DNA of 62,905 bases, filler included, from Octopus bimaculoides (GCF_001194135.2; 4 parts of 4 records of this genome joined end to end with filler, not necessarily neighbours in it); one strand, 5' to 3'; positions 1 to 62,905 are shown, counted from the whole stretch's first letter. Numbers and translations: made by a program. Notes: generated by a model from the sequence alone, not told the origin.

Positions 1-991
1 GCTTTTTTCTTTTTAGATTTGCTGTTTTACCCTAACCCTAACCCTATCACCGATAGAATTGTTTCAGAATCGTTTGTTTATGTAGTCGGCACTTAATGTA
101 TATCGGCTGAATGAACGTCAGTGATTGGTTGAAATTACAGAAATACGACAACTTTAACATGGAATAACTTAGGGATTTCTTTTTTTTTTAAGAAGACTAA
201 GAGAAAAAGATGTTTTATATGACACATTCTACCAGTGTTCCAAGTTTCAAAGTGTTTCGTTAATGAAAAATGTGGCCCCCGTTTTAAAAAAGATCCCAAT
301 ATTCTATCACATGACATTTAAAATCATGTAACTGCTTTCTACTTCTGCATTCCTTCAGTCAACATTCTCTCTCTCTCTCTATCTCTCTCTCTCTCTCTCT
401 CTCTCCCTCCCTCCCTCTAATTACACAAAAGCGTATGTGTTAAGTGAGGGAATTTAAAAAATTAAAAAGTATGTAAACTAACTACACTTTTCACTGTCCA
501 ACTATTTGCATAACTATTAATATATCTGCAGACTCAACTACCTACCTTCCTACTTACCTATATACCTACCTATATATCCATCTGTCTGACTGTATGTATG
601 TATGTATGTTTCCATGTATGTATGTCTGCTTGCTTGTCTGTCTGTCAGTGTAAGTAACCATCATATTACACTTTAATTTAACTATCTATCACTATATTTT
701 TTTAAACCATAAATTTATAGATTTCCACCACATTGTTTCACTATGTTAAACATTTTGATTGTGCCCGTGTTTTTAACACACAAATGCAGAATAATATAGA
801 CCTCTCTCTCTCTCTCTCTCATGTTTTCCTTTTCATTTTTTCACTGATTCAATTATTCCCATTTTATTTATTTATTTCTCTCCCTTTTTCCCCTTCTTCT
901 CTCTCTGTATGTACATTTGAGATAACTTCCCTTGATGACAAGTGTAACACAGATTAAACAGACAGGAATACAGGAATATTATAATTATTAT

Positions 992-1445
992 TAAGGTGGT
1001 GAGCTGACAGAATTGCTAGCATGCCAGGCAATATGCGTAGCAGCATTTCATCCATCTGTACATTCTGAGTTCAAATTCTACCAAGGTTGGCTTTACCTTT
1101 CATCCCTACGGGGTCAATAAAATAAGTACCAGTTGAGCACTGGGGTCAATCTAATTGATTCACCCCTTCCCCTGAAAATGCTGGCCTTGTGTCAAAATTT
1201 GAAACCATTATTATTATTATTATTAAAGTAGCAAGCTGGTACAATTGTTGGCACACCACACAAAATGCTTAGTGGCATTTCTTCTAGCTCTTTATATTCT
1301 GAGTTCAAATTCTGTTATGGTCAATTTTGCCTTTCATCCTTTCAGAGTCAATAAAATAAAGAACCAGTCAAGTACTGAATTCAATATAATTCACTTGTCC
1401 CCTCCCCTCAGAAATATGCCAGTCTTACGCTAACATTAGAAACAA
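992..1445 (+). mobile_element. Two tandem tRNA-derived SINEs
   Basis: A-box-like TGACAGAAT, B-box GAGTTCAAATTC and a central cctttcatcc...ggggtcaataaaataagtacc domain (Deu/Nin/Meta type; exact family needs a library search). Confidence 0.7.
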
Positions 1446-2031
1446 TTATTGCTGTTGTTGCTGTTGTTTTCATTCACTCAGCATTTCATTGTTGTTCTGC
1501 CAGTATTAGATTGCTAAATATCAATTTGCATACTTCAAACTTTGCTATCTAGCTCATTTCTTATAGCCTTTGTTGTGATTAACCTTTATAAAAGTTAATC
1601 TGGATGCTAAAGAACCTTTCCTTTTTAGACAACCTATCTGTCATGAAATGAATCAATCAATTACTTATTTTCCTGATTTTAGAAATTCATCAATAGGTAA
1701 TTTGTCTTATTAACTAGTCTTTCCATGTAAAAAGAATTCTTATAATTCTGTGATTTCCCAGAAAGAATTGCCACCATGACAATCAGTAACAATAACAGCA
1801 GCACCAATGAGGAAGTCTCCACACAGTTGTTTAACCTGCGAGAATTAGCAATAAAATCTTCCTCAAATCACACCCTATCATCAGAAAAAGAAGAGAGAAA
1901 GAAACAACAGATATTGCTTCAGATATACAAAATGGATAGATATACAAAATGGATAGACCACAGCTGGAATGTCTGCCTGATCAGCAGTTGCAATAAAATG
2001 AAGTACTTAATGAAGTAGCCAAGTGACCTAC

Positions 2032-2211
2032 CTGTTTTCTTATCCAGTTTGTTGTTGATGAAGTCAAATACATTTGTAGGCTCAATCTTGTTATAAGCTG
2101 CTTTGTTCTTCTTCTCCAGGGACTTCTTTGCTTTCTCATTGTTCAGCACATTAAATAGGTTTTTATTAGATGCTTCCTCTTTCAGTTTCATCACTGTGTC
2201 AAGTGACTTGC
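2032..2211 (-). CDS. ZGPAT: ZGPAT exon after the G-patch (GKSLD...VFDFIN)
   Basis: Acceptor acattcag|GC, donor ACAG|GTAGGT, 180 nt (phase 1 to 1). Encodes (G)KSLDTVMKLKEEASNKNLFNVLNNEKAKKSLEKKNKAAYNKIEPTNVFDFINNKLDKKT. GKSLD and VFDF-N match ZGPAT motifs. Confidence 0.85.
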
Positions 2212-2239
2212 CTGAATGTCAAATATATAAAATAATAAC

Positions 2240-2286
<47 letters not shown>

Positions 2287-2299
2287 TAAAAGAAGAATA

Positions 2300-2528
2300 A
2301 GAGGAATAATGGTTTCAAATTTTGGCACACAGCCAGCAGTTTTTGAAGGGAGGGAACTAGTCAATTACATCGACCCCAGTACTCAATAGGTACTTATTTT
2401 ATCAACCCCAAAAGGATGAAAGATAAAGCTAACCTCAGTAGATTCTGAGATAAGAATGAAGAATTGGAGGAAATGATGCTATGCATTTTGTCCACCATGC
2501 TAACAGTTCTGCCAGTTCACCACCTTAA
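2300..2528 (-). mobile_element. tRNA-derived SINE, same family
   Basis: Reverse complement of the same consensus. Confidence 0.65.
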
Positions 2529-2544
2529 TAATTACAATAATAAT

Positions 2545-3440
2545 ATTAAGTCCATATAAATTTTCTCACAAGACATCCAGATGGCATTTGGTAGAGAGAA
2601 ATGTACTGTTACTGAACTGAGGATAGGGCAAAATGTAGACAGCAGTGGAGTATAACTACCAGATGATGAGTGGATAAGAGAAGTGAATGGAGAGAGTAAC
2701 AAGTATCTTGGTGTTTTACAAATAGGTCAGATGATGAACACCAAGATGAAGGAGAAAACTGCTTCTGAATATATCAGGAGAGTTAAAAAGTTATGCATAT
2801 CTAAGCAAATGGTGGGAACCTGATTAGAAGCATCAATACATAGACTGTAACACAGGAATTGTGGAATGGACTAAGAAAGAATTTGTCAACATGGATAGAA
2901 AAACTAGGAAAGTAATGGCTATGCATGGGTGCCTTCCCACTGGAAGTAACATAGCAAAGCTATACTTACCTAAGAAGGAAGGTGGAAGAGGTCTGAGTGA
3001 GAAGGTGATCAGTGACAATGATGAGACCCTCGAGGAGTATAATATGTGGACTTAAAGAGAAAAGATCGTCAACAGGAAAAAGAAAATCCTACACAGAGTT
3101 TTTTCAACAAACTGATGGAAATTCTGGAAATGGTTAAGACATGTTTTTTTGCAGAAGGAGTCATGTTCTGGTCTATACCTACAGACCAGAATATTGTGAA
3201 GACAGAGGATGAAAAAGTCAGTAAATACCAAGACCTTGGATTGGAAGTGAAAAGAATTCATAGAGCCTCAAAAGTGAGTGTAGAACTTATTGTGCTTGGT
3301 GCTCTTGGGACTATCTCAAAGAGAACAATACTCTGGTATCAAAGCTGCAAATACCGAACTTCATAAGAAGTATTCAGATGGCAGCAATGCTTGCGACAGC
3401 TCATGTGTTGAGAAAGGTTTTGCATCTCTAAGCTGCAGGA
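2545..3440 (+). mobile_element. RLE-type non-LTR retrotransposon remnant (R4/Dong-like), internally deleted
   Basis: KYLGVLQ, MDRKTRKVM...KLYLPKKEGGRGL and EKVSKYQDL...IVLGALGTISK motifs. Confidence 0.8.
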
Positions 3441-3905
3441 GGGAGATGAGACATGGAATAAGTGAATCAGCAGCAGCAGCGGCAGTGATGGGGGCAGAGG
3501 TGGTAGCGGCAGTGGCAGAGGAGGATTCTAACATAGGCACAAGGCTAGAAATTTAGGGTGAATGTAGTCATTGAAATCAATCCCAATATTTGAATGATAT
3601 GCAACTCTTCAAGCTAAGAAAGATGAAGGGTAAAGACAGGATTTAAACTCAGAATGTAAAGAACTTGATTAAAGATCTTTTGTACTTGTGATCATAATAA
3701 TTATTTCTAACAGCAAAGGACCACAAGTTTTATCGGAAGGAATACAGATGAATATATCAACCCCCAAAGCTTGACTGGTACTTTTTTTATCAACCTGAGA
3801 AAGATGACAAGCAAAGTTTATTTTACTGAAATTTTTAATGTGGTGTCATTATAATATCATGTGGTATACTGTGGGTATGAAATATTAGAATAACACGCAA
3901 ACTAC

Positions 3906-4014
3906 CAGCTGGCAAGACTTCGATGGGGATTGGTTCTATCTTCCCTTCGTTGTTTCTTCCAAGACCTTGACCAGTGATATAACCCATCTTGGCCATCAAA
4001 TGAGAACCAATTCC
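3906..4014 (-). CDS. ZGPAT: ZGPAT exon encoding the G-patch domain
   Basis: Not in the ORF track; found by reading the minus strand. Acceptor tatcattcag|GGA, donor GCTG|GTAGTT, 109 nt (phase 0 to 1). Encodes GIGSHLMAKMGYITGQGLGRNNEGKIEPIPIEVLPA, a canonical G-patch. Confidence 0.9.
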
Positions 4015-4309
4015 CTGAATGATAAAATGAAAATAAAATTAAATTAAATTAAACTGAAAAAGAAACTTTAATTATTTATGGAAATAAAATACATGAAAAC
4101 AGTTTTAAAATGCATCTCCTTTCATATTTATATGAATATAATGTAATTGCTAGAGATAGAGAAAGGGATTCACAAACAACTTCACAAGCTCAAAAATTAA
4201 TAAAAAATTTTGTCACTTTTCAATATCTTCATCGAGTCAAAGATAACCATCTTGACAAAAGACAACATAACTGACTGGAAGGTTCATGGTTCATTTCAAT
4301 TACTATTAT

Positions 4310-4640
4310 GGTTATGACTAAGGCAATTAGCTCTAAACTACCTAATCCAGTAAGCTGGAAATATATGTTGTCATTCCCATGCCGGGGGCACATAAAAAGC
4401 ACCATCTGATCATGGCCAATGCCAGTGCCACCTTGATTAGTTTCCGTGCCGGTGGCATGTAAAAAGCACCCACTACACTCATGGAGTGGTTGGCGTTAGG
4501 AAGGGCATCCATCTGTAGAAACACTGCCAGATCAGACTGGACCCTGGTGCAGCCACCTGGCTTCCCAGACCCCAGTTGAACCGTCCAACCCATGCTAGCA
4601 TGGAAAACAGACGTTAAATGACGATGATGATGATGATGAT
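4310..4640 (+). mobile_element. SINE-like repeat with (ATG)n tail
   Basis: ggagtggttggcgttaggaagggcatcc...gcatggaaaacagacgttaaa(tga)n. Further copies at ~5700-6070 (+), 9475-9900 (-), 21617-21960 (+) and 24200-24870 (+). Confidence 0.7.
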
Positions 4641-6900
4641 TACTTTCGCAAGTAGAGGTCAGAATACCAATAAAGGGGCATCCACATGGTTGAAAAACCA
4701 GTTAGAAATAGCAGCCAAATCTCACTCAAATTAGATTTTGTCATCTTGAAAAGAAGTGGCACATTAGAAATGTTGTAGTTCCAGTTACATATAGCAGAAA
4801 AAGACGGATAATCATTGTTGGAATGCCACTGATCATAACCCTAAAGGACCATGGCTAAACTGGAACTAAACAACATCAAACACAACGTAGTTGTATCATG
4901 TTAGGTACCATGGTCACATACTCACAGGCATGAAGATAAAGATGACAGCAACAGAACTTGGTACTTCTTACATTCAACCTCTGTAACTGCTGGTCATGGA
5001 AGGATGCTGCCATTTTACACTACCTCATGAGAAATATAGTCTTCAAAAAGGAATATTTTGTAGAAGACTTGCAGTGAAATAAGATCATGCATATATCTTT
5101 CATATTGTATATCAGACACCTTAGGTAAGTGTTTCTACTATAACCCCAGGCTGCCCTGTGAGGGTATTTGATAGATTAAAAATGAAAGAAACTAACTGCA
5201 TACACACACTACACACACACAGACACACACACACACACACATGTATTGTATGTATGAGTGTGTATGTGTGTGTGTGCGTGCGTGCGTGTGTGTGTGAATG
5301 CTTTTAGAACTACATAGAGTTATGCCTATGGCCAGCTCAGCTACTAACAGTTATATGTCTGTGACTGCTAATGGTGAAGTTTATTAACATTTCCTGTAAA
5401 TGAAAACACCCACTATCTCTAATCTTGAATTCCTCAGGAATAAATATTCTTTACCTGAAAAACAGGTAAGGGTTGGTAACAAAAAGTGCATCTGGTTGTA
5501 AAAATCCTGCTTCAATATTTACTTCCATCTCAGCCATGCTAGCATGGAAAGCAGACACTGAACAAAATGAACAAACACTATTGATAAAGGTTACCTTATT
5601 AATTATAGCATACCTTGTGATGTATTTTATTACTGAGTATTTACCAAGACACCTGTTTCTGCCTCTCTGTCTCTCTGTCACACTCTAATCTTTCATCATC
5701 TGACAAAAGATCACCTCCTCTAATACCCACTCCCCTCTCAAAATTCCTTGCCTTACAAGTTACTTGGTGACCCTGCCAGTGCTGGTGCCACTTAAAAAGC
5801 ATCCAGTTCACACTGTGAAGTGGTTGGCATTTAGAAGGGCATCCAGCTGTAAAAACCATGCTGATACCATATAAAAAGTACTCAGTTCACTCTATGGGAT
5901 ATTAGGAAGGACATCCAGCTGTAAAAACCATGCCAAAACATATACAGTAGCCTGGTATAGTGTTTTACGTGGCCAGCTCCTGTCAAACTGTCCAACCTAT
6001 GCAAACACGGAAGATGGACGATAAATGGCAACGGTGATGATAATGATGATGATGATGATATCATCATCATTTCTATTTCTACTTTACCATACCTGCATGG
6101 GTGGTACAGATCCTCTCTAGCACAGTGTTTCACCATTTGTTCCTTTTATTTATCATATTTTTTATGAAGTTCAACATCTGAGATTAGATTTCACTGCTTC
6201 TATTCAAATTTTCCTTGTTCTTCCTCTTCCATGGTTACATTGAACTTGAATCTTCTAGTATTTCTTATGTATTCCAAGGCCCCCATTGGTCAAGACTGAC
6301 CAGGTATCTTTACCCAGGGAAGTTCCAATCCCAATCCAATGTGCAGTTATGAGTAAGTTAGTTTCTATTTTTCTTTTTCTTTGTTAAAGACTAATATTTG
6401 TCTATGCTGCAAGTCTCTTCTCTTCACCACCAAAGTTGTCCAAGGGAAAGGCATCAGTGTTAGACTCAGAACATAAAGTATCAGCACAAATACAACCAAA
6501 CTACCACCCTAAACTGATACTTTATCTCACACAGAATATGAGTATCTGTCTGGACAACAATGTGTCTAACATCTTAACAACTCACCCATATATTGTATGT
6601 GTGTCTAGGTGTGGTGGTATATTTGAGAAAATTTATTTTCATTCTCTTCTTTCCCATTTTCTTTTGTATGTAGGTATCATCTTATTCTCTAACTTCACCA
6701 CAATGCTGATTCTCTGAGTTTTACTATTCTAACCTTCTTCATTCAGCATATTGAAAGTTCTGTATTCCTAACCAGTTCATTACCCTTCTCTCTGATTCTT
6801 TCTATCACTATCTATTTCTCTTTCTAATTTTTTTATCCCTCATTTTGATTTCTTTATATCATTCACATATATATATATATATACATATATACACATACAC

Positions 6901-6950
<50 letters not shown>

Positions 6951-7079
6951 TTTGTTTTTTCAGGGAGGGGTGGAGGGGTTGGATTGGTGGGGGGAGGAGA
7001 TGAAGAGGAATAAAATAGATGCCCCTCACATATTATAATTCTCTTTCACTCTCTCTTTTACTCTGTCTTTTACTTGTTT

Positions 7080-9470
7080 TACAGCAACAAAGTAATAGCT
7101 TCAGTTGGAGATTTGATCAATGTAGATCTATGCTGACTATGACATAACAATATAAGCTTAAGCAGCAAGACCAACTTTTGTGGATACGGGTTCAAATTTG
7201 GTCCCAGTCAAATGTAATTTCTCTCATCTTCCCAAGAAATTGGTTACAAATGATGTTGCCATCAGTCAACAATGTAATGAGAAAGGAGAATCTACTGCCT
7301 GGAACAAATTACAAATAAAACTGTTTTCCGTCAAATTGATTCCATCACATCTGCAGAGCTGCCACACTTGTGCAGAGAGAAAGAACTCTTCAGTATTCTC
7401 AAAACCCAGATGCTTTATGGGATCTATAGTACCATCAACAAGAAGCCACTTTGTGTGGAAAACAACAAATACACCAAATAGTTTTCAAGACCATTTGTCA
7501 AGAAAACCAAAAATGGTGAAGATGGTTATCTCTCTTCCAGAACACCACCAGAAAATGTAGACTTGCAAATCTTGATTGGACAACATAAAATTGACAACAA
7601 ATTGATAATTCCTTACTGCACACTTCTGACTGAGACACATCAATATTGAGTTCTGCGTTTCAATAAAGTCCATAAAATATGGCTGTGAATATCATCAAGA
7701 GTTCTAATGCTGCAATGTTTGTTCTGATGCATTAAAATTCCAGCAAGATTAAAGAAAGACAATACATCAGTGGCTATGAGGCTTTTTTAGTATGTTTTAA
7801 TCCTTTTTGTTTATGAAGATACCCTAATATTCAATAAGCTGCTGTCCACTCAGAAAATGGCCAGTAGTTTTACTTCAGTCAAGTAACTGAGGCACTGCAA
7901 GTGCTAAGTCTAAGGCTAAAGGCAGCGAACTGGCAGAAATGTTAGCATGCCAGGCGAAATGCTTATCAGTATTTCGTCTGCTGTTACATTCTGAGTTCAA
8001 ATTCTGCCGAGGTCGACTTTACCTTTCATCCTTTCAGGGTCAATAAATTAAGTACCAGATACGCACTGGGGTCGATGTAATCGACTTAATCCCTTTGTCT
8101 GTCCTTGTTTGTCCCCTCTATGTTTAGCCCCTTGTGGGCAATAAAGAAATAAGTGCTAAGTCTAAAGGGCACAACACTTACAGCCCTTATTCAAGCTGTG
8201 CTAGTATGACCCCTTTTCAAAAACTTTGCTGTACCATCAGGTTCTGTCCTACTATACATACAACAGCAAGCAATGAAGATGAAAAATTTAAGGTGCTTCT
8301 GCTGGAAACCAACTTTACATAAATTTTGACAGTGTCATTGGTACTTTACATGCCACTCAACATGAATGCTTATTTCTACAATTTTTTCCATAAAGTGGGA
8401 GGTTCAAGTCCATTTCAAGGTCTAGGAATAATCAATGACAAAATTTGCACCACCTGTAAAGACATACTTTACATAAGAATTGCTGAAGAATGAAACCCAG
8501 TAGGAAGTAACATAATCAGAAACTTCTGTATTTCAAATAGCCAAGAATCACAGGGTCCTTTTTGCTATGCAACTTAAATGTTGTGAAGCATCCAATCCAC
8601 TTCAACTTTCACTTAAGTATCATGATGACCTTATAAAAGATTACAACTATCAAGCTCAGCAGGCATACTCTGGAATGGAAATCAGGTAGCTAAATAAAAT
8701 CAACAATGCAGCCCTCATTGACAAGATTGAGGATATAAATAGACAAGAACATCAAAAATACAGCTTCTTTCTAACTGCACTGAATTCAGTAATCTAGCAA
8801 TAGAAATTTTGGAAAAGGGCATAAAAAAATATTGACATATTAACAGCATATGCTAATGACAGTGATCCTAAATATACTGCAGACTAAAAGGTTGTCTATT
8901 CTGTTATTTTTTAGAGGGTTCAACAACTGGAAAGTATTACTGATCAGTTTCCTGTTCATCAACATAAAGGCACAGCTATTACAATTATTTCTTTAGATAT
9001 TACTTCCACACTTGTCCCTAAAAACCATACAATTCAGAAACTGAACATGAAACATTATGTACTATATTTTCAAGGATATAGTCATACATACAAATCGATA
9101 GACAATATTGTAAATCAGAAAGAAATGGTTCAGAATCCAGCAGAAATTTAAAATGTATTAGAACTCTCAAATCTACTATTAAACAGACACCAGCTAAAAG
9201 AAAGGATCCCCAATAATTGTACTGTGTAATTTTCAAGTCAGTGCAGCTATGCAAAAATGTAAGAGAAATGATTAAGAAGCTTATGCCCCATGTGATCAAG
9301 TTAATTAATCTCACAGGGTGCACCAAAACAGAGGATGCAAATATTCCCAGAATTCCACAGACACCAACAGGTGTGCCTTTTTGCTCTAGGATACTTCAGT
9401 TTCCAGAACATCTAGGTTCTACCACATCAAATCAATAGATCCCAATACAGAACGCTCAAGAGAGGGAAGC
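7080..9470 (+). mobile_element. Helitron Rep/helicase remnant, interrupted by a SINE at ~7918-8150
   Basis: Frameshifted Rep motifs (QIDSITSAELP; GEDGY; IDNKLIIPY; NIEFCVSIKSIKY) and a PIF1-like C-terminus (KKLMPHVI...LTGCTKTEDANIPRIP...LQFP). Confidence 0.8.
7918..8150 (+). mobile_element. tRNA-derived SINE, well preserved
   Basis: ggcagcgaactggcagaa...gagttcaaattctgccgaggtcgac...cctttcatcc. Confidence 0.75.
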
Positions 9471-9949
9471 ATCTATATCATCATCATCATCATCATTTAA
9501 TGTCCGTTTTCCATGCTGGCATGAGTTGGTTTGACTGGAGACTGGCAAACCAGGCGACCATACCAAGCTCCAATCTGATCTGACAATATTTCTATAGCTG
9601 GAGACCCTTCCTAACACCAACCACTCCAAGACTGTAGTGGATGCTTTTTACGTGCCACCAGCATGGTAGCCAGTCAGGTGGCACTGGCATCGGCCATGTT
9701 TGAATGGTACTTTTTACGTACCACCAGCACAGGAGCCAGTCGGGGCAGGGGTGGGGGAGGAGCTGGCATTGACCACGCTCGGATAGTGCTTTTTACGTGC
9801 CACCGGCACGGGGAGCCATTCAGGCAGTTCTGGCAGTGACCCACGCATGAATGAATGGTGCTTATTGTGTGCTACCAGCACTGGTAATGGCCACAACTAC
9901 AATTTCCATTTGATTGTGATTTGATTTGATTTTAATTTACTTAACCCAA

Positions 9950-11110
9950 TAGGTCTCCTCAAGCACGGAATGTCACCTGACAATTCAAAGGTACTTTTTA
10001 AATGGGCTGGTTATGCGACACTGGTGTAGGCTACGGCTGTGATCTCACTTTCCTTGCTGGGTTTTCTCAATCACAGCATATCTCCAGAGGTCTCGGTCTT
10101 TTGTCATTGCCTCTATGAGGTCCAATGTTCGAAGGTCATGCTTCACCACCTCATCCCATGTCTTCCTGGGTCTCCCTCTTCCACGGGTTCCTTCCACTGT
10201 TAGGGAGTGATACTTCTTCACACAGCTCTCCTCATCCATAAGCATCACATGACCATACCAGCACAGTCATCTCTCTTGCACACCACATCTGATGCTTCTT
10301 ATGTTCAACATTTCTCTCAAGGTGCTTGCATTCTGTTGTGTGTGCACACTGACATTACACATCCGGTGGATCATATTAGCTTCATTTCTTTCATGTGTAT
10401 GCATGTCTTCAGCAGTCACGGCCCATGTTTCACTGCCATGTAGCATGGCAGTTCACACACATGCATCATGCAATCTACCTTTCACTCTGAGTGAGAGGCC
10501 CTTTGTCACCAGCAGAGGGAGGAGCTTACTGAACTTTGCCCAGGCTATTCTTATTCTAGTGATAATGCTCTCTGAGCATCCAACCCCACTACAGACTTGA
10601 TCACCTAGGTAGCAGAAGCTATCAATTACTTCTAGTTTCTTCCCCTGGCATGTGATGGGATCAGTTTTCTGAGCATCTGTGGTGTTTACTGCCCCTGTGC
10701 ATCTGCCACACACAAAAGCTATCTTCCCAGTTAACTTCCTTTGATGTTGCTGCACCTTTTATGCATCCATATCTTACACTGGGTACATCTTATGGAGTTT
10801 CTACCTACACCTTTTCTACAGATCAAGCAGGGCCATCTACTTGAAGGGGTTTGTGATGTGTTCGCCTTCCTACTTACTAGAACTTTGGTTTTTACAACTA
10901 ATTGTTTATTTATGTCCCTATTGATTAAATGAAAAGCATTGTATATCCTGAGGTGCTGATATGACAATGTTCAAAATTGCTAAGGCTATGACAGGTAGAG
11001 ATCTAATAACACATAAACAACTCTTCACATACTTTGTTACTGTATGCATTGCAGTTCCAACATGTAAGTTTCCTCTGACATGTGAGGTTCCTCTGAACAT
11101 TCCACTTTCC
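9950..11110 (-). mobile_element. RTE-clade LINE, 3' part
   Basis: WPCLICRKGVGRNSIRCTQCKIWMHKRC...FVCGRC PHD-like insert; FCYLGD; RGRGRPRKTW C-terminus. Confidence 0.85.
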
Positions 11111-11797
11111 ACACCATTATAAGAATGATTTTATTTCTGCACATTTTACTTCTTGATAATTCTGTTCCTTCCCACTATTCAAATTATTTTAAGAGTCAAA
11201 GAATATCAGGAATGTTTTCTTATATCTTCTTAATTTGCTTGAATTAGATATATATTCTACATACAGTTAAATTACACTGTGTAATTGTCCTTGGGTAGCA
11301 ACTGTTATTTCATATTTGCTTACCCTTAGAAAGTATGAAAAATGGTTATATTTCCTTCAAATTTTGCTTTTCTTACATTTATTTCCCCACTACTCCTGCT
11401 CATGACCAGAAATGCACATATTGTCAGCCATTAAGGGACATGCTCAAGTTGTTAAGGTCAAGCAACTGACAAGCAAATCTGTGGTATTGAGCAGAATATT
11501 TGTTAAGATATTTCTGCTTCAGCAACTCATCACTGAATCTGTCTGAGGTACAATGGAAAATGGGTCAGTTTCAAAGCATTGATGTCCAGGTCAAGGTTTG
11601 AAGGGAATAGTAGTCATTTCTTTTGATTTCTAGATAGAAGCAAATAGGAAATAACACTTAACAACCAAAAATTTAAAAAATTAAAAATAAATTCTTTGTT
11701 ACATAGTGTTATGAAAATCACTATTATTACAGAGTGCAAATTGGTAGTGCAATGCATTAGTCTCACCTTCTCTAAGAAGGCAATGTCATATATTCTG

Positions 11798-11864
<67 letters not shown>

Positions 11865-12256
11865 ACATGTGTGTGTTTGTGTGTGTGTGTGTGTTTGTGA
11901 GTGTGTGTGTGTGTGTGTGCATGTGTGTTTGTGCGTGCATGCATGTGAGCATGTGTTTGTGTGTGTTTTGGGATTTTTGTTTGTCCCCCATTACCACTTA
12001 AAAACCAGTCTTGGTGTATTCAGCATGGTTGCAGTCTAATGATTGAAACAAGTTAAAGATAAAATACACACTAACTAACCACATACATACAAATCAAAGC
12101 CAATGAGAGACACTTAGAATAGCATGACTCTGGTTGCAACATTCCTAAGAAACAGATGAGATTGTCATAGTTGGAAAGCCATTGATCATAGGTCTGCTTA
12201 ATCAGAGCTGACCTAAAACCATATAACACCTAAAGATATATATATGCATAAAATAC

Positions 12257-12393
12257 CTTTGTATGTGTTTCCCATTCTCCTAATGCCACTGTTGTTTTTG
12301 GAGCTATATACATCAAAGAACCAGTAGGTTGACTATCATAATGATCATCATCGTCATCTTGCTCTGTGTCAGATTCACAAGGGGATTCTTCAT
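12257..12393 (-). CDS. ZGPAT: ZGPAT exon: acidic linker up to the WExHT motif before the G-patch
   Basis: Acceptor ctgttacag|AT, donor AAG|GTATTT, 137 nt (phase 1 to 0). Encodes (D)EESPCESDTEQDDDDDHYDSQPTGSLMYIAPKTTVALGEWETHTK. An in-frame alternative acceptor lies 9 nt upstream (aaaag|CT). Confidence 0.85.
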
Positions 12394-14138
12394 CTGTAAC
12401 AGCTTTTGAACAATACAAATATATCAAAACATTTTATTTTGAGAGATAAACAAAATAGACAGATAAACACATAGCAATAAGAAGAACATCCAAACATAGA
12501 AACCAAACCAAAATGAAATGAATGAGCACCAGTCTATAAGAAGAGCAGCAGCTCCCAATCAGAAACGGCTTGGACCTTGAAGACCCATACAAATGTTTGT
12601 CCCTTATAAATATGAATTTACTTTTATATTAGATAGAATGAAACATTGTGCCCACAGCCCTTTAAAGGCATCCTATTCTGATAAACAGAAGTTTATATAC
12701 ACACTGATGTTTCATAAGTTGTTTAGCCCCAGGTCAAAAATGATTGAGTAGACTCATGATCTGTGATCATCTAGTCTCTTTAGAGATATCTAGAAGTCGT
12801 TATCTAATGTGTTATTTCTCAACTACTACAAAAAGATGCTTGATAAACATGAGCAATGATGATAAACATAAGCAGAGACTGAATTCCAGAAAAATTCACT
12901 TCTGGAAAGACCAAACAGAGTGTTTAATATGTAGTCAGAGAAAGGGTAAGACACAGTGGAATGTGATGGGAAGAGGTGAGGAAGAAGTATCAAATATACG
13001 TGGGCAGAACTCGTACAGAAATTCAAATGAAGAGACTTGTATCATAGAAGACCTAATATCTGAAGCATACTTGGCAGCTACAGCATCCTTATTAGTCACA
13101 AGTAATGTTAAATATGAACATATTCTAAATACTGAGGGATTTTGAGTGGTTAGATATTAATAATTATTAACTGTAAACACATCCTAAACACTGATTAGCT
13201 CTGACTTTGTGATGAGAGATAAATCTTCCTGCCTTAAGCAACTTTCCCAGATAATTAGGTACCTCTGTCACTCTTGATGTTTTTGTGGTCTGAGATGTGC
13301 ATAATTATAATGTACTGTGCAAGTAAACAACACTTACTGTGGATTTTAACACAAGACCTATAAGCTTGTAGTCAAGTATGATATCCATTCAACCAGTTTG
13401 CTCCTACTATTAGTTGGATAACTATTAATGAATCTCAAAAATGTCCCTCTCAGACATTATACTCCAGAAACTGTTTGTATACTTATTTCAACTTGCAAAC
13501 TTTCTATCTCTATAACACTTTATCCACTCTACAGAAACATGTATGTGTCCCATTCTCAAGAATGACAATCTCCTCTCTTACACAACTAACTGCCATTTAC
13601 CATTTTCGCATCAAACAATTCAAAGATGAAAGAAACAGTTGTAAACAATAACTTTATTCAACACCTTGAGTTTTCCTCCTTCTCAATGACCATCACATGG
13701 TTTCAGTAAGACCTCCAGAATATTTTCTCTCCTACACTAATAACCTCTCATTCTCATGAACTTCAATTAGGCCTATCCAACAGATTGTAAGAATAAACTA
13801 ACTGAGTGGGTATAGTATTTGATTTCCAGTTTATAGTTTTTGAGTCACATTTGACATCATTTGACATTAGTATCTAGCATAAAAATCTCAACTAAGTTGC
13901 TTAGGTTCTATCCAGCTCTTGAAATAGCAAACAGGTCTCCATCAAATCTCAGCTAACTTTAAAAAAAGGACACATTAAATAATGTAATCTAGGTACACTA
14001 TGTACAGAAAATAAACTGTCAGTCATGAGTGGAATTCTTTTAACCATAGGTTTGCTTGATCAGGATTGGTCTAAGGCTAAATAACAACAACAACAACTGA
14101 GTTTGATGAAATGTTATGATCTGTTATAAAATACTCAC

Positions 14139-14286
14139 CAGCTGGCATTATTTCATCAGAACCAACAACAAGGACATCATTACGACCTTCAAAAGCCACA
14201 ACAAAACGGCCATCTTCTTCAATTCCTTCAATCTTTACATTGCACCACAAGCCATCAGTGTAACGTGCCAGACATTTGCCACCTAT
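14139..14286 (-). CDS. ZGPAT: ZGPAT exon encoding the Tudor-like domain
   Basis: Acceptor ttctttgcag|ATA, donor GCTG|GTGAGT, 148 nt (phase 0 to 1). Encodes IGGKCLARYTDGLWCNVKIEGIEEDGRFVVAFEGRNDVLVVGSDEIMPA, matching the ZGPAT CLA..DGLW...I Tudor-like segment from recall. Splices in phase with the next three exons. Confidence 0.85.
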
Positions 14287-14563
14287 CTGCAAAGAACTAT
14301 TGATAAGAAATAATTATATATACACATCTAAATGTCATTTGCTTATAAACACTAAACCATCATCATACTTTGTATACAAATCTATATATATAAATATAAT
14401 ACATACTTACACAATATATATAATATATATGAAGAGAGAGAAGAGTGAGTTTAACCAATTATTTAACACTAGCAAAACCTGTAGAGTTTCCAGTGTTTGC
14501 ATCAGTGAAAAAGGAAAACAGTAAAGTGGGAAGATGCAAGAAGAAATTGCGAAATGTGTGTGT

Positions 14564-14600
<37 letters not shown>

Positions 14601-14799
14601 TGTGTGTGTGTGCGTGCGTGCGTGCGCACACACACAAAATTAATTTAATGCCTATCACCAGTAGGATGCTTCAACTGGATCTGACAGGCCAGAATACTGT
14701 ATCATGCTCCAGTGTCTGCTTCAACATGTTTTCTATGGCTGAATATACCTTCCTAATCCCAACACTTTACAGAGTGTACTCGGTACTTTAGGAGTTGTC

Positions 14800-14911
14800 A
14801 TCAAGTGGTAGTGGAGAGAATAACACTAAACACAGGAAAAGGATTAGTGTCAGAAGTTATAGTAGATGGTGTAATAAGTCACACTCGAACAACGTCGGGT
14901 TATACTGCTAG
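14800..14911 (+). mobile_element. Helitron 3' terminus
   Basis: Hairpin ACTCGA-acaacg-TCGGGT (14883-14900), a 7-nt spacer, then CTAG at 14908-14911. The left boundary is a guess. Confidence 0.65.
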
Positions 14912-16219
14912 TCTTAATATATAAAGCTGAAGTTGTGTGTCTGTGTGAAGCCTTTTTAAAAGTGTATAGAAATCCACATTTTCCACTTATTCGTAAAAAT
15001 TTTTACATCAATGGAATTTTTTCGATGTGAACTTTCCAGTGCAGTAATTAGATTTTTTAAATTCCGTTTCATTTGTGTGATTTAAGGGAGATTTGGCTGT
15101 TGTTTCTAGCAACTTTTATATTTCTTCCCTTCTACCTGCACCAGCATTCTTACACATCGATCACGTACTCAACATATAATATAGAGAGTAAAAGAGGGAG
15201 AGAGAGAAAGTGATACATACAAAGTCATAGATTAAACTTTCCTCTTGGTATTTTTTATCTATTTTTCATAACATAGATACATAAAATCACACACAACCAC
15301 ACATACATGATCTGTGACAACATACACATAAACACATACACACATCAACATTATAGATATAAGATTTACTTTCTGTGTCTTTCTAATATAAACATGCGCA
15401 CGCATTGCTATTTTATAACTGTCTTCCGTTCTCCCTTCCTCTCTTTCTCTCTCTTCATTACTCCCATTCTCTATTCCTTTCTCCCCCTCTCTCTCCCTTT
15501 TGCTTTCTCGCTATTCTCTCTCGCTCTCTTAAACGCATACACACGCAAGTACACACAATCATTCACTAAAATATAACTCATGTTCATCAATGTTTTGTAA
15601 ATATACCACAATTTTCACTAGGGTGTTAGGGTTTTAGAGTTACGGTTAAGGTTAGGACCTAGGGTTTAGGGTTAGGGTTACGGTTAGGGTTAGGATTAGG
15701 GTTAGTGTTATGGTTATGGTTTTAGGGTCAGGGTTAGGATTTTAGGGTTAGGGTTAGTGTTAGGGTTAGGATTAGGGTTAGGACTGGGTAATCGTGCAGG
15801 TGTTAATCTGAAAAATTACAGAAATATAAAAACTACTGACACTGCCATCTATAATAACTTTTGTTGTTCTGTTTAATATATACATAGATTATGCCTCCAC
15901 AGAAGAGAATTTGCTGGGGAAAGAAAGCAACCGGTTTAAAAAGACAGCAACAGACTGCAGCAATTCACCACATTCCAGAAGCTACTTTGAACATAATGCA
16001 AAATGGTGCATCAACATCTGCCCAATCTGATAGAATTCTGGCAAAACTGTGTAGCAACAGATCGCCAGCAATTGCTTCATCACAAATTGCCGTCCTAGCT
16101 CCTGCTAAAAGGGATTGCCCTGCTATGTATAATCAGGGCAGCACAAAAAGTTGCTTTGCACAAGCATTTCTATAGCCAATTAGACGGATGAAATTTACGT
16201 ACACTTAATAATGTTATGC
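14912..16219 (+). mobile_element. Probable Helitron 5' part with internal degenerate (TTAGGG)n and a short basic N-terminal ORF
   Basis: Begins TC(TTAATATATAAAGCTGAAGTTG) directly after the CTAG. TTAGGG-like tract at ~15620-15785. ORF 15891-16175 (MPPQKRICWGKKATGLKRQ) resembles basic Helitron N-termini from recall only. Confidence 0.45.
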
Positions 16220-16601
16220 NNNNNNNNNNNNNNNNNNNNNNNNNNNNNNNNNNNNNNNNNNNNNNNNNNNNNNNNNNNNNNNNNNNNNNNNNNNNNNNNN
16301 NNNNNNNNNNNNNNNNNNNNNNNNNNNNNNNNNNNNNNNNNNNNNNNNNNNNNNNNNNNNNNNNNNNNNNNNNNNNNNNNNNNNNNNNNNNNNNNNNNNN
16401 NNNNNNNNNNNNNNNNNNNNNNNNNNNNNNNNNNNNNNNNNNNNNNNNNNNNNNNNNNNNNNNNNNNNNNNNNNNNNNNNNNNNNNNNNNNNNNNNNNNN
16501 NNNNNNNNNNNNNNNNNNNNNNNNNNNNNNNNNNNNNNNNNNNNNNNNNNNNNNNNNNNNNNNNNNNNNNNNNNNNNNNNNNNNNNNNNNNNNNNNNNNN
16601 N

Positions 16602-16920
16602 NTCCGTCTACCAAATCCACTCACAAGGCTTTGGTTGGCTTGAGGCTATAGTAGAAGATACTTGCCCAAGGTGCCACGTAGTGGAACTGAACCTGGAACA
16701 ATGTGGTTGGAAAGCAAGCTATTTACCACACAGCCACTCCTATATATATATATATATATATGATGGGTTTCTTTCAGTTTTTGTCTACCAAATTCACTCT
16801 GAAAGTCTTGGTCAGCTCAAGGCTTTAGTAGAAGACACTTGCCCAAGGTGTCACACAATAGGACTGAACCCAGAACCATGTGGTTGGAAAGCAAGCTTCT
16901 TACCACAAAGCCATGCCTTT
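16602..16920 (-). mobile_element. Two tandem CORE-like tRNA-derived SINE heads
   Basis: The minus strand reads gtggctgtgtggtaa...ggttcagttccac...gcaccttgggcaagt twice. Confidence 0.65.
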
Positions 16921-18156
16921 GCCTAAAAAGAAAGTGTGTATAATTATGTATATCTGTATAATTGTGTATTAAAAAATTGTGCATAATTATGCATACAAAA
17001 AAACGTATTGAGTACATGAAACTCCACAATCACATGTACATGTCCAAAATATACACACAGAAATATGTGCATAAGGGTATTTTATGTGTGTATACACATA
17101 TGTCTATATACATATATGTGGGTGCATGTGTCTATCGACATGCATGTGTGTGTTGTGTGCATCTGTATGCATGTACATGCATGCAGATATGTGTGGATGC
17201 ACAAAACCATGTAATTCATAGACTGAAACAAAAAACATTTATGCTAATCCATAAATATACACACAAAATACACACAAGCTAATAATATATGAAATATATA
17301 TGAGCTAATAATAAATGTAAACTGCAAAATTTTGATACCAAAACTTGTTCTAAACATTTGGCAACCAGGCACACATACATGTAAATATAAACTATTAAGT
17401 GTACAAATTTCTAAATTTTTAAATTGCAAAATTTTGTGCAAACACATTGGTATTTCAATTTTTCTAAAAGTTGAATCCAAGGGAGATAATCATGTCTCTT
17501 TGATATCTCGCTTTCATTTACCAAAATTTTTGTCTGATTTTATCATGACTTTTCATGTTTTAATCTAAAATGGAGACAAACGTCAATTTCAATGTGATGG
17601 GCTTGGATAATTGTTAGGTATTTCTTAACATGCAATTAATGGTACCCTTAATACACAGATAAAGTTGTGTGTATATATATGTATATGTATACATATATAC
17701 ATATGTATACATACATATGTATACATATATATATATATATATATANNNNNNNNNNNNNNNNNNNNNNNNNNNNNNNNNNNNNNNNNNNNNNNNNNNNNNN
17801 NNNNNNNNNNNNNNNNNNNNNNNNNNNNNNNNNNNNNNNNNNNNNNNNNNNNNNNNNNNNNNNNNNNNNNNNNNNNNNNNNNNNNNNNNNNNNNNNNNNN
17901 NNNNNNNNNNNNNNNNNNNNNNNNNNNNNNNNNNNNNNNNNNNNNNNNNNNNNNNNNNNNNNNNNNNNNNNNNNNNNNNNNNNNNNNNNNNNNNNNNNNN
18001 NNNNNNNNNNNNNNNNNNNNNNNNNNNNNNNNNNNNNNNNNNNNNNNNNNNNNNNNNNNNNNNNNNNNNNNNNNNNNNNNNNNNNNNNNNNNNNNNNNNN
18101 NNNNNNNNNNNNNNNNNNNNNNNNNNNNTATACGTAGTGAATCTTGCAACCATGAA

Positions 18157-19131
18157 GTGGATTTGATCCACTATAACCAAATTTCAAATAACAGTTCAAC
18201 AGAACTTTTCTCACGGAGGAACAATAGTTTTTCTGTGACAGTTTACATTTGCCAGATGCCTTAGCTAGGCTGAAATAATGTTGTCACTATTTGACCCTTC
18301 TAACCTCTTCTATTCCACCAAAAGCTAGAATTAAGATAACAAGTACCACCAATGAAATCTATTGTTCTCAACGATATGTCTATCTTTCTGGATAGTTATA
18401 AAAACAAAAACCCCCAAGCAAAAATCAGTTAGTCACTTGGTGACAACTCAGTTAGGTAGTGAGAATGCAGTGTGGCTGAACAAATGCCATCTCTAAAGAA
18501 AAGGGCACAAAGAGAACAACTATGGTAACTTACCAACAGAGCAGTTGTTTCGTCCCACACTCTCTCACTTTCACTAACTCACTTTCTCTTCTCTGCACAT
18601 TACCATATCTCTCTCTACGGTTTACTACTACAATAGGAACATACTACTACAATAAGAACAGACAGGCCAAAGTTAACTTTTTTTACTTCGCATGCTCTTG
18701 GATTTTATCACCTGCTTGTCAAGGCAAGGTATATACAATGTAACAGTAAAAATGAATATTTTCCTTGAGAAAAAAATACTTTCAGCCTGCCTTTGTTTAG
18801 CCAGTCAGCCAGACTCCGTTCTCACTAACTGACTAACTGAGTTGTCACCAAGTGACTAACTGATTTTTGCTTGGGGGTTCTTGTTTTTATAACTATCCAG
18901 AAGGATAGACATATCATTGAGAACAATAGATTTCATTGGTGGTATTTGTTATCTTAATTCTAGCTTTTGGAGGAATAGAAGAGGTTAGAAGGGTCAAGTG
19001 GTGAAGACATTATTTCAACCTAGCTAAAGCATCTGGCAAATGTAAACTGTCGCAGAAAAACTATAGTTCTACAGTGAGAAAAGTTCTGTTGAATTGTTAC
19101 TTGAAATTTGGTTATGGTGGATTGAATCCAC
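18157..19131. repeat. Long inverted repeat (foldback/MITE-like), ends in gaps
   Basis: Arms ~18157-18477 and ~18800-19131 around ~320 bp of unique spacer. Confidence 0.85.
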
Positions 19132-19681
19132 NNNNNNNNNNNNNNNNNNNNNNNNNNNNNNNNNNNNNNNNNNNNNNNNNNNNNNNNNNNNNNNNNNNNN
19201 NNNNNNNNNNNNNNNNNNNNNNNNNNNNNNNNNNNNNNNNNNNNNNNNNNNNNNNNNNNNNNNNNNNNNNNNNNNNNNNNNNNNNNNNNNNNNNNNNNNN
19301 NNNNNNNNNNNNNNNNNNNNNNNNNNNNNNNNNNNNNNNNNNNNNNNNNNNNNNNNNNNNNNNNNNNNNNNNNNNNNNNNNNNNNNNNNNNNNNNNNNNN
19401 NNNNNNNNNNNNNNNNNNNNNNNNNNNNNNNNNNNNNNNNNNNNNNNNNNNNNNNNNNNNNNNNNNNNNNNNNNNNNNNNNNNNNNNNNNNNNNNNNNNN
19501 NNNNNNNNNNNNNNNNNNNNNNNNNNNNNNNNNNNNNNNNNNNNNNNNNNNNNNNNNNNNNNNNNNNNNNNNNNNNNNNNNNNNNNNNNNNNNNNNNNNN
19601 NNNNNNNNNNNNNNNNNNNNNNNNNNNNNNNNNNNNNNNNNNNNNNNNNNNNNNNNNNNNNNNNNNNNNNNNNNNNNNNNN

Positions 19682-19699
<18 letters not shown>

Positions 19700-19712
<13 letters not shown>

Positions 19713-20690
19713 GGCAATTTTAGATAAAAGCTTCCCTGCATCCCATAGGTAAAATAGAATATCTTCCCATAAGACAATCAGAGTTTCATATTCTACCCTC
19801 CCCAATATAGGTACTATCATAGCCTGTTTTAATAGAAGGAGTATAAAATTAGAAAGAGGAAATAATAATAATAATACTAGTATTGTCAATAATGATTTAA
19901 ACCCCTGTGATGATGACAATAATAGCAGATATGTAAGTATCCAGAACAACAGAACTAATATATCTGATATATATAATATAAACTGTGACTCCGATGTTTA
20001 TGCTAACCCAGGTATTGTTGATGCAGTACCTGGTGATGCTGCAATGAATTTTAGTGATACTATAGTCAAAGGAAGTAGTACTAATATCAGTAGTAATAAT
20101 GCTGATAATGATTATAGTAATAAGAATAATAATAATAATATCGTGAATAATAACAACAGTGGTAGTAGTAGTAATGATAATAATAGCAGTTAATACTCCC
20201 GGTTGTAATTGTAGGGTAAAATCCCATTGCCTGTTATTAGGTTGCTGTTTAGTCCAAAACATAGTTTACAGATGTACAATTTTGACTGAAACTGGTAGTT
20301 TTGTCTATACAGGGTGTTCAATGAACATGAAAAAGCGTATTAATAACCATCTTTCATCATTTAGACTTTGAAATAAAGCTAATAGTACATCTTTATCTAG
20401 TAAGATCTGGGAATTTAGGAAAGCAAGAGTAGATTTAGCCTTAAATGGGATATAGTACGGAGGGTGCAGCCATATAGAGATAGTAGATATGGGTATGAGC
20501 TTTGTTCTATGGAAATTTATGAGATTTTTAAGTACAGAGACAAGAACAACCTGATTAATAATAGATTAGACCAAAGGGTATCATGTGTACATAGAAGCAA
20601 CTGCATGTTTAAGTATTTTTGAAACAAATAATATTATACCCATCATACTTTGGATTTGATGGTGGAAATTAGCTTCAGACATCGTATCAT
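19700..20690 (+). mobile_element. Penelope-like element, 3' part (GIY-YIG endonuclease)
   Basis: TIRVSYSTLPNIGTIIA, then CNCRVKSHC...NIVYRC...YTG...KKRINNHLSSFR...NSTSLSSKIWE. Confidence 0.85.
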
Positions 20691-21927
20691 TTATAATCTA
20701 CCTTCTAGTGTAGGATATTATATTGTATTACATTACATATATTATATGCTATGTATTGTGTTATGTGATGTATTATACGTAATATTACCCTATGGTAACC
20801 CTGCCTGTTTAGTCTGATTTCATCCTATATGGTGATTACACTGTTCTTTCCTTCAATTCTATGACTTCTTACCCTATCAGTCACATTAAGTATATATGTA
20901 GCAAGTAATGTGATAGTAAGCTTCTCTTGACAAAATTTTACACCCACTAAGAACTATACAATCATACATACAATAGCACCTGCAATATTATAATTTATAA
21001 AACCACATCCAATGATATCCTCATCTTAATTTATCTATACCTTAATATACTTCAGTATGAATACCTTAAACTGCTTTCATTATTTGCATACCTATTATCT
21101 TTTTAATTTTATTTTTTAATTTTTTCCTGCTTTTAATTTTTAATCTCCTGTCTTTATATATATTTCTTATTAATTTTCTATTAATTCTTATTAATTTAAT
21201 TTCTTATTGTATATTTTCCTTATTAATTTCTTATCCTTTATGTTTTATTGTTGTTGTATATTGTTAAANNNNNNNNNNNNNNNNNNNNNNNNNNNNNNNN
21301 NNNNNNNNNNNNNNNNNNNNNNNNNNNNNNNNNNNNNNNNNNNNNNNNNNNNNNNNNNNNNNNNNNNNNNNNNNNNNNNNNNNNNNNNNNNNNNNNNNNN
21401 NNNNNNNNNNNNNNNNNNNNNNNNNNNNNNNNNNNNNNNNNNNNNNNNNNNNNNNNNNNNNNNNNNNNNNNNNNNNNNNNNNNNNNNNNNNNNNNNNNNN
21501 NNNNNNNNNNNNNNNNNNNNNNNNNNNNNNNNNNNNNNNNNNNNNNNNNNNNNNNNNNNNNNNNNNNNNNNNNNNNNNNNNNNNNNNNNNNNNNNNNNNN
21601 NNNNNNNNNNNNNNNNCTTTCTGGCACTTGTGCCCGCGGCATGTGTAAGGACTTTCGAGCGAGATCGTTGCCAGTGCCCCTAGACTGGCTCTTGTGCGGG
21701 TGGCACATAAAATACACCATTTTGAGCGTGGCCATTGCCAGTACCGCCTGACTGGCCTTCATGCCGATGGCACGTAAAAGCACCCACTACACTCTCTGAG
21801 TAGTTGGCGTTAGGAAGGGCATCCAGCCGTAGAAACTCTGCCAAATCAGATTGGAGCCTGGTGTAGCCATCTGGTTTCACCAGTCCTCAGTCAAATCGTC
21901 CAACCCATGCTAGCATGGAAAGCGGAC

Positions 21928-21963
<36 letters not shown>

Positions 21964-22131
21964 GCATTCTTATTTACCTTCACATATACTGGTATAACAT
22001 TCTATGAGTTGCGGAGTATGTTACATCTTCTCTCCACACGTATGTATGATAAGATGTGACTCAATATAGTTCTTAAATTGATATTTTTCAATTATTTATA
22101 ATTACACCATATAATTATATTCTTTATATAA

Positions 22132-22174
<43 letters not shown>

Positions 22175-22184
<10 letters not shown>

Positions 22185-24200
22185 GTTTCTACGGGACAAC
22201 CTGCTGAGTGCCACCGACCAGATCTGTGGCTGGTGTAAAGTCCGCTCTCAACCTAAAGTAACGTGGTGGTGGAACAATGTGGTTCACAGGGCTATTAGAC
22301 AAAAGAAACAGGCTTGGAAGGACTGGAAGAACGGAGGTAGCAGGGAATTGTATCAGGTTGCCAAAAGAAGCTAGCAGACAGGTTTATTAAGCCAGAGGGG
22401 AAGCAGATAAGAAAAAATTTGCCAATGTTGTGCACTGTGAGGACCAAACACTTGAAGTATTTCATGTTGTAAGACAGTGTGTGAGACAGAATCATGATGT
22501 CGTAGGAGAGAAATGTGTCCGCATGGATGATGGCTCATTTGCACTAAATGAGGCTGCAAAGAGAGAGGTTTGGAGACGCCACTATGAAAGGTTGGTAGAT
22601 AAAGTGATCAAGAGCATGAAGACATGGAAAGCCCCTGGCCTATCAGGAATCACTGCAGAGATGCTCAAAATATCTGGCAGTGTTGGCTATAGCCAAGTCA
22701 CCCGTATAGTTAATCAGATGATACACGAAGGAGTCATACCCAATCACTGGTGTATCAGCACCATAGTCAACTGCTACAAAGGTAAAAGTGACACTTTAGA
22801 CACAAACAATTACAGAGGTATCAAGTTGTTGGACCAGGTAATGCAGTTTGTGTTCGTTCCAGGGAAAAGCACCACTGATGCTATATTTCTGGTAAGACAG
22901 CTGCAGGAGAAATATCTAGCCAAAGATAAACCTCTGTACCTGGCTTTCGTTGACATGGAGAAAGCCTTTGACAGGGTCCCCGCTCCCTTATCTGGTGGTC
23001 AATGAGGAAACTAGGGATAGATGAATGGTTAGTGAGAGCTGTGCAAGCCATGTACAGGGACGCTGTCAGTAAGGTGAGGGTTGGAAACGAGTACAGTGAA
23101 GAATTCTGGGTAGAGGTATGGGTCCACCAAGGTTCAGTCCTCAGCCCCCCTCCTATTTATCATATTCCTCCAGGCAATAACACAGGAATTCAAGACGGGA
23201 TGCCCCTGGGAGCTCCTCTATGCTGATGACCTTGCACCAATTGCTGAGTCACTATCAGAAGTAGAGGAGAAGTTTCAGGTGTGGAAGCAAGGACTAGAAT
23301 CAAAGGGCCTTTGAGTCAACCTAGCTAAAATCAAATTCCTAATAAGTAGGAAGGTAGACAAAACACAAACCCCTTCAGGTAGATGGCCCTGCTCGATCTG
23401 TAGAAAAGGTGTAGGTAGAAACTCCATAAGTTGTACCCAGTGTAAGCTATGGACACATAAGAGATGCAGCAATATCAAAGGAAGGCAAACTAGCAAGATA
23501 GGTTTTGTATGTGGCAGATGCTCAGGTGCAATAAACACTGAAAATGTGCAGAAAACAACCTTTGCCACATTCCAGTGAGAAAAACTAGTAGTTAATAGCT
23601 TCTACTATCTAGCTTCCGCTACCAAGTTAGTAGTGGGGGAGGGTGCGCTGAAAGTGTAGCTGCTAGAATAAGAATAGCCTGGGAAAAGTTCAGAGAGCTC
23701 TTACCTCTGCTGATGACAAAGCGCCTCTCACTCAGAGTAAAAGGCAGACTGTATGACGCGTGTATGAACAGCCATAATATATGGCAGTGAAACATGGGCC
23801 GTGACTGCTGAAGACATGCATAAGCTCGCAAGAAACGAAGCCAGTATTCTCCGATGGATGTGTAATGTCAGTGTGCATACTCGACAGAGTGTAAATACCT
23901 TGAGAGAAGAGTTGGACCTAAGAAGCATCAGTTGTGGTGTGCAAGAGAGACGATTGCGCTGGTATGGTCATGTGGCATAAATGGATGAGGATAGCTGTGT
24001 GAAAAAGTGCCACACCCTAGCAGTTGAGGGAACCTGTGGAAGAGGTAGACCCAGGAAGACCTGGGATGAGGTGGTGAAGCACGACCTTCGAACTTTAGGC
24101 CTCACCGAGTCAATGATTCGTGACCGAGACCCTTGGAAATATGCCGTACGTGAGAAGACCCAGCAAGCCAAGTGAGAGCACAATCTGTGGCCTCTGCCAG
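22175..24200 (+). mobile_element. RTE-clade LINE, 5'-truncated and frameshifted
   Basis: NYRGIKLL, LAFVDMEKAFDRVP, HQGSVLSP, LLYADDL, PHD-like CxxC...CxxC...H..C and RGRPRKTW motifs. Confidence 0.9.
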
Positions 24201-24865
24201 AAGTGTAACCAGCTCACTTTTTTCATATTTTTACTTCATTGGACACTAAACTCTGCTTGTGAAGACCTGTTGAAGCAAGCAAATTGAAATCAAAATCAAA
24301 CCAAATTCGATGACTGGCACCCATGCCAACCTCTCCTTCATTGGACACTAAACTCTGCTTGCGAAGACCTGTTGGGGCAAGTGAAATCGAAATCATAATT
24401 GAACCATATTCGATAACCAGCACCTGTGCTAATGGAGTACTAACAGCACCATCCGAGCGTGATCATTACCAGAGCAGCTGTCTGGCTTCCATGCTAGTGG
24501 CACGTAAATAGCACCATTTGGGTGTGATCGTTACCAGCCTCGCCTTACTGGCACCTTAGAAAATCATTCAAGCAAGGTGATTGCCAGTCCCGCTGGATTG
24601 ACTCCTGTGCAAGTGGCATGTAAAATACACCATTTTGAGCATGGCCGTTGCCAGTACTGCCTGAATGGCCCTCATGCCGGTGACACGTAAAAGCACCCAC
24701 TACACTCTCGGAGTGGTTGGCGTTAGGAAGGGCATCCAGCTGTAGAAACCTTGCCATATCAGATTGGATCCTGGTGCAGCCATCTGATTCACCAGTCCCA
24801 AGTCAAATCGTCCAACCCATGCCAGCATGGAAAGCGGACGTTAAACAATGATGATGATGTTGATG

Positions 24866-24905
<40 letters not shown>

Positions 24906-25939
24906 TTTCTCGTATATGTATTTGTATGCCATATTTTTATACTGTTATATCTACTTATATCAGTACACACTTTCATAGTTGTTAAAATTTTCGTTTATAC
25001 TTATATTTAATTAAGTCTATATATTATCGAATTCTTTATCTTAGTATTCTGCTTCTGACCCCTTACTTTCAATCAATAGATAATATGTATATTTTGCCAG
25101 ATAAATTCCATATTTAAGTTGTGATCATTGTTTGAGTGGTCTTTGTAGTGACCACCTATTAGTTATGTAGAGATGATGTATTAGGGTGATTGCATATAAC
25201 AGTAATCTTCTTTTTAATGTTTAAATTGATCTGTGTTTTCCTTCTTATCTAACCTGGTTCTGATATCTTTTTTTAAATTGTACTTTTATTTTTATACAAC
25301 TTATCATAATACACAGTTTTTGATATACCTTGATTATAAACTTTTTCCCTTTGTGCCCTTAATGTTTTCCTAAATTTCATTATTGCAATCTAAGTTTCAT
25401 AGTGTATACCCCTTTAACTGAAAATAAAGACAAGAATTAATGTCACCCCTACCCTACCTCTTTATGGGCATTTACTGCTATCTAATTGATTCCTTCTAAA
25501 GCTTGTTTCTTTTTGTGGTGAGGGATACTTATGGCAGTAAGAAATTAAGGAATAGTAAGAAATTAAGGACTAGTAAGAAATTAAGGAATAGTAAGAAATT
25601 AAGGAATAGGGGGAACATCCAGTAATATTTATATTACTAATAAAAACTACAGATAAAATAATTAAATACCTATTTATTTATTATGTAAAACCCTTTTATA
25701 GGAATTAACCTTATTATATAATAATTGAAAATTATTATAATTAATAATATAAACAATTATTGATGACTTTGCTGGATAACTAAAGAATAAAAATTACACA
25801 TAAGAATTCAACATTATGCTTAATAGAAGTTTAGATACTTTGCGTCACAATAATTAATTATCTATTAACTCATTATATTAAATTCTTTAATAGGAATTAA
25901 CGTTATAATATAATAATTAAAAAATTATTATAATTAATA

Positions 25940-26800
25940 GTGGAAATATTTGAAAGTCTTTCTAAATTTATGGCAACATCTTAAAGTGAAGTGCACATTA
26001 AAATTCAATAAAATGAATTTAGAAGTAATTATATAATACATTTCTTCAAGGTAAAGATTACAAGTAGAATTACCAATATTATACGTTGGTGCATAACTAA
26101 TAATGGACCACTTTAAATCATATTCAATATTCTTATCCTTTAAATCCCAAATGCATTTACTAAGATTTGAAGAATTACATTTTTTTCTATATTCAAAGGA
26201 ATGACAATGATTATAAAATCTAGATTTCCAAAGAGTAGCAGATGAACCAATATACCAATACTTACAATCTCTAATTATTACTTCACACTGATATACTATA
26301 ATTTGCTTTCAACACTGATTTTCTAAAGGTATAGAGTTTTGTTTACACATTATTCACTTGTAAATTACACTCATACTTAAAAGAATTTCCACTAGCACTC
26401 TCCTACAAAATAGGTTTGGATTATAATAATTATTATTAGAATTAATATTAATACAAGGTAAAAGACTAACTATATTATCAGCATTTTGATCTGTTATAGA
26501 ATCTAAACCTTGTTCTGAAAGATTATCAATCACGTTAATTTCACTATATATATTATCAGTTCTACAGTTATTCATAGATCTAGAATTTAGATATTCCCTA
26601 ATTCTCTGTTAATTGTGTGCTGCAATGATCTCAGCTAAATTATTAGTAGTTGAATATGAAAGCTATACACTATGTCTATTAAATGGTTTCCCATATTTAC
26701 TTGAAGGTAGGAAATATCAATCTAGTGCTGCAAAGAATTTATGAAGGATATTAGAAGCTACTGAATATGAAAATGGGGCATTATACCATATAATATTGTT
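25940..26800 (-). mobile_element. Penelope-like element, 3' part
   Basis: IIWYNAPFS, LSYSTTNNLAEIIAAHN, IVYQCEV...YIGSS and KWSII motifs. Confidence 0.8.
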
Positions 26801-26895
26801 GATTTATTTTTTTATTATTATAATAAACATTTTTGTCAATATTACTTTCATTAAAATTGAGTTTTTCCCTATTTTAATTTTTATTTGTAAATTTG

Positions 26896-26936
<41 letters not shown>

Positions 26937-26939
26937 GAT

Positions 26940-27700
26940 GTCACACAGTATACAATATTGTGAGATTGTTGATTGAAGATATTGTGTCTACCGAGGTTTG
27001 TACTGTTTGTCAAGTCACAACAAGAAATTTAGATAGACAGTACTTTACACAATATGCATGCAGTTCCATGTAATGCTGACTTTTGCAATACACCTAGATT
27101 GTAGAGTATTTCTAAAGTTTTCAAATGTTTTTTTCAGATTGGGTGGTATTGAACCCAATGCTCCGATGACAATAAGGATAACCTTTAAGTTTGACTCTCG
27201 TACCTACTACATTTTAGTGATCTCAGTTCCAGGTTTCCATGTTTATCAACCCTTTCTCTTTCTTTCATGATGATATGTTGATCTCCTGGCACTTCCACAT
27301 CAACTATTAGGCACTGTTGTTTGTCTCTCCTAAAGGTTACTATATCTGGCCTTTGGTGCTTCTAACACCCTGTCTGTCTGGAAGTCAAAATCCCAGAGGA
27401 TTTTTGCTTTCCCCTTTTCATCCATTATCTTTACCGGTGTATGTTGGTACCGAGCACCCATAATCTCATAGCCATACTTATGGCATAGTAGCCAGCGGAG
27501 GTTTTGGGCTACCTTGTCATGTCTACACTTGTACTCTTTCTGCGCAAGACTTTCACAAGCACTAATAATGTGAGTCATGCTTTCGACCCTCTTCCCACAT
27601 ATTCTACAGAGATCTATTGCACTTGTGTGGTATATTTTCTTTTTCACTGAGTTGATATTCAATTCCTGGTCCTGGGGAGTGATGATTAGGCTTTCAAATT
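26940..27700 (-). mobile_element. RLE-type LINE 3' part with (AAT)n tail
   Basis: CRICGKRVESMTHIISAC zinc knuckle, RHDKVA, ILWDFDFQTD and VIGALGSIP motifs. Confidence 0.85.
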
Positions 27701-27978
27701 ATAATTATTATCATTATTATTATTATTATTGTTCAGTAGTTTTATTTTTATAACGTGCTTTCACTTCACTACCGAGCGCAGCTCTGTGCGCCTTGGGTAT
27801 GTGCTGTGGTTTGCTGTGGTGCTCTTATGTTTACTGTATTGAAAGTGTTTTGCGTAGAATGTGTGCAGTACCCAGTAGTGCAATTTTCTGTATGTTATAT
27901 ATATTTGTAAGTCCTGGTGTTTTTGTTATGTATTTGTCTGAATATTTTTTTATTATACCTAAGGCACCTACTATGATA
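27700..27978 (-). mobile_element. RLE-type LINE extreme 3' end with (AAT)n tail
   Basis: IIVGALGIIKK...IQKIALLGTAHILRKTLSIQ*, followed by the 3' UTR and tail. Confidence 0.85.
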
Positions 27979-28163
27979 NNNNNNNNNNNNNNNNNNNNNN
28001 NNNNNNNNNNNNNNNNNNNNNNTTAATTAATTAANNNNNNNNNNNNNNNNNNNNNNNNNNNNNNNNNNNNNNNNNNNNTATATATATATATATATATATA
28101 ATTACATGCATAAGTTTATATGTGTGTGCATGCGTGTGTGTAGGTGTGTATGTGGGTGTGTCC

Positions 28164-28200
<37 letters not shown>

Positions 28201-28397
28201 ATTATAAATATCTAAAAAAACTATATAGAAATGTGTATATAATTCGATAATATATATATGTATAGAAATACAGTTATACATAACCACATATAAGTATATA
28301 TAAGAAACATTTTTGAGTAATTTTTCTATACAATATTATTATCATTGTTTACATTATTTATATTTGACGGATATTGGCTCTCATCTTGTTTGTTGTT

Positions 28398-28443
28398 AAC
28401 ACAACGTTTCGGTTGATAAACCCTCCAGCTTTCATCAGTTATC
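28398..28443 (-). ncRNA. Minimal hammerhead motif, decayed inverted copy
   Basis: Core CTGATGA..GAAACGTT intact. Stem I (GATAA) and stem II (AGCTG/CAACC) are mismatched. Confidence 0.6.
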
Positions 28444-28541
28444 TTGGGGAAATTTCGAACCTGGGTTCTCATTCCTAAGTTATTTTTCGATGTTGTTATT
28501 AACACTTTAGGAATGAGAACCCAAGTTCGAAATTTCCGCAA

Positions 28542-28587
28542 GACACCTGATGAAGATTGGAGGGTATATCAGCCGAAACGTTGTGTT
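28542..28587 (+). ncRNA. Minimal type I hammerhead ribozyme motif (Penelope pLTR type)
   Basis: Stem I GACAC, core CTGATGA(A), stem II GATTG..CAGCC (one mismatch), GAAA, palindromic ACGT stem III, site GUU, then GTGTT closing stem I. Confidence 0.75.
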
Positions 28588-29428
28588 AACAACAAACAAG
28601 ACGAGGACAAATATCCGTCAAATGTAAATAATGTAAATAATGTAAATAATGTACATAATTCCTCATCTCTCAACTATAGAACTGTATTAATAATATAACC
28701 ATATNNNNNNNNNNNNNNNNNNNNNNNNNNNNNNNNNNNNNNNNNNNNNNNNNNNNNNNNNNNNNNNNNNNNNNNNNNNNNNNNNNNNNNNNNNNNNNNN
28801 NNNNNNNNNNNNNNNNNNNNNNNNNNNNNNNNNNNNNNNNNNNNNNNNNNNNNNNNNNNNNNNNNNNNNNNNNNNNNNNNNNNNNNNNNNNNNNNNNNNN
28901 NNNNNNNNNNNNNNNNNNNNNNNNNNNNNNNNNNNNNNNNNNNNNNNNNNNNNNNNNNNNNNNNNNNNNNNNNNNNNNNNNNNNNNNNNNNNNNNNNNNN
29001 NNNNNNNNNNNNNNNNNNNNNNNNNNNNNNNNNNNNNNNNNNNNNNNNNNNNNNNNNNNNNNNNNNNNNNNNNNNNNNNNNNNNNNNNNNNNNNNNNNNN
29101 NNNNNNNNNNNNNNNNNNNNNNNNNNNNNNNNNNNNNNNNNNNNNNNNNNNNNNNNNNNNNNNNNNNNNNNNNNNNNNNNNNNNNNNNNNNNNNNNNNNN
29201 NNNNNNNNNNNNNNNNNNNNNNNNNNNNNNNNNNNNNNNNNNNNNNNNNNNNNNNNNNNNNNNNNNNNNNNNNNNNNNNNNNNNNNNNNNNNNNNNNNNN
29301 NNNNNNNNNNNNNNNNNNNNNNNNNNNNNNNNNNNNNNNNNNNNNNNNNNNNNNNNNNNNNNNNNNNNNNNNNNNNNNNNNNNNNNNNNNNNNNNNNNNN
29401 NNNNNNNNNNNNNNNNNNNNNNNNNNNN

Positions 29429-29479
<51 letters not shown>

Positions 29480-29492
29480 TAGATAGATAGAT

Positions 29493-29549
<57 letters not shown>

Positions 29550-30209
29550 TATAGATAGATAGATTGATAGATAGATTATTTTATTTTATATTGTATTGTA
29601 TTGTATTGTATCATATATTATATTACTTTTTATTGTTATATATTATATATATAGAAAGAGAGAGAAAAGTAGATAATATATATAATATATTATATGTATG
29701 TATTTATGCATGTATGTATGTATGATGGTATGCATGCATGTATGTATGTATGTGTATAAGCTGTAAGATATGAAAAATATATATTATACATTTTAGACAT
29801 GAAGCAATGCAAAGTTAAGCAATTTACGAAGCTCTAGTCATTATTTATATTATTATTATTTTAATTGTTAGTGTAATCAGTAAGATTATATAATATCTTG
29901 CATTTTACTGCAGGCTGATGAGAAAAAAATAGTTAGCTATATCCTGTAGTACGGTAAATTCCTGGAACGGCATTTTAATTAAAACGGTTCTACGTCTGTA
30001 ACCATTAATCCAAAAGAAGAATGCTGATAAATTTGGTACATGTAGGAGTGAAGATTCTAGAGCTGCCGGTCCTTGGTCTTGAAAGAGTGGTCGATTGAAT
30101 TTAATTGGTTTGAATGCTTGAGCAAAGTATACTGATTATTTGAATTTATTCTTTAAACCATTAATGATAACAGTATAGTTTAGCAATGCAATGTTATCAC
30201 TAATAATTC

Positions 30210-30247
<38 letters not shown>

Positions 30248-30972
30248 ATTTTCACTTCTACACATTTCAAACAACGTTACGACAGTCATATTCACACATT
30301 TAAAACTATCTATAAGAAAATACTATCGAAATTGTTGGGAAAGAATCAGCAGAAAAATTCAGTGTTTTCACTGAGATGGAAAATTGTATTTAGGGTTAAA
30401 TCTATACCTAAAAGTTTAACTTTTTGCGAAAATACTTTCTGTTTAAACATAGGACCTCAATATCCTCACTTCTACAAACCCAGAGTCGAGAACTTTATCC
30501 ACTTTTACTCACGTCGGACACAGTTTGCTGCAGAATCACTTATACGCGTGTCAGTGTATGTGTGTGTGTCTGTCTGTCTATCTGTATGTATGTATGTCTG
30601 TCTGTCTGTCTGTTTGTTTGTGTCATGTTCGCGCGAACAGTTAGTTGGTAATCCATTTTCCTAACAAGCAAGGCAGGAATAATTTTGTATTTTAATTTTT
30701 ATCAAATTAACTAGAATATTTTAGAAATAAGCTTTGTACCGAACTGTCAGTTGTATTTTTTCCAGTTTTCTCACTTTCACCTCTAGTGACCTCCGGTGTA
30801 TATGGAACAGATAGCTATAACCAAAATACAGCATTATAGGAATATAAGATTAATTGCATTAATAAAAAAAGTGAACATTAAAATTTCAATAAAATATTAA
30901 ATAAAAAAGTCAATCAGATGAAGATTATATATTGATTTATGATATATGAAATAGATAGATAGACCATATATG

Positions 30973-31014
<42 letters not shown>

Positions 31015-31173
31015 TTGTTTTGCAAGATTTTTGATGTGAAATCGTGTGTTGAAACAGATGTTGTTGTACTTGGGGATGGTCATATTGCCAGTTTAGCCAA
31101 TAAAAACACACGCACTGTATATTTGGTGTTAATTTGCTTCAGCTTTATATTACATTAATCTTAATCTTATTTC

Positions 31174-31218
31174 GGCCAGAGTTCTTTCGTCACACTTCTG
31201 TGACCTCATCAGTGGTCC
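31174..31218 (-). ncRNA. Minimal type I hammerhead motif, second family
   Basis: GGACCA-CTGATGA-G-GTCAC agaagt GTGAC-GAAA-GAAC-TC-TGGCC. Stem II is perfect, the site is CUC, and stem I has one bulge. Confidence 0.75.
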
Positions 31219-31334
31219 TTTGTTTCCTTCCTTCTTATGTGTGTCTCACCTTGCTAAATATCAGCCATATAATCAGTATACAAAATGGCTGATATTTAGC
31301 AAGGTGAGACACACATAAGAAGGAAGGAAACAAA

Positions 31335-31379
31335 GGACCACTGATGAGGTCACAGAAGTGTAACGAAAGAACTCTGGCC
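31335..31379 (+). ncRNA. Minimal type I hammerhead motif, inverted partner
   Basis: Same as above but stem II reads GTCAC/GTAAC (one mismatch). Confidence 0.7.
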
Positions 31380-32004
31380 AGAATAAGATTAAGATTAATG
31401 TAATATAAAGCTGAAGCAAATTAACACCAAATATACAGTGCGTGTGTTTTTATTGGCTAAACTGGCAATATGACCATCCCCAAGTACAACAATATATATN
31501 NNNNNNNNNNNNNNNNNNNNNNNNNNNNNNNNNNNNNNNNNNNNNNNNNNNNNNNNNNNNNNNNNNNNNNNNNNNNNNNNNNNNNNNNNNNNNNNNNNNN
31601 NNNNNNNNNNNNNNNNNNNNNNNNNNNNNNNNNNNNNNNNNNNNNNNNNNNNNNNNNNNNNNNNNNNNNNNNNNNNNNNNNNNNNNNNNNNNNNNNNNNN
31701 NNNNNNNNNNNNNNNNNNNNNNNNNNNNNNNNNNNNNNNNNNNNNNNNNNNNNNNNNNNNNNNNNNNNNNNNNNNNNNNNNNNNNNNNNNNNNNNNNNNN
31801 NNNNNNNNNNNNNNNNNNNNNNNNNNNNNNNNNNNNNNNNNNNNNNNNNNNNNNNNNNNNNNNNNNNNNNNNNNNNNNNNNNNNNNNNNNNNNNNNNNNN
31901 NNNNNNNNNNNNNNNNNNNNNNNNNNNNNNNNNNNNNNNNNNNNNNNNNNNNNNNNNNNNNNNNNNNNNNNNNNNNNNNNNNNNNNNNNNNNNNNNNNNN
32001 NNNN

Positions 32005-32056
<52 letters not shown>

Positions 32057-32251
32057 TTATAAGAAGGGATGGTATTACGAAATACCATCACATGTGGCAA
32101 GCGAGTTTATCAGCCGTACAGGTAAAATGTATACATACAATACAAGTTATACTCATATATATATATATATACATAAATAGATAGATAGATAGATAGATAG
32201 ATAAATAGGTACATAGATAGATATATAGATATACACGACGGCACTACATAG

Positions 32252-32501
32252 GCACTTGCATCGCTAAAAATAGAAGTCAAAAGTACTTCTGTACCACAGA
32301 ATAGTCACAAATCAGATTGAGGCATGGTAGGAAAAAACTCCAGTGCACAAGCAATACTGGTCAACTTGCTTGTACTGACCTAGAAGAGGTAAGACGTTTT
32401 TAATGTTCACTGGAAGTTTTTTCCTACCATGCCTATATTAGATTTGTAGCTATCCTGTGGTACAGAAGTATTTTTGACTTCTATTTTAGCGATGTACGTG
32501 C
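32252..32501. mobile_element. MITE-like element with ~95 bp inverted arms
   Basis: gcacttgcatcgctaaaaatagaagtcaaaag... pairs with ...tttttgacttctattttagcgatgtacgtgc. Confidence 0.7.
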
Positions 32502-32964
32502 TCATGTGGTGGCTTCGTGTATATATATATATATATATNNNNNNNNNNNNNNNNNNNNNNNNNNNNNNNNNNNNNNNNNNNNNNNNNNNNNNNNNNNNNN
32601 NNNNNNNNNNNNNNNNNNNNNNNNNNNNNNNNNNNNNNNNNNNNNNNNNNNNNNNNNNNNNNNNNNNNNNNNNNNNNNNNNNNNNNNNNNNNNNNNNNNN
32701 NNNNNNNNNNNNNNNNNNNNNNNNNNNNNNNNNNNNNNNNNNNNNNNNNNNNNNNNNNNNNNNNNNNNNNNNNNNNNNNNNNNNNNNNNNNNNNNNNNNN
32801 NNNNNNNNNNNNNNNNNNNNNNNNNNNNNNNNNNNNNNNTATATATATATAAGTCATCTCTACAGGTTGTTCACAAGATATCGCAAGTCCATCTCTCTCA
32901 GAATCGAGAGACCACCACAATATTACTTTCAAATTTTGCCACAAGGCCAGCATTTTTTTTTTTT

Positions 32965-33150
32965 TTTTGACGGGGTGTGAATCGATTACATCGACCCCAG
33001 TGCACAACTGGTACTCATTTTAACGACCCCGAAAGGATGAAAGGTAGAGTTGGCCTCTGTAGAATTTGAACTCAGAACATAAAGACGGAAGAAATGCCGC
33101 TAAGCATTTTGTCCGACGTGCTAACGATTCAGTCAGCTTGCTGCCTTAAA
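32965..33150 (-). mobile_element. tRNA-derived SINE
   Basis: Reverse complement of the same consensus. Confidence 0.7.
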
Positions 33151-35042
33151 GGATAGCATAATATTAACATATTTTAAATTATTTAATGAAATGATAGATG
33201 AAATTCAGCTGGATGTTTCACTTATACAACGAATAAAAAATTATTAATGTTTTCTAATATATATAATAGCAGGAATTGAACTCTTTCTGGCCATATTTTT
33301 GAAAATTAGATTTTGTATAAAAAAAGAAATATTAAAAATTTTAGTCAGAAACAAAAAATGTCAGAAAGTCAGAAACAAGAAAAGAATGAAGATGTAAATA
33401 CTGAGAGAACATTGAGGGGAAGCAATGGTGAGTAAAAATGGTGTGAAATTTTCCTTAACTGTTTAAGGATTTTAAAAATGGAAGAGTAAATAGACAAAGT
33501 AAAACCTCAAGAAGAGATGAGAGTAGCATATAGAAAATAGGGTGATAAATAAAAGTAAAGAAAATCAAGGAGAGATAAATATAGAGAGGGGAGAATGAGG
33601 TAAGATAAAGAAGGTTAAGGAAGAGAGAAAAGAGGTTAGAGCTCATAACATTAGGGTAAACGAATCACAAAAGGAAATCATTGGCTCTGTTATTTCTAAT
33701 AAGTCAGCGCTTACTTATATAGGTTCTACTTCCATATACTTTAAAATACGATAAAATATCACTGCAACACTTTTATAAACCCAAATATATAAACGAAATA
33801 ATACTCCTGCAATTTATATAGAAGTTTAAGTAGAAAGCTAAGCCTTACGTAGGAGATAGAAGACCTTATAATTTATGTTTGAGTGAAATCTTGACCACTA
33901 TATATATACTATATGCTAAGCGAAACAAGCTGCTGTTGAGCTTTCGTGTATCCCGGTCAGTTGGTGTCTTCATCACTCTGTATACATTTCTATTGCATTT
34001 CAGACTTTGTGCCTACTGCTGTAAATATATTTGTAGACAATTCAGTTTCGGTGCGCAAATATCAAAAAACACTATCCATTTCTTTGCGGAGCATAGATTC
34101 GATCCACGTACTCTTCTGGGTTATGAAACAGCGTGCTTCCTCTGTAACACTCTACTCAATGAATGATTAAGCGAATATAAGGTATTACATTTCTTTTTAT
34201 TGTCCGTTCTGTTACATTACTTCTATTTGTGTTATCTACCATATGTTATGTCTATGCATTGGACTGCTTCAAATGTACGCAATACATACTGCAGCACTGG
34301 GATGTTAATTTACTTACTGAAAGACATTTCATTCTGCCGATACTCCAAGAGTCACATTTGACAAACCGCATGTATAGGTCTATACGTTGCCGATTTTGTT
34401 CTGTAGGCGGGGGGGGGGGCCTCTTCATTTGCTATTTTCAGACCAGCCAAAAGCAAATCAATTCTATAGATGTTTCCCCAGGGCAGTGTAGCAAGCAAGA
34501 TCGCCACTAATGTTTTGCTAAGTAAACATAATGAAAGGATTTCTTGTAAACACAGAGCCTCTTCGCCACCTAGCAAACATAAATTATGCTTCTAACTTTT
34601 ACTGATCTCACCTAAGCGTTTGCGTATCTTACCACATGTTTGGTGTTTTATATTATTTTCTAATTTATTTTTAATCTTTCTATCTATATTTTAATTATTA
34701 TCTACTTACTTAAGATGAGTTGTCTCCATTTTTAACCTTCAAAAATTTTACATGTATTAAGATTTAAAGTTATTATACAAGCTAACTTAAATATTTCGCT
34801 CCTTGATATATTTTATTTCTCCTATTAATTTTAGACAACTTTTTAAGTCGGAACGGTTAATTGTAAGGCTTCTGTGTAACATGTAATCTATTCCCTATAA
34901 TCCACATGCGTCTTCTTCGCTATCCCTACTATTCTGTACGTCTCTAAACTTTTGTACGCTGCTATATACTTCATAATCGTTTCTTCTCATATCCCCAATA
35001 TTTAATCTACTTTTTCCAGTCAAACTTCCATTTCGTTTAGAA

Positions 35043-35340
35043 CAGTGATTCTCAAGGTGGGGCCTTGGAAATTTGTGGAGGGCTGTGGGATCCAATTTTT
35101 TTATCTTTTTTTTTTTAATTTTAAGTGGGACATGGAACTGTGAAAATCTTTTTTTTTAATCAATAACGTACTTTTTTTTACTCCTTACTTACTAAAAAGT
35201 TACCGGTAGATACTTTTGTATTAAGTAATCGTGATAAAATGATAATAATCAAGTTGTTATTTTTTCCAGCCTCTGGTGGGGGCATACATTTTTCTGGAAA
35301 GTTATAGTGGGGCCTGAAGAAAATAGGCTGGGAAACACTG
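35043..35340. mobile_element. hAT/Charlie-like MITE
   Basis: Terminal inverted repeats CAGTGATTCTCAA / CTGGGAAACACTG. The decayed 8-bp flanks gtttagaa and ctttaggg share a TTTAG core. Confidence 0.65.
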
Positions 35341-35633
35341 CTTTAGGGTTTGACTCCAAAGACCTCATATTTTCGCTTTACCGTCTTCTCATCATATATT
35401 CTACTCTTTCCCTCTAAAGTAACACTTCGGCAAGACCACTTAAATTTTAATTCTACCATTGCATATTTTTATATAGTTTCTTTGTTTGATATATTTTCAT
35501 TCCAATCGCCTTAAATTTCTTACACTTAATTTCTTGTTTTAGCTTAGGAACTAGACAGAAAGATAGGTAGTTAGAAGATAGATCGATAAAGCTAAAATAT
35601 AAGGTGTCACAAGAAGATGATGTAGATATGTAC

Positions 35634-35723
35634 CAAAGTGCTTTGTAAGGAATTGGCTGTACTTTGGTCCTTTCCAGGTTTTACAGATGATTGTGATTGT
35701 GGCAATGATGCTGTTCCTGTTGG
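35634..35723 (-). CDS. Ser/Thr/Pro-rich cassette exon, divergent copy (unknown mucin-like gene)
   Basis: catattttgtttgtag|...|GTACAT, 90 nt. Encodes PTGTASLPQSQSSVKPGKDQSTANSLQSTL, 14/30 identical to the 48.1 kb copy, with no indel or stop. Confidence 0.65.
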
Positions 35724-36555
35724 CTACAAACAAAATATGACATTGGTCAAATATATACAAAAATTCCTCTGTGAAAATAGATAATTGCATTAAATTTAAA
35801 TGAAATTGTCAAATGAATATTAAATGGAAATTATATAGCATGCATACGACCCAAATATAAACCACAGAAACACAAATACGCGCACAAACACACATACATA
35901 CATGTACGCGCAAAGAAATACATACACACATAAAAACATGTGGGTGTATAATATAAATATCATTATATATATATATATATATNNNNNNNNNNNNNNNNNN
36001 NNNNNNNNNNNNNNNNNNNNNNNNNNNNNNNNNNNNNNNNNNNNNNNNNNNNNNNNNNNNNNNNNNNNNNNNNNNNNNNNNNNNNNNNNNNNNNNNNNNN
36101 NNNNNNNNNNNNNNNNNNNNNNNNNNNNNNNNNNNNNNNNNNNNNNNNNNNNNNNNNNNNNNNNNNNNNNNNNNNNNNNNNNNNNNNNNNNNNNNNNNNN
36201 NNNNNNNNNNNNNNNNNNNNNNNNNNNNNNNNNNNNNNNNNNNNNNNNNNNNNNNNNNNNNNNNNNNNNNNNNNNNNNNNNNNNNNNNNNNNNNNNNNNN
36301 NNNNNNNNNNNNNNNNNNNNNNNNNNNNNNNNNNNNNNNNNNNNNNNNNNNNNNNNNNNNNNNNNNNNNNNNNNNNNNNNNNNNNNNNNNNNNNNNNNNN
36401 NNNNNNNNNNNNNNNNNNNNNNNNNNNNNNNNNNNNNNNNNNNNNNNNNNNNNNNNNNNNNNNNNNNNNNNNNNNNNNNNNNNNNNNNNNNNNNNNNNNN
36501 NNNNNNNNNNNNNNNNNNNNNNNNNNNNNNNNNNNNNNNNNNNNNNNNNNNNNNN

Positions 36556-36590
<35 letters not shown>

Positions 36591-37336
36591 TGTGTGAGAG
36601 GGTCTGAAAAAATATGTTTTTTTGTTTCAGTTTTGATGTCTGTCTGTTGTAAAATTCAATCCAGCCCACGGCCTACAGATAAGTCCAGAGTGGACTTATA
36701 CAAATTGTCAGGCATATCACTTCAAGACTTTGTCTTGGCTCTCAGTTCTTTAAGAACAAGACATCGCATATTGAGTGTGTGTTTCATATTGTGTGTGTTT
36801 CAAAGTTTCGCCTCGACGGCAATGGATATCGATTTCGAAAAAGATAGACAGGTTCAAAAAAAAAAAAACAATATTCTGTCTGTAGATTCTATAAAATTCG
36901 GAAAATAAATGTCCTTTAATAAACACTGAATATAAAGTTAAACATGTGCAAACATTTTCGGGGTCACCTCGTGTATGTTTGTGTGTGTGTGTGTATGTGT
37001 GTATGTATTTGCATGTGTGTGTGCGTGTTCATGTATGCATATGTGTATATATATGTATATGCATATATACTCTTTTACTCTTTTACTCTTTTACTCGTTT
37101 CAGTCATTTGACTGCGGCCATGCTGGGGCACCACCTTTAAAATATTATCATGTGGAGAATCCGGGCACATTTATATACGTGTGTGCGGATAGATACATAT
37201 ATACGTGCATACGTACATGCATACATAAAAACATACGTACCTGCATTCATATACATGCATACATACATGCATACATACATACATACATACATAGCAAATT
37301 AGTAGATTTCACATGAATATTAAGGGAAATATGTAC

Positions 37337-37366
37337 CGAAGTACTTTGCGAAGAATCTGTTGCAGT
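37337..37366 (-). CDS. Ser/Thr-rich cassette exon, 3' part only (rest in N gap)
   Basis: Encodes ...TATDSSQSTS followed by the same TCG|GTACAT donor. Runs into the gap at 37367. Confidence 0.55.
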
Positions 37367-37996
37367 NNNNNNNNNNNNNNNNNNNNNNNNNNNNNNNNNN
37401 NNNNNNNNNNNNNNNNNNNNNNNNNNNNNNNNNNNNNNNNNNNNNNNNNNNNNNNNNNNNNNNNNNNNNNNNNNNNNNNNNNNNNNNNNNNNNNNNNNNN
37501 NNNNNNNNNNNNNNNNNNNNNNNNNNNNNNNNNNNNNNNNNNNNNNNNNNNNNNNNNNNNNNNNNNNNNNNNNNNNNNNNNNNNNNNNNNNNNNNNNNNN
37601 NNNNNNNNNNNNNNNNNNNNNNNNNNNNNNNNNNNNNNNNNNNNNNNNNNNNNNNNNNNNNNNNNNNNNNNNNNNNNNNNNNNNNNNNNNNNNNNNNNNN
37701 NNNNNNNNNNNNNNNNNNNNNNNNNNNNNNNNNNNNNNNNNNNNNNNNNNNNNNNNNNNNNNNNNNNNNNNNNNNNNNNNNNNNNNNNNNNNNNNNNNNN
37801 NNNNNNNNNNNNNNNNNNNNNNNNNNNNNNNNNNNNNNNNNNNNNNNNNNNNNNNNNNNNNNNNNNNNNNNNNNNNNNNNNNNNNNNNNNNNNNNNNNNN
37901 NNNNNNNNNNNNNNNNNNNNNNNNNNNNNNNNNNNNNNNNNNNNNNNNNNNNNNNNNNNNNNNNNNNNNNNNNNTAGGGTAAAAAAAATCAGATAT

Positions 37997-39118
37997 TAAT
38001 TAATATCGATTTATAACCAGGAAGCCAGCACATTGAAAGAATCAGAGAGATTCAGAAAAAATATCTGAGATCTCAGGGGATCAATGTATATGTGTATATA
38101 ACGACGACCACTAAGTGGACGGTTAATGTGCTAGAAGAAGATCACATGTAATGTGTCTACTAAGACCTAATAGTTCTCAAAAGAAATTCAGTTCTCGAAA
38201 GAAATTTCGCTGAATTTCTTTTGAGAACTATTAGGTCTTAGTAGACACATTACATGTGATCTTCTTCTAGCACATTAACTGTCCACTTAATGGTCGTCGT
38301 TATATATACATATATATATATACAGCTAGAGAGAGAGATAAAAAGAGGAAAGAAAAACGAAGAGCCATGACCGAATCCGATTACAGCTCATTCAACTCTT
38401 CACACTGGGAATTTCTTTAACAGGAAACCATTTAGGAACTAGAATTGGCTGCTATGACAGTATTTATGAAATTGTATAAATACGGGAATCAATGCGTGTG
38501 TTTGTGTTTCTGTGTGTGTGCTGAGAGAGAAATGAGATCGATAGATAAAGAGAGATACATAGACAGATACACAGATTCTAAATAGAAATGGTGACAGAAA
38601 TCCAGACGTCCAAACTGACAGACAGACTGACGGGCGGACAGACGGGCGGACAGACAAACGGATGGACTGGCATGCAAGTAAATAGAGAGGTAAACAGACA
38701 AAACAACAGAGTAAAAAATAAATAGACATGCAAACAGAAGAAAGGTATATAAATATAAAAGAAAGCATTATATAAATGTTATATAGAGATTGTATACATA
38801 AATGATTTGCAGACGATAGGTGAGAGTCATCGCCAAATGATGGTAAGAAAGTATTGATTTCGAAACCATGGTCTACAGATAACCTATTTATTTCTATAAT
38901 TTTCACTAGTCTCGCCCGTTTGTTTTTGCTTCTCTGAATTTTTTCTTTGAAAATTTTTAAGTGATCTTCTTCTAGCACATTAGCAGTCCCCTTAGTGGTC
39001 TCTTTTATATATACATATACAATAATCCTTTTGAGATCTCACAAAAAAAATTTTCTGAATCTTCTGATTCTTTTAATGTGCTGGTTTCCTGCTATTAAAT
39101 TAATATTATTTAATATCA
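37997..39118. repeat. Nested inverted repeats
   Basis: Near-perfect palindrome with arms 38091-38191 and 38210-38310 (spacer 18 bp). A diverged inverted copy of ~37997-38145 lies at ~38960-39118. Confidence 0.85.
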
Positions 39119-40752
39119 AATTGTTTACCCTATTATGTTAATTANNNNNNNNNNNNNNNNNNNNNNNNNNNNNNNNNNNNNNNNNNNNNNNNNNNNNNNN
39201 NNNNNNNNNNNNNNNNNNNNNNNNNNNNNNNNNNNNNNNNNNNNNNNNNNNNNNNNNNNNNNNNNNNNNNNNNNNNNNNNNNNNNNNNNNNNNNNNNNNN
39301 NNNNNNNNNNNNNNNNNNNNNNNNNNNNNNNNNNNNNNNNNNNNNNNNNNNNNNNNNNNNNNNNNNNNNNNNNNNNNNNNNNNNNNNNNNNNNNNNNNNN
39401 NNNNNNNNNNNNNNNNNNNNNNNNNNNNNNNNNNNNNATATTTATATATTTATATATTTGATCCTTTATATTGAACACTCAATATTTCATCTACATTCAA
39501 TACTTTCTTTCATGGTGCCATCCATTTTTATTTTATTTTATTTTATATTATATATTGTATATTATATTATATATTGTATATTCCATATTCTATACCCCAC
39601 ATTGGTTCTGCAGGAATATAAATAAAACATAAAAACAGACAGTGTTGGAACTCTTTTAAACTAAATAATATATTCCTCTATACACAATCATACAAAAAAC
39701 CCCACCTTTTTTGTATTTATTTTTACTCGCATATATACATACATATATATATACAGACAAATGCAGTAAAATGGTATGAATTTTAGGGCCACGCTCAACG
39801 TACTGAATTCACACAGATTTTTATGTTATGTATATGTGTATACATAAAATATACGTATATATGTTTCTATATATATGTGTGTGTGAGTGTGTATGCATAT
39901 ATATGTATATGTGTGGGGGGATGTATGTCTATATATCGAGAAAGAGAGAATGTGGGAACATGAAGACCCAAACCGATATATAAACGCACATACATATGCA
40001 CAACTGCACACACGCATACATATATTCTTTTACTCTTTTACTCTTTTATTTGTTTCAGTCATTTGACTGCGGCCATACTGGAGCGCCGCCTTTAATCGAA
40101 CAAATTGACCCTAGGACTTATTCTTTGTAAGCCTAGTACTTATGCTATCGGTACCTATTTTACCGAACCGCTAAGTTACGGGGTGGTAAACGCACCAACA
40201 TCGGTTGTCAAACGATGGTGGGGGAGACAAACACAGAGACATAAACATATATATTTATGTATGTATATATANNNNNNNNNNNNNNNNNNNNNNNNNNNNN
40301 NNNNNNNNNNNNNNNNNNNNNNNNNNNNNNNNNNNNNNNNNNNNNNNNNNNNNNNNNNNNNNNNNNNNNNNNNNNNNNNNNNNNNNNNNNNNNNNNNNNN
40401 NNNNNNNNNNNNNNNNNNNNNNNNNNNNNNNNNNNNNNNNNNNNNNNNNNNNNNNNNNNNNNNNNNNNNNNNNNNNNNNNNNNNNNNNNNNNNNNNNNNN
40501 NNNNNNNNNNNNNNNNNNNNNNNNNNNNNNNNNNNNNNNNNNNNNNNNNNNNNNNNNNNNNNNNNNNNNNNNNNNNNNNNNNNNNNNNNNNNNNNNNNNN
40601 NNNNNNNNNNNNNNNNNNNNNNNNNNNNNNNNNNNNNNNNNNNNNNNNNNNNNNNNNNNNNNNNNNNNNNNNTATATATATATATATGTACATTTATATA
40701 AATAAATAAATACATATACATATGCATTGTGTGTGTGAGTGTGTGTGTGTGA

Positions 40753-40809
<57 letters not shown>

Positions 40810-40812
<3 letters not shown>

Positions 40813-42576
40813 ATTGTGTGTGTATTGTGTGTGTATAATAATATATATATTAGGTCATCCTATCAGTAATGTCCGAATTTGGGTAAAGAAAGAAAGTGAT
40901 CTAATTTTATCTTTTATTAAAGTTTAATCCTGTTCATAATTACCATGATTATCGATGAATTCCTTCATTGGTGAAAGCCCCTTTTTGGTTTTCATGAAAA
41001 GAAGGAAGAGAGGTAAGTTTCGATCTGTTTGCGTGCTTTTTAGTACTAATACATCTAAATGATTCCGTAAACGTCGAAACAAATGGTAATCAGGAGCGAG
41101 GTCCGAGGAAATAAAGCGAGTGAGGGATTTTTTTCACAGCCAAGTTCTTCAATTTTTTCTGGTGTAATCTTTGTAGTGGAGGGCCTTTCCTTTCTAGTGA
41201 AGGGCTCTGCCTATGTAGCGAAGAGCCCTGTGCGTTTCCCAAATCTGCAGATTGACTAGTGAAAGAGGAATTCATCGATTTGAAGAAATAACATAAGCCT
41301 TTGATGAAATGAAATCAAAATCACCAAAGTGTGGTAAAACTTTTTTAAATGTTCGAAGACGGTATGTCTCCTATCCATAATGGCAGAAGCTGAGCAGGTT
41401 CCCATACCTACGAGCCTATAGCTCTGAAAATGCATGCTAGCAAAAGCATAGATCGCATTATCAGAAGGAGACTGAACACGTTGATAAAACAAAAAATCTT
41501 GTTCACAGACACGCTGCATGGCTATCATCTACGGAAGAGCTGGTTCACACATCTGCAACAGCATTATGACTGAGTAATGAAACAGCTCAACCACTCAAAT
41601 GTAGATGTGATACATCTCGAATTTGCCAATTTGGTTATTGAATATAATTGAAAGTATGAGATAAATTTTATATAGAAATTATATACATAAATGATATACA
41701 GACGATAGGAGAGAGATATCTCAAAATGATATATGAAACACGATGAAACACCACTTTCTTATGAATGGTTAAAGCAGGCCTTCATTTCTCCAAAGCAACA
41801 TCTAAATACTCTAATTGTTGGTAATAGGTGTGAGAGATAATCGTTGCATTAATTGGTAGCAATTTAAAGTCGATGACTCCAATGCAATCCCACCAAACAC
41901 AAAGAAGAACCTTTTTGTCTGGAATTCCTTTTTGGGTTGTGGTTTAGCCTATTCTCTACACGTAACTTATTTCCTGTGTCGCTTAAGATTTTAATTAAAA
42001 AATTCTATTTTTATCACCGGCCACTAATCTGTCCAAAAATATTGAGATACTTTCACGAGAGTGAGGAGATGAGCAGATGTCTATTCGTAATTTTCGGTTG
42101 AGGAACCCATTTTCCGAATTCAGGGGTCTTTCCAAATTCTTGAAGATGGCGGTGAACTGTTGAATGGCTTGAATTGAGCTCGCTTGCCAATTCTTAAACT
42201 GACACAACATTATGCTTCTCAAACTCATCACCAATTTCAACAGGACATCCTATACGAGGTTTCTCTCTTAGGTTAAAATTTCCATTTTTGAATTTTTGCA
42301 AGCCATCTTCTACGACATCTTCCATTGAAGCACTCTTCACCATAAACAGAATGAATATTTTGTGTTCCTTTTATTGCACAGTTTCTTCATTGAACACATA
42401 AAGCATTTTGTGCCTTAAATGCTCCTTCGATATGTTGATCTTTGAAGGGTTAATATTAGTAATTAATTCAGTTGGGTATCAATCGATACCATTTGATTGA
42501 TGCCGTTAAAATACCGCCAAATTGTGAGAGTTATTACATATATGATATTTCGGATATTATTCATGGGGTGACCTGA
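40810..42576 (-). mobile_element. Decayed mariner element split by an insertion
   Basis: TIR-like ends ttaggtcatcctatcagtaatgtccgaa / revcomp tcaggtcaccccatgaataatatccgaa. The N-half (RRWL.KFKNG, GKWVP, FLDRLVAGDK) is at ~41990-42450 and the C-half (EELGCEKIPHSLY..DLAP.DYHLFR) at ~41030-41200. Confidence 0.75.
41250..41620 (+). mobile_element. CR1/L2-like RT fragment
   Basis: YEPIAL...HGY...QHYD.VMKQL...NVDVIHLEFA, a decayed form of NYRPISL...DVIYLDFAKAF. Confidence 0.7.
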
Positions 42577-42774
42577 TGTGTGTATGTATTTGTGTGTGTG
42601 TGCGCGCGGGCGCTGAAAGAGGGGTGGCATCAATAAAGGGGGAACTGTAGCCAGACCAATACACAGAAGGACACTGTAACAGAAACAGACAAACAGGCTG
42701 ACACAAAGACACACAGACAGAGAGGAAGATGCAACATTTTGACTTTTAACAAGTAATTTGAAATAGATATGTAC

Positions 42775-42864
42775 CGAAGTATTTTGCAAGGGATCTCTTG
42801 TGGTTTGGTTCTCTCCAAGTGTAACAGAAGATGACGAAGAAAGCGAAGATGAGGTTCCCATTGG
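42775..42864 (-). CDS. Ser/Thr/Pro-rich cassette exon
   Basis: tttgtttgtag|...TCG|GTACAT, 90 nt. Encodes PMGTSSSLSSSSSVTLGENQTTRDPLQNTS. Confidence 0.7.
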
Positions 42865-43407
42865 CTACAAACAAAATATGACGTGGCACAAACAATTATA
42901 TACAACGAAATGACACATTGCACAAATCAATATACAAGAAAATGCACACGTTAACGAATATAGAGAATGGTATTAAGTATCAATGACATCGTCGTATATA
43001 CATTATATAGAGATTGTATATAGACGCGTGCGTGCGTATGTGTTTATAAACTTCATTGAAAGTATTATATGAATATTATTGAGATTGTATACACATATGA
43101 TAAGCACAGGATAAGTGACAGATACCTGAAAATTATGTACATATCCACATGTGCAGTAAAATTAGGATTTTTAAAACAGTAACTGACGCAGAACGGGCCA
43201 TTGTCATAAAAAAAAGTGGAACTGTAGCCAGACAAATACACAAAAGGACACTCTAACAGAGGCAGAGAGGCAGGCAGACACAGAGACACACAGACACAGA
43301 GGAATATGTAACATTTTGACTTTGACAAGGTGGATATGGTACTTAAATTTAGGCATCAGGTATAAGTATGGTATTACCCAGACAATTCCAAAATAAGGTG
43401 ATTAAAA

Positions 43408-43884
43408 ATCAAAATAAGCAACAAGGATATTCAAGGTTAATGCAGGCCGATCGTTTCATGCGACTCCATTTATTTAAGCAATGCGAGCATTACATTAAAT
43501 TTAAAATGCAGAACTATCTTCAGCTGCAGAAAGATACAGAAAATTTACTGAAATTTCATTTCAGTAGAAGGACATATTATTGTAACTACATTTAAACACT
43601 CCAAGTGGGAAAGAAGAATACGAAAAAACATTTTAAAGTCAAAATACTGGCTAAGTCAAAATGGTTTTTCGTATTCTTCCTTCCCACTTGGAGTGTTTAA
43701 ATGTAGTTATAATAATATGTCCTTCTACTGAAATGAAATTTCAGTAAACTTTCTGTATCATTGTGCAGCTGAAGATAGCTCTGCATTTTACATTTAATGT
43801 AAGGCTCACATTGCTTAATTAAATGGAATAGCCTGAAACGATCGTACTGCATCAACCTTGAATATCCTTCTTGCTTATTTTGAT
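43408..43884. repeat. Foldback (MITE-like) element in array intron
   Basis: Arms ~43408-43631 and ~43661-43884 (atcaaaataagc... / ...gcttattttgat). Confidence 0.9.
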
Positions 43885-43898
43885 ATATACATATATAT

Positions 43899-43932
<34 letters not shown>

Positions 43933-43990
43933 TGACAGACAGACAGACAAACAGGCAGGTAGACACAAAGTCACACAGATACAGAGGATG

Positions 43991-44440
43991 ATGCAACTCC
44001 ATATATTTAAGCAACGTGAGGATTACATTAAATTTAAAATGCAAAACTATCTTCAGCTGCACAAAGATACAGAAATTTTACTGAAATTTCATTTCAGTAG
44101 AAGGGCATATTATTGTAACTACATTTAAACACTCCAAGTGGGAAGTAAGAATACAAAAAAAACATTTTAAATTAGCCAGGTCATACAGCCTAAGTCAAAA
44201 TACTGGTTAAGTGAAAATGGTTGTTCGTATTCTTCCTTCCCACTTGGAGTGTTTAAATGTAGTTATAATAATATGTTCTTCTACTGAAATGAAATTTTAG
44301 TAAACTTTCTGTATCTTTGTGCAGCTAAACATTGCTCTGCATTTTACATTTAATGTAAGGCTCATATTGCTTAAATAAATGGAGTTGCATGAAACGATCG
44401 TACAACATTAACTTTCAATATCCTTGTTGCTTATTTTGAT
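43991..44440. repeat. Foldback element, left arm truncated
   Basis: Starts mid-arm at atgcaactcc. Right arm complete to ttattttgat. Confidence 0.85.
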
Positions 44441-45338
44441 ATATATATAGAGAGACNNNNNNNNNNNNNNNNNNNNNNNNNNNNNNNNNNNNNNNNNNNN
44501 NNNNNNNNNNNNNNNNNNNNNNNNNNNNNNNNNNNNNNNNNNNNNNNNNNNNNNNNNNNNNNNNNNNNNNNNNNNNNNNNNNNNNNNNNNNNNNNNNNNN
44601 NNNNNNNNNNNNNNNNNNNNNNNNNNNNNNNNNNNNNNNNNNNNNNNNNNNNNNNNNNNNNNNNNNNNNNNNNNNNNNNNNNNNNNNNNNNNNNNNNNNN
44701 NNNNNNNNNNNNNNNNNNNNNNNNNNNNNNNNNNNNNNNNNNNNNNNNNNNNNNNNNNNNNNNNNNNNNNNNNNNNNNNNNNNNNNNNNNNNNNNNNNNN
44801 NNNNNNNNNNNNNNNNNNNNNNNNNNNNNNNNNNNNNNNNNNNNNNNNNNNNNNNNNNNNNNNNNNNNNNNNNNNNNNNNNNNNNNNNNNNNNNNNNNNN
44901 NNNNNNNNNNNNNNNNNNNNNNNNNNNNNNNNNNNNNNNNNNNNNNNNNNNNNNNNNNNNNNNNNNNNNNNNNNNNNNNNNNNNNNNNNNNNNNNNNNNN
45001 NNNNNNNNNNNNNNNNNNNNNNNNNNNNNNNNNNNNNNNNNNNNNNNNNNNNNNNNNNNNNNNNNNNNNNNNNNNNNNNNNNNNNNNNNNNNNNNNNNNN
45101 NNNNNNNNNNNNNNNNNNNNNNNNNNNNNNNNNNNNNNNNNNNNNNNNNNNNNNNNNNNNNNNNNNNNNNNNNNNNNNNNNNNNNNNNNNNNNNNNNNNN
45201 NNNNNNNNNNNNNNNNNNNNNNNNNNNNNNNNNNNNNNNNNNNNNNNNNNNNNNNNNNNNNNNNNNNNNNNNNNNNNNNNNNNNNNNNNNNNNNNNNNNN
45301 NNNNNNNNNNNNNNNNNNNNNNNNNNNNNNNNNNNNNN

Positions 45339-45699
45339 ACTGAAATTTCATTTCAGTAGAAGGGCATATTATTGTAACTACATTTAAACACTCCAAGTGG
45401 GAAGTAAGAATACAAAAAAAACATTTTAAATTAGCCAGGTCATACAGCCTAAGTCAAAATACTGGTTAAGTGAAAATGGTTGTTCGTATTCTTCCTTCCC
45501 ACTTGGAGTGTTTAAATGTAGTTATAATAATATGTTCTTCTACTGAAATGAAATTTTAGTAAACTTTCTGTATCTTTGTGCAGCTAAACATTGCTCTGCA
45601 TTTTACATTTAATGTAAGGCTCATATTGCTTAAATAAATGGAGTTGCATGAAACGATCGTACAACATTAACTTTCAATATCCTTGTTGCTTATTTTGAT
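45339..45699. repeat. Foldback element, left arm partly in gap
   Basis: Appears identical to the 44.0-44.4 kb copy where both are sequenced. Confidence 0.85.
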
Positions 45700-45707
45700 A
45701 TATATAT

Positions 45708-45742
<35 letters not shown>

Positions 45743-45825
45743 AGTCAGGTAGACACAAAGTGACACAGGCACAGAGGATGATGCAACATTTTGACTTTAA
45801 CAAATAATGTGAAAAAGATATGTAC

Positions 45826-45915
45826 CGAAGTACTTTGCAAGGGATCTGTTGTGGTTTGGTTCTCTCCAAGTGTAACAGAGGATGACGAAGAAAGCGAAGA
45901 TGAGGGTCCCGGTGG
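45826..45915 (-). CDS. Ser/Thr/Pro-rich cassette exon
   Basis: Same splice signals, 90 nt. Encodes PPGPSSSLSSSSSVTLGENQTTTDPLQSTS. Confidence 0.7.
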
Positions 45916-46030
45916 CTACAAACAAAATATGACGTGGCACAAACAATTATATACGAGGAAATAACACATTGCACAAATCAATATACAAGAAAACGCACAC
46001 GTCAATGAATATAGAGAATGGTATATACAT

Positions 46031-46070
<40 letters not shown>

Positions 46071-46157
46071 ACATTCCAGGTGAATATGGTACTTAAGATT
46101 AGGCACCAGAATTAAGTAAGGTATTATCCAGACAATTCCAAAATAAGGTCATTAAAA

Positions 46158-46658
46158 ATCAAAATAAGGAACAAGGATATTCAAGGTTAATGCAGTACGA
46201 TCGTTTCATGCAACTCCATATATTTAAGCAATGTGAGGGTTACATTAAATTTAAAATGCAGAACTATCTTCAGCTGCACAAAGATACAGAAAGTTTACTG
46301 AAACTTCATTTCAGTAGAATGGCATATTATTGTAACTACATTTAAACACTCCAAGTGGGAAGTAAGAATACAAAAAAAAACATTTTAAATTAGCCAGGTC
46401 ATACAGCCTAAGTCAAAATACTGGTTAATTGAAAATGATTTTTCGTATCCTTCCTTCCCACTTGGAGTGCTTAAATTTAGTTATAATAATATGTCCTTCT
46501 ACTGAAATGAAATTTTAGTAAATTTTCTGTATCTTTGTGCGGCTGAAAATTGCTCTGCATTTTACATTTAATGAAATGCTCACATTGCTTAAATAAATGG
46601 AGTCACATGAAACGATCTTACTGCATTAACCTTGAATATCCTTGTTGCTTATTTTGAT
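46158..46658. repeat. Foldback element in array intron
   Basis: Arms of ~230 bp. The spacer has an inner aattagccag/ctggttaatt pair. Confidence 0.9.
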
Positions 46659-46670
46659 ATATATATATAT

Positions 46671-46711
<41 letters not shown>

Positions 46712-46732
46712 TAGACAGANNNNNNNNNNTAT

Positions 46733-46773
<41 letters not shown>

Positions 46774-46865
46774 TAGACAGACAAACAGGCTGACACAAAG
46801 ACACACATACACAGAGGATGATGCAACATTTTGACTTTAACAAATAATGTGAAATAGATATGTAC

Positions 46866-46955
46866 CGAAGTACTTTGCAAGGGATCTGTTGTGGTTTGGT
46901 TCTCTCCAAGTGTAACAGAGGATGACGAAGAAAGCGAAGATGAGGGTCCCGGTGG
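46866..46955 (-). CDS. Ser/Thr/Pro-rich cassette exon
   Basis: Appears identical to the 45826-45915 copy and lies 1040 bp from it. Same splice signals. Confidence 0.7.
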
Positions 46956-47177
46956 CTACAAACAAAATATGACGTGGCACAAACAATTATATACAACGAA
47001 ATGACACATTGCACAAATCAAAATACAAGAAAACGCACACGTTAAAGAATATAGAGAATGCTGTATACAATATATATATATATAAAATTTAGATTCAAGG
47101 TGAATATGGTCCTTAAGTTTAGGCACCAGAATTAAGTATGGTATTATCCAGAGAATTCCAAAATAAGGTCATTAAAA

Positions 47178-47676
47178 ATCAAAATAAGCAACAATGAAAG
47201 TCAAGGTTAATGCAGTACGATCGTTTCATGCAACTTCATTTATTTAAGCAATGCGAGTATTGCATTAAATGTAAAATGCAGACCCATGTTCAGCTGCACA
47301 AAGATACAGAAAATGTACTGAAATTTCATTTCAGTAGAAGGACATATTATTGTAAGTACATTTAAACACTCCACGTGGGAATGAAGAATACAAAAAACCA
47401 TTTTAACTTAGCCAGGCCATACAAGCTAAGTCAAAGTACTGTCTAAGTGAAAATGGCTTTTTTCGTATTCTTCGTTCCCACTTGGAGTGCTTAAATTTAG
47501 TTACAATAATATGTCCTTCTACTGAAATGAAATTTCCGTAAATTTTCTGTATTTTTCTGCAGCTGAAGATTGCTCTGCATTTTACATTTAATGAAATGCT
47601 CACATTGTTTAAATAAATAGAGTCGCATGAAACGATCGTACTGCATTAATCTTGAATATCCTTGTTGCTGATTTTG

Positions 47677-47678
<2 letters not shown>
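47178..47678. repeat. Foldback element in array intron
   Basis: Same family, more diverged copy. Confidence 0.9.
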
Positions 47679-47750
<72 letters not shown>

Positions 47751-47827
47751 GTAGACACAAAGTCACACAGACACAGAGTATGATGCAACATTTTGACTTT
47801 AACAAGTAATGTGAAATAGATATGTAC

Positions 47828-47842
47828 GGAAGTTCTTTGCAA
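47828..47842 (-). pseudogene. Remnant of cassette exon (acceptor and most of the exon deleted)
   Basis: Only TTGCAAAGAACTTCC|GTACAT survives. Upstream on the minus strand it joins directly to unit intron sequence. Confidence 0.6.
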
Positions 47843-48053
47843 ATATAATAAAACACACGCATTAATGAATATAGAGAAAGGTATTACATATCAATGAAAG
47901 CATCATATATACATTATATACAGATTATGTATACAAAGTATATACAAACGAGACAATATACAGGCGAGACATGCAAAATCCATTGGAGGCAAACCTCCAG
48001 CGGGTAGTTAGGTATGTAGGTGACTTTAACATGTAGGTAAAGTAGGTATGTAC

Positions 48054-48143
48054 CGGAGTACTTCGCAAGGGATCTGTTGTAGTTTGGTTCTCTCCCAGCG
48101 TAACAGATGATGACGATGACTGTGAAGATGAGGGTCCCGTTGG
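48054..48143 (-). CDS. Ser/Thr/Pro-rich cassette exon
   Basis: 90 nt. Encodes PTGPSSSQSSSSSVTLGENQTTTDPLRSTP. Against the 45.8 kb copy there are 11 substitutions, 6 of them synonymous in this frame. Confidence 0.75.
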
Positions 48144-48489
48144 CTACAAACAAAATATGACGTTGCACAAACAAATATATACAAAACACATTGTACAAAC
48201 AAATATATAAAAAGCACATTAACGGATCTAAAGAATGATATTAAGTATTTATGTAATTTCATATATATATTATAAGGAGGCTGTATATAAAAATCATATA
48301 CAAACGATTGGTGAAGACTGAAAATTATAAACATATGCACAACTGCAGAGAAATGGTAATAAGTTTTAATTAGCGTAGGACACAGCCACTTTCAATATGA
48401 CTGATATGTACATAACCTCAGAGCTGAGACTTAATACAATATTTTTTTTAGAAATATCTATATGTCATGTACACATGTATACAAGCCTG

Positions 48490-48890
48490 GTGTGTTCTTC
48501 AACTCCGCAGATCCACTGGTGAAAGAGGCAAAAATCAATTTAAGGAAGAAAGCTAAAACTTTGATGAGATGTAGTCGAACTTACCAAAGTGTGGTAAAAC
48601 TTTCTAGAAGGTTCAATAATGAATGAAACAGAGCAGGTTCCCAAAACTATAGGCCTATATCACTGATCGTGCATGTTAGCGAAATCATGGATCGTATTAT
48701 CACAAGATGCCTGAACATATTGATAGAACAAGAAAAATCTCCCACACAGACACAGAGCATGGCTTCCATTTACGGAGAGCTCTCTCACACATCTACTGAA
48801 GCATTATGACTGGGTAATGGAACAATAGTGCCACCACTCATATGTAGATGTGATGCATCTCGAATTTGCCAGCATCCTCGACAAAGTTAG
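48490..48890 (+). mobile_element. CR1/L2-like RT fragment, paralogous to the 41.3 kb copy
   Basis: NYRPISL...HGFH...HYDWVM...VDVMHLEFASILDKV, with the same downstream flank as the 41.3 kb copy. Confidence 0.7.
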
Positions 48891-49325
48891 TTATTATACT
48901 TAATTGAAAGTATTACACAGATATCATTGGGATTGAATACACAAATGATAAGCAGACAGGCGATAGATGAGAGATATCTCAAAATGATATACATATGCTC
49001 ATGTGCAGTAAAATTATGATATTTAAAACGGTGTGTGGCGTAGAACTTGCCTATATCATCACGAAGAATTCACTGATATATTTACTTCACGTAATCTGAC
49101 TCTGTGTGTGTTTATGTGTGTGTTGTGGTGTGTGTATGTTTGCGTGTGTGTGTGTGTGTGCGTGAGAGAGAGAGAGAGAGATGTAAGATTGCTAAAGAGG
49201 TATGAATTAATACAAGAAAGGGAGTCGTGCAAGAAGACAGCCAGACAAGCCAACGGGTAGACGGACAGACATAGATATACAGAAGACAGACACATCTAAT
49301 GATAAAACGGGAAAGAGAAACAATG

Positions 49326-49408
<83 letters not shown>

Positions 49409-49452
49409 CGTATAATTTTAGTTCAAACAAGAACTTGCTAGCAGATATGTGC

Positions 49453-49545
49453 CGAAGTACTTGCCAGTAAATCTGTTGTGGTTTGGTTCTGTCCAGGTGT
49501 AAGAGAGGATGAGTCTACTGATGACGAAGGTGTGAGTTTTGTTGG
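49453..49545 (-). CDS. Ser/Thr/Pro-rich cassette exon, 93 nt, GC donor
   Basis: ttttggttgtag|...TCG|GCACAT. Encodes PTKLTPSSSVDSSSLTPGQNQTTTDLLASTS. The length change is exactly one codon. Confidence 0.55.
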
Positions 49546-50339
49546 CTACAACCAAAATGTGACATTGTACAAACAAATATTGCATAAACACATTGACATA
49601 GAGAATTGTATACATATAACTGACAACAATGAACAAGTATTAAACAGACATTGAGAGCACATGCACAATTAGTATGCACACACAAATCACCAGTATAGCT
49701 GTGTGTGGTAATAGTAGTTAATTAGCAATACTAAATCCATGTGATACTGTTTTTCTTACCAAACGTAATCATAAAACAAACATTAGAATTGTACATACAT
49801 ACATACATACATACATACATACATACATGCATACATACATACATATATACATACATATATATATATATATATATANNNNNNNNNNNNNNNNNNNNNNNNN
49901 NNNNNNNNNNNNNNNNNNNTTAATTAATTAANNNNNNNNNNNNNNNNNNNNNNNNNNNNNNNNNNNNNNNNNNNNATATATATATATATATATATATATA
50001 AATATACATGCATATAAATACACATACATATATATACATGTATGCTCACGCGCATCCGTAAACGTTTTCATACACGCATATGCGTGCGCATACATATATA
50101 CATACATGCACACGCACATACATATGCGCTGGTGCACACGGCCTTACACAGTCACACGCACGCGCACATACAGGTACATACGTATACATGTACACTCATA
50201 TATATTTGTATGTATATTGCACGTATAGATAAGCACACACACACGCATATATATACATATACCCACATACATATACATACATACACAAACATACATGCAC
50301 ACACATTTACAGACACACATGTATCCGCTGGCACGTCCA

Positions 50340-51850
50340 TATATGTGGTATTAAATGATTGAGATCCTTAAAGTAAGATAGGGGAGTTACAAAATTAAAG
50401 ATTGAAAATTAAAATGGCGATAAAGAAAAGTTAAGTAGGGTTGTTGGGAATTACCTAATGGGTGTTGTGGATATATGCTGTGTGGTTATTTAGGTTGCAT
50501 TTAGATTTGTGGTAAAATTTGAAGGTATGAAAATAGAGGTGGTTGCATGTACTTAGGGCCTCATTATATTTATTTAGTAGTGTCGAGGAGTTGTGTTTTA
50601 AATGTGGAATGCCTCTTTTAGGCATAACTTACAGGCTAAGCGTTGACCTTGGTATGAAAGCCCTGAATCTATTTTTGACATGATGTATGTGACTGGCAAG
50701 TTTTGTGGATTTACTGTGTTTCTCGTATCTAAAAGAATTGAGATGAGTGACATATCGCTCTTTAAAATTTATGGCTGACCCTATATATACAGCTGCAGAA
50801 TTGTGTAATATGTTGTGGACGGTGCATTTATAAATTACACTAGATCTTCTACAATGGGTTTGTAGAGGGCAGATGGACCCAGGACGGCAGTTGCAAGTGA
50901 GTGTATTTTGGGGATTATTTTCAAGAATGGAGGAGGTAATACAGTCAGAGGAGTGGTTAGAGATAAGGGGTAGAAAGGTCTAAGTTATTAGTATTATTAT
51001 TACTATTATCGTTACTATTGCTATCGTTGTTGTTAATTATTCTATCTGTAAGAGTGGTGGAAGTTGTGGTAGTATTCTGGGTAATGTTAGTAGGATAGGT
51101 TGGTTTATGTTTGTGGTCTAACGTTTGGTGTTCAATGCTGGAGCTGTGTATATGTTGGGCGCTCGTGTATTCAGAATTGTTATAGTGTGAGTTTTGATAG
51201 TAGAGAGACAGCTTTTGTTTATTAGAGGCTGCTGTGATAGACTCGAGGTTGGATGGGGTGGAATAGGATAGCTTTAGGGTAAATCTATTAAAGATAGAGT
51301 AATTTTTATGTTGACGAGGGAAGTTAAAGTCCAGTGTATTAAAGAAGGATTTAGCTAAGCTGTTAATGTTTAGTGAGAAGGTCGGTGTATACCATAGAAT
51401 AGAGTGTCCACCACTTTTTGGGATGTACTTAGGGGTAGTGCTATGTATATTTTTGGAAAATGGCGGGGGGGGTAGCAAGGCCCGTTGTTGTTAGCTGTTT
51501 TAGCTGTTTTAGCTTTTGACCTAGCGTTATATGTGTGCGTGTGGAGTCTAGGTTGTCTTAATGCGGGTTCTCCCGGAGTCCTAGCATAATGTATGTGTGG
51601 TCTGTTGTGATTCTGATGGTTGGTGTGTCGTTGCGATGTGATTAGAGATATATGTTGCTTGAGCCTAGTATTATGGATATATTTTATTTGCTGGGAGAAG
51701 CCGCTGACAGCGAACGCTTAGTTATGATATGGCGCGTGGTATTGAATATTTCCTCAGTGGAAGATAGGTCAGATATACGGATCGAGATACCCTTGACTAT
51801 GTTATCAAAGGTGGGTTTGTGGTAATCGGAATGAATGTTTAAGTATTTAA
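50340..51850 (-). mobile_element. Penelope-like element, RT thumb to GIY-YIG
   Basis: YLNIHSDYH...ISDLSSTEEIFN; ILWYTPTFS...IFNRFTLKLSYS; CNCRPGSICPLQTHC...VIYKC...VYIGSA...RYVTHLNSFR. Confidence 0.9.
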
Positions 51851-52009
51851 GGTATGCGCGTGAGCATGCATGTATATATGCATACGCCAGCGCGTATGTA
51901 TGTGCGTGTGCATGTATGTGCATATGTATGCGCACGCATATGCGTGTATGGAAACATTTACGGATGCGCGTAAGCATGCATGTATATATATGTATGTATA
52001 TGTATATGC

Positions 52010-52067
<58 letters not shown>

Positions 52068-52599
52068 ATATGTGTGTGTGTATATGTATGTATGCATATG
52101 CGCACATATATATGTACGTTTGTGCGCGCGCACGTATGTCATTATACTTCTTTCCTCCTCTCTGATTCCTACCTATCACTCTAACCTATACAATCACATA
52201 CGTCTATTTATAGAAAGTTGATATCCTTGTACTCTTCTCTCCACTTTAAAATCTACTACTTAAATTACTACTCACTTTGGTAACACCCCATCCATACCTT
52301 TTCTCTCCGCATCCCTTAATGCAGCTCTATCATATCACCCCTACTCACACATCTCACACTTATTTACTCTTTTCCTTCTCATCTCTTCCTATCCCCCACT
52401 CCTCTCCCATTCTCCCCTCATATTATCTTGACCACCAACTAACGCTCTTTTTCTCACTTCCTTCGCCCTTTCTTCACATTTCCTTTTTTCCCTATTTTCA
52501 CTTTTTCTCCCTTTTTTCTCTCTTTCTTCCTCTCATTTTCTCTTCCTGTTTTCCTTTTGATCTATCTCCTCATTCTAAACATATACATCTCTCCCCACC

Positions 52600-53030
52600 A
52601 TCCATCCACAAATACTACCAATACATTGTCAAATTTTCATTCACACCACAAGACCCTTTCGAATGAGCAACACAGAATTCACGGCTCTATACTTTGAAAT
52701 GACTAAACATAAACTACTATTGGAACTTACATACCATGTATAGGAAACTTTTTTTTACCATTACTATACACCACTTTCCTCGAATTATGGAACTGCAACT
52801 ACAATATCTTCATATATTTTATATTTTTATTTCTACTTTCATTCTCTTTTTCCCCTCTCATAATAATTCCTTATTTCGAACTCAAATATTTACCTATATT
52901 TAACCATCTCTCATCGTCTCTAATGAAGGAATATCCATAATATCCCAGAAACAGTGTAAGACTATATCTATATCTTTTTCCTTACAAATGTCCTGAAAAC
53001 TCCTCACAGCCTTGGGTTTGTTATCTCATT
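52600..53030 (+). mobile_element. Penelope-like 3' end / pLTR
   Basis: Decayed C-terminal segment followed by the hammerhead-like motif at 52916. Confidence 0.55.
52916..52962 (+). ncRNA. Degenerate hammerhead at a Penelope 3' end
   Basis: GTCT-CTAATGA-A-GGAATAT ccata ATATCCC-A-GAAA-CAGTG-TA-AGAC. The core has G to A (CTGATGA to CTAATGA), so it is probably inactive. Confidence 0.55.
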
Positions 53031-53033
53031 TTG

Positions 53034-53085
<52 letters not shown>

Positions 53086-53123
53086 TTTTATTCTTTTATA
53101 TGTTTCAGCCCTAAGGCTGTGGC

Positions 53124-53162
<39 letters not shown>

Positions 53163-53163
53163 A

Positions 53164-54250
53164 TACAGGGTGTCGCAAACTTAAGGCAACCAACTTTTTC
53201 AATTTTGCCAAAGCAAAATATTGATATATTTCGGGTCCGAGCGTTGCAACGTAATGGTAAAGAAAAAAATAATTAAAGGCACTACCGCATTTATTCGACA
53301 TGACCGCCTCTGTTTCGAATTACAGCCTTAAGTACGAATGCTTTACACGCGGCACGTTGAATCGAAGTCCATTCTTGGCACAGTTTTGCCTTCAAAGCGT
53401 CGAGCGAAGCATAAGGAGTGCTCCAAGATGGATCAAACAGAAAAATCCAACGGGTTGAGATCAGGGCTTCTTGAGGGCCATGCATCCTTGCCTATGAATG
53501 ACAGAATGTTTTTCTGAATCCAGTGTTGTGTCTGTTTGGAGCTGTAGGATGCTGTCGTGTCCTCCAATGTGCGCCTTGAAAGTGTTCATTCGCCTATGGA
53601 AGCAGTTCAGTTTCTAGAATGTCGCTAATGTATCGCTGGGTGCTTGTTTTAACAGCCGATGGTACAAACCCGAGGGGAGACCTTCCAGCAGCTGTCACAG
53701 CCACCCAAACCATAATTGACTGTGAAATTTGACGTCGATTTACGAGTCTACCCTCGACGGAACCAGTTACACTCCAAAGTCGGTCATTCTGGTGGTTTAC
53801 TGTCTGTTCGATGTCAAATTTCTTTTCATCAGTGAACACCAGGTTGGGCTGCATGCCTTCAGCAATCTGACGCAGGATAAGACGACTTCTGTCCAGTCTC
53901 ATGGCCTTATAAACTTGTGTGAGCTCTTGACGGCGGATCATCTTCGAGGGGTGGGTCCTGAGATCCTCCTTCAGCACTCGCTACATCGATGTTCGGCTTA
54001 TTTTAGTTATCGTAAGAGGTTTTCTGACGAAACGACGAGAATTTCGCCGTATCTTTTCTCTTTTGATAAGCTATGGGGCCCGCACTCTTCTTTCTCGGCC
54101 ACGCTCAGGTTGATCAGCGGTGAAACCAGTCTCTTGAAAATTCTTGACAACTTTCTAGAGTGTTGTTTAGTTAATTTTAAGCTTTTTTGCTATAGTTGTA
54201 TTAGTTTCACCTCCTTTGTGAAGGGTTATGATTGCATTTCGGATTATGAC
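53164..54250 (-). mobile_element. Tc1/mariner DDxD (maT/DD37D-like) pseudogenised element
   Basis: VFTDEKKF, SIMVW and SPDLNPLDFS motifs with stops and frameshifts, so the spacing could not be counted. One TIR-like end TA|CAGGGTGTCGCAAAC at 53164. Confidence 0.8.
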
Positions 54251-54415
54251 CATTATCTAATTTATAATTTATAAACAGCGGAAGTGAGCTAGAATGTTAA
54301 AACTTAAGACGCATGTACAACAGAGTCCAAGATCAACCTGTGCCGAGCGGCTTTACTCTGCGAGCTTTAGCTTCGTTACTATGGCAATAGTCCGGATACT
54401 TATTGGTCAAGCCTC

Positions 54416-54475
<60 letters not shown>

Positions 54476-54830
54476 NNNNNNNNNNNNNNNNNNNNNNNNN
54501 NNNNNNNNNNNNNNNNNNNNNNNNNNNNNNNNNNNNNNNNNNNNNNNNNNNNNNNNNNNNNNNNNNNNNNNNNNNNNNNNNNNNNNNNNNNNNNNNNNNN
54601 NNNNNNNNNNNNNNNNNNNNNNNNNNNNNNNNNNNNNNNNNNNNNNNNNNNNNNNNNNNNNNNNNNNNNNNNNNNNNNNNNNNNNNNNNNNNNNNNNNNN
54701 NNNNNNNNNNNNNNNNNNNNNNNNNNNNNNNNNNNNNNNNNNNNNNNNNNNNNNNNNNNNNNNNNNNNNNNNNNNNNNNNNNNNNNNNNNNNNNNNNNNN
54801 NNNNNNNNNNNNNNNNNNNNNNNNNNNNNN

Positions 54831-55300
54831 GGAAAACTCTTCAATGCACACATGGGAATGTGGTGCACAAAATTTCCAAGCATCGACAACGATATTCCTA
54901 CGCTATACGGGTTACGGAAAGACCTTAAAACTTACACAAACCCTGTTATGGGGCCCCCAACCCGGCCAGTTTGCGTAACGAATATCGCCAACAATTATAG
55001 GCTATCCTACTTCCTCTCACAGGTATTACGACCACTCACTGGAATGTCCCCGGATGTTTCTGTGAGCATGGAGGATCTCAGTAGAATCAGTAGTTGCAAC
55101 CACTCCAACGACCTCACAGGTTGTGTAGTGGGTAGTATGGATGTAATCTCACTGTACCCATCTATAGACATAGATTTTCCTGTGGAAAAATGCACTGAGA
55201 TCAACTGTGAGAGTGAGGTAGAGTTCCGTCAAGTCAACACGAGGGAACTGGGCCTCCTCCTTAACCTGAGCTATGACAGTAACTAACTAGACAACCATGA
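54831..55300 (+). mobile_element. Penelope-like RT fragment
   Basis: IPTLYGLRKD...PPTRPV...VGSMDVISLYPSID matches PLE RT motifs. Confidence 0.75.
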
Positions 55301-55449
55301 CCTTAGTAGATTCTGCCCCACCAAGTCACAGAAGGTTAGAGGTGTAAGGTTAGTCCAAACAGCTTTTGAATGTCGCATTGACTCCGACAACACGTACTGA
55401 ACATAAAGAAAGGAGTACATACTATGTATACTCAAAAGTGAGAGCAACT

Positions 55450-56330
55450 ACATCTTCAGCGTTGGAGAAGAACTACTGTGCAGGTACTCCGAGAATACAA
55501 CTGTCTCATACAAGCCAAAGGAGGCTGAACTGACCTACCTAAACAGAAACTTGAGAAGAAGCGGACATCATACCAACAAAAAGCAATGCATGGGTACATA
55601 ACCCGTACGCTAGAGGGAAGAGTAGCTTCTCTTGAACCTGTGGTAGATATACTAAATGCCACCTAGAAAGATATCCTTCTGTGGTCCAGGAACAGGAGAT
55701 AGCTACAAAATACCTGAAAAAAATGAGGAACAAAGATACCACCAAACCACCTCGTAGTGATAAAAAATGGCGGCTCTGCTATACCAGTGTAGAAGATATC
55801 ACCTATATCATCAGTACCTGCCCCCAAAATGTCCACGAGATACCACCTGCCCTGAGGTATGATATAGATGCAATGACTATTTACAAGGCTATCCTAGAAA
55901 GGCTGCCCTAACGTATACATCAAAGACATGTCAGAACCAGCATATTTCCCACCATTAAAAACAATGAACACTGATGGAACACTCCAATAAAAACAGTGCT
56001 AACATAACAGACCTGATATTGTTCTGTGGGAGAATGAAAGAAAGTCATGCACTGCTGAAGATATCAGCTACCCAGCGGATGTCAATGTACAATTAAAAGT
56101 TCAGGGAAAAGAGAACATTTATGGCGAATTAATGCGGAACTTACAGCTCTTGTACCCTGATTCTCGCTTGTACCCATCATCATTGGTGCATTAAGTTGTG
56201 TACCAACAAATTTACACAAAACTATAGAAACACTCGGATTTTCGAAGAAAGAGAAAAAGAAACTGATGCGGATTCACCAAATCCAATATATTGGTGGCAC
56301 AGTGAAGATTTGTAAGATATTTTAGGTGAA
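55450..56330 (+). mobile_element. RLE-type LINE 3' part
   Basis: WRLCYTSVEDITYIISTCP, PDIVLWE, ISYPADVN...KENIYGELMRNLQLLYP and PIIIGAL motifs. Confidence 0.8.
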
Positions 56331-56523
56331 TAGATGCACTCACTTGGATGTGTGTATCAACAGCTCAACCAACACACCAACTCAACCAAATATTTACAAA
56401 CACCGGAAACTCAAAAAGTCTTGTCGCCTTGGTAGCGACTGGCTTGAATTCTCTTTAGAATTTAAATGAAACTCAATGAAAAGCACATGCATACATACAT
56501 ACATACATACATACATACATACA

Positions 56524-56556
<33 letters not shown>

Positions 56557-57819
56557 GTCAGTCGTAAAAACCTCAGTCTTGAGCGAAATTCAAAATAGAC
56601 CATCAACTTTTGATATAATAAACATATCTATTACCTCTGTCTACTCAACGTGTTGAATTCTCTACCGGGTAATGTGTGCACTACGTAAAATATATTCTAA
56701 TATACTTTACAACTCTTGCATAAAATAGCACGCGCACGCATGTATGTATGTACATACATACATACATACATACATACATACATAAATACCTACCTACCTA
56801 CATACATGCATACATACATACACACACACACATACATACATACATACATACATACATACATACATACACACATACATATAGCGTGCACGCACACGTGAGT
56901 GCATATGCCTAGCAGATTTTAACGTTGAGCATTAATAGTAATTTCTACTTACACCTTTTCGCAGTAAAGTGTGCAAAGGTTATGTAGAGTGTGTGAATAT
57001 GTGTAAATGCAAATGAATGTGTGTAAATGCAAATGAATGTGTGTAAATGCATATGAAGTTGTGTAAAGGTGTGGCGCTGATTACAGAAATGAAATAACTT
57101 CGACACTTCCTTTCCGAGAAATACTTTCATTTTCTTTATTTTCTCAACACAGTGTTTTCAGGTGAGTAGTATTTCGTAGTAATGTTATATATTCCATATG
57201 CAATTCAGAAGAAAATTATTAGAAATTTTTTCATTTTATTTTATTTTATTTTCCTAAATATATATACAACGCAATGCATGATCAGGTCTTGGAATCAATT
57301 GCTTAACTGGCGAGAGCTTTTTGTCCTGCAGCAAAGTACTTCACTTCATTTTGCTCCAGTCTACTCAGCTGTAAAGGAGTACCAGCGGAGTATTACTGCA
57401 ACTCTCTCTCTCTATCTATCTCTCTATCTATCTATCTCTCTTTCCCTCTCTCTCTTTCCCTCTCTCTCCTTCCCATTCTCCCTCTCTCGCCTTCTCTCAA
57501 GATGTCATATTTTGGATATCCCGTTGGATCAAGGGTGGGCAGATCGAGAGGATGTCTCTGTATGTTCACAACTACAGCACCATTATCAGGAGCATCGTGC
57601 GTGTGACTGTGGACTGTTATACAATGGCTCTCGAAACTACCACTTAACAGACCATCTCACACGACCAAAGACACATTATTGATTTTTTTCTTTGCTTCTC
57701 TTTTTTAATGAGAAACCAAAAGAGATTACATTCATATCATTTTTTCTTCACTATAAGTTTAACGAGTTTAAAACAATCTAATTTTATTAAACATGTTAAT
57801 TTCTTCGCTTTGTTTTCAG

Positions 57820-57893
57820 TCTTCCCAGGCCCATTCAGACCATTTTGTGCCGCTCTCTCATTCTATCAGGACTGGAAATCAATACTTTTCAGG
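57820..57893 (+). other. Candidate plus-strand exon
   Basis: tttcttcgctttgttttcag|...CAGG|GTAAGT, 74 nt, open in all three frames. Product unknown. Confidence 0.3.
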
Positions 57894-58239
57894 GTAAGTA
57901 TCCATATCACAGTAGATAAGGTACGTAATTTTGTTTTAACCAACAATACTCTGTGAACTCATATAATTATTAATATACACAGTTGTACCTATCCAAACAA
58001 GTTTTGATTTTTTTAAATATACCTTATAGATAAAGAAGAGCCATTCGAAAGACAAAAAAAAACATTGAGGAGAAGACTAATAAAGATGCGAGAAGAATAA
58101 TCTTGGAGAGGGAAAAAATGTTCACAAAAACGTTCACAAATGCCTTAGCTCACACTTGTAATAACTTCTCCTAGCTTCTCTTAGCTTAGCCTCTCCCGTT
58201 TCTTTCCAACACTACACCTTACTCCCCACTCCCTTTCAC

Positions 58240-58335
58240 CTTCCCAACGTCTCCAATTGGCGGCGTTATCCTGTTGTCTCTCTGTACTTGAATGTAGAAT
58301 AGTCGAAGAGATGACAACGTGGAAATCCTTCGTGA
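58240..58335 (-). CDS. Candidate 96-nt phase-1 exon
   Basis: ccaattgctttcag|TC...GAAG|GTGAAA, after a 101-nt intron. Encodes (V)TKDFHVVISSTILHSSTERQQDNAANWRRWE in frame with MNTGIPVTR. Confidence 0.3.
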
Positions 58336-58436
58336 CTGAAAGCAATTGGTGTGCTAATGAAGACAAATTTGTGCGGAATACTCGAGGAGAAAATACCAGC
58401 TGACAGTAATTAGAAAGCGCTAATGAAGTCACTTAC

Positions 58437-58515
58437 CTCGAGTTACTGGAATTCCAGTATTCATGATTTTATCTCGAACCAGCTCTGAATCACGTCAAAA
58501 TACATAAAATTTCAC
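58437..58515 (-). CDS. Candidate UTR + start-codon exon (MNTGIPVTR)
   Basis: atcctgcaacag|...aaaatcATG (58464)...CGAG|GTAAGT. All frames are closed before the ATG. No homology recognised. Confidence 0.35.
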
Positions 58516-59402
58516 CTGTTGCAGGATAAACTATGACTAGGACCAGGCTTCAAACAGATATAGTGTATAAACACAAAGAGTTTAAAGTGTTGTGTATCAC
58601 CTTCCGTCACCTGGACTATTGCCTACCACCAAACAAACAGCATCATTTACCCAAATTCTGATAACTAGACTTACTTATTAGAATGCTATATGATAAATCA
58701 AGCTCTGAGTAGAGTAATCCACTCCAGTGCCAAAGCAGTTGTTGATTCTTTGAATGAGGAAATGAACCACATACTTGATAAAGAAGTAGTCACTTGCAAA
58801 AAAAATACCTTGATTCCTATGAAGATAAAAATAATCAGTAGAATTATCCATTAAAATGTCTAAACAGCTGTAACTTGGCAAGAATTCTACCTCGTTCTTT
58901 GAAATTAAAAAATGAATGTGGTCTAATATTGCAGCAAAATTTAAATAAGTCTACTAAGCTTTGCTATGAAACAAGATTTTCAGTAATGTACATTTAGTAG
59001 AACGCTTGAATTAAAACGAAGTTGTTACAGAAGGTTAACTATACAGAAAACATGATTTTGGGCCAAGAATTAAACTACGGCTTCACACCATTATACCCTT
59101 TATTATAAACGATTAAACACCTTCCGGGTGGAGTGGTTTTCATAATGACAGCCAATAACTCTTGACATCACCCAATAAATACATATAACTTTGTTCTTTC
59201 TTACTAATCTATTTTCTCATGGATATATTTATTTACATTTTGGTCAGCAACGACGTCAAGTAGTGATGCAAGTAGAGTGACAATACCAAGGTCACCAATA
59301 TGTTGATTCACTTAAGATTTTCCGAGTAAAAATATTCTTCTTAACTTTTATACCGTTCTGCATAATTCAGAGATAGATAGATAGACAGATACATACATAC
59401 AT

Positions 59403-59466
<64 letters not shown>

Positions 59467-59855
59467 GCATGCAGTGAAACTTGAGTCTCGAAACAAACAC
59501 CCAGCTTTAGTTTTAATTTTTAAAACTCTGTGTGCGTGTGTGTGTGTGTGTGTATACACACGCATACATTCAAACCCACATACACACATAAATATTAATA
59601 GGAGGAATTCCTTTATGCATATGTTATGGCTCTTATTTATTTTTAGCCATTTTTAAATCATCATCATCATCATCATCAAGAACAGAAATATTTACAATGT
59701 AAAACAAGAACATACTCTTCTGTGACTAATTATGTAAGAATTCATAAATATACAATATCTAATGTCTAAAAATATCTGACACAGAAATTTCATTATTTCT
59801 TAGAGGGCATGTATGTATGTATGTATGTATGTATGTATATATGTATGTATGTATG

Positions 59856-59894
<39 letters not shown>

Positions 59895-59947
59895 GCGTGC
59901 AAGCATGCATATATATGTATGTATGCATACATACATACATACATACA

Positions 59948-59979
<32 letters not shown>

Positions 59980-60486
59980 GATATAGATATATATATATAT
60001 ATATATATATTCGTATCTTTCTCCCCCTCTCGTTCTTCCTTCTGTTGTTCTTCACCTCTCACCTTCACTACTATATATTTCTCTCCCTCCCTGTCTCTCG
60101 TTGCTCACCTATATTCTACTTCCTCCTCTTTTTCTCCCTCTACTACTCTTTCTCCTTACCCCTCGCTGGTCACATGTATCCAGCCACTACTTCCTTTCTT
60201 ACCAGATATGCATCTATATATACATGTAGATGTAGGTATGTACATACATGTACGTATATATGCATATACTCATTTATTATTTGTATTATATATATACTAC
60301 ATGTGTGGGAAATTCTGTCTGTGGGTGTGTTTGTGGAGTTGTTAGCTAACTCCTCCTACATCGTTTTATCGATTTTGATGAACCTTNNNNNNNNNNNNNN
60401 NNNNNNNNNNNNNNNNNNNNNNNNNNNNNNTTAATTAATTAANNNNNNNNNNNNNNNNNNNNNNNNNNNNNNNNNNNNNNNNNNNN

Positions 60487-61250
60487 TCACCAGAAAGGAG
60501 TTGCAAGAAGGTTTGTTGGCTGCAGGGACTAGTGTTACTCTACGAACAATCAGCAATGAACTGAAGTCACATTCTCCTAGAAAAACTCCGCTGTTGACTA
60601 AAGAGCATAGAGATGCCCGTTTAAAATTTGTTTATGAACATAAAAATAAATCTGATACATTTTGGGAAAATTTTCTGTGGACAGACGAGTCGAAAATTGA
60701 ATTGTTTGGACGAAATTCGCGTAGCCATGTTTGGAGGAAAGATGATACCACCTGTTCACCGAAAACCACAATTCTTACTGTAAAGTTTGGAGGTGGCAAC
60801 ATCATGATGTGGGGGTGTTTTTCTGCAAATAGCACTGGCAATTTACATGTGATAGATGGTAGAATGAATGCAGAGATGTACCAAAATATTTTGAACAATA
60901 ATTTATGTGACTCTGTAGAAAAGCTCCAGCTTTGTGAAGGGTGGTTTTTACAACGGGATAACGACCCTAAGCACACGGCGAAATCTACCAAAAGATGGAT
61001 TGTCAATCACGATATAAAATTATTAGAATGGCCAAGCCAGTCACCTGACTTGAACCCCATTGAAAATTTGTGGCGCTATTTGAAAATTAAAATTCATTCA
61101 AGAGCCCCAACGTGCATTCCAGATTTGAAGAAAATTTGTCAAGAAGAATGGGAAAAAATTACTAAAGAAGCATGCGAGTCATTGATTAAGAGCTACAAGA
61201 AGAGATTGGTTGAAGTGGAACTGAATAATGGTTATGCTCCGAAGTATTAA
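60487..61250 (+). mobile_element. Tc1-family DD34E transposase, uninterrupted ORF, 5' end in gap
   Basis: WTDESK, GGGNIMMWGCF, RDNDPKH and SPDLNPIENLW motifs. I counted 34 residues between the second D and the E. No stop until 61250. Confidence 0.95.
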
Positions 61251-61296
61251 ATCAGAATTATCAGTTTAGTAGAAAGTGGGTTATACATCTTTAGAT

Positions 61297-61557
61297 TGTA
61301 TACCTGACTTTCTACTATAAAATTAAAGAAATAGACGAAACGCTGAACTCCAGACTAAACAACTTAAACAACATTTATTTAGTGGTAAAACATACATATC
61401 TTTAGTTATACATCTTTAGAGGTGAGAATAACGAGCTGTCGAGTGTAAGACCGAAAGATGTAGAGACAGCTCTAAACACACGTCCATGCTCAATCGCTGG
61501 CCAGCGAGAAAGAGAATGAATTGAGCGGGAAGCGCTTGCTTGTTTAATTCTACGCAA
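61297..61557 (-). mobile_element. Possible solo LTR inserted after the Tc1 ORF
   Basis: TG...CA ends and an AATAAA near the minus-strand 3' end. Tc1-like 3' sequence appears to resume at ~61555. No target-site duplication found. Confidence 0.3.
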
Positions 61558-62905
61558 ATACTTTTTTCACCCCTAAATATTTATAATTGCATATAAATTC
61601 ATTAGTTACTATAATTTAGTTTCTTTTGCATATTCTTAGTTTGTGCACGTGNNNNNNNNNNATATATATATATATATATACATACATATATATATATATG
61701 TATACATGTATGTATTTATGTATGTATGTAGGCATGTATGTATGATATATGTATTATAAAATTAATGTGGGAAGCTGGACGCAATATAAACCGTATAAGC
61801 AAAATTTAGCTGTCTCTAAATATATGTGCAACAAGCATGTATATTGCTAGAAGTAAGAGTTAAACCACTTTATATGCTTACTACATCACCAATATTAAGA
61901 TGATTGAGAAAGTAGTCATTACGCACTGTGTCATCAATATTTAATTGGCCCTTTAAATTCTTGGAGATGGAACTGTGTCTGATTAAACATGTAAGTGTTA
62001 ATACTTGTAGTTTTATTATCTTTTAAACAGTTTTAATTAGCTTTAAACATAGCAAGATTTATAATAATAGTTAGTTACAAATACTTTTATTACTTGCTAT
62101 TTAATGCAATTTAATGTTTATATTAATTGCTTGCAGTGGTAATATTTTAATGAGTATGTTGTGCTTTATTATAAACTTTTGAATGATGAAATAATGTATT
62201 TCACTCATAAAAATATTAGTTAAATTAATTTCAATCATGTTTGTTTTGTTTTGGAGAAATTTATATAAAGCATTAACTTTCATTATAATAGCATCTATGG
62301 AAGACTGGTGAGATTATTATTTGTATGGACTTAATGATTGGTCACAATTTAGCTTATAATTTAGTTATTGCAGCTTGATATTAATACCAGTACAATGTAC
62401 ATAGGTTTATATGTTTCTTTGTTATACTTTTATTTAAGTTAGTGTTTAATCCTGCCTATAAATTGATTGATTGAAATAATGTAGTTATTGGGCTTTTACT
62501 TTTATATCATATTACGGATAAACATAGGGATTATAATTTTTGTATGACTTAATAGATTTATCGCTGTTTAGTTATGTATCCAGGAGTGGCTGTAAGTTAC
62601 TTATTGAATTTATTTATCGATACGGCTGTACATAGGGGAAATGTGTTTGAAAGTTGTGGTTTCTTTGGTTTGTTTGTTCCCAAACAATACTTATTTTAGT
62701 GCTGTTTTCACTGCCGGATTGAATGATACTGCCCAGGTGTCAAAACCATAATAATATCCAAGGGGTAGCTGATGATGGAGGTATGTTTAATTGTTGGTAT
62801 GGTTGTGGAATAGTATTGTAATACATCTTTTTGATATATATATATATATATATAAATGCATGTATATAAATATATATGTGTGTATATAAATATATATATA
62901 TATAT

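What the first reader, a model, noticed from the sequence alone, without database searches (positions are those of the whole stretch)
35634..49545. Array of tandemly duplicated 90-nt exons encoding a Ser/Thr/Pro-rich glycosylation repeat of an unidentified gene
Seen: minus-strand cassettes at 35634, 37337 (partial), 42775, 45826, 46866, 48054 and 49453 are bounded by a conserved tttgtttgtag acceptor and a G|GTACAT donor, and all complete copies are 90 or 93 nt. In phase 0 they encode PTGPSSSQSSSSSVTLGENQTTTDPLRSTP-like 30-mers, and five of the six complete copies carry an N-Q-T sequon. Between the 45.8 and 48.1 kb copies 6 of 11 substitutions are synonymous in this frame (1 of 11 in the hydrophobic frame), and no complete copy has a stop or frameshift. 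Established: S/T/P-rich repeats form O-glycosylated mucin or proteoglycan stalks, and symmetric exons can be added or skipped without changing frame. Inference: this is a gene whose glycosylated stalk is built one exon per repeat, with length set by exon duplication and possibly by splicing. The ORF track mostly shows these cassettes in the wrong frame, and an annotator could easily call the region satellite.
Basis: partly seen in the sequence, partly recalled or inferred. Interest (0 to 1): 0.85.

Follow-up and report, generated by a model that had tools for sequence, protein, structure and literature searches.

The report
Spliced mucin-like stalk exons, octopus cadherin

Summary
Minus-strand cassettes lie at 49453/49465-49545, 48054-48143, 46866-46955, 45826-45915, 42775-42864 and 35634-35723. 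A gap-truncated copy lies at 37337-37366. I add a diverged 75-nt cassette (30740-30814) and a dead remnant (47828-47842).

A profile of the 30-mers against 1.84 billion proteins gave one strong hit (E 1.7e-67): Octopus bimaculoides LOC106871506. RefSeq names it "serine-rich adhesin for platelets", FLO11-like or MID2-like; Pfam finds only a cadherin domain, so I read these as composition-driven.

The order is cadherin exons, then eight or nine cassettes, then a transmembrane helix and an acidic tail. Twelve RefSeq isoforms (585-732 aa) differ only by whole-cassette skipping.

Corrections:
- dN/dS within the window is inconclusive.
- The gaps persist in the v2 assembly, so copy number is a lower bound.

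The closest analogue is vertebrate CDHR5 (mucin-like protocadherin), by architecture only; homology is not shown. Verdict: interpretation supported, already annotated, modest interest.

The parts
49465..49545 (-). Cassette A, 81 nt, PTKLTPSSSVDSSSLTPGQNQTTTDLL. RefSeq uses the GC donor CTG|GCAAGT. Skipped in isoforms X2, X6, X8, X10 and X12.
48054..48143 (-). Cassette B, 90 nt, PTGPSSSQSSSSSVTLGENQTTTDPLRSTP. Acceptor ttttgtttgtag|, donor CCG|gtacat.
47828..47842 (-). Dead cassette remnant. It keeps the last 15 nt of an exon (TTGCAAAGAACTTCC) and the donor gtacat (47822-47827). The exon body and acceptor have been deleted (about 142 nt relative to the 42.8 kb unit).
46866..46955 (-). Cassette C, 90 nt, PPGPSSSLSSSSSVTLGENQTTTDPLQSTS.
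45826..45915 (-). Cassette D, 90 nt, 100% identical to C, although the two units are only about 85% identical overall.
42775..42864 (-). Cassette E, 90 nt, PMGTSSSLSSSSSVTLGENQTTRDPLQNTS. Present in all 12 RefSeq isoforms.
37337..37366 (-). Cassette X, the 3' 30 nt only (..TATDSSQSTS plus donor gtacat). It is cut by assembly gap 37367-37974 and is not in any RefSeq model.
35634..35723 (-). Cassette F, 90 nt, PTGTASLPQSQSSVKPGKDQSTANSLQSTL. The most diverged 90-nt copy, 66-69% nucleotide identity to the others. Skipped in X4, X5, X11 and X12.
30740..30814 (-). Cassette G, 75 nt, LSVPYTPEVTRGESEKTGKNTTDSS. A diverged member with the same type of splice sites (ttttggttatag| and TCG|gtacaa). Skipped in X5 and X11.
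43403..43889 (.). Intronic foldback (hairpin) element, arms about 232 nt, 91% complementary.
43991..44445 (.). Second foldback element in the E-D intron.
46153..46663 (.). Foldback element in the D-C intron. As RNA it folds at -298 kcal/mol, z = -36.
47173..47683 (.). Foldback element in the intron between cassette C and the dead remnant.
44080..45715 (.). Assembly gap 44457-45338 with flanks 100% identical over 377 nt (44080-44456 = 45339-45715). Probably redundant contig ends. It lies within an intron and touches no cassette.

Best explanation
The cassettes are coding exons of Octopus bimaculoides LOC106871506, a type I membrane protein of the cadherin superfamily.

**Shown**
- RefSeq models splice cassettes R0 (outside the piece), A, B, C, D, E, F and G one after another. 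Every cassette is phase 0 at both ends.
- The cassettes lie between the last cadherin-domain exon (...LNKE) and a 42-nt exon that precedes the exon encoding the transmembrane helix (FFGAVGVLLLIIIILIAVILLGYCWW-RKRK) and a 300-residue acidic tail.
- The stalk of the longest isoform is 247 residues, 46% Ser+Thr and 57% Ser+Thr+Pro, with seven N-x-S/T sequons.
- The array grew by tandem duplication of exon-plus-intron units of about 1.0-1.4 kb.
- Cassette sequence drifts quickly, down to 66% nucleotide identity. Length in multiples of 3, the open frame, the 40-50 nt upstream of the acceptor and the weak GTACAT donor are all kept.

**Predicted by RefSeq; I saw no reads**
- Whole cassettes A, B, C+D, F, G and F+G are skipped in various combinations. 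This gives stalks of 100 to 247 residues.

**Inferred**
- The stalk is a disordered, heavily O- and N-glycosylated rod that holds the cadherin domains away from the membrane.
- Exon number and splicing set its length. By general mucin geometry this is roughly 6-7 nm per cassette (my own knowledge, not tested here).
- The weak, conserved donor makes each cassette skippable.
For: **Identity of the gene**
- A profile of the 30-mers searched against 1.84 billion proteins gave a single strong hit, P0001, E 1.7e-67, with six matched stretches.
- P0001 and P0004 are XP_014773486.1 and .2 of O. bimaculoides.
- tblastn maps the model's repeats at 100% identity onto the exact window cassettes.

**Frame and splice sites**
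- Every exon of the gene has a length divisible by 3 and AG/GT boundaries. The one exception is the GC donor of cassette A. The flanking constitutive exons therefore fix frame 0.
- The four length differences among cassettes (93, 90, 81 and 75 nt) are all multiples of 3.

**Protein features**
- The Pfam Cadherin domain scores above the gathering cut-off: 39.5-43.5 bits against 28.8.
- The O. sinensis relative P0026 supplies a signal peptide and cadherin domains upstream, 62 bits.

**Isoforms**
- Decomposing the 21 RefSeq proteins shows only whole-cassette differences.
- Cassette ends share at most 10 nt, except for the identical C and D. Skip junctions would therefore be distinguishable with ordinary reads.

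**Duplication and distribution**
- Tandem-unit structure, with exons C and D identical inside units that are about 85% identical overall.
- Within the 102-kb locus the cassette occurs only in this array.
Against: - No RNA reads, cDNA or protein data could be inspected, so splicing and the isoforms rest on NCBI's automatic models.
- The isoform combinations are partly inferred by the pipeline, and the C/D pair is indistinguishable to short reads.
- dN/dS between cassettes is inconclusive (0.28-1.9).
- No orthologous stalk from another species was found. The O. sinensis model P0026 has no stalk: after LNKE it continues into a short, different C-terminal exon. Cross-species conservation of the cassettes is therefore untested.
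- Glycosylation is inferred from composition only.
- The O. bimaculoides models lack the signal peptide because they are truncated at the 5' end.
Confidence: 0.88

Rival explanations
1. The cassettes are non-coding. On this view they are the conserved core of a tandem satellite or a transposable-element fragment that happens to be open in frame 0, and the RefSeq models are ab initio over-predictions.
For: - The whole unit of about 1 kb, not just the exon, is tandemly repeated and carries foldback elements.
- dN/dS within the window is inconclusive, and two other frames are also open.
- One unit has lost its exon.
Against: - The cassettes are in phase with real cadherin exons upstream and with a transmembrane-plus-tail exon downstream.
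- All length changes are multiples of 3.
- Between the oldest copies only the exon plus its splice-site flanks, about 150 nt, still align.
- The cassette occurs nowhere else in the 102-kb locus.
- The model uses a GC-AG intron and twelve variants. As far as I know, Gnomon allows these only with transcript support.
Confidence: 0.04
2. The exons are real and constitutively spliced, but the isoform diversity is largely an artefact. On this view spliced short reads were mis-aligned among near-identical cassettes, and the stalk has essentially one length.
For: - Cassettes C and D are identical, B and E are 84-93% identical to them, and cassette ends share up to 10 nt.
- The first annotation release had an isoform with a single C/D copy, which the second release dropped.
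Against: - Apart from C and D, exon ends share at most 10 nt, so reads with longer overhangs are unambiguous.
- Skipping of F and G, which are unlike the other cassettes, is also modelled.
- The conserved weak donor GTACAT and the highly conserved upstream intron flank fit regulated cassette exons.
Confidence: 0.2
3. The stalk is read in another frame, the hydrophobic NGTLIFTVIVIICY frame.
For: Sense frame 2 is open in all six complete copies.
Against: The upstream constitutive exon ends and the downstream exon begins on whole codons. Only frame 0 joins cadherin, stalk and transmembrane helix in one open reading frame.
Confidence: 0.01

Closest known systems
CDHR5 (mucin-like protocadherin, mu-protocadherin) of vertebrates
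   Same: - Type I cadherin-superfamily protein with cadherin repeats.
- A membrane-proximal mucin-like domain made of tandem repeats of about 31 residues rich in Thr/Ser/Pro, followed by a transmembrane helix and a cytoplasmic tail.
- Splice isoforms with and without the mucin-like repeats, including a partial-repeat isoform (bioRxiv 10.1101/2023.02.22.529570).
- The octopus repeat length (30-31 aa) and its position are the same.
   Different: - No specific sequence relationship was shown. The best solved-structure matches of the O. sinensis relative's ectodomain are CELSR1, PCDH10, protocadherins and CDH23, with CDHR2 at about 1e-8. CDHR5 is not in the list of 60 shown.
- The octopus gene has at least 8-9 repeats against 2-4.
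- Each octopus repeat is a separate exon, skipped individually in the models. In CDHR5 the two main isoforms differ by the whole mucin-like domain.
- The repeat sequences are unrelated.
- Convergent architecture is the more cautious reading.
Titin PEVK region
   Same: Many short tandemly duplicated exons. Each encodes one module of a disordered low-complexity segment. The array expands and contracts by exon duplication and loss, and differential splicing of more or fewer modules tunes the length of the segment (PMC6469411).
   Different: An intracellular muscle spring rich in Pro/Glu/Val/Lys, with no glycosylation and about 100 exons. There is no homology.
CD44 variant exons and CD45 (PTPRC) exons A/B/C (from my own knowledge, not tested here)
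   Same: Combinatorially spliced, frame-preserving cassette exons that encode Ser/Thr-rich, O-glycosylated extracellular segments of type I membrane proteins. In CD44 they sit in the membrane-proximal stem.
   Different: The variant exons are not tandem duplicates of one another. The adhesive domains are different (Link module, or fibronectin III with a phosphatase).
Classical mucins (MUC family) and the proteins named in the RefSeq titles (SraP, FLO11, MTL1, MID2)
   Same: Pro/Thr/Ser-rich tandem repeats with a presumed dense glycan coat.
   Different: - Mucin tandem repeats are typically encoded in one large exon (my knowledge). Here there is one exon per repeat.
- Pfam finds no family other than Cadherin above its curated cut-off, so no SEA or VWD domain. 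No LPXTG motif is evident in the sequences.
- I read the RefSeq names as driven by composition, and they should not be taken as function.

Membership tests
Cadherin superfamily (type I membrane cadherin-related protein) | At least one extracellular cadherin (EC) domain recognised by Pfam PF00028 above the gathering score | tested here: met
   39.5-43.5 bits against a cut-off of 28.8 for the O. bimaculoides isoforms. 62 bits with two stretches for the O. sinensis relative P0026. LDFE and DIDD..GPAF motifs are visible in the sequence.
Cadherin superfamily (type I membrane cadherin-related protein) | Signal peptide, and a single transmembrane helix followed by a cytoplasmic tail | tested here: inconclusive
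   The transmembrane helix FFGAVGVLLLIIIILIAVILLGYCWW followed by RKRK is read directly from the models. A signal-peptide-like N-terminus is seen only in O. sinensis P0026. The O. bimaculoides models are truncated at the 5' end, and the upstream DNA is mostly gap. No predictor was run.
CDHR5 / mucin-like protocadherin | Membrane-proximal tandem repeats of about 31 aa rich in Thr/Ser/Pro, between the last EC domain and the transmembrane helix | tested here: met
   Eight annotated cassettes of 25-31 aa, 57% S+T+P, lying directly between ...LNKE and the transmembrane exon.
CDHR5 / mucin-like protocadherin | Splice isoforms that include or omit the mucin-like repeats | tested here: inconclusive
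   Twelve RefSeq-predicted isoforms differ by whole cassettes. No transcript reads were available to me.
CDHR5 / mucin-like protocadherin | Specific sequence similarity (orthology) of the EC domains or tail to CDHR5 | tested here: inconclusive
   Searching P0026 against PDB sequences lists CELSR1, PCDH10, clustered protocadherins, CDH23 and CDHR2, but no CDHR5 among the 60 shown. I did not confirm that a CDHR5 chain is in the library, and no reciprocal search against vertebrate proteomes was possible.
Classical mucins | PTS tandem repeats in one large central exon, plus SEA, VWD or cysteine-knot domains | tested here: not met
   There is one repeat per exon of 75-93 nt. Pfam finds only Cadherin above its cut-off.
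Satellite or transposable-element repeat | Copies dispersed outside one gene, with no frame or phase constraint | tested here: not met
   In the 102-kb locus the cassette core occurs only in the array. All copies and all length variants keep phase 0. The only strong protein hit in 1.84 billion proteins is this gene. Genome-wide dispersal could not be tested.

The most novel reading that the evidence does not exclude
The hairpin elements of about 500 nt in the introns around cassettes C and D may act as splicing selectors. This is the stretch from the E-D intron to the intron between C and the dead remnant below B.

Their 240-nt arms are as complementary between introns (87-92%) as within one element. 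Pairing across introns could therefore loop out cassettes C and D together, and these two are always co-included or co-skipped in the current RefSeq isoforms. The same duplexes would be long dsRNA substrates for cephalopod ADAR editing.

If so, transposon-derived RNA pairing would set the stalk length of a cadherin combinatorially. That would be comparable to Dscam-type competing RNA structures or to Alu-driven exon looping, here applied to a mucin-like spacer.
Probability: 0.07. Interest if true: 0.6.

Novelty: already known. Interest (0 to 1): 0.22.

Why it matters
The result shows that the first-stage reader can recover real, correctly phased micro-exon arrays from raw sequence.

In biological terms it gives a sensible description to a gene that public databases label misleadingly as "serine-rich adhesin for platelets", "FLO11-like" or "MID2-like". 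It is a cadherin-related adhesion protein whose distance from the membrane appears tunable in 30-residue steps.

The layout parallels vertebrate CDHR5, and no sequence relationship was found. The parallel suggests that a mucin-like spacer of adjustable length under cadherin domains is a recurrent solution. Tissue-resolved long-read data in octopus could test this.

Beyond that it is an ordinary annotated gene.

Tried and rejected
1. **Word-indexed protein search** with the concatenated frame-0 peptide: nothing at E <= 0.01. The likely cause is the low-complexity query. The exhaustive profile search succeeded.
2. **Exact look-up of ten bacterial-style ORFs** from the window: none is in the collection.
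3. **Rfam scan of the piece:** no family.
4. **dN/dS in all six frames** between cassettes: no frame is consistently favoured. There are too few and non-independent substitutions.
5. **Gap-free copy number.** The chromosome-scale assembly GCA_001194135.2 carries the same gaps, so this could not be done.
6. **Orthologous stalks.** The searches returned only O. bimaculoides isoforms and two other proteins:
   - an O. sinensis model with no stalk, which after LNKE continues into a short, different C-terminal exon;
   - a genomic Logan contig of another cephalopod's tail exon.

   No cross-species test of the cassettes was therefore possible.
7. **Look-ups of isoforms X2 and X5 by exact sequence** failed, because only the longest product of a gene is on record. 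X1 worked.
8. **Literature searches** for the locus name, and for octopus with cadherin and mucin-like, found nothing.
9. **Weak profile hits P0002 and P0003** are unrelated short repeat proteins.
10. **The hydrophobic-frame reading and the satellite reading** were rejected on the phase of the flanking exons.


Full report
**1. The observation**

- There are six complete copies: 49453-49545, 48054-48143, 46866-46955, 45826-45915, 42775-42864 and 35634-35723.
- One copy is cut by a gap at 37337-37366.
- Each follows TTTTG(T/G)TTGTAG and precedes GTACAT. The 49.5 kb copy has GCACAT instead.
- Five copies are 90 nt and one is 93 nt.
- Frame 0 is open in all six, and five of the six carry N-Q-T.

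A nucleotide profile of the core finds the copies at E 1e-39 to 1e-50. It also finds a truncated remnant at 47810-47842. The copies are therefore homologous, not chance matches.

**2. Gaps**

- No complete cassette touches a gap.
- The 37367-37974 gap truncates one cassette.
- The 10-N gap at 46720-46729 lies inside an intronic (AGAC)n run.
- The 44457-45338 gap has flanks that are 100% identical over 377 nt. This looks like redundant contig ends, so the gap length, and perhaps the gap itself, is unreliable.

All of these gaps are also present in the chromosome-scale assembly. Continuity across them cannot be verified, and copy number is a lower bound.

**3. Anatomy of the array**

Self-comparison shows that whole exon-plus-intron units of about 1.0-1.4 kb are tandem duplicates.
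- The D and C units are 85.5% identical over 1,176 nt, while their exons are identical (90/90). Their immediate flanks are 94-98% identical.
- Between the oldest copies (F against the rest) only about 150 nt still align. This stretch is the exon plus about 40 nt upstream and about 20 nt downstream.
- The 50 nt upstream of the acceptor are as conserved as the exon, or more so.
- One unit has lost its exon body and acceptor.

dN/dS between cassettes is uninformative. Another pair gives 1 synonymous to 5 non-synonymous, and other frames score similarly.

**4. Identification**

The word-indexed search with the concatenated peptide found nothing. A 30-column profile of the cassettes, run exhaustively against 1.84 billion proteins, gave one strong hit: P0001, E 1.7e-67, six stretches.
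- P0001 is Octopus bimaculoides XP_014773486.1, "serine-rich adhesin for platelets-like isoform X6". Version .2 is annotated on a 36-Mb chromosome.
- The protein contains the window's cassettes, residue for residue, spliced in series.
- Further look-ups recovered isoforms X1-X12 of LOC106871506, 585-732 aa.
- They also recovered the locus L001, which is GCA_001194135.2 CM046624.1:25,563,110-25,664,911. The gene spans 82 kb.
- The window piece equals L001 56016-77812 reversed.

**5. Gene structure**

tblastn and direct reading of L001 give this exon order:
- cadherin-domain exons, the last ending ...LNKE|gtaggt;
- cassette R0 (93 nt, outside the piece);
- B, C, D, E and F (90 nt each);
- H (42 nt, outside the piece);
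- a 936-nt last exon that encodes the transmembrane helix and an acidic tail.

Every exon length is divisible by 3 and every boundary falls between codons. Only frame 0 links the cadherin domain, the stalk and the transmembrane helix. This, not dN/dS, settles the frame.

The length differences among cassettes (93, 90, 81 and 75 nt) are all multiples of 3. The cassettes share a weak donor (GTACAT or GTACAA), whereas the constitutive cadherin exons have gtaaga, gtaagt or gtaggt.

**6. The protein**

- Pfam finds a Cadherin domain above threshold and no other family above its curated cut-off.
- The O. sinensis relative P0026 adds a signal-peptide-like N-terminus and more cadherin sequence. The O. 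bimaculoides models are therefore truncated at the 5' end.
- The X1 stalk is 247 aa: 28% Ser, 18% Thr, 11% Pro, with seven N-x-S/T sequons.
- The RefSeq names (SraP, FLO11, MTL1, MID2) have no domain support, and I read them as artefacts of composition.

**7. Isoforms**

Decomposing the 21 RefSeq proteins into cassettes shows that they differ only by whole cassettes.
- A, B, C+D, F, G and F+G are skipped in various combinations.
- R0, E and H are always present.
- Stalk length ranges from 100 to 247 residues.
- Apart from the identical C and D, cassette ends share at most 10 nt. The skip junctions should be distinguishable in RNA-seq.

I could not inspect the reads, so alternative splicing stands as predicted, not shown.

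**8. Mechanism**

Shown:
- one repeat per symmetric phase-0 exon;
- growth by tandem unit duplication;
- preservation of length class, frame and splice signals while the peptide sequence drifts.

Inferred:
- the stalk is a glycosylated, extended spacer between the membrane and the cadherin domains;
- its length is set by exon number and by cassette skipping, which the weak donors make easy.

**9. Comparison with known systems**

The closest known architecture is vertebrate CDHR5, the mucin-like protocadherin. It has EC repeats, a membrane-proximal domain of 31-aa Thr/Ser/Pro-rich tandem repeats, a transmembrane helix and a tail. Its splice isoforms carry or lack the repeats.

The octopus ectodomain shows only generic cadherin similarity: CELSR1, PCDH10, CDH23 and CDHR2. 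Membership of the CDHR5 family is not established, and I treat the resemblance as architectural.

Titin PEVK is the closest precedent for one-module-per-exon arrays whose length is tuned by duplication and splicing. CD44 variant exons and CD45 exons A-C are further analogues, cited from my own knowledge.

**10. Verdict**

But the gene, its exons, the frame and the cassette-skipping isoforms are already in RefSeq, and the principle is well known. No paper on this locus was found. Interest is low to modest.

The only unusual lead is the set of hairpin elements of about 500 nt in the neighbouring introns. Their arms pair as well between introns as within one element. Whether they influence skipping or editing is speculation.

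Noticed in passing
window 43403-43889, 43991-44445, 45339-45704, 46153-46663, 47173-47683: Foldback (hairpin) elements of about 500 nt sit in the introns around cassettes C and D. Their arms are about 240 nt and 87-92% complementary, both within an element and between elements in different introns. One of them folds as RNA at -298 kcal/mol (z = -36). They are probably a MITE-like repeat that was duplicated together with the unit. Any effect on splicing or A-to-I editing is untested.
   Followed up: partly
window 28335-28650, 31058-31495, 32217-32536, 38084-38317: Further near-perfect palindromes lie in the other introns, 79-95% self-complementary over 240-440 nt. Their sequences are unrelated to the elements above.
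   Followed up: no
window 44080-44456 and 45339-45715: The two flanks of assembly gap 44457-45338 are 100% identical over 377 nt. This is most likely redundant contig ends, that is, an assembly artefact. The same gap persists in GCA_001194135.2.
   Followed up: partly
window 47822-47842: A dead cassette. Only the last 15 nt of an exon and its GTACAT donor remain. The exon body and acceptor have been deleted, about 142 nt relative to the 42.8 kb unit.
   Followed up: yes
L001 35710-35793 (outside the window piece): A short alternative terminal exon (SQFFQYKVLAAR*) lies in the long intron after the last cadherin exon. It is conserved in the O. sinensis model P0026 and used in UniProt A0A0L8HD78 (P0020). 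It suggests a secreted isoform that lacks the stalk and the transmembrane helix.
   Followed up: partly
L001 1-10000 and the N-terminus of the isoforms: The O. bimaculoides RefSeq models start inside a cadherin domain (MSFPQVLDGV...). They lack the roughly 166 N-terminal residues, including the signal peptide, that are seen in O. sinensis P0026. The upstream 10 kb is mostly assembly gap.
   Followed up: partly
L002/L003 (Logan SRR11869390 and SRR11869384) and the last exon of L001: A genomic contig from another cephalopod encodes the transmembrane-plus-tail exon at 57% identity. The segment ...LSQNNEI(A/G)YAPLLDDSQRDSWG... is conserved, as is the C-terminal -(A/I)RL. This could be a PDZ-type ligand; that is speculation.
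   Followed up: no
window 28079-49875 overall: The piece is very dense in microsatellites, including (AGAC)n, (ATAG)n, (TG)n, (AT)n and (AG)n; TRF gave 98 rows. The (AGAC)n/(AGAT)n run just downstream of each cassette donor is itself part of the duplicated unit.
   Followed up: no
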